A stretch of DNA of 64,000 nucleotides from assembly GCA_902469665.1 (NCBI GenBank), contig CABRDE010000060.1, positions 22,171 to 86,170 on the forward strand, read 5' to 3'. The first letter of the stretch is position 1, and every line of letters starts with the position of its first letter. This document shows, one piece after another, positions 1 to 64,000 of the stretch. The position numbers and the translations under genes are program-made. The notes beneath the pieces were generated by a model, which did no database searches, was not told where the DNA came from, and was given only the letters and a program-made list of their open reading frames with translations. This DNA comes from an uncultured Collinsella sp. (lineage in GTDB: Bacteria; Actinomycetota; Coriobacteriia; Coriobacteriales; Coriobacteriaceae).

Positions 1-1
1 G

Positions 2-451
2 AAGCAGAAGGTCAAGTTTATTTATGGCGTTCTGGAGAAGCAGTTCCACGGCTACTTCAACAAGGCCCGTAAGATGAACGGCGTCACCGGTGAGAACCTC
101 ATGATCATCCTTGAGTCTCGCCTCGACAACGTTGTCTTCCGTCTTGGCTTCGCCCGCACCCGCAAAGAGGCTCGTCAGTCCGTCCGTCACGGTCACTTCA
201 CCGTGAACGGCAAGCGCGTGGACATCCCGTCCTACCGCGTCAAGGCCGGCGACGTCGTCGCTGTCGGCGAGAAGTTCCGTGACCTCCTCCCCATCAAGGA
301 GGCCCTGATTTCCTCCGAGCGTTTTGAGGTCCCTGGCTGGCTCGAGGTCGATATCGAGAAGCTGTCTGGTAACGTGCTCGCTCTGCCGACGCGTGAGCAG
401 ATCAGCGGTGATATCAACGAGCAGCTCATCGTCGAGCTCTACTCTAAGTAG
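2..451 (+). CDS. rpsD: 30S ribosomal protein S4, C-terminal part (5' end lies upstream of the window)
   Basis: Translation from nt 2 reads KQKVKFIYGVLEKQFHGYFNKARKMNGVTGENL..., a clear match to conserved S4. It sits directly upstream of rpoA and rplQ, as in the alpha operon. Confidence 0.9.
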   Translation, partial: KQKVKFIYGVLEKQFHGYFNKARKMNGVTGENLMIILESRLDNVVFRLGFARTRKEARQSVRHGHFTVNGKRVDIPSYRVKAGDVVAVGEKFRDLLPIKEALISSERFEVPGWLEVDIEKLSGNVLALPTREQISGDINEQLIVELYSK

Positions 452-483
452 TCCATCCGGGCTGCTGAGGCTGGAGGTAATAC

Positions 484-1425
484 ATGTCAGAATTCATTAG
501 GCCTCAGGTTCAGGTCGAAGAGATCAACGAGACGTCTGCTCGTGTCTCCGTCGAGCCGCTCGAGCGTGGCTACGGCGATACGCTGGGTAACTCCCTTCGT
601 CGCGTTCTTCTGTCCTCGCTCGAGGGTGCCGCCGTCGAGGCTATTCAGATCGATGGCGCGCAGCACGAGTTCATGACCATCCCTAACATGGTCGAGGATG
701 TCACCGACATCGTCCTGAATGTCAAGGGTCTTGTCTTCAGGGCTCTCGGCACGACCGACGAGGCGACCGCCACCATCTCGGTTGACGGCCCCTGCGAGGT
801 CACCGGTGCGGACTTCTTTATTCCGTCCGAGTTTGAGCTGGTCAACCCCGAGCAGCACATCGCAACGCTCACCGAGGGTGGCCATCTCACCATGAGCATG
901 CGCATCGGCTATGGCCGCGGCTATGTTTCTGGCGAGGCCAACAAGCGCGACAACGATCCCATCGGTGTGATCCACGTCGACTCGCTGTACTCGCCGGTTT
1001 CCCGTTGCGCCAAGCTCGTTGAGGCTTGCCGTGTCGGTCAGCACACCGACTACGACCGCCTTGTCCTCGAGATCGAGACCAACGGCTCCATCGCCCCGCG
1101 CGACGCCGTGGTCCAGGCTGCCAATATCATCAACCAGCATATGGCCGCCTTTATGAACCTTGCCGAGACCCCCGAGGTCGAGGAGGAGGCTTCGATCTTC
1201 GCTCCCGAGGTCACCAACGACAACGCCGAGCTGGACAAGCAGATCGAGGATCTGGACCTTTCCGTCCGTTCCTACAACTGCCTTAAGCGCGCCAGCATTC
1301 ACTCGGTCCGTCAGCTCGTTGAGTTCTCGGAGAACGATCTGCTCAACATCCGTAACTTCGGTGTTAAGTCGATCGAGGAAGTGAAGGACAAGCTTGAGTC
1401 CATGGGCCTGAGCCTGAAGGCTTAA
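484..1425 (+). CDS. rpoA: DNA-directed RNA polymerase alpha subunit
   Basis: 313 aa with typical RpoA N- and C-terminal domains. A GGAGG RBS precedes the ATG. Position between S4 and L17 matches the alpha operon. Confidence 0.95.
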   Translation: MSEFIRPQVQVEEINETSARVSVEPLERGYGDTLGNSLRRVLLSSLEGAAVEAIQIDGAQHEFMTIPNMVEDVTDIVLNVKGLVFRALGTTDEATATISVDGPCEVTGADFFIPSEFELVNPEQHIATLTEGGHLTMSMRIGYGRGYVSGEANKRDNDPIGVIHVDSLYSPVSRCAKLVEACRVGQHTDYDRLVLEIETNGSIAPRDAVVQAANIINQHMAAFMNLAETPEVEEEASIFAPEVTNDNAELDKQIEDLDLSVRSYNCLKRASIHSVRQLVEFSENDLLNIRNFGVKSIEEVKDKLESMGLSLKA

Positions 1426-1455
1426 TGCTTCGCATATTTGAGGAGAAACTAGACC

Positions 1456-1923
1456 ATGCGTCACAACGTTAAGAAGGGCCTGAAGCTCGGCACCGATGCG
1501 AGCCACACCAAGGCCATGAAGAAGAGCCTTGCTAAGGCCCTCTTCGAGAACGACCGCATCAAGACCACCGAGACCCGCGCTAAGGCGCTGCGTTCGGTCG
1601 TCGATCCGATCATCACCTGGGCCAAGAAGGGCGACCTGCACTCTCGTCGTCTGGCTATCGCCAAGCTCGGTGATAAGCAGCTCGTTGCCGAGATCTTCGA
1701 CAAGGCTGCTCAGGGTATGTGGCAGGACCGCAACGGCGGTTACACCCGCATCATGAAGCTCGGCAACCGCAAGGGCGACAACGCTCCCATCGTTATCATG
1801 GAGCTCGTCACCGAGCCTTGCACGCCTAAGGCCAAGAAGGCTGCTCCGGCCCCCAAGAAGGCCGCTGCTCCCAAGAAGGTCGAGGCTGTCGAGGAGACTG
1901 CTGCCGAGGAGACCGCTGAGTAG
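1456..1923 (+). CDS. rplQ: 50S ribosomal protein L17, carrying a Lys/Ala/Pro-rich C-terminal tail
   Basis: N-terminal MRHNVKKGLKLG...TRIMKLGNRKGDNAPI is L17-like. A roughly 35 aa KAKKAAPAPKKAAAPKK tail follows. A GAGGAG RBS is present. Confidence 0.93.
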   Translation: MRHNVKKGLKLGTDASHTKAMKKSLAKALFENDRIKTTETRAKALRSVVDPIITWAKKGDLHSRRLAIAKLGDKQLVAEIFDKAAQGMWQDRNGGYTRIMKLGNRKGDNAPIVIMELVTEPCTPKAKKAAPAPKKAAAPKKVEAVEETAAEETAE

Positions 1924-1949
1924 ACATTCCGTCTGCATAGGCTATATTC

Positions 1950-1981
1950 GAGGGGTACGTTCGCGTACCCCTCTTTTTTTG
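1950..1981 (+). terminator. Intrinsic terminator after rplQ
   Basis: Hairpin GAGGGGTACG-ttcg-CGTACCCCTC followed by T7. Confidence 0.8.
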
Positions 1982-2015
1982 TCGCGATACCGTTGCTTGT
2001 TTGTTGGGAGCGCCC

Positions 2016-2840
2016 ATGACTGCGCCGTCTGATTTCAATTCGATTTCCGAGCTTGACGCCACGCTCGTATTTCGCGTGGCCTATGATGGCTCGTCGTATA
2101 GCGGATTTGCCGAGCAGCCGGGACAGACGACGGTTGCGGGTGAGCTACGTCGAGCCATCGAGACGCTGCTTCGCCGCCCGATCGATCTGACGTGCGCGGG
2201 TCGTACCGATGCCGGCGTACATGCCGTGGCTCAGTACATCAGCGTGCCCGTAACGGACGCTGAGCTCGCCTTGACGCGCCGTAGGTGGCTGCGGGCTATG
2301 GATGCCCTGCTGCCCAAAGATATCGCCATAAACGAGGTCTACAGGGCCCGTAAAGGCTTTTCTGCACGCTTTGATGCGCGTTCACGTACATATACGTACC
2401 GTATTGCCGATCGCGACGCGCGTCCCGTGCTCTCACGGGGTGCCGTGTGGTGGCATCGCTATCCCTTGGACGTCGAGGCCATGTCTGCGGCCTGTCCCGC
2501 GCTTTTGGGTGAGCAGGACTTTAAGAGCTTTTGCAAGGTTGCCTCGGCCGTTGGCAAGCCCACGCATCGCTGCGTGATGCGTGCCGAGTTTGGCCATGAG
2601 GTTGCGTTTGGCGAGGACATCCTGACGTTTACCATCGAGGGCAATGCGTTTCTGCATTCGATGGTCCGCACGATCGTGGGCACGCTTGTCGAGATTGGCA
2701 TGCATCGCCGTGAACCCGAGTGGATGCGCGAGGTCATCGATGCTTGCGACCGTATCGCTGCGGGCCCCACGGCTCCTGCCTGCGGCCTTACGTTTATGGG
2801 CGTGGATTACGATCCCGCCGAGCTTGTCGTGCTCGACTAG
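2016..2840 (+). CDS. truA: tRNA pseudouridine(38-40) synthase
   Basis: Has the GRTDAGVHA catalytic motif and overall TruA architecture. Start chosen at an ATG with an upstream GGGAG. Confidence 0.9.
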   Translation: MTAPSDFNSISELDATLVFRVAYDGSSYSGFAEQPGQTTVAGELRRAIETLLRRPIDLTCAGRTDAGVHAVAQYISVPVTDAELALTRRRWLRAMDALLPKDIAINEVYRARKGFSARFDARSRTYTYRIADRDARPVLSRGAVWWHRYPLDVEAMSAACPALLGEQDFKSFCKVASAVGKPTHRCVMRAEFGHEVAFGEDILTFTIEGNAFLHSMVRTIVGTLVEIGMHRREPEWMREVIDACDRIAAGPTAPACGLTFMGVDYDPAELVVLD

Positions 2841-3001
2841 GGGAGGGCTTGACGCGTCGTGCGTTGGCACCTGTCATCTGTGGGCTGCGCGTGTGCAACA
2901 TCTGTTCTTGGCGTGCAATACAACCGGTGTCTCATTGCTTTTATAGCCCGGGTGTACCATGAACGACGGTTTGATTTGGCGCTGTCGAGAGGACGGAAAA
3001 C

Positions 3002-4042
3002 TTGGTTCGACGTGGTTCGCATCCGCGACTTTCGGTGATCCTTATTGTTGAGGGTTCGCCCAGCTATGCGATGCGCGCGCTCGAGAGCGTCCAGAACCAA
3101 GACCTCTACGATTTGCAGATTGTCGTTGTCTGCCGCGATGCTGCGCCCGGTGTGCGCCATTCGCTTCAAGTTGCTGCCGACAGGGACATCCATATTGATT
3201 TGATTGACGTCGAGGACGCGAAGCGCGGTGCTTGTCTTCGTGCCGGTTTTGCTGCCTCGCGCGGCTCTCAAATCATCGCTATGAACGCCGATGAGTGGTT
3301 TGCTCCGCAGTCCCTTTCCAAGATGGTCGATATCGCGTGCGATACTACGGCAGACATAGTGCTCCCCACGGTGTCGCTCGACCGCTATGATGCACATCGA
3401 GAGCGCCATTCGCGCGTCTTGGATGCTGCTCATATTTCCATTGATAGCAAATCTTCGATGGTGGCCGGGCTGCCTCAGTTGATTTTAGGCGGCCTAGTCG
3501 TTCAGACCTCTGGCGTGATGTACACCCGCTCGCTGTTTGAGGCATGCCTTTTGTGCGACAAGGTGTTTCGCACAGTTGGGTTTATGGCATGCGCGCTTTC
3601 GCAGACACGATGCGTGTCCGGCTGCGGCGATGCTTGTTTCCACGCGGCGGCACCTAAGCTTACAGATGCCTTTGATCCCACCATGTATGCCAAGGTATCC
3701 GATGACACCCGAGCGCTCGACGAGCTTGCGGACTCACTCTCGGAAGCAGATAGCGGTGGTCGGCTCAAGCTGGCAAGCCAAAAGTTCTACTTTGCCGGTC
3801 TGGTCGCCTGCATCGAGAATTTGTGTCTGAGCCCGCATGGGGTGTCGTCAATCGAGCGTTCCGCCCGCATGCGTGATATGCTCGATGCGCCTCGAACCCG
3901 TCAGATGGTCGCCGCGCTCAAGGATAACCATCGGGGGCTCGGTCTGTTGTTTGGGCCGATCGCCAGCGCCAAGCCCGCGCGCTGCGTGATGTGTACGCAT
4001 CTGGCAGCTTTTCTTAACCGGACGGGCGCAAAAACCGCCTAA
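3002..4042 (+). CDS. Probable family 2 glycosyltransferase
   Basis: N-terminus LSVILIVEGSPSYAMRALESVQNQ resembles the GT-A fold of GT2 enzymes. A TTG start with an upstream GAGGACGG is assumed. Function is uncertain. Confidence 0.45.
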   Translation: MVRRGSHPRLSVILIVEGSPSYAMRALESVQNQDLYDLQIVVVCRDAAPGVRHSLQVAADRDIHIDLIDVEDAKRGACLRAGFAASRGSQIIAMNADEWFAPQSLSKMVDIACDTTADIVLPTVSLDRYDAHRERHSRVLDAAHISIDSKSSMVAGLPQLILGGLVVQTSGVMYTRSLFEACLLCDKVFRTVGFMACALSQTRCVSGCGDACFHAAAPKLTDAFDPTMYAKVSDDTRALDELADSLSEADSGGRLKLASQKFYFAGLVACIENLCLSPHGVSSIERSARMRDMLDAPRTRQMVAALKDNHRGLGLLFGPIASAKPARCVMCTHLAAFLNRTGAKTA

Positions 4043-4174
4043 ACGGCTCATTTCGAAACAAACTTGCATAGAATTGTTTCGAAATGCGTTCTTATACACA
4101 AAAGCCTTCAAATAGCGTTAAACTATTCAATCACTGATTGATTGTCTCCGCCATCTTTTGGAGAGAGGGTTTGT

Positions 4175-4612
4175 ATGGCTAAAAAACGCAATGGGCGCCA
4201 GGATGCCATTAGAGATATTGTGCGCAATAAGGACGTCCGCACGCAGCGCGTGCTGGTCGATGAGCTCCGCGCTATGGGCTTTGATTGCACGCAGGCGACA
4301 GTCTCTCGCGATATTGCCGATATGGGGCTGCGTAAGCTCCCTGAGGGCATCTATGTTCTGGCAGAGGACCTGCACCTGCAGCGTATGGTTTCCGAGCTCG
4401 TAACGGGCGTTCTGCGCACCGATAATCTGGTTATGATCAAGGCTCAGCCTGGCACGGCTTCCGGCATCGCCGCCGCCGTTGATGCGGCAGAGCTGCCCGA
4501 TGTGCTTGGCTCGCTTGCCGGCAACGATACGATTTTGGTTATTGCCCAGACGGCCGAGGACGGCGAGCGTCTCGAGGCGCTGATCAATAAGCTGAGCAAT
4601 TCTCGCAAGTAG
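4175..4612 (+). CDS. argR: Arginine repressor
   Basis: N-terminal winged HTH (IRDIVRNKDVRTQRVLVDELRAMGFDCTQATVSRDI) and a C-terminal oligomerisation domain of ArgR. RBS GGAGAGAGG is present. Confidence 0.85.
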   Translation: MAKKRNGRQDAIRDIVRNKDVRTQRVLVDELRAMGFDCTQATVSRDIADMGLRKLPEGIYVLAEDLHLQRMVSELVTGVLRTDNLVMIKAQPGTASGIAAAVDAAELPDVLGSLAGNDTILVIAQTAEDGERLEALINKLSNSRK

Positions 4613-4740
4613 GCGTGCGGGTCGTGCGCTCGGCACTGTGCGCGTGACATGGTGGCTTGTAAGGGGTATCGACGTTGGTCGGTACCCCCCTTTTTGTTTA
4701 CCGGTATAAAGACCGTCCACCAGGTCACTTTAAATTAAAA

Positions 4741-4775
4741 GGCCCCCGAGCACTTTAATAAGCTGCTCGGGGGCC
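4741..4775. terminator. Bidirectional terminator between the convergent argR and PBP genes
   Basis: Stem GGCCCCCGAGC / GCTCGGGGGCC, with an A-run on one side and T-rich sequence on the other. Confidence 0.7.
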
Positions 4776-4800
4776 TTGTTACTAATGGCCGGATGAATTT

Positions 4801-6999
4801 CTAGCCGACCGTATCGTCAGGCGTGGGCGAGGGGTCGGGAGTGGGCGTAGGCGTGGGCGTAGGCGTGCCGCCATCGCCGCCGGTCGAACCACCAGTGGAG
4901 CCGCCCGTCGAGCCACCGGTCGTTCCGGTGCCGCCGGTGGTGTCGCCGCCCGTGGTCTCGGTCGTCGTGGTCGTCGTGGTAGTCGTTGTGGTGGTTTCCT
5001 CTTCGTCCTCGTTCTCGTCCTTGTCGTCGTTCTCCGTCTTCTTGGTGTTGTTGGTGCCGTAGAACTTCCAGACACTGTTGTTCTTGTAGGTGGGCGCCGT
5101 TCCGGTCGCAAACTCCTCGCGCTCGGTACCGGTCAGAACGGTGTTCATAAACCGCTTAAAGACAGGCAGGTTGGTGCTGTCGCCCAGCAGGTCCGTGCCG
5201 TATTTTTGGATGGGGATCTCACCTGCGGAATAGCCGGTCCACAGGGCGCACGCCAGCTGCGGGGTATAGCCGCAGAACCACAGGTTAGTGGTGTTGTCGG
5301 TGGTGCCCGTTTTGCCGGCATAGGGCTGGTTGACGCTCAGGGCGCCAGCAGCACCCGTACCGCCGCCCTGCATGACGCCGGACAGAACATCGGTGACCGC
5401 GGCGGCCTCGCCCTCGGTAAGTACCTGTGAGGGATTGTCGGTGTGCTGGTACAGCACCGAACCGGTACGAGAGTCAATCTCGGTGATGGCGATCGGCTGG
5501 CGATAGTAGCCGCCGTTGGCAAACGTCGCGTAGGCGGCGGCCATCTCGAGCGGCGAGATCGAGCCGGTGCCGAGGGTCATGACGGGAACGTCCTCGATGT
5601 TGTCTTTGGCGGGATCGATGCCGAGCTTTTTGACGAGCGAGATGATCTTGCTGTTGCCGACGGCTTCCGCCACCTGGATGTAACCGGTGTTGGAGGAGTA
5701 TGCCGTCGCCTGCTTAAGCGTGATGTTGCCATAGCTATGGTTGGCGTAGTTTTGGACCTCGGTCGTGGTGCCCTTGGCCTTGAGCGGCGAGTTGCAGTTG
5801 AGGGTGACGTTGGGGTTCATGCCGTTTTGGATGGCAGTTGCCAGCGTAAAGGCCTTAAAGGTGGAGCCGACGGGACGCTTGGCCGTGGCATGGTTTACGT
5901 GGTTCTCGTCGGCGTTGTAGTCGTAGCCGCCCACCATGCACTTGATGTAGCCGGTCTTGGGATCGACGACGACCATGCCCATGTCCAGGCCGTCGAGCGA
6001 GAGCGTGTCGAGCTGCTCGCGAACGGCATTCTCTGCCACCTGCTGCATCGTGGGGTCGATGGTGGTCTTGACGGTCAGGCCGCCCTTAAAGAGCACGTCG
6101 GTCGAGAACTCCTGCTCCAGCAGCTGCTTAACATAGGCGACAAAGTAGGGCTGCGAGTATACGTCGACGCCGCTGCCCGAGATTTCGGTCACGTTGAGGG
6201 TGATGGGCTCGGCCTGTGCGGCATCGTGCTCCTCCTGCGTAATGTGGCCCAGACGCAACATGTTGTCGAGGACCTTGTTGCGACGGGACAGCGCAAGGTC
6301 GGGGTTGACCGTGGGGTCGTACTGCGAGGGCGAGTTGGGAAGGCCGATGAGCAGCGCGGCCTCGCTCAGGGTGAGGTCGGCGGCGCTCTTGGACAGATAG
6401 GTCTCGGCTGCGGCCTCGATGCCGTAGGCGCCGTGGCCGTAATAGATGGTGTTGAGGTACATCATGAGGATCTCGTCTTTGGAGTACATGTCCTCCATCT
6501 TGACGGCGATGTAGGCCTCGCGCACCTTACGCTCGATGGTCGAGTCGAACTGCTCCTCCTGCAGGATGGTGTTGCGCACCAGCTGCTGGGTGATAGTCGA
6601 GGCGCCTTCGTGCCCGCCGCCGAGGGTTGCCACCGCAGCACGCGCGATACCCCACAGGTCGATACCGCCGTGCTCATAGAAGCGCTCGTCCTCGACGTCA
6701 ACGGTGCCCTGCAGCACGTAGGGGGAGACCTCGTCCTTGGTGATGGACTTGCGGTTTTGCGTGTAGAAGCTTGCGATCTTGTTGCCGTTGCAGTCGACGA
6801 TCTCGGTGGGCTCGCTCACCAGATACGCGTTGGCGTCGGTGTAGTCGGGCAGATCGGACAGCCAGCGGTTGACGTTGCCGGCCATGCCGATGCCAAATGC
6901 CACGCCCGCAATCAGCAGAAAGCCCAAAAACGAGAGCAGGATTATGGGCAGGGCATGCGTCTTTGAACGGCTGCGTCCCTGTCGTTGGCGAGGACCCAT
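4801..6999 (-). CDS. Class A penicillin-binding protein (transglycosylase plus transpeptidase) with a low-complexity Thr/Gly/Pro C-terminal tail
   Basis: Has the N-terminal TM segment, GT51 motifs (EDERFYEHGG, RKVRE) and transpeptidase SxxK/SxN/KTG motifs. Start taken at ATG 6999, which has a GGAGG RBS. The longer track ORF to 7122 lacks an RBS. The C-terminus is TTTTTTTTTTTT...(GGST)n...(TP)5. Confidence 0.9.
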   Translation of the reverse strand: MGPRQRQGRSRSKTHALPIILLSFLGFLLIAGVAFGIGMAGNVNRWLSDLPDYTDANAYLVSEPTEIVDCNGNKIASFYTQNRKSITKDEVSPYVLQGTVDVEDERFYEHGGIDLWGIARAAVATLGGGHEGASTITQQLVRNTILQEEQFDSTIERKVREAYIAVKMEDMYSKDEILMMYLNTIYYGHGAYGIEAAAETYLSKSAADLTLSEAALLIGLPNSPSQYDPTVNPDLALSRRNKVLDNMLRLGHITQEEHDAAQAEPITLNVTEISGSGVDVYSQPYFVAYVKQLLEQEFSTDVLFKGGLTVKTTIDPTMQQVAENAVREQLDTLSLDGLDMGMVVVDPKTGYIKCMVGGYDYNADENHVNHATAKRPVGSTFKAFTLATAIQNGMNPNVTLNCNSPLKAKGTTTEVQNYANHSYGNITLKQATAYSSNTGYIQVAEAVGNSKIISLVKKLGIDPAKDNIEDVPVMTLGTGSISPLEMAAAYATFANGGYYRQPIAITEIDSRTGSVLYQHTDNPSQVLTEGEAAAVTDVLSGVMQGGGTGAAGALSVNQPYAGKTGTTDNTTNLWFCGYTPQLACALWTGYSAGEIPIQKYGTDLLGDSTNLPVFKRFMNTVLTGTEREEFATGTAPTYKNNSVWKFYGTNNTKKTENDDKDENEDEEETTTTTTTTTTTTETTGGDTTGGTGTTGGSTGGSTGGSTGGDGGTPTPTPTPTPDPSPTPDDTVG

Positions 7000-7161
7000 A
7001 TATTGACCTCCAGGTATGTCGTGCCGGACGGTGGATGTGCCGTCGGGGCAGGATGGACATAAGTTATTACACGATAAACCAAACGGGGCGCGCGAGGCCT
7101 CGTGTATGCTGGAAGACGGCATTTTTCAGAGTGAATGCATACCTTGGTAAGGAGTTTGTCG

Positions 7162-9120
7162 ATGGCGATTCGGGCGATGGGGCCGAGCGGACAATACGAG
7201 ACTGGATTGGATGCTGCCGGTGCGGCGCTGCCCGAACTGCTGGCGCCGTCGGGCGGACTCGACCAGATGCTTGCGGCCATCGCCGCGGGTGCCGATGCCA
7301 TCTATGCGGGGTTGGGCGGCTTTAACGCCCGCGTGAGCGCGCATGGCTTTACGGATGACGAGTTTGCGCGTGGCTGCGCCGTGGCGCATGCCCATGGCGT
7401 GCGTGTGTACGTAACGCTCAACGTGTTCGTGTTTGACGATGAGTTGTCCGACGCGGTGGCGTTGGGAGCTCATGCACTGGAGCTGGGCGCCGATGCTCTG
7501 ATTGTCGCCGATGCCGGGCTGGCTTGTGTACTGCGCACGGCGATTCCCGGGATCGAGATTCACCTGTCCACGCAGGCGGGCGCTCATAGCGAAGGCGCCG
7601 TGCGGCTTGCCGCCGATGAGCTGGGGGTCGAGCGCGTGACGACGGCACGCGAGCTGACGGTCGACGAGATTGCGGCGCTATGTGCCACGGGTGTGCCCAT
7701 CGAGGTATTCTGCCACGGTGCGATTTGCATCGGCTATTCGGGGGCGTGCGAGTTCTCTGCCCTTCGACGTGGCCGCTCTGCGATGCGCGGTGATTGCACG
7801 CAGCCGTGCCGTCTATCCTATGACTTGGTGGACGAGGCTGGGCAGAGTGTTGCCGCCGTCGAGGGAGATCGCCTGCTGTGTCCGCGCGACTATCTGGGTA
7901 TTGCGCATCTGCCCGAGCTTGTAGATGCCGGCGTGGCGTCGCTCAAGATCGAGGGGCGCATGAAGAACCCCGATTACGTATTCAACGTGGTGCGGGTGTG
8001 GCGCCGGGCACTCGATATGCTGTGCGACGGCGCGTGGGACCCCGATGCCGTGGAAGAGCTTGAGCGCGAGCTGGGAAGGTCGTTTAACCGCGGGTTTACC
8101 GACGCGTATTTGCGAGGCCGCTCGGGTGCGGAGCTTATGAGTTTTGAACGCGCGATCAACCAGGGCGTGCGTGTGGGGCGCTTGGTCGCTGTGGGCCACG
8201 AAGAGGTGACCGTTGAGCTCGACGCCGCCGTGGCGGCGGGCGATACGCTCGAGATCAGGTTTTACCCGGGCGCCGACGCTCGGCCCGATGTACCTAAACG
8301 CTGGCCGCAAGTTCCCTGCCCGGTGGATGCCGCGGCGGGGGAGCGCATCGTTGTCCATTGCAAGCGTAAGGTCGACGCGGGCTGCGAGGTATACCTGATT
8401 CGCAGCGCCGGCGTGTTGGATCAGACGGCGGCGGTGTTGGAGCGCATGCGGGCCGAGGCGGATGCGATTGCGCCCGTTGCGCGTGCCGTCGAGGTACTGC
8501 TCTTTGAGGGCGTTGCGGTGGATGGCGGTGCATCGACGGAGTTGGTGGAGTGCGCGGTTCCCACTCGCATGGTTTTTGCTTGGCAGCTGATGGATGCCGA
8601 CCCGCGCGGGGAACTCGATTTGTCCGACGCCGTCGTGGTGCTTGACGAGGTGTGCCGCGCGAGTGACGCTGACTGGACCCGCTCACTGATACAGCGTGCC
8701 GGGCGCGTCGTCTGCCGCAACCTGGGACAGGTGGCGATAGCTCGCGAACTGCGCGTCGCGTTTGACGTGGCGGCGCCGGTGTTCTGCGCGAACCGGGCAA
8801 CGCTCGCCTGGTTGCGAGGACTCGGTGCGGGGCGGGTGTACTTGCCGGCCGAGTTGCTCAGCAATGATGCGGAGCGTATTGCCGAACTGGCTGCTGAACC
8901 CGGCGTCTTGGGTCCGGTCGACGCCGACCGTCCCGAGCTTATGGTGTGCGAGCACTGCCTGCTGACCGCCGAGGGCGTCTGCGCCACCGATGCGACGGGA
9001 CAGGTCCGTTGCCGCGACTGCTTGCGTCGTCGGCAGGCACGCTATCTGGTCGAGCGTGACGGTACACGTCTGCCAGTTGCCATTGACGCATGCGGCAGGA
9101 CGAGGATTTTCCTGTCGTAG
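7162..9120 (+). CDS. Peptidase U32 family protein (collagenase-like, YhbU/RlhA family) with a long C-terminal extension
   Basis: N-terminal region is U32-like (DAIYAGLGGFNARVSAH...YVTLNVFVFDDEL...IEGRMKNPDY). AGGAG RBS lies 6 nt before ATG 7162. Confidence 0.8.
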   Translation: MAIRAMGPSGQYETGLDAAGAALPELLAPSGGLDQMLAAIAAGADAIYAGLGGFNARVSAHGFTDDEFARGCAVAHAHGVRVYVTLNVFVFDDELSDAVALGAHALELGADALIVADAGLACVLRTAIPGIEIHLSTQAGAHSEGAVRLAADELGVERVTTARELTVDEIAALCATGVPIEVFCHGAICIGYSGACEFSALRRGRSAMRGDCTQPCRLSYDLVDEAGQSVAAVEGDRLLCPRDYLGIAHLPELVDAGVASLKIEGRMKNPDYVFNVVRVWRRALDMLCDGAWDPDAVEELERELGRSFNRGFTDAYLRGRSGAELMSFERAINQGVRVGRLVAVGHEEVTVELDAAVAAGDTLEIRFYPGADARPDVPKRWPQVPCPVDAAAGERIVVHCKRKVDAGCEVYLIRSAGVLDQTAAVLERMRAEADAIAPVARAVEVLLFEGVAVDGGASTELVECAVPTRMVFAWQLMDADPRGELDLSDAVVVLDEVCRASDADWTRSLIQRAGRVVCRNLGQVAIARELRVAFDVAAPVFCANRATLAWLRGLGAGRVYLPAELLSNDAERIAELAAEPGVLGPVDADRPELMVCEHCLLTAEGVCATDATGQVRCRDCLRRRQARYLVERDGTRLPVAIDACGRTRIFLS

Positions 9121-9216
9121 GTGCCGCGTCGCGTCAGTTTGTTATCATAAGAGAGTTTATGGACTTCCAGCACCGCCGTTTTCGGCGAGGGTGCTATAGC
9201 AAAAGGAGGATACCCA

Positions 9217-10428
9217 ATGCTGTCTGTTGACGAGCAAATGCGTATCATCACCTCGGGCGCAGCGCAGATCGTCCCCGAGGCCGACCTTCGCAAGAAGCTT
9301 GAGAAGGGCGAGCCCCTCAACATCAAGCTCGGCGTCGATCCCACTAGCCCCGATCTGCACCTGGGCCATGCCGTGCCGCTGCGCAAGATGCGTCAGTTCC
9401 AGGACCTGGGCCACAACGTCACCCTCATCATCGGCAACGGTACCGCGTTGATCGGCGACCCTTCGGGCAAGAATTCCACCCGTCCGCAGCTTTCGCAGGA
9501 GCAGATCGAGGCCAATGCCGAGACCTACGTGAGCCAGGCCATGAAGATCCTGGATCCCGAGAAGACCACCATTGTGCACAACGGTGACTGGATCCTTTCG
9601 ATGGACCTGGCCGGCCTGCTGCAGGTGTGCTCCAAGTTCACCGTCGCCCGCATCCTTGAGCGCGACGACTTTACCAAGCGCTACCAGTCTCAGACGCCGA
9701 TCGCCCTGCACGAGTTCCTGTACCCCGTGATGCAGGCCTTTGACTCCGTGCAGATCAAGGCCGACGTCGAGATGGGCGGCACCGACCAGCTCTTCAACCT
9801 GCTCGCCGGCCGCGAGCTCATGGAGAAGATGGGCATGGAGCCGCAGATCGCGCTCACCATGCCGCTGCTCGAGGGCACCGACGGCGTGCGCAAGATGTCC
9901 AAGTCATACGGCAACTACATCGGCCTGACCGACGCTCCCAAGGATATGTTCGGCAAGACCATGTCCATCCCCGACGAGATGATCGGCAAGTACTATCGTC
10001 TGGCCAGCTCGCTCACCCCGGCCGAGGTCGACAAGATCGACGCCGCCCTGGCCGATGGTTCTGCCGACCCCTACGAGCTCAAGCGCGCTCTGGGCCGTGA
10101 CCTGTGCGACACCTACCACGGCGCCGGCGCCGGAGACGAGGCTCAGGCCGAGTTCGACCGCGTGTTCAAGGAGGGCCAGCTTGCCGACTTCCCCGAGAAG
10201 CATGTCGAGCTGACCGTCAACGACGAGGGCCAGATCTACCTCGCCGGCCTGCTCAAGGACTTGGGCCTTTCGGCGAGCGCCGGCCAGGCTCGTCGCGATA
10301 TCGACGGCGGTGGCGTCAAGATCAACGGCAAGGCCGTGGCTCCCAAGAGTTACAACATCGACCCCGGCGCCCTCAAGCTGGGCGACACCCTCTCCGTGGG
10401 CAAGCGCAAGGGCTTTAAGTTGGTCTAG
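9217..10428 (+). CDS. tyrS: Tyrosine--tRNA ligase
   Basis: HIGH-like (DLHLGH) and KMSKS motifs plus a C-terminal S4-like domain. AAGGAGG RBS is present. Confidence 0.95.
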   Translation: MLSVDEQMRIITSGAAQIVPEADLRKKLEKGEPLNIKLGVDPTSPDLHLGHAVPLRKMRQFQDLGHNVTLIIGNGTALIGDPSGKNSTRPQLSQEQIEANAETYVSQAMKILDPEKTTIVHNGDWILSMDLAGLLQVCSKFTVARILERDDFTKRYQSQTPIALHEFLYPVMQAFDSVQIKADVEMGGTDQLFNLLAGRELMEKMGMEPQIALTMPLLEGTDGVRKMSKSYGNYIGLTDAPKDMFGKTMSIPDEMIGKYYRLASSLTPAEVDKIDAALADGSADPYELKRALGRDLCDTYHGAGAGDEAQAEFDRVFKEGQLADFPEKHVELTVNDEGQIYLAGLLKDLGLSASAGQARRDIDGGGVKINGKAVAPKSYNIDPGALKLGDTLSVGKRKGFKLV

Positions 10429-10456
10429 CAAGTAGGTCAACCTAACATGTGCAATA

Positions 10457-10496
10457 GGGCCGCAGCCGGAACGATTCCGGCTGCGGCCCTTTTTTG
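10457..10496 (+). terminator. Intrinsic terminator after tyrS
   Basis: Hairpin GGGCCGCAGCCGGA-acga-TTCCGGCTGCGGCCC followed by T6. Confidence 0.85.
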
Positions 10497-10705
10497 GCAT
10501 TTGGGGACGTTCCTTTTGTGCCGGCACTTTGGGACACTCCTTGCCATTGGTGCAAAGTAACCTGCCCCCATTGCGCTGAGCGGCGTGTGCCGTTAAGCGG
10601 AGGGGCGTATTGTTGGCCCATCGTTTGGGCATACAATGGCTATTAGCTTGCTGCGGTGAAGGCCCGTCCGCTCCGCAGCTTTTTTCTACGGTTAAAGGAG
10701 TATGT

Positions 10706-12526
10706 ATGTCCGTTGAGGTCATGAGGTCTGTGATCGATGCTGCCGGGGGGCGCGTGCCCGTCGACACGCTGTTTACCAATGCGCAGATTGTCGACGTGTA
10801 TGGCCAGCGTGTGGCGCCCGGTAGCGTTGCCGTCAAGGACGGTGTGATCGTCGGCGTGCTCTACGATGGTCGCGACGATGCCGCTGGCGCCTATGAGGCA
10901 ACTGAGGTCATCGACTGCCAGGGTCGCTATCTCGGTCCCGGTTTTATTGACGGGCATCTGCATATCGAGTCTTCGAACATCCGTCCCGCCGAGTATGCTC
11001 GCATGGCCGCGACGCGCGGTACTACCACCGCCATTGCCGACAGCCACGAGATTGCCAATGTTGCCGGTCTCGACGGCTTGCGCTTTATGATTGAGGACGG
11101 CCGCCGCGCACCCATCTCCATCAAGTACATGATGCCTTCGTGCGTGCCCGCGCTGCCCGACGAGCAGGCCGGCGCCGTTATTTCGGCTGCCGATATGCAG
11201 GCGTTTTTTGCCGAGCATCCGGGCGATGTCTTTGGTCTGGGCGAAATGATGAACCTGCCGGGCGTCTTTATGGCCGATCCCGAGACCTGCGCTCGCATTG
11301 ACGCTGCCAATCAGACGCCGTCCAAACAGGTCGACGGCCATGCTCCGCTTGTTGCCGGCAAGGATCTCAACGCCTATGCCGCAGCGGGTATTATCGCCGA
11401 CCACGAGTCGACGATTCCCGAGGAAGCGCTCGACAAGCTATCCCGCGGCATGTATGTCATGCTGCGCGAGGGCACCTGCAGCCGTGACCTTGCCAACCTG
11501 TCGCCTATGCTGCTGGAAAACCCCGCCCGTGCTCGCCGTTGCTGCTTTGCGACCGACGACCGCGCTCCCTCCGACGCGCTTTCGACCGGCATGATCGACA
11601 ACGCCTGCCGCGTGGCCATCGAGGCCGGCATCGACCCGGTGGTCGCCATCTCCATGGCGTCTCTTTCCACGGCCGAGGCCTTTGGCCTGGACCACGGCTG
11701 TCGTGACCCGCATGAGCTCCGCGGCGCGATCGCTCCGGGCAAGCGCGCCGACCTGCTGGTGCTCGATGACCTGACCTTTGCCACGGCCCCGCATCGCGTG
11801 TATGCCGCCGGTGCGCTCGTGGCACAGGACGGCGCCTTTGTGGGCGAGGTTGCGCCCGAGACCGCTGAGGTCGCAGCGCTTGCCGATGAGCTGCGTGCTT
11901 CCGTTAAGCTGCCGAAGCTTTCGCTTGACGTGTTCGATTATGCCTTTAAGCCGGGCGAGGCGGTTATTGATGTGATCCCTGGTATGGCTATCACGGGCAT
12001 GGTTCGTCCCGAGACTGACGAGGACTTGCGTCGCATTATGCTTATCGAGCGCCATGGCCGCGGCGTGTCGCTGCAGGCCGAGGGCGTCGACGGCGACGGT
12101 CCCGCCGGCATGGGGCTCGTCGGCAAGCATATCGGTCGCGGCTGGGTGCGCGGCTTCACCATCACGGGCGGTGCCATTGCCTCCACGATCGGCCACGACT
12201 CGCACAACGTGTGCGTGGTGGGCGACAATGCGGCGGATATGATGGCTGCCGTTGAGGCCGTGGGCCAGGGCGGCCACGTGCTGGTGCGCAACGGCGAGGT
12301 CGTGGCGCGCATTCCGCTGGCGCTCGGTGGCCTTATGAGCGAGGGCACGGCCGAGGATGTTGCCACGCAGCACGACGACTTTATGGTCAAGGCGCGCGCC
12401 ATGGGTATTGAGCCGCCGCTCGACCCCATCATGGGCATCATCTTCCTGCCCCTGCCGGTCATCCCGACGCTCCGCATCCGCCCCGAGGGCATGTTCGACG
12501 TCACAACCTTCACCTACGCCGACTAG
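10706..12526 (+). CDS. ade: Adenine deaminase
   Basis: Amidohydrolase fold with the GFIDGHLHIESS metal-binding motif and overall Ade architecture. AAAGGAG RBS precedes ATG 10706. The track ORF start at 10610 has no RBS. Confidence 0.9.
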   Translation: MSVEVMRSVIDAAGGRVPVDTLFTNAQIVDVYGQRVAPGSVAVKDGVIVGVLYDGRDDAAGAYEATEVIDCQGRYLGPGFIDGHLHIESSNIRPAEYARMAATRGTTTAIADSHEIANVAGLDGLRFMIEDGRRAPISIKYMMPSCVPALPDEQAGAVISAADMQAFFAEHPGDVFGLGEMMNLPGVFMADPETCARIDAANQTPSKQVDGHAPLVAGKDLNAYAAAGIIADHESTIPEEALDKLSRGMYVMLREGTCSRDLANLSPMLLENPARARRCCFATDDRAPSDALSTGMIDNACRVAIEAGIDPVVAISMASLSTAEAFGLDHGCRDPHELRGAIAPGKRADLLVLDDLTFATAPHRVYAAGALVAQDGAFVGEVAPETAEVAALADELRASVKLPKLSLDVFDYAFKPGEAVIDVIPGMAITGMVRPETDEDLRRIMLIERHGRGVSLQAEGVDGDGPAGMGLVGKHIGRGWVRGFTITGGAIASTIGHDSHNVCVVGDNAADMMAAVEAVGQGGHVLVRNGEVVARIPLALGGLMSEGTAEDVATQHDDFMVKARAMGIEPPLDPIMGIIFLPLPVIPTLRIRPEGMFDVTTFTYAD

Positions 12527-12705
12527 TCATCGGGGACACTCTTTGGCGAGCTGCCTGACGCCGCGACCGTAGGACCTCTGGCATGTGTGAGCTATTTGCC
12601 AGGTCCTTGTAACGTTTACGCCCGCGGAGTCTTATTTGAGCTCCCTTTGGGTACGTTGGAATCGGATACGCGTCTGATTCCAACAAGCCCGAAGGGAGCT
12701 TTTCT

Positions 12706-13500
12706 ATGTTTAAACTGATTGCATCCGATATGGACGGCACACTGCTTGACGAAAACGGCCAGGTGCCTCCCGAGACCTATGAACTGATTCTGGCGCTACA
12801 CGAGCATGGCGTGCATTTCGCCGCATCGTCAGGTCGTCGCTACGATCGCCTGTGCGAGTTCTTTGCGCCCGTTCGCGACAAGATGGACTTTGTCGCCGCT
12901 AACGGCGCCCAAGTCTACGCCGGCGGTAAGATGGTAGACCGTGAGGTGTATTCCCACCTGGCGATTCGAAGGCTCGCCCAAGCCGTCAGGACGTTTCCCA
13001 ATCTGCATCTTGCGCTCTTTGACCGAACCAAGTCCTTCCTGCTCGATGACGAGTGCAAGTTCGTGCGTGAGGTCGATAAGGACCTTCCCAATGCCGAGCG
13101 CATTTGGGAGCTGCCCGATCCCAGCGTAAATATCATCAAAGCGAGTATCTTTTGCGACGACAGTGCGGTTATGGACAGTGCGTACGTGCTACAGCGCGAA
13201 CTTGGTCAGCTCTTTACTTTTGCGCCTTCGGGCAACGCGTGGATCGATGCCATGCAGCCTGGTGTGTCGAAGGCCTCGGGTATCGCGCAGCTCGCGGAGC
13301 ATTACGGCATTGGACGCGACGAGGTCATGGCGTTTGGCGACTCGATGAACGACTACGAGATCATTCGCTTTGTCGGCACGGGCTGCGCGATGGAAAATGC
13401 GCGCCCCGCGCTCAAGGCGGTGGCCGATCGCGTCGTAGGCTGCAACCGCGACCACGCCGTTCAGCATGAGCTCCGTCGCGTGCTAGAGGGCCTCGCTTAA
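12706..13500 (+). CDS. Cof-type HAD-IIB family hydrolase (sugar phosphatase-like)
   Basis: DMDGTLL motif I at the N-terminus and a C-terminal GDSMNDYEI motif. Confidence 0.8.
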   Translation: MFKLIASDMDGTLLDENGQVPPETYELILALHEHGVHFAASSGRRYDRLCEFFAPVRDKMDFVAANGAQVYAGGKMVDREVYSHLAIRRLAQAVRTFPNLHLALFDRTKSFLLDDECKFVREVDKDLPNAERIWELPDPSVNIIKASIFCDDSAVMDSAYVLQRELGQLFTFAPSGNAWIDAMQPGVSKASGIAQLAEHYGIGRDEVMAFGDSMNDYEIIRFVGTGCAMENARPALKAVADRVVGCNRDHAVQHELRRVLEGLA

Positions 13501-13502
13501 TC

Positions 13503-13600
13503 CGGCAGCTGGGGACGTTCCCGTTCTGCCGGCAGTGGGGGACAGTCCTTGCAGCTTTTCACGAAGAGTGTCCCCAACGACTAGTCATTCAAGAACGTCC
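13503..13600. repeat. Nested inverted repeats built on GGGGAC/GTCCCC words between convergent genes
   Basis: GGGGACGTTCC...GGGGGACAGTCC...GTGTCCCCAA...GAACGTCCCC. The outer and inner pairs are reverse complements. Related words recur at 10496-10545 and 54720-54822. Confidence 0.7.
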
Positions 13601-13618
13601 CCAATGACTGGCCAGTGG

Positions 13619-14461
13619 CTAGGCGAGGGCGGCCATGATGGCGCGGGCGACGCCGTCGTGGTCGTTGTCGAACTCGGTGATGGCGTCGGCGGCGTCGCGG
13701 TCTTCGGGCTCGCCGTTGATCATGGCTATGCCGTGGCCTGCTGCCTGCAGCATGGGAATGTCGTTGATGTTGTCGCCGAAGCCCCAGGCGTCGGCGAGAC
13801 GCTCGCCCAGGTGCTCGCATAGCCATGTGAGGGCCGTTCCCTTGGTGGCGCCCTCGCCCATGACCTCGATATTCATGGCGTACGAACGCGTGACCTCAAT
13901 GCCTCCGAGCGTGTCGAGCTCCGCCGCGATGGCGTCGCGATCGGCCGGGTCGTGCCAGTACATGGCGATGCGTTCGAGTGTCTCGACCTCGTCGATCTTA
14001 CTGTCGATATCCATGTCGATCGGTGTTCGTGTGCGCTTGAGCGAAGCCGCGATGTGGGGGTCGCCGCCGCAGAACTCGTCTAGGCGCTCATAGAGCGAGC
14101 GGGGGAGGAAGCACTGGCCGTCGGCGAAGATATCGAAGGTCACATCGTGGCCGGCGGCGATGCGATGGATGCGATGGGCGATGCCACGGTCGAGCGGTCG
14201 GCTCAAGATACGTTTGGCGCGTGAGGCATCGGTAGGCGCATCTTCGTCGAGCTGCCAGACGCTGGCACCATTGGCACAGACCGCGTAGTGCACGGCAGGA
14301 TGGGCGAGGATAGGCTCAAAGATGCCCGACAGCGGACGCCCCGTGCACGGTACAAACTCAATGCCGCGACGTGCGAGCTCGTCGAGCATCGCCCAGGTGA
14401 CGTCGCTCATCTGCTTGTCGCTCGTCAACAGCGTTCCATCCATATCGGAAAACACAATCAT
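13619..14461 (-). CDS. Cof-type HAD-IIB family hydrolase
   Basis: MIVFSDMDGTLL N-terminus and a GDNINDIPML motif. Confidence 0.8.
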   Translation of the reverse strand: MIVFSDMDGTLLTSDKQMSDVTWAMLDELARRGIEFVPCTGRPLSGIFEPILAHPAVHYAVCANGASVWQLDEDAPTDASRAKRILSRPLDRGIAHRIHRIAAGHDVTFDIFADGQCFLPRSLYERLDEFCGGDPHIAASLKRTRTPIDMDIDSKIDEVETLERIAMYWHDPADRDAIAAELDTLGGIEVTRSYAMNIEVMGEGATKGTALTWLCEHLGERLADAWGFGDNINDIPMLQAAGHGIAMINGEPEDRDAADAITEFDNDHDGVARAIMAALA

Positions 14462-14548
14462 TCGATGCAGCCCTTTCTGCTGGCATAAAAAGCGTGGCCG
14501 AGGGCGGTGATGCCCTGGCCACGCTCGAGTTCTATAACGGTCCGCGTC

Positions 14549-15967
14549 CTAGCGGTCGGCGAGCGGCTTGTACTCCAGCGGCTCGATCACCGGACGGTAC
14601 GCCGGGCGGATGATGCGATGCGCGCAGAAGAGCTCTTCCATGCGGTGCGCCGACCAGCCGGCCATGCGGGCGACGGCGAATAGCGGCGTAAAAAGCGTCT
14701 CGGGCACGCCGAGCATCTTGTAGATAAAGCCTGTGTACAGGTCGATGTTGGCGCAGATAGGCTTGGTCATGCCGTGATCGCGCATCACTTGCGGGGCCAG
14801 GCGCTCGATGCGCTCGATGAGCGCGAACTCCTCGCCCAGGTCCTTCTTGGCGGCAAGCGTGCGCGCGTATCGGCGGCACACCTCGGCGCGCGGGTCGCTC
14901 AGCGTGTAGACGGCGTGGCCCATACCGTAGATGAGACCCGTGCCGTCGAAGGCCTGCTTGTCGAGGATCTTGCCCAGGTAGGCTGCGACCTCGTCCTCGT
15001 CCTCCCAATTGGAGACATGCGCACGGATGTCCTCGTGCATGGACACGACCTTGGCGTTGGCGCCGCCGTGGCGCGGACCCTTGAGCGAGCCGATGGCCGC
15101 GGCGTAGGCGGAATACGGGTCGGTGGCCGAGGAGGACAGCACGCGGCAGGCAAACGTGGAGTTGTTGCCGCCGCCGTGCTCGGCATGCAGCATGAGCATC
15201 ACGTCGAGCAGCATCGCCTCATCGCGGGTGAACGCCATGCCGCCGCGCAGGACCTGCAGAATGGTCTCGGCGGTGGAGAGGCCGGGCGTGGGGTGCGGCA
15301 CGTGAACCTCGGAGCCGCGAAGCTTGGCGATCGAGGCCATGTGGGCGAAGGCGGCGATGCGCGGGAGACGCGCGAGCATGGAAATGGCGACGTCGATTTC
15401 GTGCTCGGGCGTGATCACGTCTGGTTCGGCATCGAAGGCGTAGAGCAGCAGCACGGCGCGCTGGAGCACGTTCATGATGCTCGACGACACCGTGGTCATA
15501 GGGAACTCTTTGACGTATTCGTCGCTCAGATGTCTAAAGGCGCCCAGGCGCTCGCAAAAGCCGTCGAGCTCTTCCTTGTTGGGCAGCGAACCCGTGATAA
15601 GCAGATAGGCGACTTCCTCGTAGCCGTAGCGATTCTCGGCCTGGGCATTGTTGACCAGATCCTCGATGCTGTAGCCGCGAAGCGTGAGCTTGCCCTGATC
15701 GGGCACGACCTTTCCGTCGACCTTGTTGTAGCCGTGCACGTCCGAGATGCGAGTGAGGCCCGCGACCACGCCCGAGCCGTCGGCATTGCGCAGGCCGCGC
15801 TTGACATTGTGCTTAACAAATAGGCCCTCGTCATAAGGGTCAGTCGGCAGGCCATAGTAGAGATTTTCGCTTTCGGGCGAAATCTGGCGGCTCGCTTCGT
15901 AATCCAAGACCAGGCGGCTCAGGTGGTCGTCGAAGCGGTAATAGATTTTCTTGGCGTCGTAGGCCAT
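14549..15967 (-). CDS. Citrate synthase
   Basis: 472 aa citrate synthase fold with conserved His/Asp catalytic context (GHAVY..., LHAEHGGGNNSTF). Confidence 0.9.
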   Translation of the reverse strand: MAYDAKKIYYRFDDHLSRLVLDYEASRQISPESENLYYGLPTDPYDEGLFVKHNVKRGLRNADGSGVVAGLTRISDVHGYNKVDGKVVPDQGKLTLRGYSIEDLVNNAQAENRYGYEEVAYLLITGSLPNKEELDGFCERLGAFRHLSDEYVKEFPMTTVSSSIMNVLQRAVLLLYAFDAEPDVITPEHEIDVAISMLARLPRIAAFAHMASIAKLRGSEVHVPHPTPGLSTAETILQVLRGGMAFTRDEAMLLDVMLMLHAEHGGGNNSTFACRVLSSSATDPYSAYAAAIGSLKGPRHGGANAKVVSMHEDIRAHVSNWEDEDEVAAYLGKILDKQAFDGTGLIYGMGHAVYTLSDPRAEVCRRYARTLAAKKDLGEEFALIERIERLAPQVMRDHGMTKPICANIDLYTGFIYKMLGVPETLFTPLFAVARMAGWSAHRMEELFCAHRIIRPAYRPVIEPLEYKPLADR

Positions 15968-16044
15968 GCGCGCTCCTCTCCGGGCCGCATCGGGGTGACT
16001 TGCATGGGCATGCGCGCGTCAGGCTATCCCCAGCGGCTTGCTCG

Positions 16045-16332
16045 CTACAGGCGGTACATAAAGTTGAAGACGTCCTCGCGCTGGATGGACACGTTGACGC
16101 CCGAAAGCTCGCCGGCCTCGGCCAGCGCCTTCTGCAGCTCGGCGAAGTCGAGCTTGGACTCGGCGGTATCGGCCAGCATGGTCATGGTGAAGATGTCCTC
16201 GATAATGGACTGCGTGATGTCGCGGATGTCGACGTTGGCCTCGCCTAGGACACGGGTGACGCCGGCGACGATGCCGGGGCGGTTCTTGCCAAGGACGGTG
16301 ATGACGATACGGGAGGACGAGATCTCGGCCAT
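16045..16332 (-). CDS. ACT domain-containing protein (UPF0237-like)
   Basis: 95 aa. RIVITVLGKNRPGIVAGVTRVLGEANVDI matches a typical ACT regulatory fold. Confidence 0.7.
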   Translation of the reverse strand: MAEISSSRIVITVLGKNRPGIVAGVTRVLGEANVDIRDITQSIIEDIFTMTMLADTAESKLDFAELQKALAEAGELSGVNVSIQREDVFNFMYRL

Positions 16333-16513
16333 GGGAAACCCTTTCGCGTGATTGCGGCGCGCGCGGGGCGCTCCGCTACGGTACAGTGTTCATCATTGTA
16401 CCTGTCTGGCGCAAAAAAGGCGCGCTCGCTGCGGCGTTACATGCCTGCAACATGAGCGTAAGGGGGAAGGCCGTACGGGGAAGAGCCGTCTGGCGCGTGT
16501 CCGGCTCGTGTTG

Positions 16514-16580
16514 GGTTGATTTCCGATCTCAGCCGAACACATTGAGCGGACAGGCCGTTCCCGCAGTCAGCCGAACGCCT
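16514..16580 (+). repeat. Left copy of a roughly 67 bp direct repeat, candidate attL
   Basis: GGTTGATTTCCGATCTCAGCCGAACACATTGAGCGGACAGGCCGTTCCCGCAGTCAGCCGAACGCC. It recurs at 23727-23793 with 3 mismatches. Confidence 0.75.
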
Positions 16581-16728
16581 CCGACGGCTGATTCCGAACT
16601 GGAAGCGGAGGGCATCCCCGCCCTTCGGTAGGGGATACCGCTCCGCGGCGCATGCCGCGGGCGGCGCCCCTATCGGACCACCGTGACCTCAGTTGGGATG
16701 GGCCCAGCACTGCCGCGTACTCGGTGAG

Positions 16729-17424
16729 CTAGAGCCAACTGTTCATCTTCACGTCGCGTATGGCGATATTTCGGTCGTCCGGCTCGGTGATGCCGTAGCC
16801 GAACGCCTGGAGCGTCTCGATGGACTCCTGGATCCTCTGTTGGAACATGGGACCCGGATCGACCCTCGGCCCGAGGTGCCCGCGCCAAAGGCACGGCGTG
16901 GCGCGCAGCATGTTATGGATTTTGGAGATGGGCTCGATGTCGGCGTAGACGTTGAGCGTCGCCATGGCGTCCTTGTGGCCGAGGATCGATTGGAACGCCT
17001 TGATATCGCCGCCTTGGCGGATCCACTGCGTTGCGAACGTGTGGCGAAGGCCGTGGAACGTGATCAGCTCGTCGTTGGTGCCCATGAGGCCGTTGGTCTC
17101 CGAGAACGTCTTGAACGCCCTGCGGATATAGCTTGTCGTCGCGAAGGTCGCGCCCGGCTCCGACAGGATGTAGCAGTCCCCGATCTCGACCGCCCCGGTA
17201 AGGCCGCGCAAGCGCAGCTTTCCGCAGTCGATCTCGTGGGTCTCCTTCAGGAAGGGGAGTAGGCCGACCGGGTCGATGGGGATACCCCTGGCGTCATGGG
17301 TCTTGGTGTCCTTGATGAACGAACCCATTCCCTTCGCGTACGCCACCGAGTGTCTGATCGAGATCAGGCCCGTCTCGAAATCCACATCGCACCACCGAAG
17401 GCCGCAGACCTCGCCGATTCGCAT
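16729..17424 (-). pseudogene. 5'-truncated tyrosine recombinase/integrase (catalytic domain only)
   Basis: Begins at box I (MRIGEVCGLRWCDVDF) and carries HGLRHTFAT, LGH and a catalytic Tyr (LNVYADI). The N-terminal core-binding domain is absent. The upstream gene is only 30 nt away. Confidence 0.7.
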
Positions 17425-17454
17425 CCCCGTGTGCAGGGCGAGTACGACCGCCCT

Positions 17455-17706
17455 CTAATCCTCGGCGGACCAATCGAGTCCGAACTCCTTTCGGGCATCC
17501 TCTTCGCTCATGACTTCGAGAAGGTCTCCGGGTTGGCAACGAAGGGCGAGGCATAGCTGCTCGAGTGTGTTGAAGCGAATGCCGCGAATATGCCCTTTTT
17601 TAATACGGGACAGGTTCACGGGCGTGGTTCCAATCCTTTCGGCAAGTTCGTTCGAGGAAATCTTTCGCTCGGCCATGATCTTGTCGAGGCGAACAATTAC
17701 GGGCAT
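17455..17706 (-). CDS. XRE-family HTH transcriptional regulator (YozG-like)
   Basis: 83 aa. IVRLDKIMAERKISSNELAERIGTTPVNLSRIKKGHIRGIRFNTLEQLCLALRCQPGDLL closely follows the YozG pattern. Confidence 0.85.
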   Translation of the reverse strand: MPVIVRLDKIMAERKISSNELAERIGTTPVNLSRIKKGHIRGIRFNTLEQLCLALRCQPGDLLEVMSEEDARKEFGLDWSAED

Positions 17707-17715
17707 GGCGTTTCC

Positions 17716-18228
17716 TTACGCAATCTCGTCGGAGTCGAGGTACAGCTCTCGGGCGTACAAGAAGAGCTGGGAAAGCATGAACAGGACGATGCCGAGAACC
17801 AGAGAGGTCCAATCGAATGATGAAGCGATCTCTTGGGCGCCGACGGCCCCCTCGCCGCCAAACATCGAAACGGAGGTTTTGAGTGAGCCGGCGTAGAGGC
17901 TGGTGGCAGCTTGAACAACGAAGAGAATGCCGAGCACCTTCAAGCATGTCGCAGACCCTTTCTTGAAGGGGTCTGCGCTCTTGATCGTCCACACGAGAAC
18001 GGCGCTGAGGATGGTCGTAGCGATACCGATGACGGCAGGGACCAATGTCGAGATCGCAAGGGCTGGATACGCGGGGGAGTCTGCAATTACAGGGTTGTCG
18101 AGCACTTCGATTGCTGGCTTTAAGGAGAACGCCACTTGTGCGATGGCGGTGGCGCAAAGGGTCGCAGAGGCTATCGCACATGCGATGCGGAGGGAATGAA
18201 GCCGGGGAGTGCGATTGTCGGAACTCAT
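17716..18228 (-). CDS. DUF2975-like multi-pass membrane protein, the usual partner of YozG-like regulators
   Basis: 170 aa with 4 predicted TM segments, immediately upstream of the XRE gene in the same operon. GGAGG RBS is present. Confidence 0.65.
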   Translation of the reverse strand: MSSDNRTPRLHSLRIACAIASATLCATAIAQVAFSLKPAIEVLDNPVIADSPAYPALAISTLVPAVIGIATTILSAVLVWTIKSADPFKKGSATCLKVLGILFVVQAATSLYAGSLKTSVSMFGGEGAVGAQEIASSFDWTSLVLGIVLFMLSQLFLYARELYLDSDEIA

Positions 18229-18345
18229 AATAACCTCCGAAGAATTTAAAAAACTCAGGTTACTTTTTAACAGTTTATGTTAAATTGACTTTGCCGGCAA
18301 GTAATAAGGGCCGAGCATTTTGTTCGGCCCCTCTGTTCCGACTGG

Positions 18346-20586
18346 ATGAGGTTAAGGTTGGCGATGAATATGCTCAAAATCTCGAAGGCGATCTTTAGGT
18401 CGCTTCTCTCCTCCAGGTCGCTCTGTGTTGTCGTTGTTGCGTTGATGGTTCTTTGTGCTCTGCCCGTCTTCAGGAGCGCGGCTGGCATCGACGGACGGGT
18501 CGAATACCTCGAGTCGGGAATAACCCGTGTTGAGCAGGAATTGTCAGCATCCTATGCGGATGCGCTTGTGAATGCGGGGGAGGACGGTGTCTATACCTCT
18601 TCATCAAGCATGCCCGCGCTTCTGTACCCTCTTGCCGCGGGACGTCTTATCTTGGCACCGCTCTCTCCCCTACTTCCGTTTCTGCAGATATCGGATGGAG
18701 AGTACACCTATTATGACGGATCGAAGGAGTACTTGCTATGGGTCGCAACGGCCGTTGCCGTCTCGTTCCTTGCCGCGCGTCTTAACAAACGTGAAAAGCT
18801 CATCATCCAGGCACCGATGGGCGAGCTGGGTAGACTTGTTGCATCGAGCGTATGGGCGAGTGTTTTTGCAATGCTTGCCGTCCTCGCCATCAATCTTCCA
18901 GGGATAATCGCCGCGCTTGTGAAGAATGGCCCGGGCTCGCCGTTCTATCCGATAGGCTACATTCAATATGCGACTCCGGTTATCAAACCGGCTTGGCTGG
19001 TGTTCGCGCAGACGGCCATCTTGCAATTCTTGGTGGCAGCGTTCATCTCGCTTGTCGTTCACCTTGCCGTGAAGATTGCCAATAACCCTACGCTTGGAAT
19101 CGTGTTCGTATGTGCCCTGATGGGGGTGACGATGGTTCCCGGGTATTACGGAAGATCCATCGCTTTACGTGAGTTCGCCCTGTTGAATCCCCTTACGTAT
19201 GCGAACACTGAGTTGACCGTCGGCGCCTATAGCCCGTACCCGACAACGCAGATAGTGAATCTGCCTGGACTTTGCTTCGAGCGTGGCGCGATTGCCCTCG
19301 TATGCGCAATCGGGATCGAGGTGCTGGCAATTAGCCTGCTTTGCGTTGCTGGAAAGAGCGGCTGCGCGTGCCCGATATCCCCGATTTGTCTTGAGAGAGG
19401 TTCCTTCACTGCATCGAGAACGGCAACTCGTTCGAGCGCTTGTGCCTCCGCCGTTGCATACGTAAGAACGATGGGGAAACTGCTCCTGCGTTCTCCTACC
19501 CTCGCCGTATGCGCGATTGCAATGTCGACGACGATGCTGGCCCCGGCTCTGGTCGAGATGTTTCCTGACGTTGATAACGTTTCCGCTGTTCGGTATAGGG
19601 ATGGGGAGCTCCGTTCAATAGATCGGTATCTAGAGCAGAACGCTGCGAATATGGACGTCGAGGGCAAAGCGGCCCTGGAAGACATGCGGGATGCTCTTTC
19701 GGGTTTCGTGTACGCGCCTATGCCTGCGGAGGGGTTTCGAAGCCTTGCGACGTACGAGCGCGCTCGAGGTGAGCTGGGCGCGGCAGATGCGACTCTCCTG
19801 CAATCGATCGGAATCGAGCCGGAGACTCCTTCTCGTGCGGAGGCGCGCGCCCTTCTGCTTGAGTCGATCGCGAGCTTGCCGGACCCCAAGGTTTACGAGT
19901 TAAGTACGAAGATGCCCCCATTAATCCTCCTTTCGTATCTCCAGGCAGCGCTTCCCTCCTTATTTTTGCTGTTGCCCGTGGTTGTCACATCGCTCGCGTG
20001 CACCCACCTGCAGTGTCGTTCCCTTCTGGTTCTCCAGATCCCCGCAACAGCGCATGTGCGTTTTCTGACGGCTGTTGCGCTGGCTCTCCTGCTTGGCTTG
20101 GTGCTGCTTTTGGTGTCGATGGTTCCCGCTGTCGTTGTGTCCGTGATTAAGAACGGTGCGGGTGGATCGGAGTATCCCGTCGCTCTCATTCGGGCGGGAG
20201 CTTCGACAACGTCCATGGTGGGGGAGGCGGTGTTGTGCAGTATTCCGTTGCTGGTCATGGGATACGGCGTGATTTCCGTCGTCGCTGCGTTGACAGCAGC
20301 GATTAGCCGCAACCCCGTTGTCACCGGAATGGTTTGCGCGGTTCTCTTGGTGTTGGGTTCGTTGAGCGCTCATGTTGAAAGCGTGGACATGGGCGTCGCG
20401 CTGCTGGCTCCATTCGCCTCGTTTGATCCCGCTTCCCAGGTGGGGACGATTGGGTTCCTTGGGCGCGGGACGAACGCGATGCCTTTTGGAGAGGTCGTCG
20501 GCGCATCGGGCGCTCTGCTGGTGGTCTTGGGCGCCGTATCTCCGTTGATGGTGCGCCTGAGTGTTCCAAAGATCGAAAGGGGATGA
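18346..20586 (+). CDS. Large polytopic membrane protein (ABC permease-like, duplicated TM modules), possibly a bacteriocin-associated integral membrane or immunity protein
   Basis: 746 aa with two clusters of TM helices separated by a soluble domain. Its stop overlaps the start of the downstream ATPase (ATGA coupling). Confidence 0.6.
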   Translation: MRLRLAMNMLKISKAIFRSLLSSRSLCVVVVALMVLCALPVFRSAAGIDGRVEYLESGITRVEQELSASYADALVNAGEDGVYTSSSSMPALLYPLAAGRLILAPLSPLLPFLQISDGEYTYYDGSKEYLLWVATAVAVSFLAARLNKREKLIIQAPMGELGRLVASSVWASVFAMLAVLAINLPGIIAALVKNGPGSPFYPIGYIQYATPVIKPAWLVFAQTAILQFLVAAFISLVVHLAVKIANNPTLGIVFVCALMGVTMVPGYYGRSIALREFALLNPLTYANTELTVGAYSPYPTTQIVNLPGLCFERGAIALVCAIGIEVLAISLLCVAGKSGCACPISPICLERGSFTASRTATRSSACASAVAYVRTMGKLLLRSPTLAVCAIAMSTTMLAPALVEMFPDVDNVSAVRYRDGELRSIDRYLEQNAANMDVEGKAALEDMRDALSGFVYAPMPAEGFRSLATYERARGELGAADATLLQSIGIEPETPSRAEARALLLESIASLPDPKVYELSTKMPPLILLSYLQAALPSLFLLLPVVVTSLACTHLQCRSLLVLQIPATAHVRFLTAVALALLLGLVLLLVSMVPAVVVSVIKNGAGGSEYPVALIRAGASTTSMVGEAVLCSIPLLVMGYGVISVVAALTAAISRNPVVTGMVCAVLLVLGSLSAHVESVDMGVALLAPFASFDPASQVGTIGFLGRGTNAMPFGEVVGASGALLVVLGAVSPLMVRLSVPKIERG

Positions 20587-21332
20587 TCTCGATGATTGAC
20601 CTTCAAACGCTGACGATCTCTTATGGAAAGAAGGTGCTCGTAGATTCGGTGAACGCTGAGTTTGCCCCGGGTACGGTCTACGGTCTCGTCGCTCCGAACG
20701 GGCATGGAAAGACGACGTTGCTGCGTGCGATGGCAGGTTTGCCGGGTCCTCGCGTGGACGGGAGCATCGTTCTGGATGAGGTGCAGGGTACGGGTGCGAG
20801 AGAGGTCCGTTCTATGATCTTCTATGCACCTGGTGAGGGGACGCTGCTGTATCCCGAATTGCGTGCGGAAGATCACCTCAAGATGGTTTGCGATATGTGG
20901 CCGCATGCTCGCGATATCGAAGAGATAGTGGAACAAACGCAGATAGGCGAGTTCGCGAAGATGAGGATCCGCACTCTGAGCCAGGGCATGAAGCAGCAGC
21001 TTACCCTGGCGATTGCGTATGCGACGGGCGCGCGGTACCTTCTATTAGATGAGCCCATGAACGCGCTCGACCCCAGCAGGGTGGACTTGCATTCCGAGAT
21101 TCTCAGGAAGCTGGCCGATTCTGGTACGTGCATCATCATGTCATCCCACATCTTGGATTCGGTCGATAGGCTGTGCGATGAGATTCTGTTTTTGAAGGAT
21201 GGGAGGCTCATTAGAAGCATTCCGCAAGATGATGCTGCGCCGAAGTCTCCTGGATCCCATTTCGCAAAGCCTGCCGGACGCGCCGAGGGTGCGCTAAGCA
21301 CGTATCGGCGACTCTACGAAAAGGGCGGGTAG
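20583..21332 (+). CDS. ABC transporter ATP-binding protein with atypical motifs
   Basis: Walker A APNGHGKTT, signature LSQGMKQQ, Walker B LLLDEP. Confidence 0.8.
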   Translation: MISMIDLQTLTISYGKKVLVDSVNAEFAPGTVYGLVAPNGHGKTTLLRAMAGLPGPRVDGSIVLDEVQGTGAREVRSMIFYAPGEGTLLYPELRAEDHLKMVCDMWPHARDIEEIVEQTQIGEFAKMRIRTLSQGMKQQLTLAIAYATGARYLLLDEPMNALDPSRVDLHSEILRKLADSGTCIIMSSHILDSVDRLCDEILFLKDGRLIRSIPQDDAAPKSPGSHFAKPAGRAEGALSTYRRLYEKGG

Positions 21333-21485
21333 AAATGCAAGTTAAAAATCTATGTGGCCAATGTGATACCGTTGAACCCGCATATCGATACCGCTCAGCC
21401 ATTCGCCTCGCCCCCGTCGCACGTATCTTCATCCGGTCTGTTACTTTTAATCTAACAATTCTTTGAGGAACGTAGGTGCTTCTAA

Positions 21486-23300
21486 ATGTACTGTCGACTT
21501 CTTCTCAAACTAATCCTAAGAGACAAGGCCGTATGGATTTGTACGCTCGTTCTCGCTGCAGCCTTCTCCATCCCCATTGCGTTCAATTCACCCATCTACG
21601 GGCCCTTCTTTATGAAACAGGGCATGCAGAGCTTTGTCGACGCATTCAATACGCGCGCGCCCCAGGCCAGCGGCACAGACCTATCGCCAGAGCAGCAAAA
21701 TGACGCGGAGCTTGCAAGATACGCGAACGCCGCCCTCGCCGCCCAAACCGACGCCGCCTTTCTCGATTCTGCCGAGAGCTACTACGCGCTCATGGACGAA
21801 GGCTTCCAATCCGGGTCCATCGTGGGAGACCGAGAGACCAATGACGCAGACCTCGCGTATTGCCGTGCCCTGAGCAGCTCCGGCATCACGGATATCCCGG
21901 CCTCCGCAAGCGACCTGCCATTCCTTTCCTTCCTGCCTTACGCCATTGCCACGGCGCCGTCCTTCCTTCCCTTCATCCCCTTCCTTCTCTCGTCGATACT
22001 CGTGCTCGGCGCCACAAGGCCCGGGACCCTGACGGCAAAGGCGCCCGTGCCCAAATTCCGGCGCCTTATCCAAACCGTGTTTTCGATAATTGGCGCGGGG
22101 ACCGCGATGCTCCTCGCCGGCCTTGCGCCCGGGGGTATTTACGCCTTGGCCCTAAACGGCTTCGGGCAGATCGGGTACCCGATCGCCTTCTTCCATGACG
22201 GCGCGCTCACTACCACGACCGCGGGAAACGTCTTCACGACCATACTTCTCGCGCTGCTCGCGGGTGGAACCTTGATATCCGTTTGTTCCGTCGTCCTATC
22301 GACCGCAACGAGACGCGTCTTCGCGGGCCCCCTTGCCTCCGCGTTGCTTGTCGCGGCCCCGGCATTCCCGTTATTGTCCGATTCGGCACTAGGGCATAAC
22401 GCCGCGCTCAATCTCCTGCCGCTGGCCGTGTTCTCGCCTATCGAGGCAACGGGTTACGTGGGATGCTTCCCGACGGAATTCATTGGCTCCGGTTCAGGCA
22501 GCTCATCGATGCTTGCCGTGGCCCTGGCATACGTCGCGGTCTTTTTTGCGGTCGGCGCCGTTGCGGCACGTTCCCCCAAACAGCCTGGACCCGCGAAAAA
22601 GCACCATGGGCTCGAGCTCCTGGACGCGAGCGTGGGATACGGGAGCACGACGATACTTTCAATCGGGTCGCTTTTCCTGAGCCCGGGAACGGCGGCGGGC
22701 CTCGTTGCTCCCAACGGCTCGGGGAAAACCACCCTTCTTGAAGCGCTGTCGGGCCAATTTCCCACCCGCATCCGCTCGGGAAGCCTGGCGGCAGACGGAA
22801 TCTGCCAACGCCGATCAGCCGAATTCGCAGAACTCGTCTACCTGAGCTCTTCAGGCGGCACGGATCTCTATCCCACGCTATCGGCCATCGAGCACCTTGC
22901 TTTCGTTAGGGAGGCGTGGAAATCGGCCGCCGACATCGACTCGCTCTGCGACTCCCTCGGAATCTCCCCATATCTCGACAAGCCGACCCGTAAACTCTCG
23001 ACAGGAATGAAGCAGCAGGTAAAGCTTGCCATGGCGATATCGACCGGTTGCCCGTACCTCATCCTCGATGAACCGCTGAACGGCCTCGATCCGGGAAAGC
23101 GGAAAACCTCCTGCGACGCGATGCGCAGCGAGGTGGCGCGGGGACGAAGCGTGCTCATTTCAAGCCATCTGCTCGACGACCTGGCAGACCTTACCAACTC
23201 GTTCTACTTCATCGAGGCCGGCACGCTCGTGGAAAAGATCAAGTCGTCCTCGCAGACGCTCAAGCAGGAATACCTCGATACATACGAGGGAGGCGAATGA
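21486..23300 (+). CDS. Fused ABC permease / ATP-binding protein, paralogous to the upstream ATPase
   Basis: N-terminal roughly 370 aa form a TM domain. The C-terminal ATPase has APNGSGKTT, LSTGMKQQ and LILDEP. Rare codons (CTA, AGA) occur at the 5' end. Confidence 0.7.
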   Translation: MYCRLLLKLILRDKAVWICTLVLAAAFSIPIAFNSPIYGPFFMKQGMQSFVDAFNTRAPQASGTDLSPEQQNDAELARYANAALAAQTDAAFLDSAESYYALMDEGFQSGSIVGDRETNDADLAYCRALSSSGITDIPASASDLPFLSFLPYAIATAPSFLPFIPFLLSSILVLGATRPGTLTAKAPVPKFRRLIQTVFSIIGAGTAMLLAGLAPGGIYALALNGFGQIGYPIAFFHDGALTTTTAGNVFTTILLALLAGGTLISVCSVVLSTATRRVFAGPLASALLVAAPAFPLLSDSALGHNAALNLLPLAVFSPIEATGYVGCFPTEFIGSGSGSSSMLAVALAYVAVFFAVGAVAARSPKQPGPAKKHHGLELLDASVGYGSTTILSIGSLFLSPGTAAGLVAPNGSGKTTLLEALSGQFPTRIRSGSLAADGICQRRSAEFAELVYLSSSGGTDLYPTLSAIEHLAFVREAWKSAADIDSLCDSLGISPYLDKPTRKLSTGMKQQVKLAMAISTGCPYLILDEPLNGLDPGKRKTSCDAMRSEVARGRSVLISSHLLDDLADLTNSFYFIEAGTLVEKIKSSSQTLKQEYLDTYEGGE

Positions 23301-23301
23301 C

Positions 23302-23646
23302 ATGAAACTATTTGAACAGCTGAAGTCCAATGCGTCGCGCATGGCTGTCTACGCCATCCTCGTGGCAACGGCTTTATGCGGAATCGCGGCACCCGTCTAT
23401 GCGCTCAACGGGGAGAAAGACGATGTCGAACCCGCGTACATGGCTTCGACGGTTAAAGACCGGTACAAAGCCTTCTCTGGAGACGCGTTTTACGTAGCAG
23501 AGTACGACACGACCTACCGTGAGCTTCGCTACAACAAGAGATACGAATATCTAGGCGCAAAAGTAATCAGCTATACATCGGGTTGGTACGGCCCCAACTA
23601 TGGACACATAACCCAGTTCAAGTGTAACTACCGTGTGTACAACTAA
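23302..23646 (+). CDS. Small Sec-secreted protein, Tyr/Gly/Asn-rich; candidate bacteriocin
   Basis: 114 aa. Signal peptide MKLFEQLKSNASRMAVYAILVATALCGIAAPVYA with an AxA-like cleavage site. The mature part is about 80 aa. GAGGGAGG RBS is present, and the start overlaps the stop of the permease-ATPase gene. Confidence 0.6.
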   Translation: MKLFEQLKSNASRMAVYAILVATALCGIAAPVYALNGEKDDVEPAYMASTVKDRYKAFSGDAFYVAEYDTTYRELRYNKRYEYLGAKVISYTSGWYGPNYGHITQFKCNYRVYN

Positions 23647-23661
23647 AGCAACCCGGCCGGG

Positions 23662-23697
23662 ACGAGGGGTGACGCAAAAGCGTCGCCCCTCGTTTTT
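23662..23697 (+). terminator. Intrinsic terminator after the secreted-protein gene
   Basis: Perfect hairpin ACGAGGGGTGACGC-aaaa-GCGTCGCCCCTCGT followed by T5. Confidence 0.9.
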
Positions 23698-23726
23698 AAC
23701 CATGTCAACTGAACCTAGTTCAGTTT

Positions 23727-23793
23727 GGTTGATTTCCGATCTCAGCCGAACACATTGAGCGGAAAGGCCGTTCCCGCAGTCAGTCGAACGTCC
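23727..23793 (+). repeat. Right copy of the roughly 67 bp direct repeat, candidate attR
   Basis: Matches 16514-16580 with 3 mismatches, in the same orientation. Confidence 0.75.
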
Positions 23794-24014
23794 CCGGGGC
23801 CCTTCTCAGGCCCCGGGGACGGCATTTTCCCAGTTGAAGGAACGGTGGAGATATGTTTCGATGGGTCAGATTCGTGTCGTTCCGAAAAGACCGTGAACCT
23901 TTTGTGGGACACGCGGCGCCGTGGTACCATAGCCGAGTTTGTTGTCTTGGTCGGAAACCAAGACGCCTTATGCGCTGATCGGTAACCAGCGCCTGACCAA
24001 TAAGGAGTCCTACC

Positions 24015-24440
24015 ATGAAGCAGGGTATCCATCCCCAGTATGTCGAGTGCACGGTGACGTGCTCCTGCGGCAACACCTTCAAGACGCACGCTACCGTGTC
24101 CGAGATGAAGGTCGAGCTTTGCAACGAGTGCCACCCGTTCTACACCGGCCAGCAGAAGTTCGTCGACACCGGTGGACGCGTCCAGCGCTTCGCCGACAAG
24201 TTCGGTGGCGCCGCTGCCGCCCAGCTCAAGAAGGCTGAGGAGGCCAAGGCTGCCAAGGCCGCCAAGGCTGCTGAGGCCGAGGCTGCTCGCAAGGCCGCCG
24301 CTGAGGCTAAGGCTGCCGAGAAGGCTAAGCGTGCCGCTAAGTTCGCCGAGGAGGCTGCCAAGCAGGCCGCCGAGGCTCCCGCAGAGGCTCCCGTCGAGGA
24401 GGCCGCTGCCGAGGCCGAGACCACCGAGGCCGCTGAGTAA
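24015..24440 (+). CDS. rpmE: 50S ribosomal protein L31 (Zn-ribbon type) with a roughly 75 aa Ala/Lys/Glu-rich C-terminal extension
   Basis: N-terminus [22 protein letters not shown]...[24 protein letters not shown] is canonical L31 with CxC...CxxC. An [35 protein letters not shown] tail follows. Confidence 0.9.
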
Positions 24441-24477
24441 ATAGCTCGCCGCGGAATCGCTCGCATTCATGGCATAA

Positions 24478-24517
24478 GGGCCGTGCATCCGTTTGGGTGC
24501 GCGGCCCTTTTCTTTTT
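24478..24517 (+). terminator. Intrinsic terminator after rpmE
   Basis: Hairpin GGGCCGTGCATCCG-ttt-GGGTGCGCGGCCC followed by TTTTCTTTTT. The inner GCATCCGTTTGGGTGCGC module recurs at 28868-28897. Confidence 0.8.
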
Positions 24518-24610
24518 ATTGGTGCAGGCTAACCCGTTCCCATTGCACCAGATTGGTGCGAAGGGGACGGGTTGGTTTGCACCAAATGGCAGAGTGACGG
24601 CGTTTTCCCA

Positions 24611-24651
24611 GATAAAACCTGCCAAAATAAACCAGTCCCTTTTTGGCAGGT
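24611..24651 (+). repeat. 40 bp palindromic element (GATAAAACCTGCCAAAATAAACCAGTCCCTTTTTGGCAGGT)
   Basis: 11 bp perfect inverted arms ACCTGCCAAAA / TTTTGGCAGGT. A near-identical copy lies at 36818-36858. Confidence 0.7.
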
Positions 24652-24786
24652 CGGTCGGGTCGTAGTTATTACGTGGCGGCCGAGGTCGACCGTATAGGCC
24701 GCGTCCTGTTTGGCTAAAGTACATTTATCTGTGTTTAACTCGCCCGAGGCTGCATGGCGTGGGCGATGGCCAAAAAGGAAAACCAC

Positions 24787-27593
<2,807 letters not shown>

Positions 27594-27594
<1 letters not shown>

Positions 27595-28742
27595 TGGCTG
27601 AGGCTTTAGAGGTAACGCCCGCCGAGCTGGACGCGTTTGCGGACCGGCTCGGCGAGGTCGAGTCGTATCTCCACCTGGACGAGAAGCGTACCCGCGTGTT
27701 CGAGCTCGAGGCCAAAAGTGTTGCCCCTGGCTTTTGGGATGACGCCGACGCCGCCCGTGCCACCATGGAGGAGATCGCGCGCACCAAGGAAGATATCGCT
27801 GCCGTGGACACCGCGCGCGGCGAGCTTTCCGATGCCCGCGCCGCGCTGGAGCTTGCCGAGGAGATGGGGGATGACCCCGACGCCGCCGCCCTTCGCGAGG
27901 AGGCTGCAGCCACGGCTGAGCGCCTGGCCCGTGCCATCGATGAGCTTGAGCTTTCGAGCTGGTTTACCGGTGAGTTCGATCACGGCGATGCCATTGTGAC
28001 CATCAAGCCCGGACAGGGTGGTCTGGAGGCCCAGGACTGGACCTTCATGCTCTTTAAGATGTACATGAAGTACTGCCAGCGTCGCGGCTGGAAGGTCACC
28101 ATCAACGACTGTCCCGCGGCCGAGGTCATCGGCATTGACCGTGCGACCTTTACCGTCGAGGGCAAGGACGCATTTGGCATGCTGCGCGCCGAGGCCGGCG
28201 TCCACCGCTTGGTTCGCATTAGCCCCACCGACGACAAGAAGCGCCGCCAGACCACGTTTGCCGGCGTCGAGGTCATCCCCGTGCTACCCGATGATATCGA
28301 CATCGAGATCAGTCCCGATGACATCCGCGTGGACGTGTACCACGCGAGCGGCCCGGGCGGTCAGGGCGTCAACACCACCGACTCCGCCGTGCGCGTGACG
28401 CATTTTCCCAGCGGCATTGTGGTCACCTGCCAAAACGAGCGCAGCCAGATTCAGAACAAGGCCGCGTGCATGCAGATCCTCAAGGCTCGCCTGTACGAGA
28501 TTGAGCTCGAGAAGCGCGCCGAGGCGCTCGATGAGATCCGCGGACCCAAGACCACGATTGGTTTTGGCAACCAGATTCGCAGCTACGTGCTCTACCCGTA
28601 CCAGATGGTCAAGGACTTACGCACGGGCGTGGAGACCAGCAATGTCGAGGCCGTCCTTGACGATGGCGACCTGGACCCGTTTGTTATTGGCTACCATCGC
28701 TGGGCTACCGGCAACGCCGATGCAGAAGGCTCGGAGGTCTAA
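27594..28742 (+). CDS. prfB: Peptide chain release factor 2, read as a single ORF with no programmed frameshift
   Basis: GGQ motif and overall RF2 similarity. The tripeptide anticodon region reads SPT rather than the canonical SPF. The start overlaps the secA stop (TAATG). Confidence 0.88.
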
Positions 28743-28805
28743 AACATCGGGTGGCTTCAAGCCGATGCCAAGCCCAACGGTTGGACGGGTTTGTATCCAG
28801 AATAA

Positions 28806-28826
28806 ACCCTGCGCAGGGGTGGTTTT
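28806..28826 (+). terminator. Intrinsic terminator after prfB
   Basis: Palindrome CCCTGCGCAGGG followed by GTGGTTTTT. Confidence 0.65.
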
Positions 28827-28907
28827 TGTCCGGCGAATCGGTAGAATCGAATACAAGAAGAAGTTCAAAGCGCATCCGTTTGGGTGCGCTTTTTTGAGGG
28901 AGGCAGC

Positions 28908-29798
28908 ATGGCATATCGTCTGGACATCAAGCGCATTCTTTCGATGAACTTCTTTCACGACCTGCCCCAGATCATGTTGGGGTGTGCCTTGGCCGCCATC
29001 GCGACCGACTTGTTTTTGATTCCCAACGGTCTTGCCGCCGGTGGCGTTACGGGCCTTGCCACCATTATCCAGGCGGTCGGCGCGGCGCGCGGCCTATCGC
29101 TTCCCGTTGGTATTCAGACGATCGTGATGAACGCCTTGCTGTTGTTGGTCGTTATGCGCGAGGGCGGCATGTTCTACGTGGTGCAGACCGCGACGGGCTT
29201 TGTGCTGCTGGGCTTCTTTACCGATCTGTTCGCCCCGTTTGTAGCACCTCTGGCGGATGCGGACCTGATGCTCCCTGCCATGTGGGGCGGCATTATTACG
29301 GGCATCGGTTACGGCATGGTGTTGCGCGCCGGCGCCAACACCGGCGGCTCGGACACGATTGGCCAAATCATCTCGCGTAACACCTCGCTGCCGGTGGGCT
29401 CGACCGTCATGGCGATCGATGTTGCCGTATGCGCGCTATCGGCTCCGGTCTTTTCAATCGAAAACGCACTGTATGCAGGCCTTTCGATGGTCATTAGCGG
29501 CTACGTGATCGATGCCGTGGTCGATGGTGGCAACAAACGCCGTATGGTACTCATCATCTCGGACAAGTTCCCTGATATCGCTGCCGATATCATGTATGGC
29601 CTGGGTCGTGGTTGTACCAAGTTTAAGGCGACTGGCATGTATTCGGGTGCCGAGAAGCCGGTGATTATGGTCATCGTGAGCCGTCGAGAGCTCAATACCC
29701 TCAAGACGATCGTGCGCGAGCGCGATCCTCACGCCATTGTGACGGTCGCTGACGTTACGGAAGCCTTCGGCGAGGGATTCAAGGACATTAGCGCGTAG
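28908..29798 (+). CDS. YitT-family (DUF161/DUF2179) membrane protein
   Basis: Multi-TM N-terminal part and a C-terminal DUF2179-like domain. GGGAGG RBS is present. Confidence 0.7.
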   Translation: MAYRLDIKRILSMNFFHDLPQIMLGCALAAIATDLFLIPNGLAAGGVTGLATIIQAVGAARGLSLPVGIQTIVMNALLLLVVMREGGMFYVVQTATGFVLLGFFTDLFAPFVAPLADADLMLPAMWGGIITGIGYGMVLRAGANTGGSDTIGQIISRNTSLPVGSTVMAIDVAVCALSAPVFSIENALYAGLSMVISGYVIDAVVDGGNKRRMVLIISDKFPDIAADIMYGLGRGCTKFKATGMYSGAEKPVIMVIVSRRELNTLKTIVRERDPHAIVTVADVTEAFGEGFKDISA

Positions 29799-30005
29799 GG
29801 TCGATCGCGTTCCATCCAAAAGACGTTCACATTGATAAACCGTTTCATCAGCGGTTCTGCCTGCTAAATTGTTCAAATAATGATAAAAACTCTGGTAAAG
29901 CCATCAGTTTCCAGCATAATGAATGACGTACGTGCATTGCGGCTGTGTTGGGATTACCTTCGGTGCCGTGCGCATTTTGTCTAATGAGGATGAAAGGAAG
30001 GCACA

Positions 30006-30836
30006 ATGAGCGACGAAGAGCTCAAAAAGGTTGCCAACGAGGTAAGGAAGGGCATCGTCACCGGCGTGCACGCTGCCAAGTCCGGCCATCCGGGCGGTTC
30101 GCTCGGCGCTGCCGACATCATGACCTATCTGTACTTTGAGGAAATGAACGTCGACCCGGCCGATCCCCGCAAGGCCGATCGCGACCGTTTTGTGCTCTCC
30201 AAGGGCCATTGCGCTCCGGGCCTGTACGCCGTGCTCGCCGAGCGTGGGTTCTTCCCCAAGGAGGATCTCGAGACGCTGCGCCATATCGGCAGCCACCTGC
30301 AAGGTCATCCCAACATGAACGACACCCCGGGCGTCGATATGTCCACCGGCTCGCTGGGCCAGGGCATCTCCGCCGCCGTGGGCATGGCGGTTGCCGCCAA
30401 GCACTGGGGCGATACTTACCGCACGTACGCCCTGCTGGGTGATGGCGAGAGCGAGGAGGGCCAGGTCTGGGAGGCAGCCATGTTTGCCGGCAACCAGCAG
30501 CTCGATAACCTCTGCGTGATCGTCGACCACAACGGCCTGCAGATCGACGGCCCCGTCGAGGAGGTCAACGACCCCATGCCGCTCGCCGACAAGTTCCGCG
30601 CCTTTAAGTTCCACGTGGTGGAGCTTGCCGACGGCAACGATTTCGATCAGATCCGCGCCGCCTTTGCCGAGGCCCGCGCCACCAAGGGTCAGCCGACCGC
30701 CATCATCGCCGAGACCATGAAGGGCAAGGGCGTTTCCTTTATGGAGAACCAGGTTGGTTGGCACGGCAAGGCCCCCAACGATGAACAGTTTGAGCAGGCC
30801 ATGGCAGAGCTCACGGCCGCCGGAGAGGAGCTCTAG
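30006..30836 (+). CDS. Transketolase, N-terminal (TPP-binding) subunit
   Basis: GHPGGSLGAADI and GDGESEEGQVWEA motifs. Part of a split tkt. Confidence 0.9.
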   Translation: MSDEELKKVANEVRKGIVTGVHAAKSGHPGGSLGAADIMTYLYFEEMNVDPADPRKADRDRFVLSKGHCAPGLYAVLAERGFFPKEDLETLRHIGSHLQGHPNMNDTPGVDMSTGSLGQGISAAVGMAVAAKHWGDTYRTYALLGDGESEEGQVWEAAMFAGNQQLDNLCVIVDHNGLQIDGPVEEVNDPMPLADKFRAFKFHVVELADGNDFDQIRAAFAEARATKGQPTAIIAETMKGKGVSFMENQVGWHGKAPNDEQFEQAMAELTAAGEEL

Positions 30837-30837
30837 G

Positions 30838-31779
30838 ATGGCAGACGTCAAAAAAATCGCCACGCGCGTAAGCTACGGCGAGGCCCTCGTCGAGCTCGCC
30901 AACGAGCACGATGACTTTGTGGTCCTCGACGCCGACCTGGCCGCCGCCACGCAGACCGGCAAGTTCAAGGCCGCCTGCCCCGATCGTTTCTTCGATGTGG
31001 GCATTGCCGAGAGCAACCTGATGGGCGTCGCCGCCGGTATCGCGACCACCGGCCGCGTTGCCTTCGCGAGCACCTTTGCCATGTTTGCCGCCGGCCGCGC
31101 CTTTGAGCAGGTCCGTAACTCCATCGGCTACCCGCATCTCAACGTTAAGATTGGCGCCACGCACGCCGGTATCTCGGTGGGCGAGGACGGCGCCACACAC
31201 CAGTGCTGCGAGGATATCGCCCTGATGCGCGTCATCCCCGGCATGACCGTTATCGTTCCTGCCGACGACGTGGAGGCCCGCGCCGTGACGCGCGCCGCCT
31301 ACGAGTGCGACGGTCCGGTGTACATGCGCTTCGCTCGTTTGGCCTCGCCGGTTATCAACGACCCCGAGACCTACAAGTTCGAGTTGGGTAAGGGCATTGT
31401 CATGCGCGAGGGCGCCGATGTGACCATCATTGCCTGCGGCCTGATGGTCGGCGAGGCTCTCGAGGCCGCCGAGCAGCTCGCTGCCGAGGGCATCGACGCC
31501 GAGGTCATCAACATGCACACCATCAAGCCCATCGATGCCGACCTGATCGTCAAGAGCGCCACCAAGACCGGTCACGTCGTGACCGTCGAGGAGCACTCTG
31601 TGATCGGTGGCCTGGGCAGCGCCGTTGCCGACGTCCTGTGCGAGCAGTGCCCGACGTCGCTCAAGAAGATCGGCGTCAACGACACCTTCGGTGAGTCTGG
31701 CCCGGGTGCCGAGCTCTTGCACAAGTATGGCCTGGACGCCGCCAACATCGTGGCGACCACCAAGGAGTTCTTGGCATAA
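30838..31779 (+). CDS. Transketolase, C-terminal (pyrimidine-binding) subunit
   Basis: Start at ATG 30838 overlaps the upstream stop. Sequence is a typical TktB. Confidence 0.9.
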   Translation: MADVKKIATRVSYGEALVELANEHDDFVVLDADLAAATQTGKFKAACPDRFFDVGIAESNLMGVAAGIATTGRVAFASTFAMFAAGRAFEQVRNSIGYPHLNVKIGATHAGISVGEDGATHQCCEDIALMRVIPGMTVIVPADDVEARAVTRAAYECDGPVYMRFARLASPVINDPETYKFELGKGIVMREGADVTIIACGLMVGEALEAAEQLAAEGIDAEVINMHTIKPIDADLIVKSATKTGHVVTVEEHSVIGGLGSAVADVLCEQCPTSLKKIGVNDTFGESGPGAELLHKYGLDAANIVATTKEFLA

Positions 31780-31882
31780 GGCAAGACGGATCTCAAGGAC
31801 TGCTTCGTCAGAACTATAAAACTGTTTCGCCAGTACTATGGAAACCCGGCAGGGGCGCTCTCTTGGAGAGCGCCCCTGTTTC

Positions 31883-31948
31883 AGTTGCGGTGAAATAGGG
31901 ACTGTTTTGCCAGCTTAAAGGCTCAACAGTCCCTATTTCACCGCAACT
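31883..31948. repeat. Family B palindromic repeat unit
   Basis: AGTTGCGGTGAAATAGGGACTGTT-N18-AACAGTCCCTATTTCACCGCAACT with perfect 24 bp arms. Copies also at 45807-45873 and 59777-59843. Confidence 0.8.
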
Positions 31949-32304
31949 TATGAAGACGCCCCTCAAGCACGGTCCCATCAGGGAAAAGGGCATATATCGG
32001 CAAAGTGCAATTCAGACCCTTCCAACTTTGTATATGCAGCACCCCAAGATAAACGCGGCGGCCCCTTAGTAGCCGCAGGCCGGGCACAGGGTTACCTCCC
32101 AAATCTTTCCGCAGGACGGAGGAGCCCCCGCCGCGCGAAGCGCGCAGCGGGGGCTCCGACACGTCCGAGGACGATTTGGAGAGTAACCCTGTGCCCGGCC
32201 GACGGGATCTCTAAGCACGCCATGCTTCTTATGTGCAGCAAAGCTAATGCTGCTAAAATACAAAGCGCTCATGTAGTTTAAACGCACGACGATAAGGAGC
32301 ACCA

Positions 32305-33525
32305 GTGGGTAACCACTTCCGTACCTCCGGTGCGGGCGATGATGCCCCCAAGACGCAGGCAGGCGTCCAGGGCAGTCGTTTCGCCACTCCGGATTCAGAG
32401 GGCCAGCCTGTTGCTCAGGCCCCCGCTCAGCCGGCAGATCAGGCACAGCCGGCATCCGATCCCTTTGCCTACAATCCAACCAGCGATGTCGCGCTTTCCG
32501 GTGCGGCGGGTTTTGAGCCCGTTCAGGCCGTGACCGCTCGCGTGGAGCAGCCTCAGGCTGGTGCCGCCACGCCGCAGCCTACCATGGCCGGCATTCCCGA
32601 CCCCTTGGCCCCTGCGACGCCGGCTCCTCAGCCTGCGCAGTCCGGTCTCTTTGCCGCTATTCCCGACCCCACGCAGCCTGCTGCCCCGGTGGTCGAGAGC
32701 GATCAGGCAGCCGAGGTCGCAAGCCTCGATAACGCGCTCAACAACCCCGATTTTACGTCGGTGTTTGCGCCCATCGATCCGCAGGCCAGCCGCAAGAAGA
32801 TGGCCAAGCAGGCCGGTGTCGAGCCCGTCATCCTTATGGAGCATGTCACCAAGATCTATCCGGCACAGCCCAACAAGCCTGCACTCGACGACATCAACAT
32901 CGAGATCTATCCGGGCGAGTTCGTCTTCCTGGTCGGTCACTCCGGCTCGGGTAAGACCACGCTGCTGTCGACGCTCAACCGTGACGTCAAGCCGACGAGC
33001 GGCCGCATCCTGGTTGCCGGTCAGGACCTCATGAAGATCAAGAACCGCAAGGTTCCGTTCCTGCGCCGCCAGATTGGCGCCGTGTTCCAGGACTTTAAGC
33101 TTCTGCCGCAAAAGACCGCCTACGAAAACGTGGCGTTTGCCCTGCAGTGCATCGGCAAGCCCAAGGGCGTCATTCGCAGCCAGGTGCCCGAGGTGCTGCG
33201 TCTGGTCGGCCTGGCCGATCAGATGGACTCGCTGCCCGACCAGCTTTCCGGTGGCGAGCAGCAGCGCGTTGCCGTCGCCCGCGCTATGGTCAACCGTCCG
33301 CCGCTGCTGATCTGCGACGAGCCGACGGGCAACCTCGACCCGGCGATCTCGCTGGGCATCATGAAGCTGCTCGAGCGTATTAACCGCACCGGCACCACCG
33401 TGATCGTCGCCACGCACGACCGCGAGATGGTCGATAGCATGCACCGTCGCGTGATCGCCCTCGAGGGCGGCCACGTTATTCGCGACCAGGAGAGGGGAGG
33501 TTACGGCAACTATGGCACCAACTAA
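32305..33525 (+). CDS. ftsE: Cell division ATP-binding protein FtsE with a roughly 175 aa Pro/Ala/Gln-rich N-terminal extension
   Basis: The C-terminal 230 aa form a canonical FtsE ABC ATPase (GHSGSGKTT, LSGGEQQR, LLICDEP). AAGGAG RBS lies 6 nt before GTG 32305. Internal ATGs at 32800 and 32836 lack an RBS. Confidence 0.8.
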   Translation: MGNHFRTSGAGDDAPKTQAGVQGSRFATPDSEGQPVAQAPAQPADQAQPASDPFAYNPTSDVALSGAAGFEPVQAVTARVEQPQAGAATPQPTMAGIPDPLAPATPAPQPAQSGLFAAIPDPTQPAAPVVESDQAAEVASLDNALNNPDFTSVFAPIDPQASRKKMAKQAGVEPVILMEHVTKIYPAQPNKPALDDINIEIYPGEFVFLVGHSGSGKTTLLSTLNRDVKPTSGRILVAGQDLMKIKNRKVPFLRRQIGAVFQDFKLLPQKTAYENVAFALQCIGKPKGVIRSQVPEVLRLVGLADQMDSLPDQLSGGEQQRVAVARAMVNRPPLLICDEPTGNLDPAISLGIMKLLERINRTGTTVIVATHDREMVDSMHRRVIALEGGHVIRDQERGGYGNYGTN

Positions 33526-34432
33526 CGTGGGCTACTCCTTCAAAGAGGCAATCAGCCACTTCTTCCGTAACTGGACTACCTCGCTCGGCGCCGTCATCAC
33601 GATCTTCCTTTCGCTGTTTATCATCGGCCTGTTCATCATGGGCTCCGCGATGCTGAACTCCGTGATCGGCACCGTCGAGGATCAGGTTGTCATCAACGCG
33701 TTCATTAGCGATGACGCCGATCAGGCCGATGTTCAGGCTTTTGAGGCCGAGCTTAAGACATGGAATAACGTCAAGTCCGTGACCTATAAGGACAAGGACG
33801 ACGCGCTGGCCGAGTATACGAGCAAGATGTCGGGCAACGCCGACGCCACCATGAGCGCACTCGATGGCCAGAACCCGCTGCCGGCTTCCTTCGCTATTGA
33901 GATGGACGATCCGTCCAAGGTCGAAAGCACGGCCGAGAAGCTCAAGAAGGATGCCGATTTCCAGAAGATCGCGGATGACGGCGACGTCAACGCGAGCGTG
34001 CTGTACGGCCAGGAGGAAGTGAGCCGCCTGTTCCAGGTGACCAACTACATCCGCATCGCCGCCGTGGTGCTCGTTGGCCTTCTGACCTTTATCGCATTCA
34101 TCTTCATCAACAACACGATTCGCCTGTCCATCACGGCGCGTCGTCGTGAGATTGCGATTATGCGTCTGGTCGGCGCCAGCAACGGCTTCATTCGCGGCCC
34201 GTTTATCACCGAGGGCGTGCTGCAGGCCATTTTGGGCTCGCTGCTTTCCATCGGCGTTCTTGAGCTGCTGCGCAATCTGATGATTCCGCGTCTGCAGGAG
34301 AGCATCGGCTGGATGTCGTTTGCCCTGCCGATGCAGTACTACCTGGTGACCTATGCTGCGCTGATTCTGGTCGGCGTGATTATCGGTCTCTTTGGTTCTG
34401 CCATCGCCATGCGCCGCTACCTGCGCGTGTAG
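33512..34432 (+). CDS. ftsX: Cell division permease FtsX
   Basis: 4 TM helices with a periplasmic loop. Overlaps the ftsE stop. Confidence 0.85.
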   Translation: MAPTNVGYSFKEAISHFFRNWTTSLGAVITIFLSLFIIGLFIMGSAMLNSVIGTVEDQVVINAFISDDADQADVQAFEAELKTWNNVKSVTYKDKDDALAEYTSKMSGNADATMSALDGQNPLPASFAIEMDDPSKVESTAEKLKKDADFQKIADDGDVNASVLYGQEEVSRLFQVTNYIRIAAVVLVGLLTFIAFIFINNTIRLSITARRREIAIMRLVGASNGFIRGPFITEGVLQAILGSLLSIGVLELLRNLMIPRLQESIGWMSFALPMQYYLVTYAALILVGVIIGLFGSAIAMRRYLRV

Positions 34433-34567
34433 GCATGCCTGGAACTCATCCCTTCCAACGGGTCGTCTCTTATGGGGCGGCCCGTTTTTTGATCCCTAGG
34501 GGACGGCAGGAAAGCGAATCATTTGGGTAGACTCTTTGGAGTTCGCAATCGATAGTTAGGAGGCGCC

Positions 34568-36703
34568 ATGGGGCGCAATAACAAGCATAAGCGTGGAGCT
34601 CGCAATAAGCGCGGGCCGGTGCGCAGCGAACGCCGTCCGAGCCTGACCGGGCGCGTGCAGCTCCATGAGCACAGTGCCTATGTCATAACCGAGAATGGCG
34701 ACTACAAGGTCATGGGTCGCGGCAAGCGTGAGATCATGGACGGCGATACCGTTGCCGTGAGCATTAAGAACAGCCCGCACGGTGAGCGGCGCGCCGTGAT
34801 CGAGGGTGTGGTTGAGCGCGCAGCCATAAGCGTAGTGGGTACGTACCAGACCGCCGGTCCGCTCGGTGTGATTGAGCCGCTCGATTCGCGTTTGAAGGCC
34901 GACTTCTTCATTCTGCCCGAGGATACCTCGGCGGATCGTCTGGGCGTTCACCCGGGTGATGCTGTTGTCGCGCGCATTTTGACCTACCCGACGCGCCTGG
35001 AATCGGGCACCGTGACGATCGAGCGCCGCATTGGCGGAGATGACGCGCCCGATTTGGGCGTTCAATATGTGATGGCGCGTTACGGCTATACCGATAGCTA
35101 TCCCGAGGCCGCGCTAGACGAGGCCGAGGGGCTTTCGCTCGATGTGTCCGCGGCGCTTAAGGACCCGCTCCGCCGCGATCTGCGCGACCGCTTTGTCATC
35201 ACGATCGACCCGGTCGACGCGCGCGACTTTGACGATGCCATTTCGCTGGAGCGCACGCCCGAGGGCGGCTATAAGCTGGGTGTGCATATCGCCGACGTTT
35301 CACACTATGTGGCTTGGGACGGGCATATCGATCTTGAGGCTCGCCATCGCACGACATCGGTGTATCTGGCCGATCGCGTGCTTCCCATGCTGCCCAAACG
35401 CCTGTCCTGTGACCTGTGCTCGCTTCGCCCTGACGAGGACCGTCTTGCGTTTACCGTTGACATTGAGCTCGATGCGCAGGGTCGCGTGCGGCATTACGAT
35501 CCGTACCCCAGCGTGATTCGCTCGCGTGTGCGTATGGACTATGACGGCGCCGAGGCGCTGCTGGTGCGTGCCGGTGCGGTTGAGTATTCGGTGCTGGAGG
35601 GCGCGGCTGAGGATGTTGCGGCTGCTGAGGCCTCGCGCGAGGAAGCGCTTGAGCGCGGTCTTGCGTGCGAGGAGGTCGCCCGCGGCTACAATGTCGACCT
35701 CGGCGATTTCCTTGTCGCCGCCAACGAACTCGCCGAACTTCGCCGTCGTATTCGTCGCGCCCGCGGCTCAGTCGATTTTGACACGGCCGAGATTCGCGCT
35801 CTGTTGGATGAGGACGGAGTGCCCGTGCAGATTGTGGCGCGTGAGCGTTCGTGTGCCACGTCGCTTATCGAGGAAGCCATGCTGCTCGCCAACGAGTGCG
35901 TTGCAGAGTGGCTGGCAGACCGTGATATCGAGGCCTGCTATCGCGTGCATGAGGATCCGAGCCCCGATAGCCTGCACGGTGCCGCCGTTGCGCTGGCGCA
36001 GCTGGGCATCATCGACGATCGCCGTGCTGCCGGTATTGCCCTGGGGAGCCCCGATGAGCTGCAGGCTGCAGTTGATGCTGCCGCCGGTACGGCCAACGCA
36101 CCGCTCGTCAACACGCTGCTTCTGCGCAGCATGCAGCGCGCGCTGTACAAGCCGCGCAACGAGGGCCACTTTGCGCTCGCCGCGCCGTGCTACTGCCACT
36201 TTACGAGTCCCATCCGTCGCTACCCCGATCTGGTGGTGCACCGCGTGCTCAAGCTGCAGTTGGCCTATGAGCAGCTCGGCGGCAAGGACGCCTTGGTCCG
36301 TACGCCGCGGCTGATCGGCAAGGGGCGCGAGTCGCTGCCGCGCATTCTGCCGCAGATCTGCCGCGCATGCAGCGATGCCGAGCGCGCGGCAGATGCCGCC
36401 AGCCATGCGACGCAAAAGATCAAGATTGCCCAGTACTATGAGGACCGTCTGGGTGAGCGCTATGCCGGAACCGTCTCGTGGGTTAGCAGCATGGGCCTCT
36501 TTGTGCGCTTGGACCTAACACAGGTCGAGGGCCTGGTTTCAATTAAGAGCCTGGGCAACGAGTGGTTCGAGTTCGACGAGGACGCGCTTACGCTGACGGG
36601 CGCCGACACGGGGACTCGCTATGAACTGGGCCAGCGCGTGATTATCGAGGTCTCGCGCGTCAATACCACGCGTGGGCACTTGGACTTTAAGCTTATCCAT
36701 TAG
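34568..36703 (+). CDS. rnr: Ribonuclease R (RNB family 3'-5' exoribonuclease)
   Basis: RNB catalytic domain (ITIDPVDARDFDDAIS) plus cold-shock and S1 domains, with a basic N-terminal tail. Confidence 0.9.
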   Translation: MGRNNKHKRGARNKRGPVRSERRPSLTGRVQLHEHSAYVITENGDYKVMGRGKREIMDGDTVAVSIKNSPHGERRAVIEGVVERAAISVVGTYQTAGPLGVIEPLDSRLKADFFILPEDTSADRLGVHPGDAVVARILTYPTRLESGTVTIERRIGGDDAPDLGVQYVMARYGYTDSYPEAALDEAEGLSLDVSAALKDPLRRDLRDRFVITIDPVDARDFDDAISLERTPEGGYKLGVHIADVSHYVAWDGHIDLEARHRTTSVYLADRVLPMLPKRLSCDLCSLRPDEDRLAFTVDIELDAQGRVRHYDPYPSVIRSRVRMDYDGAEALLVRAGAVEYSVLEGAAEDVAAAEASREEALERGLACEEVARGYNVDLGDFLVAANELAELRRRIRRARGSVDFDTAEIRALLDEDGVPVQIVARERSCATSLIEEAMLLANECVAEWLADRDIEACYRVHEDPSPDSLHGAAVALAQLGIIDDRRAAGIALGSPDELQAAVDAAAGTANAPLVNTLLLRSMQRALYKPRNEGHFALAAPCYCHFTSPIRRYPDLVVHRVLKLQLAYEQLGGKDALVRTPRLIGKGRESLPRILPQICRACSDAERAADAASHATQKIKIAQYYEDRLGERYAGTVSWVSSMGLFVRLDLTQVEGLVSIKSLGNEWFEFDEDALTLTGADTGTRYELGQRVIIEVSRVNTTRGHLDFKLIH

Positions 36704-36817
36704 CCAAATCCCGACTCATGGTGGGGGAGCGGAGGGCGGCCTTTCGGGACCGCCCTTCGCATTTGAATCGTGGCTACCTTGCCGTCTGCTCGGCCGCCCG
36801 CTTACCTGCTATTTGAG

Positions 36818-36858
36818 AGGTAAAACCTACCAAAATAAACCTGTCCCTTTTGGCAGGT
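36818..36858 (+). repeat. Second copy of the 40 bp palindromic element, 22 nt upstream of the serine recombinase gene
   Basis: AGGTAAAACCTACCAAAATAAACCTGTCCCTTTTGGCAGGT. Compare 24611-24651. A small palindrome TTACCTGCTATTTGAGAGGTAA precedes it. Confidence 0.7.
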
Positions 36859-36879
36859 TTACAAGAAAGCGGGGATGAG

Positions 36880-37485
36880 ATGGCGACGGTGTACGGGTAT
36901 GCGCGGGTGAGTTCGCGCGATCAGAATCTGAATCGGCAGCTGGATGCGCTGGGCGCCTATGGCGTGGGCTCAGCGAATATTTATGCCGACCATGCGAGCG
37001 GCAAGGACTTCGATCGACCGCATTATCGCGAGCTGTTGCACGTCCTGGGAGACGGGGACGTGCTGGTGGTGCTTTCTATCGACCGACTTGGCCGTAATTA
37101 CTCCGAGATTCTTGAGGAATGGCGACGCATTACCAAGGAGCTCGGGGTTGCCATTGTGGTGTTGGACATGCCATTGCTTGACACGCGCGCTAGGGCCAGC
37201 GGCGCGCCGGATGTGACCAACACCCTGATTGCCGATATTGTGCTGCAACTGCTGAGCTACGTGGCGCAGGTGGAGCGCGAGAATATCCATCGGCGCCAGG
37301 CGGAGGGAATTGCAGCGGCGCGGGCGCGAGGGGTTCGTTTCGGTCGACCTCGCAAGCCGTGCCCTCCTCAGTTTGAGCTGGTGCGCGATAGCTATGAGGC
37401 AGGCGATATTACCCGCAGCCAGGCAGCAAAGTGCCTGGGCGTGTGCGTGGGGACGTTCGATCGCTGGATGCGCGAGGCGGGGTAG
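36880..37485 (+). CDS. Serine recombinase (resolvase/invertase family), orphan
   Basis: N-terminal catalytic domain with YARVSS (nucleophilic Ser) and a C-terminal HTH. No adjacent transposase. Confidence 0.85.
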   Translation: MATVYGYARVSSRDQNLNRQLDALGAYGVGSANIYADHASGKDFDRPHYRELLHVLGDGDVLVVLSIDRLGRNYSEILEEWRRITKELGVAIVVLDMPLLDTRARASGAPDVTNTLIADIVLQLLSYVAQVERENIHRRQAEGIAAARARGVRFGRPRKPCPPQFELVRDSYEAGDITRSQAAKCLGVCVGTFDRWMREAG

Positions 37486-37589
37486 GGGTTTGCGTCGCTT
37501 TGTCGCTTCCTGTTGCGATTCAAATTTTGATACGGTGACGATGCCATTTGGGGCTACACTCGCTGATATTCAAAAAAGGAGGTTGGCCC

Positions 37590-38171
37590 TTGGCGCGCGT
37601 AAAACAAATAATCGGATGGACCGCAATTGTTCTGTTTGTTGCAACGCTGGCGGGCATCTGGGTGCTGACGGAGCAAAATGCGGTGGAGACGTCGTTGCTG
37701 AGCGAGTCTACCGCGCGTGTGGTGGAGGGCCAGGCTACGGGCGTTCAGGCTGCCGATGCCACGGGTGAAGCTCAGGCGGAGAACGGAATGACCGGGGGCA
37801 CCGATTCGGCTGCCTCGAATGTCCGGTCTGGCCGACTTGCTTCCATTCGCATGTGGGTGGGCACGAACGTCCGTCGCGTTGCCCATACCGTAGAGTTTTT
37901 CTTCGTCGGATTGTTCGCCTCCGTGGTCGTGGTTTGCTTTTCCAGGCGTCCGTGGAGCGTATGCTCCCGTTGCGTGCCCGTATTGCTCTTTTGCGCCGCC
38001 TGCTCCGTTGGCGATCAGGTACATAAGATCTTTGTTCCCGGCAGGCATTTCGACGTTATCGATTTAGGATTCGATGCTGCGGGCTATGTCACCGCCATGC
38101 TGTTGGTATTGCTGGCGGCGGCGTTGGTGCGCCATGCGACTCGGCCGATCGGCGCCCATGCGAGGCGCTAG
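37590..38171 (+). CDS. VanZ-like family membrane protein
   Basis: C-terminal GDQVHKIFVPGRHFDVIDLGFDAAGY resembles the VanZ signature. TTG start with AAGGAGG RBS. Low-complexity middle region. Confidence 0.5.
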   Translation: MARVKQIIGWTAIVLFVATLAGIWVLTEQNAVETSLLSESTARVVEGQATGVQAADATGEAQAENGMTGGTDSAASNVRSGRLASIRMWVGTNVRRVAHTVEFFFVGLFASVVVVCFSRRPWSVCSRCVPVLLFCAACSVGDQVHKIFVPGRHFDVIDLGFDAAGYVTAMLLVLLAAALVRHATRPIGAHARR

Positions 38172-38375
38172 CCGGTAACAAACCCGTTTCTGATAATGCG
38201 GCCTCGTTGAATTATTTTGTGTCGCGCGTATTTCCGAGCGGTCGGATTTGAGGGGCGAGCGGTAGAACGCTCGCCCTTTGTGCGCCACGATGCGGCACAA
38301 TGTACCGCAAAAGCTGTTTGTATCCGGTACGAATCGTTCGTTGGTCTTTAATTCTTCTCAACGGAGGTGTTTGAG

Positions 38376-39227
38376 ATGGCAAACGGATTGCTTTTGCGGC
38401 TTCGCGAGCGTGAGCTCAGCGCGAGCCCGGCGGAACGCAATGTCATCGCATATGTAAGCGCTCATCCGCACGAGGTGGTCGGGCTGTCCGTCCGCGGTCT
38501 TGCCGATGTCACGTTCTCCTCGCCCTCGAGCATTTTGCGCTTTTGCAAGCGTTTGGGTTTTGCGGGCTACAAGGAGTTCCAGCGCGAACTGATTGCCGAG
38601 CTGGCGCTCTTAGGTGACAAGAAAGACGTAGCCCTCGAGGACATCTCCATGGATGACAGCGTCGAACGTATCGTGGGGAAGGTGATGAAAAGCAACGTGC
38701 GCACGATCGAGGCGACGGCGCGAACGCTCGATTACACCGTCTTGGAGCGATGCGCGGCCCGTCTTAAGCGGGCACGCGCGGTCAATCTGTTCGGTATTGG
38801 TGCCTCACGTTTGGTCGCGCACGACCTGGCGCAAAAGCTCATGCGTGTCGACAAAGAGTGCCATCTGTACGACGACTGGCATGATCAGCTCTTATGTGCC
38901 AAGAACATGCATGAGGGCGATATGGCAATCGCCTTTAGCTACTCGGGCTTGACGCAAGAGGTGCTGGACTGCACCGCCGAGGCTCAACGTCACAACTGTC
39001 CCGTTGTGGCCGTTACCAAAGTAGATGGATCATCCAAGCTTGCCACCATGGCCGATGCCGTGCTCGGCGTTGCTGCGAGTGAACCCTTGGTCCGCAGCGG
39101 TGCCATGGCTTCGCGTATGGCCCAGCTTATGGTTGTCGATGCCCTGTACGCTGCTTACGTTGCCAGCGACTACGAACGGGCGACGCATGTCATTAAGCAA
39201 AACTACATCGAGAAACAGGAAAGATGA
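38376..39227 (+). CDS. murR: MurR/RpiR-family transcriptional regulator (HTH plus SIS domain)
   Basis: N-terminal RpiR HTH and C-terminal SIS domain. Sits upstream of murQ and murP. Confidence 0.75.
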   Translation: MANGLLLRLRERELSASPAERNVIAYVSAHPHEVVGLSVRGLADVTFSSPSSILRFCKRLGFAGYKEFQRELIAELALLGDKKDVALEDISMDDSVERIVGKVMKSNVRTIEATARTLDYTVLERCAARLKRARAVNLFGIGASRLVAHDLAQKLMRVDKECHLYDDWHDQLLCAKNMHEGDMAIAFSYSGLTQEVLDCTAEAQRHNCPVVAVTKVDGSSKLATMADAVLGVAASEPLVRSGAMASRMAQLMVVDALYAAYVASDYERATHVIKQNYIEKQER

Positions 39228-39237
39228 GGTGAATGAA

Positions 39238-40161
<924 letters not shown>

Positions 40162-40218
40162 GTGCGCGGCGTGAGCTGATATGACATCCAAACGAGATAC
40201 CCAATACAAGGAGGAGTT

Positions 40219-41649
40219 ATGACAAACAAAGAGCTGGCTCAAAAGCTGCTGGACCTTTTGGGCGGTAAAGACAACGTGCTGGCAAACGCGGCGTGCATGA
40301 CGCGCCTGCGCGTGACCGTCAAAGACGCGGGCAACGTCGACACGGAGGGCATTAAGGCACTCGACGGCGTGATGGGCCTGGTCGAGGACGACACGATGCA
40401 GATCGTGCTGGGTCCGGGCAAGGTGAATAAGGTGCTCGAGGAGTTCTCCAAGCTCACTGGCCTTGCGAAAGGCGTTGCCGATGAGAGCGTGGTTGACGCT
40501 GCGGCCACAAACAAGGCCGCGCAGAAGGCCAAGTACGAGTCTAAGCCGGTTCAGGCCTTCCTCAAGAAGATTTCCAATGTCTTCGTCGCCCTGCTTCCCG
40601 GCATCATTGCGGCTGGCCTCATCAACGGTATCTGCAACGTCATTAACGTTTCGACGGCAGGCGCGCTTGCAGGCGAGTGGTGGTACCAGGGCATTCGTTC
40701 CATGGGCTGGGCCCTGTTTGCCTATCTGCCCATCTTGGTGGGCTATAACGCGGCACGTGAGTTTGGTGGTTCCGCTGCGCTGGGCGGCATCGCCGGCATG
40801 ATGTGCATCGCCAACAGTGCCATGCCCCTGCTTGCGCCTGGCGCGGCTGATCCTGCCACTGCCATTCTGCTGCCGCTCACCAATGCGCAGTACAACCCCG
40901 CAGCGGGCGGCATGATCGCGGCTCTCATCGCTGGCGCATTTTTTGCCTGGATGGAGCGTCAGATTCGCAAGATTATGCCCAACGCACTCGACACGTTCTT
41001 GTCCCCGCTGCTGGTGCTCATCATCGGCGCCTTTGCTCTGATGCTCGTCATCCAGCCGGTTGGCGCATGGCTGACGACTGCCATCTTTAGCGTTTTGACC
41101 TTTATCTTCGAGAAGCTGGGCGTCCTGGGCGGCTATATCCTGTCGGCAGGCTTCTTGCCGCTGGTGTCCGTCGGCCTGCATCAGGCGCTCACGCCGATCC
41201 ACGCTATGCTCAACGATCCCGACGGCGCTACCAAGGGTATCAATTACCTGCTTCCCATCCTTATGATGGCTGGCGGCGGCCAGGTCGGTGCCGGTTTGGC
41301 GCTGTACTTTAAGACCAAGAACGCCAAGCTCAAGAAGTACGTCGCAGAGTCCATTCCCGTTGGAATCCTGGGTGTGGGCGAGCCTCTGATGTATGCTGTT
41401 ACGCTGCCGCTCGTTCGTCCGTTTGTGACGGCCTGCCTGGGTGCCGGATTTGGCGGCGCGCTCGCGGCGCTGCTTCACATCGGCACGGTTTCTCAGGGCG
41501 TTTCCGGTCTGTTTGGCCTGCTGATCGTTGTTCCTGGCCAGCAGCTCGGCTACGTTGCCGCTATGCTGCTTGCCTATGCCGCCGGCTTTGTCCTGACGTG
41601 GTTCTTTGGCGTCGACGAGCAGAAGATCAACGAGTTCTTTGGCGAGTAG
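40219..41649 (+). CDS. murP: PTS EIIBC component, MurNAc/sucrose-type
   Basis: N-terminal EIIB with the CMTRLR phosphocysteine motif, followed by an EIIC permease. Confidence 0.8.
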   Translation: MTNKELAQKLLDLLGGKDNVLANAACMTRLRVTVKDAGNVDTEGIKALDGVMGLVEDDTMQIVLGPGKVNKVLEEFSKLTGLAKGVADESVVDAAATNKAAQKAKYESKPVQAFLKKISNVFVALLPGIIAAGLINGICNVINVSTAGALAGEWWYQGIRSMGWALFAYLPILVGYNAAREFGGSAALGGIAGMMCIANSAMPLLAPGAADPATAILLPLTNAQYNPAAGGMIAALIAGAFFAWMERQIRKIMPNALDTFLSPLLVLIIGAFALMLVIQPVGAWLTTAIFSVLTFIFEKLGVLGGYILSAGFLPLVSVGLHQALTPIHAMLNDPDGATKGINYLLPILMMAGGGQVGAGLALYFKTKNAKLKKYVAESIPVGILGVGEPLMYAVTLPLVRPFVTACLGAGFGGALAALLHIGTVSQGVSGLFGLLIVVPGQQLGYVAAMLLAYAAGFVLTWFFGVDEQKINEFFGE

Positions 41650-41716
41650 TTTGATATCGCGAGCCGTGTTGCTCGGGGCTCGCGGTGCGCGGCAGATTTC
41701 TTGATGCTATGGTTGT

Positions 41717-41750
41717 GCCGGCGGGGCTAACTGCTCCGCCGGCCTTTTTT
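41717..41750 (+). terminator. Terminator-like hairpin between murP and the DUF871 gene
   Basis: GCCGGCGGGGC-taactgct-CCGCCGGC followed by T6, only 14 nt before the next RBS. Confidence 0.6.
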
Positions 41751-41766
41751 AAAGGAGCGTTGAAGC

Positions 41767-42819
41767 GTGAAAACGGGTATTTCGATTTATCTTTCCAGCC
41801 CTCTGCAGGATATTGAGCGGACGATTGAGCGTGGTGCCGCGGCGGGTGCGCGCTATGCGTTCACCTCGCTGCATATTCCCGAGGATGGGGGAGCGGCGTA
41901 TGCCGATAAGGTCCGTCATGTGCTGTCGCTGCTTTCCGCCCGCGGCATTGCGCTCATTGCCGATGTGGGGCCTCGCACGTGCGATTTGCTCGGGCTTGAG
42001 CGCATTGAGGACCTGCGCGATCTGGGGTTGGAATACCTTCGTTTGGACTATGGCTTTAGCGCCCAGCGGGTCGCGGAGCTGTCCGGTGTATTTCGCATTG
42101 TGGTCAATGCATCGACGGTGAGTTCTGATGAAATCGCATCGTGGCGTGAGGCCGGTGCCGATGTGACTCGTTTTGCCGCCTGCCACAATTTTTACCCCAA
42201 GCCTTATACCGGTTTAGCTCTTGAAGATGTTGCTCGGACGAATCTTCGTCTTGCGGCGCTTGGATTCGAAATCATGGCTTTTGTGCCGGGTGATGCTAAC
42301 GTTCGCGGGCCGGTTTTCGAGGGACTGCCGACGGTCGAGGCGCAGCGCGGTCGCGCGTCAAAGGTTGCTCTCAATATGCTTGAGCTTGCACATGGCGCCG
42401 ATTGCGACATTGTGTTGGTCGGCGACCCCGATCTATCCGATGCGGGCTGGGCGCAGTTTGCTCAAGTTTCCGCCGGATACGTGGACCTGCAATGCGAGCT
42501 TGAGCCCGGTTATGCCTATGTGCGCGGGCAGATTCATCACGACCGGCCCGACTCGAGCGTCCTCATCTTTAGGTCTCAGGAGTCACGTACGACGCTTAAG
42601 CCGGATTCCGTGCCGACGGATTCCGGAGCCGGCCTGCCGCGAAAGGCGGGGTCGATCGCTGTGAGCAATAGCGGATATGGGCGCTACGAAGGCGAGCTTG
42701 AGATTGCGCGGGTCGATCTTCCCGGTGACGAGCGCATGAACGTTGCGGGCCATATCACGCCCGAGGCAATGGAGCTGCTGCCGTTCATCAAACGCGGATT
42801 CGGGGTATGGTTCGTTTAG
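41767..42819 (+). CDS. DUF871 family protein (MupG-like 6-phospho-N-acetylmuramidase candidate)
   Basis: 350 aa with DUF871-like sequence. Its position after murQ-murP mirrors firmicute murQ-murP-mupG operons. GTG start with AAGGAG RBS. Confidence 0.65.
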   Translation: MKTGISIYLSSPLQDIERTIERGAAAGARYAFTSLHIPEDGGAAYADKVRHVLSLLSARGIALIADVGPRTCDLLGLERIEDLRDLGLEYLRLDYGFSAQRVAELSGVFRIVVNASTVSSDEIASWREAGADVTRFAACHNFYPKPYTGLALEDVARTNLRLAALGFEIMAFVPGDANVRGPVFEGLPTVEAQRGRASKVALNMLELAHGADCDIVLVGDPDLSDAGWAQFAQVSAGYVDLQCELEPGYAYVRGQIHHDRPDSSVLIFRSQESRTTLKPDSVPTDSGAGLPRKAGSIAVSNSGYGRYEGELEIARVDLPGDERMNVAGHITPEAMELLPFIKRGFGVWFV

Positions 42820-42911
42820 CGTGTGACCCGTGGGCTACAATTGGCCCATCATACGAAGGCGCCTCGTGTGGCGTGTGCCTGCGTTGGCCGATCTATATTC
42901 GGAGGATTTCC

Positions 42912-43271
42912 ATGACCGTACTGTTTGTTGAATATCCCAAGTGCTCGACCTGTAAGAAGGCCAAGGCATGGCTGGACGAACATGGGGTTGAGTATATCGA
43001 CCGCGATATCGTTTTGGACAATCCCACGGCTGATGAGCTTGCGACCTGGATTGCTCGTTCGGGGCTGCCGGTGCGGCGTTTCTTTAATTCGTCGGGCATG
43101 AAATATCGAGAGCTGGGCCTGAAGGCGCGTCTGGACGCGGGCATGACGGATCGGGAGTGCTACGAGCTGCTGGCGACCGACGGCATGCTGGTCAAGCGTC
43201 CGCTGCTGGTGGGCGACGACTTTGCGATTCTCGGCTTTAGGGAATCGGCTTGGGCCGAGGCGTTGCTGTAG
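42912..43271 (+). CDS. ArsC/Spx/YffB-family thioredoxin-fold protein
   Basis: N-terminal CSTC redox motif and overall family similarity. GGAGG RBS is present. Confidence 0.75.
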   Translation: MTVLFVEYPKCSTCKKAKAWLDEHGVEYIDRDIVLDNPTADELATWIARSGLPVRRFFNSSGMKYRELGLKARLDAGMTDRECYELLATDGMLVKRPLLVGDDFAILGFRESAWAEALL

Positions 43272-43467
43272 CGGCTGCGGAAAGTGCGACCCGGAATTCG
43301 CTTCCAGAATGGGATGCGCTTTCCCAAAGTGGCCGGTTGCGGAAAGCACGTCCCATTCTGAGCTTCGATTGTGGGACACGGTTTCCGGTTGAGGGCTCGA
43401 CGGGAAAGTGGGGACCAGTTTGAGCTTGAAATCTGGGACGCACTTTCCGCCGGCGGGCCTGCCCCAG

Positions 43468-43878
43468 TCAGTCCGCCAGCTGTGCCCATTCGTGCGGATC
43501 GTAGACCTTTACGTGTTTGTTGGGCTTGCCGCTCCAGTACTCCTCGTCCATAAAGGGCAGATATGCCTGAACGCCGGGGCAGATAAAGGGAATCCGCTGC
43601 TGTTGCAGTCGCTCGCGCTGGCGCTGCTCCAGGTGCGCCTCGGATATGACGGTCGGCATGCCGGACAGCTCGACGAGGCTTGCCTGGATTCGCTTAAGGT
43701 CGGGGAGTCCCGCGTGCCATGACATCCGCATGATCAAAAAGGATGCACGGCGGTATTTTGCCTGCACCACAGTAATGGCGGGGCGTAACGTGGGGTGAAT
43801 TTTGTCCCGTTCGGGCCAAAGGTCGGCAGTGATCTCGAGGCCCAGGGTCTCCCATAGGTAATCAAGCTCTTCGTCCAT
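43468..43878 (-). CDS. Hypothetical protein
   Basis: 136 aa ORF in a plausible context. No recognisable family. Confidence 0.35.
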   Translation of the reverse strand: MDEELDYLWETLGLEITADLWPERDKIHPTLRPAITVVQAKYRRASFLIMRMSWHAGLPDLKRIQASLVELSGMPTVISEAHLEQRQRERLQQQRIPFICPGVQAYLPFMDEEYWSGKPNKHVKVYDPHEWAQLAD

Positions 43879-44154
43879 GGCGCCTCGATATCTACGCGAT
43901 CATTGATACTTTGATTGTGTTGCCTGGTGCTATCGTTTTCGCGGTAGAATCTGCCAACGGTTGACGGCTACCGTTCGCGGCGTTTTGCCCTTCGTGTACA
44001 GCGGTTGGCTTCACAGGTCCTTCACGGGTTGGACTAAATTAGGCCAATTTGACTGAATTTCAAAAAAGTCAAAATTGGGGCTTGCGTCACGGCGAGACTT
44101 CCCGTATATTTCTTTCTTGCGCAAAGGCACAGCCGAGCGCAGCGATGCAGTCAT

Positions 44155-44228
44155 TGGGATGTCGTCTAATGGCAGGACAGCGGATTCTGGTTCCGTCAAT
44201 GGGGGTTCGACTCCCTCCATCCCAGCCA
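44155..44228 (+). tRNA. tRNA-Gln (anticodon CTG)
   Basis: Cloverleaf with acceptor TGGGATG/CATCCCA, anticodon loop TTCTGGT, T-arm GGGGGTTCGACTCCCTC, discriminator G and an encoded CCA. Resembles bacterial tRNA-Gln. Confidence 0.85.
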
Positions 44229-44246
44229 TTGCATTTGCTACATATG

Positions 44247-44321
44247 GCCCGTTCGTCTAGCGGTTTAGGACGCCGCCCTCTCAAGGCGGAGATCACCAGT
44301 TCGAATCTGGTACGGGCTACC
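44247..44321 (+). tRNA. tRNA-Glu (anticodon CTC)
   Basis: GGCCCGTTCGTCTAGCGGTTTAGGACGCCGCCCTCTCAAGGCGGAG...GTTCGAATC...ACGGGCTACCA closely follows the tRNA-Glu pattern. Confidence 0.85.
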
Positions 44322-44330
44322 AAAATTGAA

Positions 44331-44363
44331 CGCCCGGGCCTCGTAAGAGACCCGGGTTTTGTG
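44331..44363 (+). terminator. Terminator after the tRNA pair
   Basis: GCCCGGGCC-tcgtaagaga-CCCGGG followed by TTTTG. Confidence 0.6.
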
Positions 44364-44416
44364 TATTGACCGTATATACGGCGCCTGCCGTGTTTCGCTC
44401 AGATCGAGGAGTAGCC

Positions 44417-45334
44417 ATGGATCTGCCCATCAGCTTGCAAGACATCACGTATGCCGAGAACTATCTGGCGCAGGGCGACCTGGCTACGGCGACGCCGCTG
44501 CTGGAGCGTCTGGTGGAGCTCGCCGAGGAGTATATCGACGCTGAGTGCAAGACGGAGGAGAAGCGCCAATACTTTAGCTTCGATAGCAAGTTTGAGCGCT
44601 TGGCCTATCGCCGCGTGGAGAAGGATCCGCGCGAGCTCGTGCAGGTCGAGGTGCCGTTTGACCGCCTGTACTCTGATATGGCGTTTGCTTACATTCGCCA
44701 GCAGGATTATGTGAGCGCTCGTAATGCCCTGATGCAGGCTGTGCGTTGGGACCCCATGAACTGCAACTATCGCCTGGATCTGGCCGAGCTGTTCCGCGCA
44801 CTCGAGGACAAGCAGGAATGGGCATCGCTCTCGTTCTCGGTGCTGGAGCGTGCAAGCGATGGCAAGTGCGCCGCCCGCGCTTACGCCAATCTAGGTCAGT
44901 ACTTCTTGGAGCCCGAGACTGAGAACGTTTCGGCTGCCGTGGGCTGCGCGCGTCTGGCACTGCGCCTGGCGCCCAACGATGCGCATACGACGCGCCTGCT
45001 CAACAAGATCCATACCACCTATCCGGATGCCGCCGATGAGAGCGACGACCACGTGATGGGTGAACTGGCCCTGCAAGGCGTGCCGACCTCGCCTTCGGCC
45101 GAGATTGCCATCTGCCTGATTATGTGCGCGACCGATGCTGCAAGTGACGGCGACAAGCAGGAGGCGACGCGCCTGACGGTGCGTGCTCGCGACTTGGTGG
45201 GCGAGGAGGCCTGCGCGGCGATTATCAAACTGGTGCGCGAGAGCGACGCCGAGCTCAATGCCGAGCGCAAGGCAAAGCGCGAGGCTGCGGGCTCAAACGC
45301 CGACGGCGCCAAGGAGGCCGGCGATGCCCAGTAA
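44417..45334 (+). CDS. Hypothetical protein, possibly TPR-like helical repeats
   Basis: 306 aa. GAGGAG RBS precedes ATG 44417. No confident family assignment. Confidence 0.45.
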   Translation: MDLPISLQDITYAENYLAQGDLATATPLLERLVELAEEYIDAECKTEEKRQYFSFDSKFERLAYRRVEKDPRELVQVEVPFDRLYSDMAFAYIRQQDYVSARNALMQAVRWDPMNCNYRLDLAELFRALEDKQEWASLSFSVLERASDGKCAARAYANLGQYFLEPETENVSAAVGCARLALRLAPNDAHTTRLLNKIHTTYPDAADESDDHVMGELALQGVPTSPSAEIAICLIMCATDAASDGDKQEATRLTVRARDLVGEEACAAIIKLVRESDAELNAERKAKREAAGSNADGAKEAGDAQ

Positions 45335-45794
45335 GCGCGAGCGCAAACTCATTTCCAAGAATCGCTCGGCACATCACGAGTACTTTATCGATGAGACATT
45401 TGAGTGCGGTATTGAACTGAGTGGCACCGAGGTCAAGTCGATTCGCGAGCGCGCCTGCCAGATCACCGATACCTTCGCGCTGATCCGCGGCGGGGAGTGC
45501 TGGCTCGTCGGACTGCATATCCACCCTTATAGCCATGGTGGCGTGTGGAATCGCGATCCCGACCGTCGGCGTCGTCTGCTGCTGCACCGCAAGGAGATCG
45601 ACTTTCTTGACGGCAAACTTCGCAACCGTGGTTATGCGCTGGTTCCGTTGGAACTCTACTTTAATACCGACGGCCGCGTAAAGCTGCTGCTGGGTCTGGG
45701 TCGCGGCAAGAAGCTCTACGACAAGCGCGAGGACATGGCCAAGCGTGATGTCCAACGCGAGATCGACCGCGCCCTTAAGGAACGCAACCGCTAG
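45324..45794 (+). CDS. smpB: SsrA-binding protein
   Basis: MPSKRERKLISKNRSAHHEYFIDETFECGIELSGTEVKSIR matches the canonical SmpB N-terminus. Confidence 0.95.
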   Translation: MPSKRERKLISKNRSAHHEYFIDETFECGIELSGTEVKSIRERACQITDTFALIRGGECWLVGLHIHPYSHGGVWNRDPDRRRRLLLHRKEIDFLDGKLRNRGYALVPLELYFNTDGRVKLLLGLGRGKKLYDKREDMAKRDVQREIDRALKERNR

Positions 45795-45806
45795 GCACTC
45801 TGTATA

Positions 45807-45873
45807 AGTTGCGGTGGAATACGGACTGTTTTGCCTGTTTGAGGGGCTATTCAGTCCCTATTTCACCGCAACT
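45807..45873. repeat. Family B palindromic repeat unit
   Basis: AGTTGCGGTGGAATACGGACTGTT...TTCAGTCCCTATTTCACCGCAACT. Confidence 0.75.
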
Positions 45874-46000
45874 GCGGGCGTCTCATCTTTCTTACTGTTC
45901 TGACACATATGTCTCAAAGGCGGCGTCCGTTATGGGTGCCGCCTTTTTTGTGGGTACATACATTCATGAGGTTCCAACCCGAGCTAGGGGAGTGATCGTT

Positions 46001-46504
46001 ATGGACAAAACTGCGTTCTTTACCATGCCGAGCGGTCTGTACGTGGTGAGCGCTGTGGCAGACGGGCTGCGCGCCGGCTGCGTCATCAACACTGCGGTGC
46101 AGGTGACGTCCATGCCGCCGCGTATTTCGGTTGCCGTGAACAAGGACAATGTCACCTCGGGCATCATCGCATCGGCCAAAGCGTTCGCGCTGACCGTGAT
46201 CGATCAGACGGCCGACATGCTCTACATCGGTAACTTTGGGTTCCGCACCAGCAGCGATTATGACAAGTTTGCCAAATACGAGACCCGCGAGACGGCTCTG
46301 GGCATGCCCTATGTGCCCGAGCACGCGGCGGCCCTGTTTAGCTGCCGTTTGATCGACACTGTGGATGTGGGCACGCATCTGCTGTTTATTGGCGAGGTCG
46401 AGGATGCCGAGCGCCTGAGCGACGAGATGCCGCTGACGTACGACTACTATCACAAGGTGCTAAAGGGCAAGACGCCGCCCAAAGCCTCGTCGTATCAAGG
46501 CTAG
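46001..46504 (+). CDS. Flavin reductase-like domain protein
   Basis: FMN-binding split-barrel fold (FFTMPSGLYVVSAV...GTHLLFIGEV). GGGGAG RBS is present. Confidence 0.7.
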   Translation: MDKTAFFTMPSGLYVVSAVADGLRAGCVINTAVQVTSMPPRISVAVNKDNVTSGIIASAKAFALTVIDQTADMLYIGNFGFRTSSDYDKFAKYETRETALGMPYVPEHAAALFSCRLIDTVDVGTHLLFIGEVEDAERLSDEMPLTYDYYHKVLKGKTPPKASSYQG

Positions 46505-46592
46505 AAATGTTCTAAAAATACTTGCATTATGTTATTGAGAATATATACTAATAAGTAAGTACACCAGCAGTCACGTTCGAGAGGAGAACATC

Positions 46593-46736
46593 ATGGCTGA
46601 GGAAAAGAAGACGTATAAGTTTGTGTGCACCGTTTGCGGTTACGAGGTTGAGGTCGACACGCCCGAGCTGCCCGAGGATTACGTGTGCCCGGTGTGCGGC
46701 GTCGGTCCCGATCAGTTTGAGCTCGTCGAGGAGTAA
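46593..46736 (+). CDS. Rubredoxin (47 aa; absent from the ORF track)
   Basis: [47 protein letters not shown] carries two CxxCG knuckles. GAGGAG RBS is present, with an AT-rich promoter-like region upstream. Confidence 0.7.
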
Positions 46737-46834
46737 CTCGCAGGCACACGGCGAAAGCCGAACATAGCTCTGTCCAAGGGTCCCGGTCGAATTCTCGGCC
46801 GGGACCCTTTTGATTTATCTGACGGTTTAAAACG

Positions 46835-46858
46835 GTCTCACGTGTTACAGATTAAGAC
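46835..46858. repeat. Family A palindromic unit, internally deleted (partial)
   Basis: GTCTCAcgTGTTACAGATTAAGAC. Confidence 0.5.
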
Positions 46859-46887
46859 GTTATATCTGGACAGTCACGCCATCTCAA

Positions 46888-48180
46888 TTACATTCCCGTT
46901 AGCAGCACGATGTCGAGAATCGTCACGATGACGCCGATCCCTACGAGCAGCGCGTTGAGCGGGCGCGAGTTGGCGTATTTGCCCATGACGCGGCGCGAAC
47001 TGGTGAGTCGTATGAGCACAAAGACCGTAATCGGCAACTGAAGCGACAACAATGCCTGACTCCAGATGAGACCTTCAAAAGGATTTGGGACGACCAGGCA
47101 CGCCGCCACTGCGCCGGCGAAACAGGCCGCCACCCCGATCGAGGAATGTCGGTCGTGGACGTCGTATTCCTCGTCGAACATGCCCGCGGTGATTGTGCCT
47201 GCCGCCATACCTGCCGTCACACTACTCGAGAGGCCCGCAAACAGCAGCGCCACCGCAAAGATTGTCGAGCTTGCTGGGCCCAGAATGGGGGAGAGCGTGT
47301 CCGCTGCGACGGCGAGGTCGTCTACGACAATGCCGTGCGCAAAGAAGGTCGTTGCGGCCAGGATGACCATGGTCGAGTTGATTGCCCAGCCCACGCCCAT
47401 CGAAAAGAGCGTGTCAAAGAGCTCGTAGCGCAGACGTTCTTCGATAACCTGCTCGCCTTGGCCTTCGAAGTGCATGGATTGGATGACCTCGGAGTGTAGA
47501 AAGAGGTTGTGGGGCATAACGACCGCACCCAGGACACTTACGATAATCGCGGCCGAGCCGGTGGGCATACTGGGTGTGATCCAGCTTGCGGCGGCCTGCG
47601 GCCAGTCGACCTTGACTAGTGCAAGCTCGGCCAAAAACGAGAGTCCTACCACGCCTACGAAGGCGATGATCCAGCGTTCGGCATGCTTGTAGGAGTTCGT
47701 CATGAGCATCGCCATCGATACTGCTGCCACGATGACGCAGCCCGCGCGCACGGGCAGTCCAAAGAGCATCTGGAGCGCGATCGCACCGCCCAGGACCTCT
47801 GCCATGGCGGTGGCGATCGTAGCGAGATAGGCGCTGACGAGCACCGCGCGTCCCATGATGCGGGGGAGAAAGCGGGTCGTGGCCTCGGCAAGGCAGGCGC
47901 CCGTGGCGATGCCCAAGTGCGCCGCGTTGTGCTGCAGCACGATGAGCATGATCGTGGACAGCGTGACGATCCACAGCAGCGCGTAGCCAAACTGCGAGCC
48001 GGCGGCCATATTGGAGGCCCAGTTGCCCGGGTCGATAAAGCCGACGGTCACGAGCAACCCGGGGCCGATATGCCGTGCAATGTCTAGACCTCCGTGACCG
48101 CCGGTGCGCCGGGAGCCAAAGTGTTGTTTGAGATGGTTGAGCATGGTGCGCTCCTGCGTGCCGTATGTTTGACGCCGCAA
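46888..48180 (-). CDS. mntH: Nramp-family divalent metal (Mn2+) transporter
   Basis: 430 aa, about 11 TM helices, with the Nramp signature DPGNW. Confidence 0.9.
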   Translation of the reverse strand: MRRQTYGTQERTMLNHLKQHFGSRRTGGHGGLDIARHIGPGLLVTVGFIDPGNWASNMAAGSQFGYALLWIVTLSTIMLIVLQHNAAHLGIATGACLAEATTRFLPRIMGRAVLVSAYLATIATAMAEVLGGAIALQMLFGLPVRAGCVIVAAVSMAMLMTNSYKHAERWIIAFVGVVGLSFLAELALVKVDWPQAAASWITPSMPTGSAAIIVSVLGAVVMPHNLFLHSEVIQSMHFEGQGEQVIEERLRYELFDTLFSMGVGWAINSTMVILAATTFFAHGIVVDDLAVAADTLSPILGPASSTIFAVALLFAGLSSSVTAGMAAGTITAGMFDEEYDVHDRHSSIGVAACFAGAVAACLVVPNPFEGLIWSQALLSLQLPITVFVLIRLTSSRRVMGKYANSRPLNALLVGIGVIVTILDIVLLTGM

Positions 48181-48266
48181 AGGATACCCATTTTAGGCTC
48201 AAAAGTTAACCAGAACTAACAAAATTGTTGTATTTGAATAGGATGGTGAAAGGGGATTGCTGAAAT

Positions 48267-48323
48267 GTCTTGATCTGTAACAACTAGGGATGGAAATTGG
48301 GTCTTACTGTTACAGATTGAGAT
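48267..48323. repeat. Family A palindromic unit
   Basis: GTCTTGATCTGTAACA-actagggatggaaattgggtcttac-TGTTACAGATTGAGAT. Confidence 0.8.
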
Positions 48324-48506
48324 GTTTGAAGCGGTGAGTTTACAGGTCGAACTTGGGCCCTTGTTGCCGTCCTTGAGGTCGGCGGTGTCCACTCGTAGGG
48401 CGTGCGTTACGCGATTGTTTCGAAACGGGCGGGAAACACAACGGGTCGGCGATGCTCCTAGTATGCCTATTCAACTGACTGTCTAAATATCTAGGGGAGG
48501 ATCGCG

Positions 48507-51500
48507 ATGCAGGCAGATTCCGCTCAGCAGCAGGGCCTTTATCGCCCCGAATTCGATCACGATGCGTGTGGCATCGGCGCGCTTGCCGATATCAACGGCG
48601 AGCGCCATCACCAGATCCTGGACGACGCACTGTCCATTCTGGTCAACTTGGAGCACCGCGGCGGCACGGGACTCGAGAAGAACACCGGCGACGGCGCCGG
48701 CATCCTGTTCCAGGTTCCGCATCACTTTTTCCGTAAAGAGGCCCAAAAGTGCGGCCAGATTCTGCCGGCAGAGGGCGACTATGGCGTGGCCATGCTGTTC
48801 TTCCCGCAGGACGACAAAGGCGTAGAGGATGCCCGTCGCGTGTTTGAGGAGGGCTGCGCCGAGGCCGGCGTGCCGCTGCTCTTTTGGCGCGAGGTGCCGG
48901 TCGACCCGCACGACCTGGGCGAGACAGCCCGCGCCTGCATGCCCACCATCTTGCAGGCTTTCCTGGGCCGTCCCGACGACACGCCCGCCGGCGACGCCTT
49001 CGAGCGCCGCCTGTACGTGTGCCGCCGCACCATCGAAAAGAAGGCCGACGCCGAGTTTGCCCTGCGCGACAAGATCTTCTATGTGTGCTCCATGAGCTCG
49101 CGCACCATCGTGTACAAGGGTATGCTGGTCGCCACGCAGATGCGCCGCTTCTTCATCGATCTCAACGACGCCGCCGTCAAAACGGCCGTGGCGCTCGTCC
49201 ACTCGCGCTACTCCACCAACACTACACCCAGCTGGGAGCGCGCACATCCCAACCGCTTTATCATCCATAACGGCGAGATCAATACCCTCAAGGGCAACGT
49301 CAACTGGATCCGCGCTCGCGAGCCCAACCTGTACAGCCCCGTGCTGCAGCATGATCTTGAGCGCGTGATGCCCATCATCAACCGCGAGGGCTCCGATTCC
49401 GCGATTCTGGACAACGTGCTCGAGTTTTTGGTCATGAACGGTCGCCCGCTCACGCGCGCCGCATCTATGCTGCTGCCCGAGCCGTGGGACCACAACGACA
49501 GTCTGAGCGAGGAGCGTCGCGCCTACGACGCCTACCAGTCCATGCTCATGGAGCCGTGGGATGGCCCGGCGGCCATCGCCTTTACCGACGGTCGCACGCT
49601 GGGTGCCGCCCTCGACCGTAACGGCCTGCGTCCCGCCCGCTACTATGTGACGCGCGACGGTCGCTTTATGCTGGCAAGCGAGGTGGGCACCATCGAGGTG
49701 AGCCCCGAGAACATCCTGACGAGCGGCTGTCTGGGGCCGGGCCAGATGCTCGAGGTCGATTTTGCCCGCGGCCGCGTGATCTACAACGACGAGCTGCGCG
49801 CCCGCTATGCCAAGGAAAAGCCCTACCGTGATTGGATTGCCGAGGAGACGCTGACCGTTGACGCGCTCGATGAGCCCGTTGCGGCAACACCCGCCGAGGA
49901 CGACGAGGTGCCCGCCGCCGTGCGCATGGCCAAGCTCGGGTATCACTGGGATGATGTTGACGAAGTCGTGCGTCCCATGGCCCAGCAGGGCAAGGCGCCG
50001 CTCGCCTCGATGGGTATCGATGCGCCGCTGGCCTGCCTGTCCAAGAAGACGCGCTCGTTCTTCGACTACTTCTATCAGCTGTTCGCTCAGGTCACGAACC
50101 CGCCGATCGACGCTCTTCGCGAGCATATGGTCACCTCGACCACGCTCTACCTGGGCAACCACGGCAACCTGCTCGAGGACTCCCGTACGGCCTGCCAGCT
50201 GGTGCGCCTGGAGCGTCCGCTGCTGAGCGAGGAGGAGTTCGACCGCATTTGCGCCATCGACCGCGTGGGCTTTAAGACCCGCCGTTTCCGTGCCGTCTAC
50301 CGCCGCGATGCCGGCGAGGGTGCGCTGCAGGCTGCGCTCAAGCAGCTTGCAGAGGACGTTGAGGCCGCGGTCCGCGACGGCGTGAACATCGTGGTGTTGA
50401 GCGATCGTGCCGCTGCGGGCGAGGTGCCCGTACCGTCGCTGCTCGCCGTGGGCTGCGTGCACAACCACCTGATTCGCGCCGGCGTGCGTACCTTTGCCGA
50501 CATCGTGGTGGAGTGCGGCGACGCCGTGTCCCCGCACGACTTTGCTGCACTGGTGGGCTACTCCGCGAGCGGTATCTATCCGTACAACGCGCATTCGTGC
50601 ATTCGCGACTTGGCGGCGCACGGCGATCTAGACGTGACAGCCGAGCAGGGCATCGCCAACTACAACAAGGCTGCGACCGCCGGCATCGTTTCCATCATGT
50701 CCAAGATGGGCATCTCCACGGTGCAGAGCTACCATTCGGCGCAGATCTTCGAGGCCGTGGGCTTTACGCCGGAGTTCGTCAATGCGTACTTCGCCGGCAC
50801 GGTGAGCCGTGTGGGCGGTATGGGTGTTGAGGACGTCGAACGCGAGCAAAATGAGCGCTATGACGCCGCGCTCGCTATCCTTAAGAGCCCGGCTCCCGAT
50901 CAGCTGCCCACACTGGGTCTGACCAAGTGGCGCCCGCTCGGCGGCGAGGATCACCTTATCGATCCGCAGACCGTCTATCTGCTGCAGACCGCCTGCCGCG
51001 AGGGCGGCTACGACACCTTTAAGGAGTACAGCGAGCGCCTGCACCGCACCGGTCGTGCCGTGCGCCTACGCGACCTGCTCGACTTTAATGCCAGCGGCCG
51101 CACGCCGGTTTCGCTCGACGAGGTGGAGCCCGCGCTCAACATCGTCCGCCGCTTTAACACCGGCGCCATGTCGTACGGTTCCATCAGCAAAGAGGCACAC
51201 GAGTGCATGGCCATCGCCATGAACCGCCTGCACGGCCGTTCCAACTCGGGCGAGGGCGGCGAGGATCCGCGTCGCGAGACCCCGCTGGCCAACGGTGACT
51301 CCAAGAATTCCGCCATCAAGCAGGTGGCAAGCGCGCGCTTTGGCGTGACGAGCCGCTACCTGTGCAGCGCCTTCGAGATTCAGATCAAGATGGCCCAGGG
51401 CGCCAAGCCCGGTGAGGGCGGTCACCTGCCCGGCAAGAAGGTCTACCCCTGGATTGCCGAGGTCCGTCAGTCCACGCCCGGCATCGGCCTGATCTCGCCT

Positions 51501-53204
51501 CCGCCGCACCACGATATTTACTCTATCGAGGATCTGGCAGAGCTGATCTTTGACCTTAAGAACGCCAACCCCGGCGCGCGCGTGTCGGTCAAGCTGGTCA
51601 GCGAGGCCGGCGTCGGCACCATCGCCACCGGTGTGGCCAAGGGTGCTGCCGACAAGATCTTGATCAGCGGTCACAATGGCGGCTCGGGTGCCGCTGTGCG
51701 CGACTCTATCTGGCATGCGGGTCTGCCGCTGGAGCTTGGCCTTGCCGAGGCCCAGCAGACGCTGCTGCAAAACGGCCTGCGCTCACGCGTGGTGCTCGAG
51801 GCCGACGGCAAGCTCATGGACGGCACCGATGTCGCCGTCGCCTGCCTGCTGGGTGCCGAGGAGTTTGGTTTTGCGACCATGCCGCTCATCTCCATGGGCT
51901 GCCTCATGCAGCGCGACTGCCAGCAGGACACCTGCCCGGCCGGCATCGCTACGCAAAACTGCCGCCTGCGTCGCGGCTTCCGCGGCAAGCCCGAGCACGT
52001 TGAGCACTTTATGCTCTTTGTTGCCGAGCAGCTGCGCGAGGTCATGGCGAGCCTGGGCTTCCGCACCGTCGACGAGATGGTCGGCCATCCCGAGTGCCTG
52101 CGCCAGATCGAGGTCCCGGGCAACCGCAAGGCCAACCTGCTCGATCTGTCGCCCGTGCTGGCAAGCGCGACCTGTGAGTTTGGTGCCCACATCCCGGGCG
52201 CCGACGGCCGTCACTTCCTGCCCCAGATGGCCGCGGACAGCGAGCTCGACAAGACGCTTGATTCCACGTTGTTTGTGCCCTATACGGCCGATGCCCGTGC
52301 GCACCTGCGTCCGATTCGCTTCCGCGCCGATATCGCCAACGTCAACCGCTGCGTGGGCACTATCTTGGGCAACGCGGTGACCAAGGCACATCCCGAGGGC
52401 CTGCCCGCCGGCTCCATCACCATCGATTGCGATGGTTCGGCCGGTCAGAGCTTTGGTGCCTTCCTGCCGCGCGGCATTACGCTCAACGTGTGCGGCGACG
52501 CCAACGACTACTTTGGCAAGGGCCTTTCGGGCGGCGAGGTGTCGGTGCGCCCCAACCCGCATGCGACCTACAAGTTCGACGAGAACATCATCGTGGGCAA
52601 CGTTGCGTTCTTTGGTGCCACGAGCGGCCGCGGCTTCATTAACGGTCTTGCCGGCCAGCGTTTTGCCGTGCGCAACTCCGGTGCCACCGTGGTGGTCGAG
52701 GGCTGCGGCAACCATGGCTGCGAGTACATGACGGGCGGTCTGGCGCTCATCCTGGGCGAGGTTGGACAGAACTTCGCCGCCGGCATGACAGGCGGCGTGG
52801 CCTACGTCTTTGACCAGTACGGCACGCTCAGTGCCCGCGTGAACCACGAGAGCGTTGAGCTCAAGGCCCCGACGGCCGGCGAGCTGGCGCAGATTCGCGA
52901 GCTCATCCAAGAGCACGTGGACGCGACGCAGAGCCCGCGCGGCATCAAGCTGCTCTACAGCTTCGACTCGATGAGCAAGCACTTTGTGAAGGTCATTCCG
53001 ACCGAGTACGAGCGCGTGCTGGCGATCGTCGCTGCGGGCGAGGCTGCCGGCAAGACGCATGCGCAGGCTGAGGAGCTGGCGTTTGACATTGTGACCGGTC
53101 GCGCGAGCGCCGCGGATGTCGCTCGCTTTGATGTCGCGGGCGGTACTGCGGGTGCTGTGCCCGTGGCTGCCAGCCCTTTTGCTTCGACCAAGAAGGAGGC
53201 GTAA
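48507..53204 (+). CDS. gltB: Glutamate synthase large subunit
   Basis: 1565 aa with an N-terminal Cys amidotransferase domain and central FMN/Fe-S and GXGXG domains. Confidence 0.95.
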   Translation: MQADSAQQQGLYRPEFDHDACGIGALADINGERHHQILDDALSILVNLEHRGGTGLEKNTGDGAGILFQVPHHFFRKEAQKCGQILPAEGDYGVAMLFFPQDDKGVEDARRVFEEGCAEAGVPLLFWREVPVDPHDLGETARACMPTILQAFLGRPDDTPAGDAFERRLYVCRRTIEKKADAEFALRDKIFYVCSMSSRTIVYKGMLVATQMRRFFIDLNDAAVKTAVALVHSRYSTNTTPSWERAHPNRFIIHNGEINTLKGNVNWIRAREPNLYSPVLQHDLERVMPIINREGSDSAILDNVLEFLVMNGRPLTRAASMLLPEPWDHNDSLSEERRAYDAYQSMLMEPWDGPAAIAFTDGRTLGAALDRNGLRPARYYVTRDGRFMLASEVGTIEVSPENILTSGCLGPGQMLEVDFARGRVIYNDELRARYAKEKPYRDWIAEETLTVDALDEPVAATPAEDDEVPAAVRMAKLGYHWDDVDEVVRPMAQQGKAPLASMGIDAPLACLSKKTRSFFDYFYQLFAQVTNPPIDALREHMVTSTTLYLGNHGNLLEDSRTACQLVRLERPLLSEEEFDRICAIDRVGFKTRRFRAVYRRDAGEGALQAALKQLAEDVEAAVRDGVNIVVLSDRAAAGEVPVPSLLAVGCVHNHLIRAGVRTFADIVVECGDAVSPHDFAALVGYSASGIYPYNAHSCIRDLAAHGDLDVTAEQGIANYNKAATAGIVSIMSKMGISTVQSYHSAQIFEAVGFTPEFVNAYFAGTVSRVGGMGVEDVEREQNERYDAALAILKSPAPDQLPTLGLTKWRPLGGEDHLIDPQTVYLLQTACREGGYDTFKEYSERLHRTGRAVRLRDLLDFNASGRTPVSLDEVEPALNIVRRFNTGAMSYGSISKEAHECMAIAMNRLHGRSNSGEGGEDPRRETPLANGDSKNSAIKQVASARFGVTSRYLCSAFEIQIKMAQGAKPGEGGHLPGKKVYPWIAEVRQSTPGIGLISPPPHHDIYSIEDLAELIFDLKNANPGARVSVKLVSEAGVGTIATGVAKGAADKILISGHNGGSGAAVRDSIWHAGLPLELGLAEAQQTLLQNGLRSRVVLEADGKLMDGTDVAVACLLGAEEFGFATMPLISMGCLMQRDCQQDTCPAGIATQNCRLRRGFRGKPEHVEHFMLFVAEQLREVMASLGFRTVDEMVGHPECLRQIEVPGNRKANLLDLSPVLASATCEFGAHIPGADGRHFLPQMAADSELDKTLDSTLFVPYTADARAHLRPIRFRADIANVNRCVGTILGNAVTKAHPEGLPAGSITIDCDGSAGQSFGAFLPRGITLNVCGDANDYFGKGLSGGEVSVRPNPHATYKFDENIIVGNVAFFGATSGRGFINGLAGQRFAVRNSGATVVVEGCGNHGCEYMTGGLALILGEVGQNFAAGMTGGVAYVFDQYGTLSARVNHESVELKAPTAGELAQIRELIQEHVDATQSPRGIKLLYSFDSMSKHFVKVIPTEYERVLAIVAAGEAAGKTHAQAEELAFDIVTGRASAADVARFDVAGGTAGAVPVAASPFASTKKEA

Positions 53205-53209
53205 GTGCC

Positions 53210-54691
<1,482 letters not shown>

Positions 54692-54719
54692 GGCGGCTGT
54701 CCACAGCTGAATCGACAAG

Positions 54720-54822
54720 GGCTGTCCCCAACGGCCGGCCCAAATGGAACGTCCCCAAGTGCCGGCAGCTGGGGACGTTCCTTATGTGCCGGCATTCGGG
54801 GACACTCCTTGCGGGTTTGCGA
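54720..54822. repeat. GGGGAC-word inverted-repeat cluster
   Basis: GCTGTCCCCAAC...GGAACGTCCCCAAG...CTGGGGACGTTCC...GGGGACACTCCTTGC. The 3' half matches 10496-10545 almost exactly. Confidence 0.7.
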
Positions 54823-55106
54823 CCGATTTGTTCGTTTGCCGACGTACGGGTGTTCATTTGTCGACTTCTTGGGCTGTGGTCACCTGTTGTTTCTGTGGTG
54901 GCTGCGGGTATCTGGCTCAAAAGGGCGGGTTGGCCGTCTATGTTTACCTGCTGTTTTGTTGCGGTGCGCATTTTCGGTCAAGCTTTTCGTCAAGTGTTTG
55001 GTCAGCATCTGGTTTGCAGCCGGAGGCCTATTTTGCCCGCGCTGGTCGTGACTGCCCGCCCTCCTCGTAAGCTCAAATTGAGGTCCATCAGTTTGAGGAG
55101 GATGCC

Positions 55107-55814
55107 ATGACTGATCACGCTTTAGATCGAGCGCATCTGGCTGAAGCCGTCGGCAACGATATTGCCGACATGGCCCATTTTTGGATGCTGCGGAAGTTTC
55201 AGTTTTTGGAGCCGGCGCGCGAGCAGTTTGAGATCATTGTCGACCCGTGGCTCAGCTATCGCACCGAGCCTTCGCAAAACGAAATCATGGCCTACAACAT
55301 GGCATTTACCGACTGGCTGCTCTTCGAGCGCTCCTATCGCCATGGCAAGACGCTGCTCGAGCTGTATGTTGACGAGCCGCCGGCATCGCTTTCGCCTGCC
55401 TCGCTTAAGCGGCTCGAGCAGGTGCGCGACACACAGTATTTCTCGCGCTTTGGCATTTTGGACAAGGATCCTGCGAACGGCATGGTTGCGCTGAAGGATA
55501 CGCGCACCGACCTTCGCTTTGATGTCTACGACCCGCATATCGTGCAAAAGGAGCATTGGAGCGACGGCGCGATCGCGGTGCGCCTCGCCTGTGTCGACGA
55601 TGTCTGGCTGACGGCGGGACAGCTCTATCTGTATGACATCGCGCGCCTGAGTGACACGGCGGTCGATGGACCGGGTGCGGTGCATCCCGAGGATCTGCAG
55701 GACGGCTTTGACACCTCGTGCGTCAGCTTCTTTTTGCGCCTGGTCCGCGACATCATGGGCGCCCAGGGGCGCTACGTAAAGTCCCTCAACATCTACGAAC
55801 AAGAATGGGAGTAG
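55107..55814 (+). CDS. Hypothetical protein
   Basis: 235 aa with a GAGGAGG RBS. No family recognised. Confidence 0.5.
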   Translation: MTDHALDRAHLAEAVGNDIADMAHFWMLRKFQFLEPAREQFEIIVDPWLSYRTEPSQNEIMAYNMAFTDWLLFERSYRHGKTLLELYVDEPPASLSPASLKRLEQVRDTQYFSRFGILDKDPANGMVALKDTRTDLRFDVYDPHIVQKEHWSDGAIAVRLACVDDVWLTAGQLYLYDIARLSDTAVDGPGAVHPEDLQDGFDTSCVSFFLRLVRDIMGAQGRYVKSLNIYEQEWE

Positions 55815-55851
55815 GGGATGTGACTGGTGCCGCCCTACAGCCCTGACTTTG

Positions 55852-55988
55852 TCTCAATCTGTAACGTTTGGCGGCTGTTTGGGCCCGTAACTGTTACAGA
55901 TTGAGACGGAAGGTTGGCGGCTGCCGAAAGATCTTGTTCTGTAACAACTAGAGGCTCAAAGACTGTCTTCCTGTTACAGATCAAGACA
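55852..55988. repeat. Two tandem Family A palindromic units
   Basis: GTCTCAATCTGTAACG...CTGTTACAGATTGAGAC and ATCTTGTTCTGTAACAA...CTGTTACAGATCAAGAC. Confidence 0.8.
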
Positions 55989-56010
55989 TTTGTCAGCGGA
56001 GGCAACGGTG

Positions 56011-57084
56011 ATGATGGTCCATTTGTCTGACGTGGTGGTGATGAAAGTGTCTAATACCGTTCTCAAGCACAAACGTGCGACTCGCAACACGTTGGCGCGG
56101 AATAGGATGCTCGCGCGGCTCACGGAGACGGCCAAGCAAGGTGCGCTGCTTGCAACGCATGACAATACCGAGCTCATGTGGCTGCGACACCATGTTGGAA
56201 CCGACGATATTGCGGAGCCCGAGCCGTACCTGTTCTGTTTTCAGCATGATTGGGATGCATTGACGTTGACGGAGCGAGCACTGAGGACTATCAGAGGGCT
56301 TGCGGAATTTCATCCCGATTGGGCGTTTTGGGGCTATGACGCGGCGCTTTTGTGGGGTTTGGAGGTGCCGAATGATCTGCTCGGGCCACGATATCTTGTT
56401 AAGACGGGTTGCTCGGTGCCGCTGAGTGCAGAGTGTCGGCTGTTGCGTCCGCAGGCGGCGGGTGTACTTGAACAAGTCGACGGCGTGCAGGTGACGTCGT
56501 TTTGGCGCACGGTGGAGGATTGCTTGCTGCGTGCGCCGTTCTCCTACGGGTTGGCGATTGCTGATTCTGCACTGCGGGCGAAAGGCGTATCGCGCGATGA
56601 CTTTTGTGAGCGGCTTCGTATAGATTGTGAAGGCAAGCACGGGCATCGCAGAGCGCAGGTGATTGCGTCGTATGCGGACGGGCTGTCCGAAAACGGCGGC
56701 GAGTCTCGGTCCCGAGCGTTCTTTATTGCGTACGGCTTTCCGGTTCCGGAGCTGCAGGTGGAGTTTCGCGACCCGCTCGATCCGAGCCAGGTATTTCGCG
56801 TCGACTATTTTTGGCAGCTCGAGGACGGGACGTGTGTCATCGGCGAGCTCGACGGAAAGGGGCAGTACACCTTGCAGAACGGCGAGGGCCGGGAGTCGGT
56901 CGACCCATTCGTGGCAGAACGTCAACGGGAGTCCCATCTGACAATGCTCGGGCACAAGGTGCTTCGGTTTACGTTTAACGAACTCAAAGACCTGGGGAAG
57001 CTGGTCGAGAAAATGAGGCTGGCGGGTATTCCTCGGCAGGCTGAATTGGCTGAGGAGTGGAGACGCCAGTGGTATGGGCGCTGA
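56011..57084 (+). CDS. Hypothetical protein with a DUF559-like (endonuclease-fold) C-terminus and an AbiEi-like N-terminal region
   Basis: C-terminal ...RESHLTMLGHKVLRFTFNEL resembles the DUF559 / very-short-patch-repair-like motif. GGAGG RBS precedes ATG 56011. Family A repeat pairs flank the gene on both sides. Confidence 0.45.
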   Translation: MMVHLSDVVVMKVSNTVLKHKRATRNTLARNRMLARLTETAKQGALLATHDNTELMWLRHHVGTDDIAEPEPYLFCFQHDWDALTLTERALRTIRGLAEFHPDWAFWGYDAALLWGLEVPNDLLGPRYLVKTGCSVPLSAECRLLRPQAAGVLEQVDGVQVTSFWRTVEDCLLRAPFSYGLAIADSALRAKGVSRDDFCERLRIDCEGKHGHRRAQVIASYADGLSENGGESRSRAFFIAYGFPVPELQVEFRDPLDPSQVFRVDYFWQLEDGTCVIGELDGKGQYTLQNGEGRESVDPFVAERQRESHLTMLGHKVLRFTFNELKDLGKLVEKMRLAGIPRQAELAEEWRRQWYGR

Positions 57085-57092
57085 GAGGTTTC

Positions 57093-57230
57093 GTCTCGAT
57101 CTGTAACGTTTAGAGGTCGTTTGAGCTCGTAATTGTTACAGATCGAGACAAGCCGGTGAAACGTCGACCGAATGTCCCGATCTGTAACATCAAGGGGCCC
57201 AATAACCCTGTACCTGTTACAGATCGAGAC
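57093..57230. repeat. Two tandem Family A palindromic units
   Basis: GTCTCGATCTGTAACG...TTGTTACAGATCGAGAC and GTCCCGATCTGTAACA...CTGTTACAGATCGAGAC. Confidence 0.8.
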
Positions 57231-57379
57231 ATTTCCCTGGTGTCGCTGGGGTGGGACTGCAGCGTATTCCGTCCCCCACATCCCCTCTTCCCTCCGTTAA
57301 CCGATATGTCTGTGGCAATCGGGCTACACTGGATAATAATGGACAGATGTTCAAGTTTTCTGAGGGGGAGGAGCTCGAT

Positions 57380-58750
57380 ATGGCGTCTGCCGATCGTTCC
57401 ACGTTGTTTATCAATGCGACCGTCCTGGATGGTTCGGAGCATATGGAGCCGCAGCCCGACATGGCCGTGGCCGTTGAGCGCGGTGTCATCACGTGGATGG
57501 GGCCGAGTGCTGTGGCGCAGGCGCCTGCAGGTGCCGAGGTCATCGACCTGGCAGGTGCGTATCTCATGCCAGGCCTCATCAATATGCATGTGCATCTGTG
57601 CGGTTCGGGCAAGCCGGTTTCGGCGGGCGATGCAGGCGCGCTGATGAAGAAGCTCGATAATCCCGTGGGGCGCGCCATCGTCCGCCACATCCTCAAAGGC
57701 AGCGCCCAACAGCAGCTGACAAGCGGCGTGACCACGGTGCGCGGCGCGGGCGACCCACTGTTTGCCGACATCGCCGTTCGTAATGCCATCGACGCCGGCA
57801 AGTATCAAGGTCCTCGCCTGGTGGCGCCGGGAACGGGCGTCACGGTTCCGGGCGGCCATGGTGCGGGCTTGTTCGCCCAGGTGGCAAACAGTCCCGCCGA
57901 GGCAGCCGAACAGGTGCGCGACCTGTATGCGCGCGGTGCCGACGTCATTAAGCTGTTCGTAACGGGCGGCGTGTTCGACGCGACCGAGGTGGGCGAGCCG
58001 GGCGTGCTGCGTATGCCGGTGGAGGTTGCCGCGGCGGCGTGCAAGGCTGCGCACGAGGTGGGCCTGCCGGTTATGGCCCATGTCGAGAGCACCGAAGGCG
58101 TGAAGGCCGCGCTTGAGGCCGGCGTTGACACGATCGAGCACGGTGCCCCGATGACTCCTGAGATCTTGGAACTGTACCGCGGCGCCGCGGGCACGCAGCT
58201 TGAGGATCGCGCGCCCAGCGTTACCTGCACTATCAGCCCGGCGCTGCCGTTTGTATTGCTCGACCCGAAAAAGACCCATTCGACCGATACGCAAAAGAAG
58301 AACGGCGACATCGTGTGCTCGGGCATTATCGAGAGCGCCCGTGCCGCACTGGAAGCTGGCGTTAAGGTGGGCCTGGGCACGGACTCGAGCTGCCCGTTCG
58401 TGACGCAGTACGACATGTGGCGTGAGGTGGCCTATTTTGCCAAGCATGTCGGCGTGAGCAACGCCTTCGCACTGCATACGGCTACGCAAGTCAACGCCGA
58501 GCTGCTGGGGCTGGACGGCGAGACTGGCACAATCGAGTGCGGCAAGGCCGCCGATATCTTGGTGACGCGCAAGAACCCGCTCGATGACCTGTGCGCACTG
58601 CGTGAGCCGACGCACGTGATGTGCCGTGGCGATTTGGTGCGCAAGCTCAAGGTGAAGCGCATTCCCGAGGTTGATAACGAGCTCGACGCGATTATGGCCA
58701 TGCCTGCCGAGGCGTTGGCCGAGGAGCTCGCCCGCGACGGCGTGGCATAG
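57380..58750 (+). CDS. Amidohydrolase-family metal-dependent hydrolase
   Basis: GLINMHVHL metal-binding motif and TIM-barrel amidohydrolase organisation. GGAGGAG RBS is present. Confidence 0.8.
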   Translation: MASADRSTLFINATVLDGSEHMEPQPDMAVAVERGVITWMGPSAVAQAPAGAEVIDLAGAYLMPGLINMHVHLCGSGKPVSAGDAGALMKKLDNPVGRAIVRHILKGSAQQQLTSGVTTVRGAGDPLFADIAVRNAIDAGKYQGPRLVAPGTGVTVPGGHGAGLFAQVANSPAEAAEQVRDLYARGADVIKLFVTGGVFDATEVGEPGVLRMPVEVAAAACKAAHEVGLPVMAHVESTEGVKAALEAGVDTIEHGAPMTPEILELYRGAAGTQLEDRAPSVTCTISPALPFVLLDPKKTHSTDTQKKNGDIVCSGIIESARAALEAGVKVGLGTDSSCPFVTQYDMWREVAYFAKHVGVSNAFALHTATQVNAELLGLDGETGTIECGKAADILVTRKNPLDDLCALREPTHVMCRGDLVRKLKVKRIPEVDNELDAIMAMPAEALAEELARDGVA

Positions 58751-58842
58751 GTGTGACAAAGGGGCAATCCTTTTGTCATAATCAGAAAAAGCCGAGGTCC
58801 CAGTGCGAGGCCTCGGCTTTTATTTGTCCCATGGTATGGCGG

Positions 58843-59316
58843 CTATGAGCGCGTCTCCATCTTGGCGTGGCACTTGGGGCAGGTGACGCGGATCTTGCCC
58901 TTGCCCTTGGGGACGGAGAGCATCTGGCCGCAGTTGGGGCACTTGAGGTATGCCGTGGTCTTGCGCCCCTTCCACATCTTCTTGGCCGTGCGCTTGGCAC
59001 GCTCAAAGTCTTCCTTACTGGTGCCGGCTGCGCGTGAGGTGCTGGCCGCTGCAGCTCCGCCGCCCAAGCTAGCTACAAACTTGCCCAAGCCGGGTACGTT
59101 TGCAGTCGCGGCGACAAAGGCCTCGTTCTCCTTGCGACGTGCGTCGATATTTTTGGACAGGCCGCGCAGCACGCCAATCACGATTACGGCGATGGCGATC
59201 CAGCTGAGCCACTGGATGCGGGCTATCGATCCGATCATCGCGATGACGATGCCGGCAAAACCCATCACGATGGTGAGTTCATCGGCACCATTGCGACCCT
59301 TCATAAAGTCATTCAT
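58843..59316 (-). CDS. Membrane protein with a C-terminal zinc-ribbon
   Basis: 2 TM helices followed by CPNCG...CPKCH. Confidence 0.45.
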   Translation of the reverse strand: MNDFMKGRNGADELTIVMGFAGIVIAMIGSIARIQWLSWIAIAVIVIGVLRGLSKNIDARRKENEAFVAATANVPGLGKFVASLGGGAAAASTSRAAGTSKEDFERAKRTAKKMWKGRKTTAYLKCPNCGQMLSVPKGKGKIRVTCPKCHAKMETRS

Positions 59317-59462
59317 GCAAATTGCCTTTCGTTCGATATGCTGCACGCCTTTATACCCGATTTAGAGCAAGGGGGACAGGTTAATCTGCACCAATGTGGT
59401 GCAAACATACCTGTCCCCGGAATACCAAGACGGTGCAAAGAAGTCTGTCCCCAATGCCCCAA

Positions 59463-59735
59463 TTACTTGGAGAGCTTGTCGACGACGCGTTCGATCTCGG
59501 CGAGCTTGGCGGCTTTGAGGTCCTCGTCGCCCGATTCGATTGCCGAAGTCACGCAGCCCTCGATATGCGCCTTGAGCACGTCGGCGTTGATGCGCGCGAG
59601 GAGCGCCTGTGTTGCCATGAGCTGCGTGGAGATGTCGACGCAGTAACGGTCCTCCTCGACCATCCGTAGGATGCCGTCGATCTGGCCGCGTGCCGTCTTG
59701 AGCATGCGGGTCACCGATTTATGGTCTGCCATCAT
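59463..59735 (-). CDS. csoR: CsoR/RcnR-family metal-sensing repressor (copper-sensitive operon repressor)
   Basis: 91 aa with the conserved Cys...His/Cys pattern of CsoR (YCVDISTQ...HIEGC). Co-located with copZ and copA. Confidence 0.8.
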   Translation of the reverse strand: MMADHKSVTRMLKTARGQIDGILRMVEEDRYCVDISTQLMATQALLARINADVLKAHIEGCVTSAIESGDEDLKAAKLAEIERVVDKLSK

Positions 59736-59776
59736 GGCGGGTCCTCGTTTCTGGTCGATCTTCCGGATGTCCCCGT

Positions 59777-59843
59777 CAGTTGCGGTGAAATACGGACCGT
59801 TTAAAGGCCTAGGGCGGCACAACAGTCCGTATTTCACCGCAAC
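59777..59843. repeat. Family B palindromic repeat unit between copZ and csoR
   Basis: AGTTGCGGTGAAATACGGACCGTT...AACAGTCCGTATTTCACCGCAACT. Confidence 0.75.
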
Positions 59844-59871
59844 TTCTGAGGGGGGGGGCAGGTGGCGCCTG

Positions 59872-60093
59872 CTACGCGGCGGTTACGGACAGGGCATGGA
59901 ATTTCTCGCCGGCGCCCTCGACGGCGGCGGCGAGCTGCTCGGCGGTCACGGTGTCGGCGCACTCCACCTGGACAGTCTGGGTCTCGTGATCGGCGTCGGC
60001 ATCGGTCACGCCGGCAACGTTGAGCAGCGCCGTCTCGACGGTGGCGTCGCAGTGGCCGCACATGAGGCCGGAAGTCTTAATTGTGAAACGCAT
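59872..60093 (-). CDS. copZ: Copper chaperone CopZ (HMA domain)
   Basis: MRFTIKTSGLMCGHCDATVE carries the MxCxxC metal-binding motif. GAGAGG RBS is present. Confidence 0.85.
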   Translation of the reverse strand: MRFTIKTSGLMCGHCDATVETALLNVAGVTDADADHETQTVQVECADTVTAEQLAAAVEGAGEKFHALSVTAA

Positions 60094-60240
60094 GGATATT
60101 CCTCTCTGTTGTGTCGGCTTTCCCAGGCACCCGACCTTGACCTTCAAGCCGTCGCTCGCGTACCAAAGTACGCGTCGCTCCTCTTTCAGATCAATCTCGG
60201 GTACCTGGAAAACCCGTTCTAAATGGACTTAATGATGAGC

Positions 60241-62580
60241 TTATTTTGCCACTTTTGGCTTAAAGGATTTTAAGCGCAGCGCATTGCTTACGACGCAGAC
60301 ACTCGACAGGCTCATAGCTGCGGCGCCAAACATCGGCGAGAGTTGCCATCCGGTGAGCGGGAAGAACACGCCCGCCGCCAGCGGAATGCCGATGCCGTTG
60401 TAGAACAGCGCCCAGAACAGGTCTTGCTTGATGTTGCGGATCGTGGCGCGCGACAGCTCGATGGCTCGGGCGACGTCCATGAGGTCGCTGCGCATGAGTA
60501 CCACATCTGCCCCTTCTTTGGCGATGTCGGCGCCGGTACCGATGGCAAGGCCCACGTCGGCGCGCGCCAGGGCGGGGGAGTCGTTGATGCCGTCGCCCAC
60601 CATGGCGACCTTGCCGCCCGCGTCCTGCAGTTCGCGCACATGGCGTTCCTTGTCGGCGGGGAGGACGTCGGCGATGACTTGCTCGCTGCTCAGTCCCACG
60701 CGGCGGGCGATTGCTTCGGCAGTGACGCGGTTGTCGCCGGTGAGCATGCGCACGTCGACGCCAAGCGAGCGCAGTGCGGCGATGGCCCCGGCGCTCGTCT
60801 CCTTGACCTCGTCAGCCACGGCGATGGTGCCGGCAAGCTCGCCGTTCTTGGCAAAGAACAGCGGCGTCTTGCCCTCGGCGGCAAATTGTTCGGCAAGACC
60901 CGCGGGCACGGTAACGCCCAGCTCGTCCATCAGGCGTACGTTGCCGGCTGCAATGGCGTTTTGCCCCTCGCGCGCCGTAACGCCTCGCCCGGGCACGGCA
61001 GTAAAGTCCTCGACCATGCGCGCGACGATCCCGCGTGTCTCGCACTCGGCTATAATCGCCTCGGCCAGCGGGTGCTCGCTCGAGCGCTCCAACGCGGCGG
61101 CCAACTTGAGCAGCGCCTTTTCGCTCATGGCGGGCGAGCCGTCAGCGCGCGTGGCTACCACGATATCGGTCACGGCAGGCTTGCCGCGGGTGACGGTGCC
61201 CGTCTTATCGAGCACCACGGTGCCCACGCTGCGCAGGTTCTCCAGCGCCTCGGCGCTCTTGAACAGAATGCCCATCTCGGCGCCCTTGCCGGTGCCGACC
61301 ATAATGGCGACGGGCGTGGCCAGGCCCAGCGCGCACGGGCAGCTGATCACCAGTACGGCGACGGCGGAGGTGAGCGCTTCGTTGACGCTTCCGGTCAGCA
61401 CCATCCACGCCACAAAAGTTACGGCAGAGATTACAAACACCACGGGCACGAACACGCCGGCGACCTTGTCGGCCATGCGGGCGATGGGCGCCTTGGTGGC
61501 GTTGGCGTCCTCGACGAGCTGGATAATCTTGGCGAGCGACGTGTCGGCACCCACACGCGTGGCGCGGAAGGTAAACGAGCCCGTGCGGTTGACCGTGGCC
61601 GCGTTGACAGTGTCGCCGGCGGTCTTCTCCACGGGAATGGATTCGCCGGTCAGCGCACTTTCGTCCACGGCCGAGCTGCCCTTGAGCACCACGCCATCGA
61701 CGGGGATGGACTCGCCGGGGCGCACACGCAGCACCTGGCCGGGCAGAATAGCATCGACGTCGACGGTGGCCTCGGTACCGTCCTCGGCCACGACGGTCGC
61801 GGTCTTTGGCGCCAGGTCAATGAGCGCCTCGATGGCGCCGCCGGTTTTGGACTTGCTGCGCGTCTCGAGGTATTTGCCCACGGTGACGAGCGACAAGATC
61901 GTGCCGGCGCTTTCAAAATACAGATTGTCCATGCTCGTTATCATGGCCTCGTGGACCTGACCCGCGGCTAGTTGGTCGGCCATGATGAACATGGCGTAGA
62001 GCGACCAGGCGATGGAGGCGGTGGCGCCCACGGCAATAAGGGCGTCCATGGTGGGTGCGCCGTGCGCGAGCGATTTAAACCCGTTGATAAAGTACGCGTC
62101 GTTGATGTAGACGATGGGGATGAGCAGGGCGAGCTCGGTGAGAGCGAGCGTCATGCTGTGGGTGTGGTCGGTGAAGATGCCGGGCAGCGGCCAGCCGAGC
62201 ATGTGCCCCATGCCTATGTAGAACAGTGGGATGAGGAAGACGATCGAGACGATGAGGCGGGTGCGCATGGCAGAGGCGGCGGCCTCCAACTTTTTGGTGG
62301 GCGACTCCATATGGGCGGCGCCGGACCTGGCTTGCGCACTTCCGCTTTGGACAGCGTCGGTGCCCGTGCTGACGGGCGAGGCCGAGTAGCCAGCGCGATC
62401 GACGGCGGTGCAGATGTCGTCGGGGGTGACCTGCGCGGGGTCATAGTTCACCAGCATGGAACCGGCGAGCAGATTGACCGCGACGCTCTCGACGCCGTCG
62501 AGCTTGCTCACGGCACGGTCCACGTGCGCCTGACAGGCGGCGCACGTCATGCCTCCCACATCGAATTTATCTTGAGCCAT
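60241..62580 (-). CDS. copA: Copper-translocating P1B-type ATPase
   Basis: N-terminal HMA ([10 protein letters not shown]), the CPC transmembrane motif, the DKTGT phosphorylation site and the GDGIND hinge. Confidence 0.95.
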
Positions 62581-62630
62581 GGCTTCTCCTTTCTGTAGTT
62601 CGGTGTTGGAATTGTTAACCCGCCGATACT

Positions 62631-62657
62631 ATACACCCATACCCCCTGGGGGTGTCC
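62631..62657 (-). promoter_or_regulatory. Candidate CsoR operator upstream of copA
   Basis: ATACACCCAT-ACCCCCTGGGGGT-GTCC, a GC-rich pseudo-palindrome of the ACCCCC-N-GGGGGT type, about 55 nt upstream of the copA start. Confidence 0.55.
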
Positions 62658-62733
62658 AGTGGAGATTGAAATGTATGACATTTCGTTATTGGTTGAGCTG
62701 ATGGCCAGGTCGGCGGGCCGTAGCCGGTCTAAT

Positions 62734-62951
62734 GTCTCAATCTGTAACAACTAGACCCGATTTTGTCGAATAACTGTTACAGATCGAGACAGACCGTCCG
62801 CGGTCAACTCAAATGTCTCGATCTGTAACATCTAGAGAGGTTTTTGACCCCTTACTGTTACAGATTGAGATGTTGTCTCGCGGGGTTGGGGTTTGTCTCG
62901 ATCTGTAACATCTAGACCTGTATCTGCCGAGCTAGTGTTACAGATCGAGAC
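62734..62951. repeat. Three tandem Family A palindromic units plus one partial arm
   Basis: Units at 62734-62790, 62815-62871 and 62895-62951, all with the GTCTCGATCTGTAACA / TGTTACAGATCGAGAC termini. Confidence 0.85.
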
Positions 62952-62993
62952 AATTGCCGGGGAGGGGTCCCGTTGCGGCAAGACGCCCGCCGC

Positions 62994-63905
62994 CTAGATA
63001 CAGAACCCGGGAATCACACAGGTTAGCTTGTTTGGCTTTTCCGCAGGCGTTGCGTACGTAAAGACGTCGCCGTCGTGGCCCACACGGTTTATGTAGAGCG
63101 TGCCTTCGGTCTCCGATGAGTCGGGGCTCACCGTGCGCTCCCACCAGCAGGTGTCCTTGCCCTTCCACTGACGGACCATCGTCTCGTTCGTGGAATACGG
63201 GCTCACCTTGAGCTCGCGGAAGAGTTGGTACTCCTTGCCCTCGCTGTTGTAGATGTCTGCCAGGTAGTGATAGTCCTTGGCAAACGAATCGGGCGGTTGC
63301 GTACCGCACAGCTCGACCATGGCGGGCAGCCAAAGGGTTGCGGGCAACTCGCTCAGACACGATGCACTGTTGGCGGCGCCCACATTGTTCGAGACCTTCT
63401 TGACCCCTTTAATGAGCGCGCGCAACTCGTTGGGTAGCAGCTTAAGGCCGTCGCCGTTGAGCCATTCCCGCAGCTCGCAATCTGCCCAGCCGGCGCTCGG
63501 CGGTTCAGCTGCAGCGTTGCGCTCGGCAATACCCGCGTCGAACATAAACGTCAGCCCGGCCTTGCCCGTACCGTCTAGAAGCTCGTCGTGGCGGATACCC
63601 ACAAGCTGCGCGCCAACCTGCAGCCCGTTGGTGAGCGTGACGCGCTTGGTGCATGGATAGGGGATATGCCCGTTGTCATCGAGCAGGTGATAGCGCTTGG
63701 CAATCTCGCGTGTCTCGCTACGGGTCTCGGCGGCCTTAATCTTGAGCGAAATCTCCTGCAGCTGATCCCAGGTGTAGTCGTCAAGTGAACCGCGGATGCC
63801 GTCAAGGTAGTCGGGGATGCCAAAGCCATGGGTTGCCGCCCCGATAACGCTGAGCCCCGCAACGGCTGCGATAGCGCCGCCGATAATAAAGCGGCGGCGG
63901 GTCAT
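62994..63905 (-). CDS. Tat-signal secreted hypothetical protein
   Basis: MTRRRFIIGGAIAAVAGLSVIGAA is a twin-arginine signal peptide. No recognisable family. Confidence 0.5.
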   Translation of the reverse strand: MTRRRFIIGGAIAAVAGLSVIGAATHGFGIPDYLDGIRGSLDDYTWDQLQEISLKIKAAETRSETREIAKRYHLLDDNGHIPYPCTKRVTLTNGLQVGAQLVGIRHDELLDGTGKAGLTFMFDAGIAERNAAAEPPSAGWADCELREWLNGDGLKLLPNELRALIKGVKKVSNNVGAANSASCLSELPATLWLPAMVELCGTQPPDSFAKDYHYLADIYNSEGKEYQLFRELKVSPYSTNETMVRQWKGKDTCWWERTVSPDSSETEGTLYINRVGHDGDVFTYATPAEKPNKLTCVIPGFCI

Positions 63906-64000
63906 GGCATCGTGGCGGGCCTGATTCAGGATCTCTCGTGCGCGCTCGCCGGCGACGTCGACCTTAAGGTGCGTGCCAGAATCGATATCAATTGCGGCCT

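What the first reader, a model, noticed from the sequence alone, without database searches (positions are those of the whole stretch)
16514..23793. A 7.3 kb block flanked by 67 bp direct repeats with a decayed integrase looks like a genomic island
Two same-orientation copies of GGTTGATTTCCGATCTCAGCCGAACACATTGAGCGGA...CCGTTCCCGCAGTCAG.CGAACG sit at 16514-16580 and 23727-23793 with 3 mismatches. A 5'-truncated tyrosine recombinase (16729-17424) abuts the left copy. The interior has AT-rich stretches (for example 18230-18340 and 21330-21480) and rare codons (CTA, AGA, TTA). Both flanks are core loci: the ACT/citrate synthase operon and rpmE-secA. That pattern fits attL/attR of an integrated element that has since lost a functional integrase. 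Each repeat copy is followed by a different GC-rich hairpin.
Basis: partly seen in the sequence, partly recalled or inferred. Interest (0 to 1): 0.7.

Follow-up and report, generated by a model that had tools for sequence, protein, structure and literature searches.

The report
Island bounded by IS30 insertion-sequence remnants
The two 67 bp repeats are leftover ends of a common Collinsella jumping gene (an IS30-family insertion sequence), not integrase attachment sites; the 7.3 kb block between them is a real but ordinary strain-variable island.

Summary
Two same-orientation copies sit at 16514-16580 and 23727-23793, with a 5'-truncated tyrosine recombinase gene, low GC and rare codons between them.

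The attL/attR interpretation does not hold. The repeat is one terminus of a ~1.64 kb IS30-family insertion sequence that is multi-copy in Collinsella. A 24-mer from the repeat hit more than 120 genome stretches. These had 63 distinct left flanks, and many contigs break inside the repeat. Complete copies carry a 450 aa IS30-family transposase, imperfect terminal inverted repeats and 13-14 bp target duplications.

Window copy 1 is IS positions 1-74. Copy 2 is positions 1-139, including the IS's own hairpin and T-run.

A strain with rpmE next to the ACT gene has no repeat copy at all. Sister genomes keep the other IS end against the rpmE flank. The whole block is bracketed by a 14 bp near-identical duplication. 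This fits a decayed composite transposon, or another IS-mediated assembly.

Part of the cargo (604 aa ABC protein plus 114 aa gene) is 95-96% identical to two C. aerofaciens plasmids. Another strain has a restriction-modification/defence-like island at the same site.

This is ordinary mobile-element biology and of low interest.

The parts
16500..16513 (.). Left copy of the 14 bp flanking direct duplication (TCCGGCTCGTGTTG). It abuts the outer IS terminus.
   Evidence: It matches the 14-mer that follows the opposite IS end in sister genomes at 11/14 (L003, L138, L141). It matches the 14-mer at the rpmE side of L142 at 13/14. The length equals the perfect 13-14 bp duplications of complete IS copies.
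16514..16588 (+). Copy 1: remnant of the IS30-family IS, positions 1-74 (the terminus downstream of the transposase stop, containing the terminal inverted repeat).
   Evidence: 89% identity to IS 1-74. (sharp boundary at GGTTGATTTCC with many different left flanks elsewhere). (inverted-repeat alignment).
16589..16728 (.). GC-rich structured spacer between copy 1 and the integrase fragment. It is not IS-derived.
   Evidence: no IS match beyond 16588. (fold z = -2.75 on the + strand).
16729..17424 (-). 5'-truncated tyrosine recombinase (catalytic domain only). Residual similarity continues upstream past an in-frame stop.
   Evidence: It is truncated in all related loci (179-235 aa). Only 26-36% identical to phage and plasmid integrases.
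17455..17706 (-). Small HTH_26 (Cro/C1-type) regulator.
   Evidence: PF13443, E = 4.9e-21.
17716..18228 (-). 170 aa protein with four hydrophobic, transmembrane-like segments and weak DUF2975 similarity. It is paired with the HTH gene.
   Evidence: 21.3 bits, below the cutoff. (hydropathy).
18346..20586 (+). 746 aa polytopic membrane protein. It is a putative permease partner of the downstream ABC ATPase; its stop overlaps that gene's start.
   Evidence: about 12 hydrophobic segments. No Pfam, NCBIfam or PADLOC hit.
20583..21332 (+). ABC transporter ATP-binding protein (249 aa).
   Evidence: PF00005. (best similarity to lantibiotic-protection and DrrA/NodI-type ATPases, all below the curated cutoffs).
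21347..23723 (+). Module shared with Collinsella plasmids. It holds a 604 aa fused membrane domain + ABC ATPase (21486-23300), a 114 aa protein with one N-terminal hydrophobic segment (23302-23646), a terminator-like hairpin (23660-23700) and a small palindrome (23707-23725).
   Evidence: 95-96% identity to NZ_CP084005.1 and NZ_OY725718.1; homology ends 3 nt before copy 2..
23727..23867 (+). Copy 2: remnant of the same IS, positions 1-139. It includes the IS-internal hairpin (23788-23820) and T-run (23824-23827). The rest of the IS was deleted at a GGGYC microhomology.
   Evidence: 86.5% identity to IS 1-139. (hairpin + T-run conserved in IS copies, 2 compensatory pairs). (the junction compared with L003-type genomes, which keep IS 1596-1640).
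23868..23879 (.). Degenerate remnant of the right copy of the 14 bp flanking duplication (AGATTCGTGTCG).
   Evidence: by comparison with L003, L138, L141 and L142.

Best explanation
The two repeats are remnants of the same end of an IS30-family insertion sequence (~1.64 kb, 450 aa DDE transposase) that is multi-copy in Collinsella genomes.

The 7.3 kb block is a mosaic accessory island whose outer limits are the outer termini of two same-orientation IS copies. It was most likely delivered or assembled by the IS. One route is transposition of IS-cargo-IS as a composite transposon. The other is recombination of an IS-bearing circular molecule with an IS already resident upstream of rpmE. Either route leaves one 14 bp target duplication around the whole unit.

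Both IS copies then decayed by internal deletions. The left copy keeps 74 nt. The right copy keeps 139 nt in this lineage, and only its last ~45 nt in sister lineages. The block is now immobile.

The tyrosine-recombinase fragment is cargo or debris, not the engine.

The cargo is an HTH/membrane-protein pair plus two ABC-type transporter units and a small anchored protein. This is probably an export or immunity system; that function is inferred only.

Shown: the IS identity of the repeats, their dispersal, the absence of any repeat at an empty site, the flanking duplication, and the plasmid-borne copy of part of the cargo. Inferred: single-unit transposition and the order of the deletions.
For: 1. 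Dispersal. Of the 125 hit instances classified, 65 lie outside the ACT/rpmE context, with 63 distinct left flanks. 32 of those 65 run off a contig end within the repeat. Several single assemblies carry extra unlinked copies.

2. A full element exists. L072, L055, L108 and L110 share 94-98% identity over ~1640 bp, with both flanks diverging. The ORF passes NCBIfam IS30-family NF033563 (102.9 bits, cutoff 80) and has HTH_38 plus a weak rve hit. RefSeq annotates the same element as an IS30 family transposase, with 4 places in NZ_OY725717.1.

3. Transposon hallmarks. The terminal inverted repeats match at 20/30 positions (0 of 10000 shuffles reach this). Perfect target duplications are present: 14 bp in L072 and 13 bp in L144.

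4. Window copies. They match IS 1-74 and IS 1-139.

5. Empty site. L010 has no repeat copy.

6. Other IS end. L003, L138 and L141 carry it (IS 1596-1640) abutting the rpmE flank.

7. Flanking duplication. The 14-mers flanking the whole block match at 11/14, and 13/14 against L142. The right IS has no target duplication of its own.

8. IS-end rearrangement. In L090 a deletion ends exactly at the IS terminus.

9. Cargo. Window 21347-23723 is 95-96% identical to two C. aerofaciens plasmids. One comes from the strain whose chromosome has the empty site.
Against: - No genome examined has an intact IS at either end of the block. L125 only hints at one.
- The same IS-cargo-IS unit was not found at a second site. 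The two plasmids carrying part of the cargo have no copy of the IS.
- The flanking duplication is imperfect (11/14). The same G/A difference between left and right copies is shared with the unrelated island in L008/L142. The duplication may therefore predate both islands, or be a pre-existing local repeat (GCTCGTGT occurs twice in L142's right flank).
- Two of four complete IS copies (L055, L108) show no target duplication.
- The only empty site seen (L010) is about 8% diverged, and its spacer aligns poorly.
- A pattern scan for a closely related empty site found nothing.
Confidence: 0.72

Rival explanations
1. First reader's model. The repeats are attL/attR made by site-specific integration of an island by its tyrosine recombinase, which later decayed.
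For: There are direct repeats at both ends, an integrase fragment 148 bp inside the left repeat, atypical composition, and variable presence between core genes.
Against: - The repeat is the terminus of a dispersed IS with 63 or more other flanks.
- The empty site has no copy.
- There is no tRNA, tmRNA or known RNA at the repeat.
- Copy 2 extends to 139 nt of IS sequence, and sister genomes hold the opposite IS end.
- The integrase is truncated in every related locus examined.
Confidence: 0.03
2. Two independent insertions of the IS happened to land at the two edges of a pre-existing island. The IS played no role in bringing the block.
For: The IS is abundant and appears to favour hairpins and palindromes (target in L144; the palindrome next to copy 2). 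IS30-type elements have hot-spot and IR-targeted insertion (PMC9333248).
Against: - The block's variable boundaries coincide exactly with the outer IS termini.
- The sequence left of copy 2 (ACCTAGTTCAGTTT) does not match the sequence right of the retained opposite end. That flank instead matches the flank left of copy 1.
- Both remnants share a variant (GCAGTCAG) not seen in other copies.
Confidence: 0.15
3. The ACT-rpmE spacer is a recombination hot spot. Alternative islands are exchanged by homologous recombination through conserved flanks. The 14 bp 'duplication' is an older local repeat, and the IS remnants are passengers.
For: A different 10.9 kb restriction-modification/defence-like island sits between the same left (CCGGCTCG) and right (CCAGCTCGTGTTG) motifs in L008/L142. 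Several deletion variants exist.
Against: It does not explain why the block begins and ends precisely with IS termini. It also does not explain why the duplication has the same 13-14 bp length as bona fide duplications of this IS. It is compatible with the best explanation as a later process.
Confidence: 0.1

Closest known systems
IS30 of E. coli and typical IS30-family elements (e.g. IS1655)
   Same: A single DDE transposase with an N-terminal HTH_38-type domain and an rve-like core, passing the NCBIfam IS30-family model. Imperfect terminal inverted repeats of about 26-30 bp. Multi-copy, with deletions ending at the IS terminus and IS-bounded structures. IS30 biology is taken from PMC9333248.
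   Different: The element is longer (1.64 kb, 450 aa transposase). It has about 230 nt of non-coding DNA with a hairpin/T-run at one end. Its target duplications are 13-14 bp instead of the 2 bp described for IS30.
IS1630 of Mycoplasma fermentans (IS30-type element that duplicates long, variable inverted-repeat targets)
   Same: An IS30-type element with unusually long target duplications. At least one target here (L144) is a hairpin-forming inverted repeat. The IS1630 behaviour is known to me only from the title cited in PMC7648426 and from memory.
   Different: Here the duplication length looks fixed at 13-14 bp in the two clean cases. A preference for inverted repeats was not tested systematically.
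Composite (compound) transposons and IS26-type pseudo-compound transposons
   Same: Cargo is bracketed by two same-orientation copies of one IS, with a single target duplication around the whole unit.
   Different: Both IS copies are now stumps, with no transposase at the locus. The mobility of the unit as a whole is inferred, not observed. The unit was not seen at a second site.
tRNA/tmRNA-targeting genomic islands with attL/attR and an integrase
   Same: Direct repeats at the ends, an integrase-like gene near one end, low GC, strain-variable.
   Different: No RNA gene at the target. The repeat is absent from the empty site. The repeat is dispersed as an IS end. The integrase is truncated everywhere.

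Membership tests
IS30-family insertion sequence (parent element of the repeat) | Encodes a DDE transposase that matches the curated IS30-family profile | tested here: met
   NF033563: 102.9 bits against a cutoff of 80. HTH_38 E = 3.3e-11, with a weak rve hit. RefSeq product name 'IS30 family transposase'.
IS30-family insertion sequence (parent element of the repeat) | Imperfect terminal inverted repeats at both ends | tested here: met
   20/30 ungapped matches between the first 30 nt and the reverse complement of the last 30 nt; 0 of 10000 shuffles reach this.
IS30-family insertion sequence (parent element of the repeat) | Discrete unit found at many unrelated sites, with sharp boundaries at both ends | tested here: met
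   63 distinct left flanks. Both flanks diverge in L072, L055, L108, L110 and L144. Contigs break inside the repeat.
IS30-family insertion sequence (parent element of the repeat) | Target-site duplication flanking complete copies (2-3 bp in typical members, longer in IS1630) | tested here: inconclusive
   Perfect duplications of 14 bp (L072) and 13 bp (L144) were found, but none in L055 or L108. The length is atypical for the family.
Integrase-mediated genomic island (attL/attR) | The empty site retains exactly one copy of the repeat (attB) | tested here: not met
   L010 (CP084004.1) has rpmE next to ACT with no copy.
Integrase-mediated genomic island (attL/attR) | The repeat is confined to island ends, or is part of the target gene (tRNA, tmRNA, or a gene's 3' end) | tested here: not met
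   It is a dispersed IS terminus. No tRNA, tmRNA or Rfam hit at the repeats.
Integrase-mediated genomic island (attL/attR) | An intact cognate integrase in at least some carriers | tested here: not met
   Wherever the gene is present in the related loci, it is 179-235 aa and lacks the N-terminal domain.
Composite transposon | Two copies of the same IS bracket the cargo | tested here: met
   Remnants of IS 1-74 and IS 1-139 lie in the same orientation. The opposite end of the right IS is retained in L003, L138 and L141.
Composite transposon | One target duplication flanks the whole unit, with none around the individual IS copies | tested here: met
   The 14-mers match at 11/14 to 13/14. The flanks of the right IS do not match each other. 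Caveat: the duplication is imperfect, and its G/A difference is shared with the L142 island.
Composite transposon | The same IS-cargo-IS unit is seen at another location, or with intact IS copies | tested here: inconclusive
   Only the 2.4 kb ABC604 + 114 aa module was found elsewhere, on two plasmids without the IS. L125 hints at a canonical IS end after the 114 aa gene.

The most novel reading that the evidence does not exclude
This Collinsella IS30-family element could be a distinct subgroup that makes fixed 13-14 bp target duplications and prefers hairpin or palindromic targets. It could also have turned the ACT-rpmE spacer into a cassette-exchange hot spot. There, alternative islands (an ABC-transporter island or a restriction-modification/defence-like island) would be swapped between the same 14 bp duplicated target copies, with plasmids as the reservoir of modules.
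Probability: 0.2. Interest if true: 0.4.

Novelty: new member of a known kind. Interest (0 to 1): 0.2.

Why it matters
The main value is as a correction. A direct repeat next to an integrase fragment looks like attL/attR, but here it is IS debris. Annotating it as an integrative island with att sites would be wrong.

It documents an abundant IS30-family element in Collinsella, a very common human-gut genus. The element breaks short-read assemblies and has unusually long target duplications for its family. It also brackets a plasmid-related ABC-transporter island next to rpmE-secA.

This is useful for mobile-element annotation and strain-variation studies of Collinsella. It does not open a new mechanism.

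Tried and rejected
- **tRNA/tmRNA target.** ARAGORN finds only tRNA-Gln and tRNA-Glu at 44155-44322.
- **Known RNA family at the repeats.** Rfam at gathering and at E <= 1 finds only the L31 leader upstream of rpmE. I briefly considered a small-RNA gene (the repeat plus hairpin plus T-run). I dropped it when the conserved sequence was seen to continue into a transposase gene.
- **MITE or attC-like cassette site.** Rejected because all non-island copies share the same 1.64 kb right-hand sequence.
- **Closely related empty site.** The pattern GCGCGTGTCCGGCTCG-N(0-30)-AAAGACCGTGAACCTTTTGTGGGAC in JGI metagenomes gave 0 hits.
- **Viral contigs.** There were 3 hits, which only show the IS end inside predicted viral contigs.
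- **Defence-system models on the cargo.** PADLOC gave only generic ABC/ATPase similarities.
- **Origin of the integrase.** Only 26-36% identical phage and plasmid integrases were found, which is uninformative.
- **Exact look-up of the 114 aa protein.** It returned the same locus, or contigs that end in the IS.
- **One script timed out** and was replaced.


Full report
**1.

The two copies are real. They span 16510-16583 and 23723-23796 (74 nt, 93% identity). Their first 37 nt are identical and occur only twice in the window, with none expected by chance.

The genes between the copies are:

| Coordinates | Strand | Product |
|---|---|---|
| 16729-17424 | - | Tyrosine-recombinase catalytic domain; starts at Pfam position 36, with an in-frame stop upstream |
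| 17455-17706 | - | HTH_26 regulator |
| 17716-18228 | - | Membrane protein, 4 transmembrane-like segments |
| 18346-20586 | + | 746 aa polytopic membrane protein |
| 20583-21332 | + | ABC ATPase |
| 21486-23300 | + | 604 aa fused membrane + ABC ATPase protein |
| 23302-23646 | + | 114 aa protein with one N-terminal hydrophobic segment |

The flanks are ACT/citrate synthase on the left and rpmE-secA-prfB on the right.

The block is compositionally atypical:

| Measure | Block | Flanks or core genes |
|---|---|---|
| GC | 57.8% | 61-63% |
| GC3 | 0.69 | 0.81 |
| Rare codons per 1000 | 33.7 | 6.8 |

**2. Strain comparison: a variable island, but no repeat at the empty site**

I looked up the exact ACT and L31 proteins in public assemblies. 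The window is from the Collinsella aerofaciens group. The site takes several forms:

- **Full block.** Most assemblies carry it.
- **Empty site.** C. aerofaciens NBRC 114504 (CP084004.1, L010) has rpmE directly next to ACT.
- **Different island.** One assembly (L008/L142) has a 10.9 kb island of a methyltransferase, a UvrD-like helicase, a PD-(D/E)XK protein and other genes.
- **Internal deletions.** L002 and L140 lack 16559-21112. L003, L005, L138 and L141 lack 23292-23871.

The empty site contains no copy of the repeat. An attB model predicts exactly one.

**3. The repeat is the end of an insertion sequence**

I scanned one genome per species with a 24-mer from the repeat.

- Of the 125 hit instances classified, 65 lie outside the ACT/rpmE context.
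- They have 63 distinct left flanks, and every one has a sharp boundary at GGTTGATTTCC.
- 32 of the 65 run off a contig end within the repeat, typically about 54 nt into it. This is the usual signature of a multi-copy repeat in a k = 55 assembly.
- Several assemblies carry extra unlinked copies.

To the right, all of these copies continue identically for ~1640 bp, and then the flanks diverge again. This unit has the features of an IS30-family element:

- **Transposase.** It encodes a 450 aa protein with HTH_38 and a weak rve hit. The protein passes the NCBIfam IS30-family model at 102.9 bits, against a cutoff of 80.
- **Annotation.** RefSeq annotates the same element as an IS30 family transposase in NZ_OY725717.1, which has 4 places.
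- **Inverted repeats.** The ends are imperfect inverted repeats, with 20/30 matches; 0 of 10000 shuffles reach this.
- **Target duplications.** Complete copies show perfect duplications: GCCCACGCGCGAAC in L072 and GGGACTCTCTGGG in L144.

The window copies are stumps of this element:

- Copy 1 is IS positions 1-74.
- Copy 2 is IS positions 1-139.

The hairpin and T-run after copy 2 are part of the IS. They are conserved among copies, with two compensatory pairs. The hairpin after copy 1 is unrelated sequence.

**4. How the block relates to the IS**

- **Outer limits.** The left limit of the variable region is the IS terminus at 16514. The L008 junction is at 16508.
- **The other IS end.** On the right, L003-type genomes retain the opposite terminus (IS 1596-1640) directly against the rpmE flank.
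- **Ancestral state.** The ancestor therefore had a complete IS upstream of rpmE. The window lineage deleted IS ~140 to the end at a GGGYC microhomology. The L003 lineage deleted from the ABC stop codon to IS ~1596 at a GAATG microhomology.
- **Flanking duplication.** The 14-mer left of copy 1 is TCCGGCTCGTGTTG. It matches the 14-mer right of the retained opposite end at 11/14 in three genomes. It matches the corresponding 14-mer in L142 at 13/14.
- **No private duplication.** The right IS has no duplication of its own.
- **Deletion ending at the IS terminus.** In L090 a deletion ends exactly at the IS terminus.
- **Shared variant.** Both stumps share a variant (GCAGTCAG) not seen in other copies.

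Together these fit an IS-cargo-IS unit inserted or assembled by the IS, which then decayed. IS30 is known to form dimers, cointegrates and deletions, and to target hot spots or its own ends (PMC9333248). Long target duplications have a precedent in the IS30-type element IS1630, which I know only from the title cited in PMC7648426 and from memory.

**5. Cargo origin**

Window 21347-23723 covers the promoter region, the 604 aa ABC gene, the 114 aa gene and a terminator. It is 95-96% identical to two C. aerofaciens plasmids, NZ_CP084005.1 and NZ_OY725718.1. The first comes from NBRC 114504, the strain whose chromosome has the empty site. Homology ends 3 nt before copy 2, and the plasmids carry no copy of the IS.

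The island is therefore a mosaic of mobile modules. The function of the cargo is inferred only, as an ABC-type exporter or immunity system with an HTH/membrane-protein pair. No curated family cutoff is passed beyond generic ABC domains.

**6. Caveats**

- No intact flanking IS and no second location of the whole unit were found.
- The flanking duplication is imperfect. Its G/A difference is shared with the unrelated L008/L142 island. The duplication may therefore predate both islands, with later replacement of the interior.
- The one empty site is about 8% diverged.
- A scan for a closer empty site found nothing.
- I put about 0.9 on 'the repeats are IS30-family ends, not att sites'. I put about 0.55 on single-unit composite transposition specifically.

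**7. Verdict**

| Question | Verdict |
|---|---|
| Observation | Confirmed |
| 'Genomic island' | Supported |

This is a decayed IS30-family-bounded accessory island. It is a new member of a known kind and of low general interest.

Noticed in passing
window 23972-24007 (a weaker second match at 23944-23964): Rfam L31-Coriobacteria ribosomal-protein leader (RF03128, 35.1 bits against a gathering score of 33) lies immediately upstream of rpmE. The IS stump and its terminator sit about 150 nt upstream of it.
   Followed up: partly
L008:1-9957 and L142:1-9850 (ENA ERZ28753441 contig_71): An alternative 10.9 kb island occupies the same ACT-rpmE site. It encodes a GajB/UvrD-like helicase, a Cas4-like PD-(D/E)XK protein, a type II/III-like methyltransferase, a 904 aa protein with a weak TnsA-like N-terminal domain, and unknowns. 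It looks like a restriction-modification/defence island and lies between the same 14-mer copies.
   Followed up: partly
L145 (NZ_CP084005.1) 24204-26578; L146 (NZ_OY725718.1) 7800-10174: Two 27-30 kb C. aerofaciens plasmids (ParA in both, DnaB in one, a relaxase in the other) carry the ABC604 + 114 aa module at 95-96% identity. One is from the strain whose chromosome lacks the island.
   Followed up: yes
window 48258-48328, 55850-55992, 57092-57243, 62725-62956: A family of ~71-80 nt palindromic units (TGTCTCGATCTGTAACA...TGTTACAGATCGAGACA). Some are in tandem at an 80-81 nt spacing. It may be a REP/MITE-like dispersed repeat (families D1/D2).
   Followed up: no
window 31876-31953, 45800-45878, 59771-59849: Another dispersed inverted-repeat unit (GTTGCGGTGAAATAGGGACTG ... 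CAGTCCCTATTTCACCGCAAC). In L136 and L142 a 152 aa Y1_Tnp (IS200/IS605- or RAYT-type) gene sits at the position corresponding to window ~31886. The repeats may therefore be the ends or REP partners of that transposase.
   Followed up: partly
window 10494-10550, 13502-13558, 54762-54818; also 24610-24643 and 36818-36851: Two further short dispersed intergenic repeat families (D5 and D11). The D11 sequence also appears as the left flank of IS copies in other genomes (L016, L028).
   Followed up: no
window 24015-24440: The L31 (rpmE) ORF is 141 aa. The Pfam L31 domain covers residues 1-64 only. The rest is an Ala/Glu/Lys-rich low-complexity C-terminal extension, conserved in length in all related loci.
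   Followed up: no
L072:4420-4457 (inside the full IS, at the transposase start): A perfect 19 + 19 bp palindrome (TCCCACATTCATCCGCACA/TGTGCGGATGAATGTGGGA) overlaps the transposase start codon near the IS end. It could be a translational or transposase-binding control element.
   Followed up: no
L007:7611-8027, relative to window 18305/18306: One assembly has a ~417 bp insertion with a 121 aa ORF between the DUF2975-like gene and the 746 aa gene.
   Followed up: no
L099 and L105: In one genome another IS copy sits just downstream of prfB, about 5 kb right of copy 2. In another, a 5.9 kb contig is bounded at both ends by outward-facing IS termini. Both show how the IS fragments assemblies.
   Followed up: no
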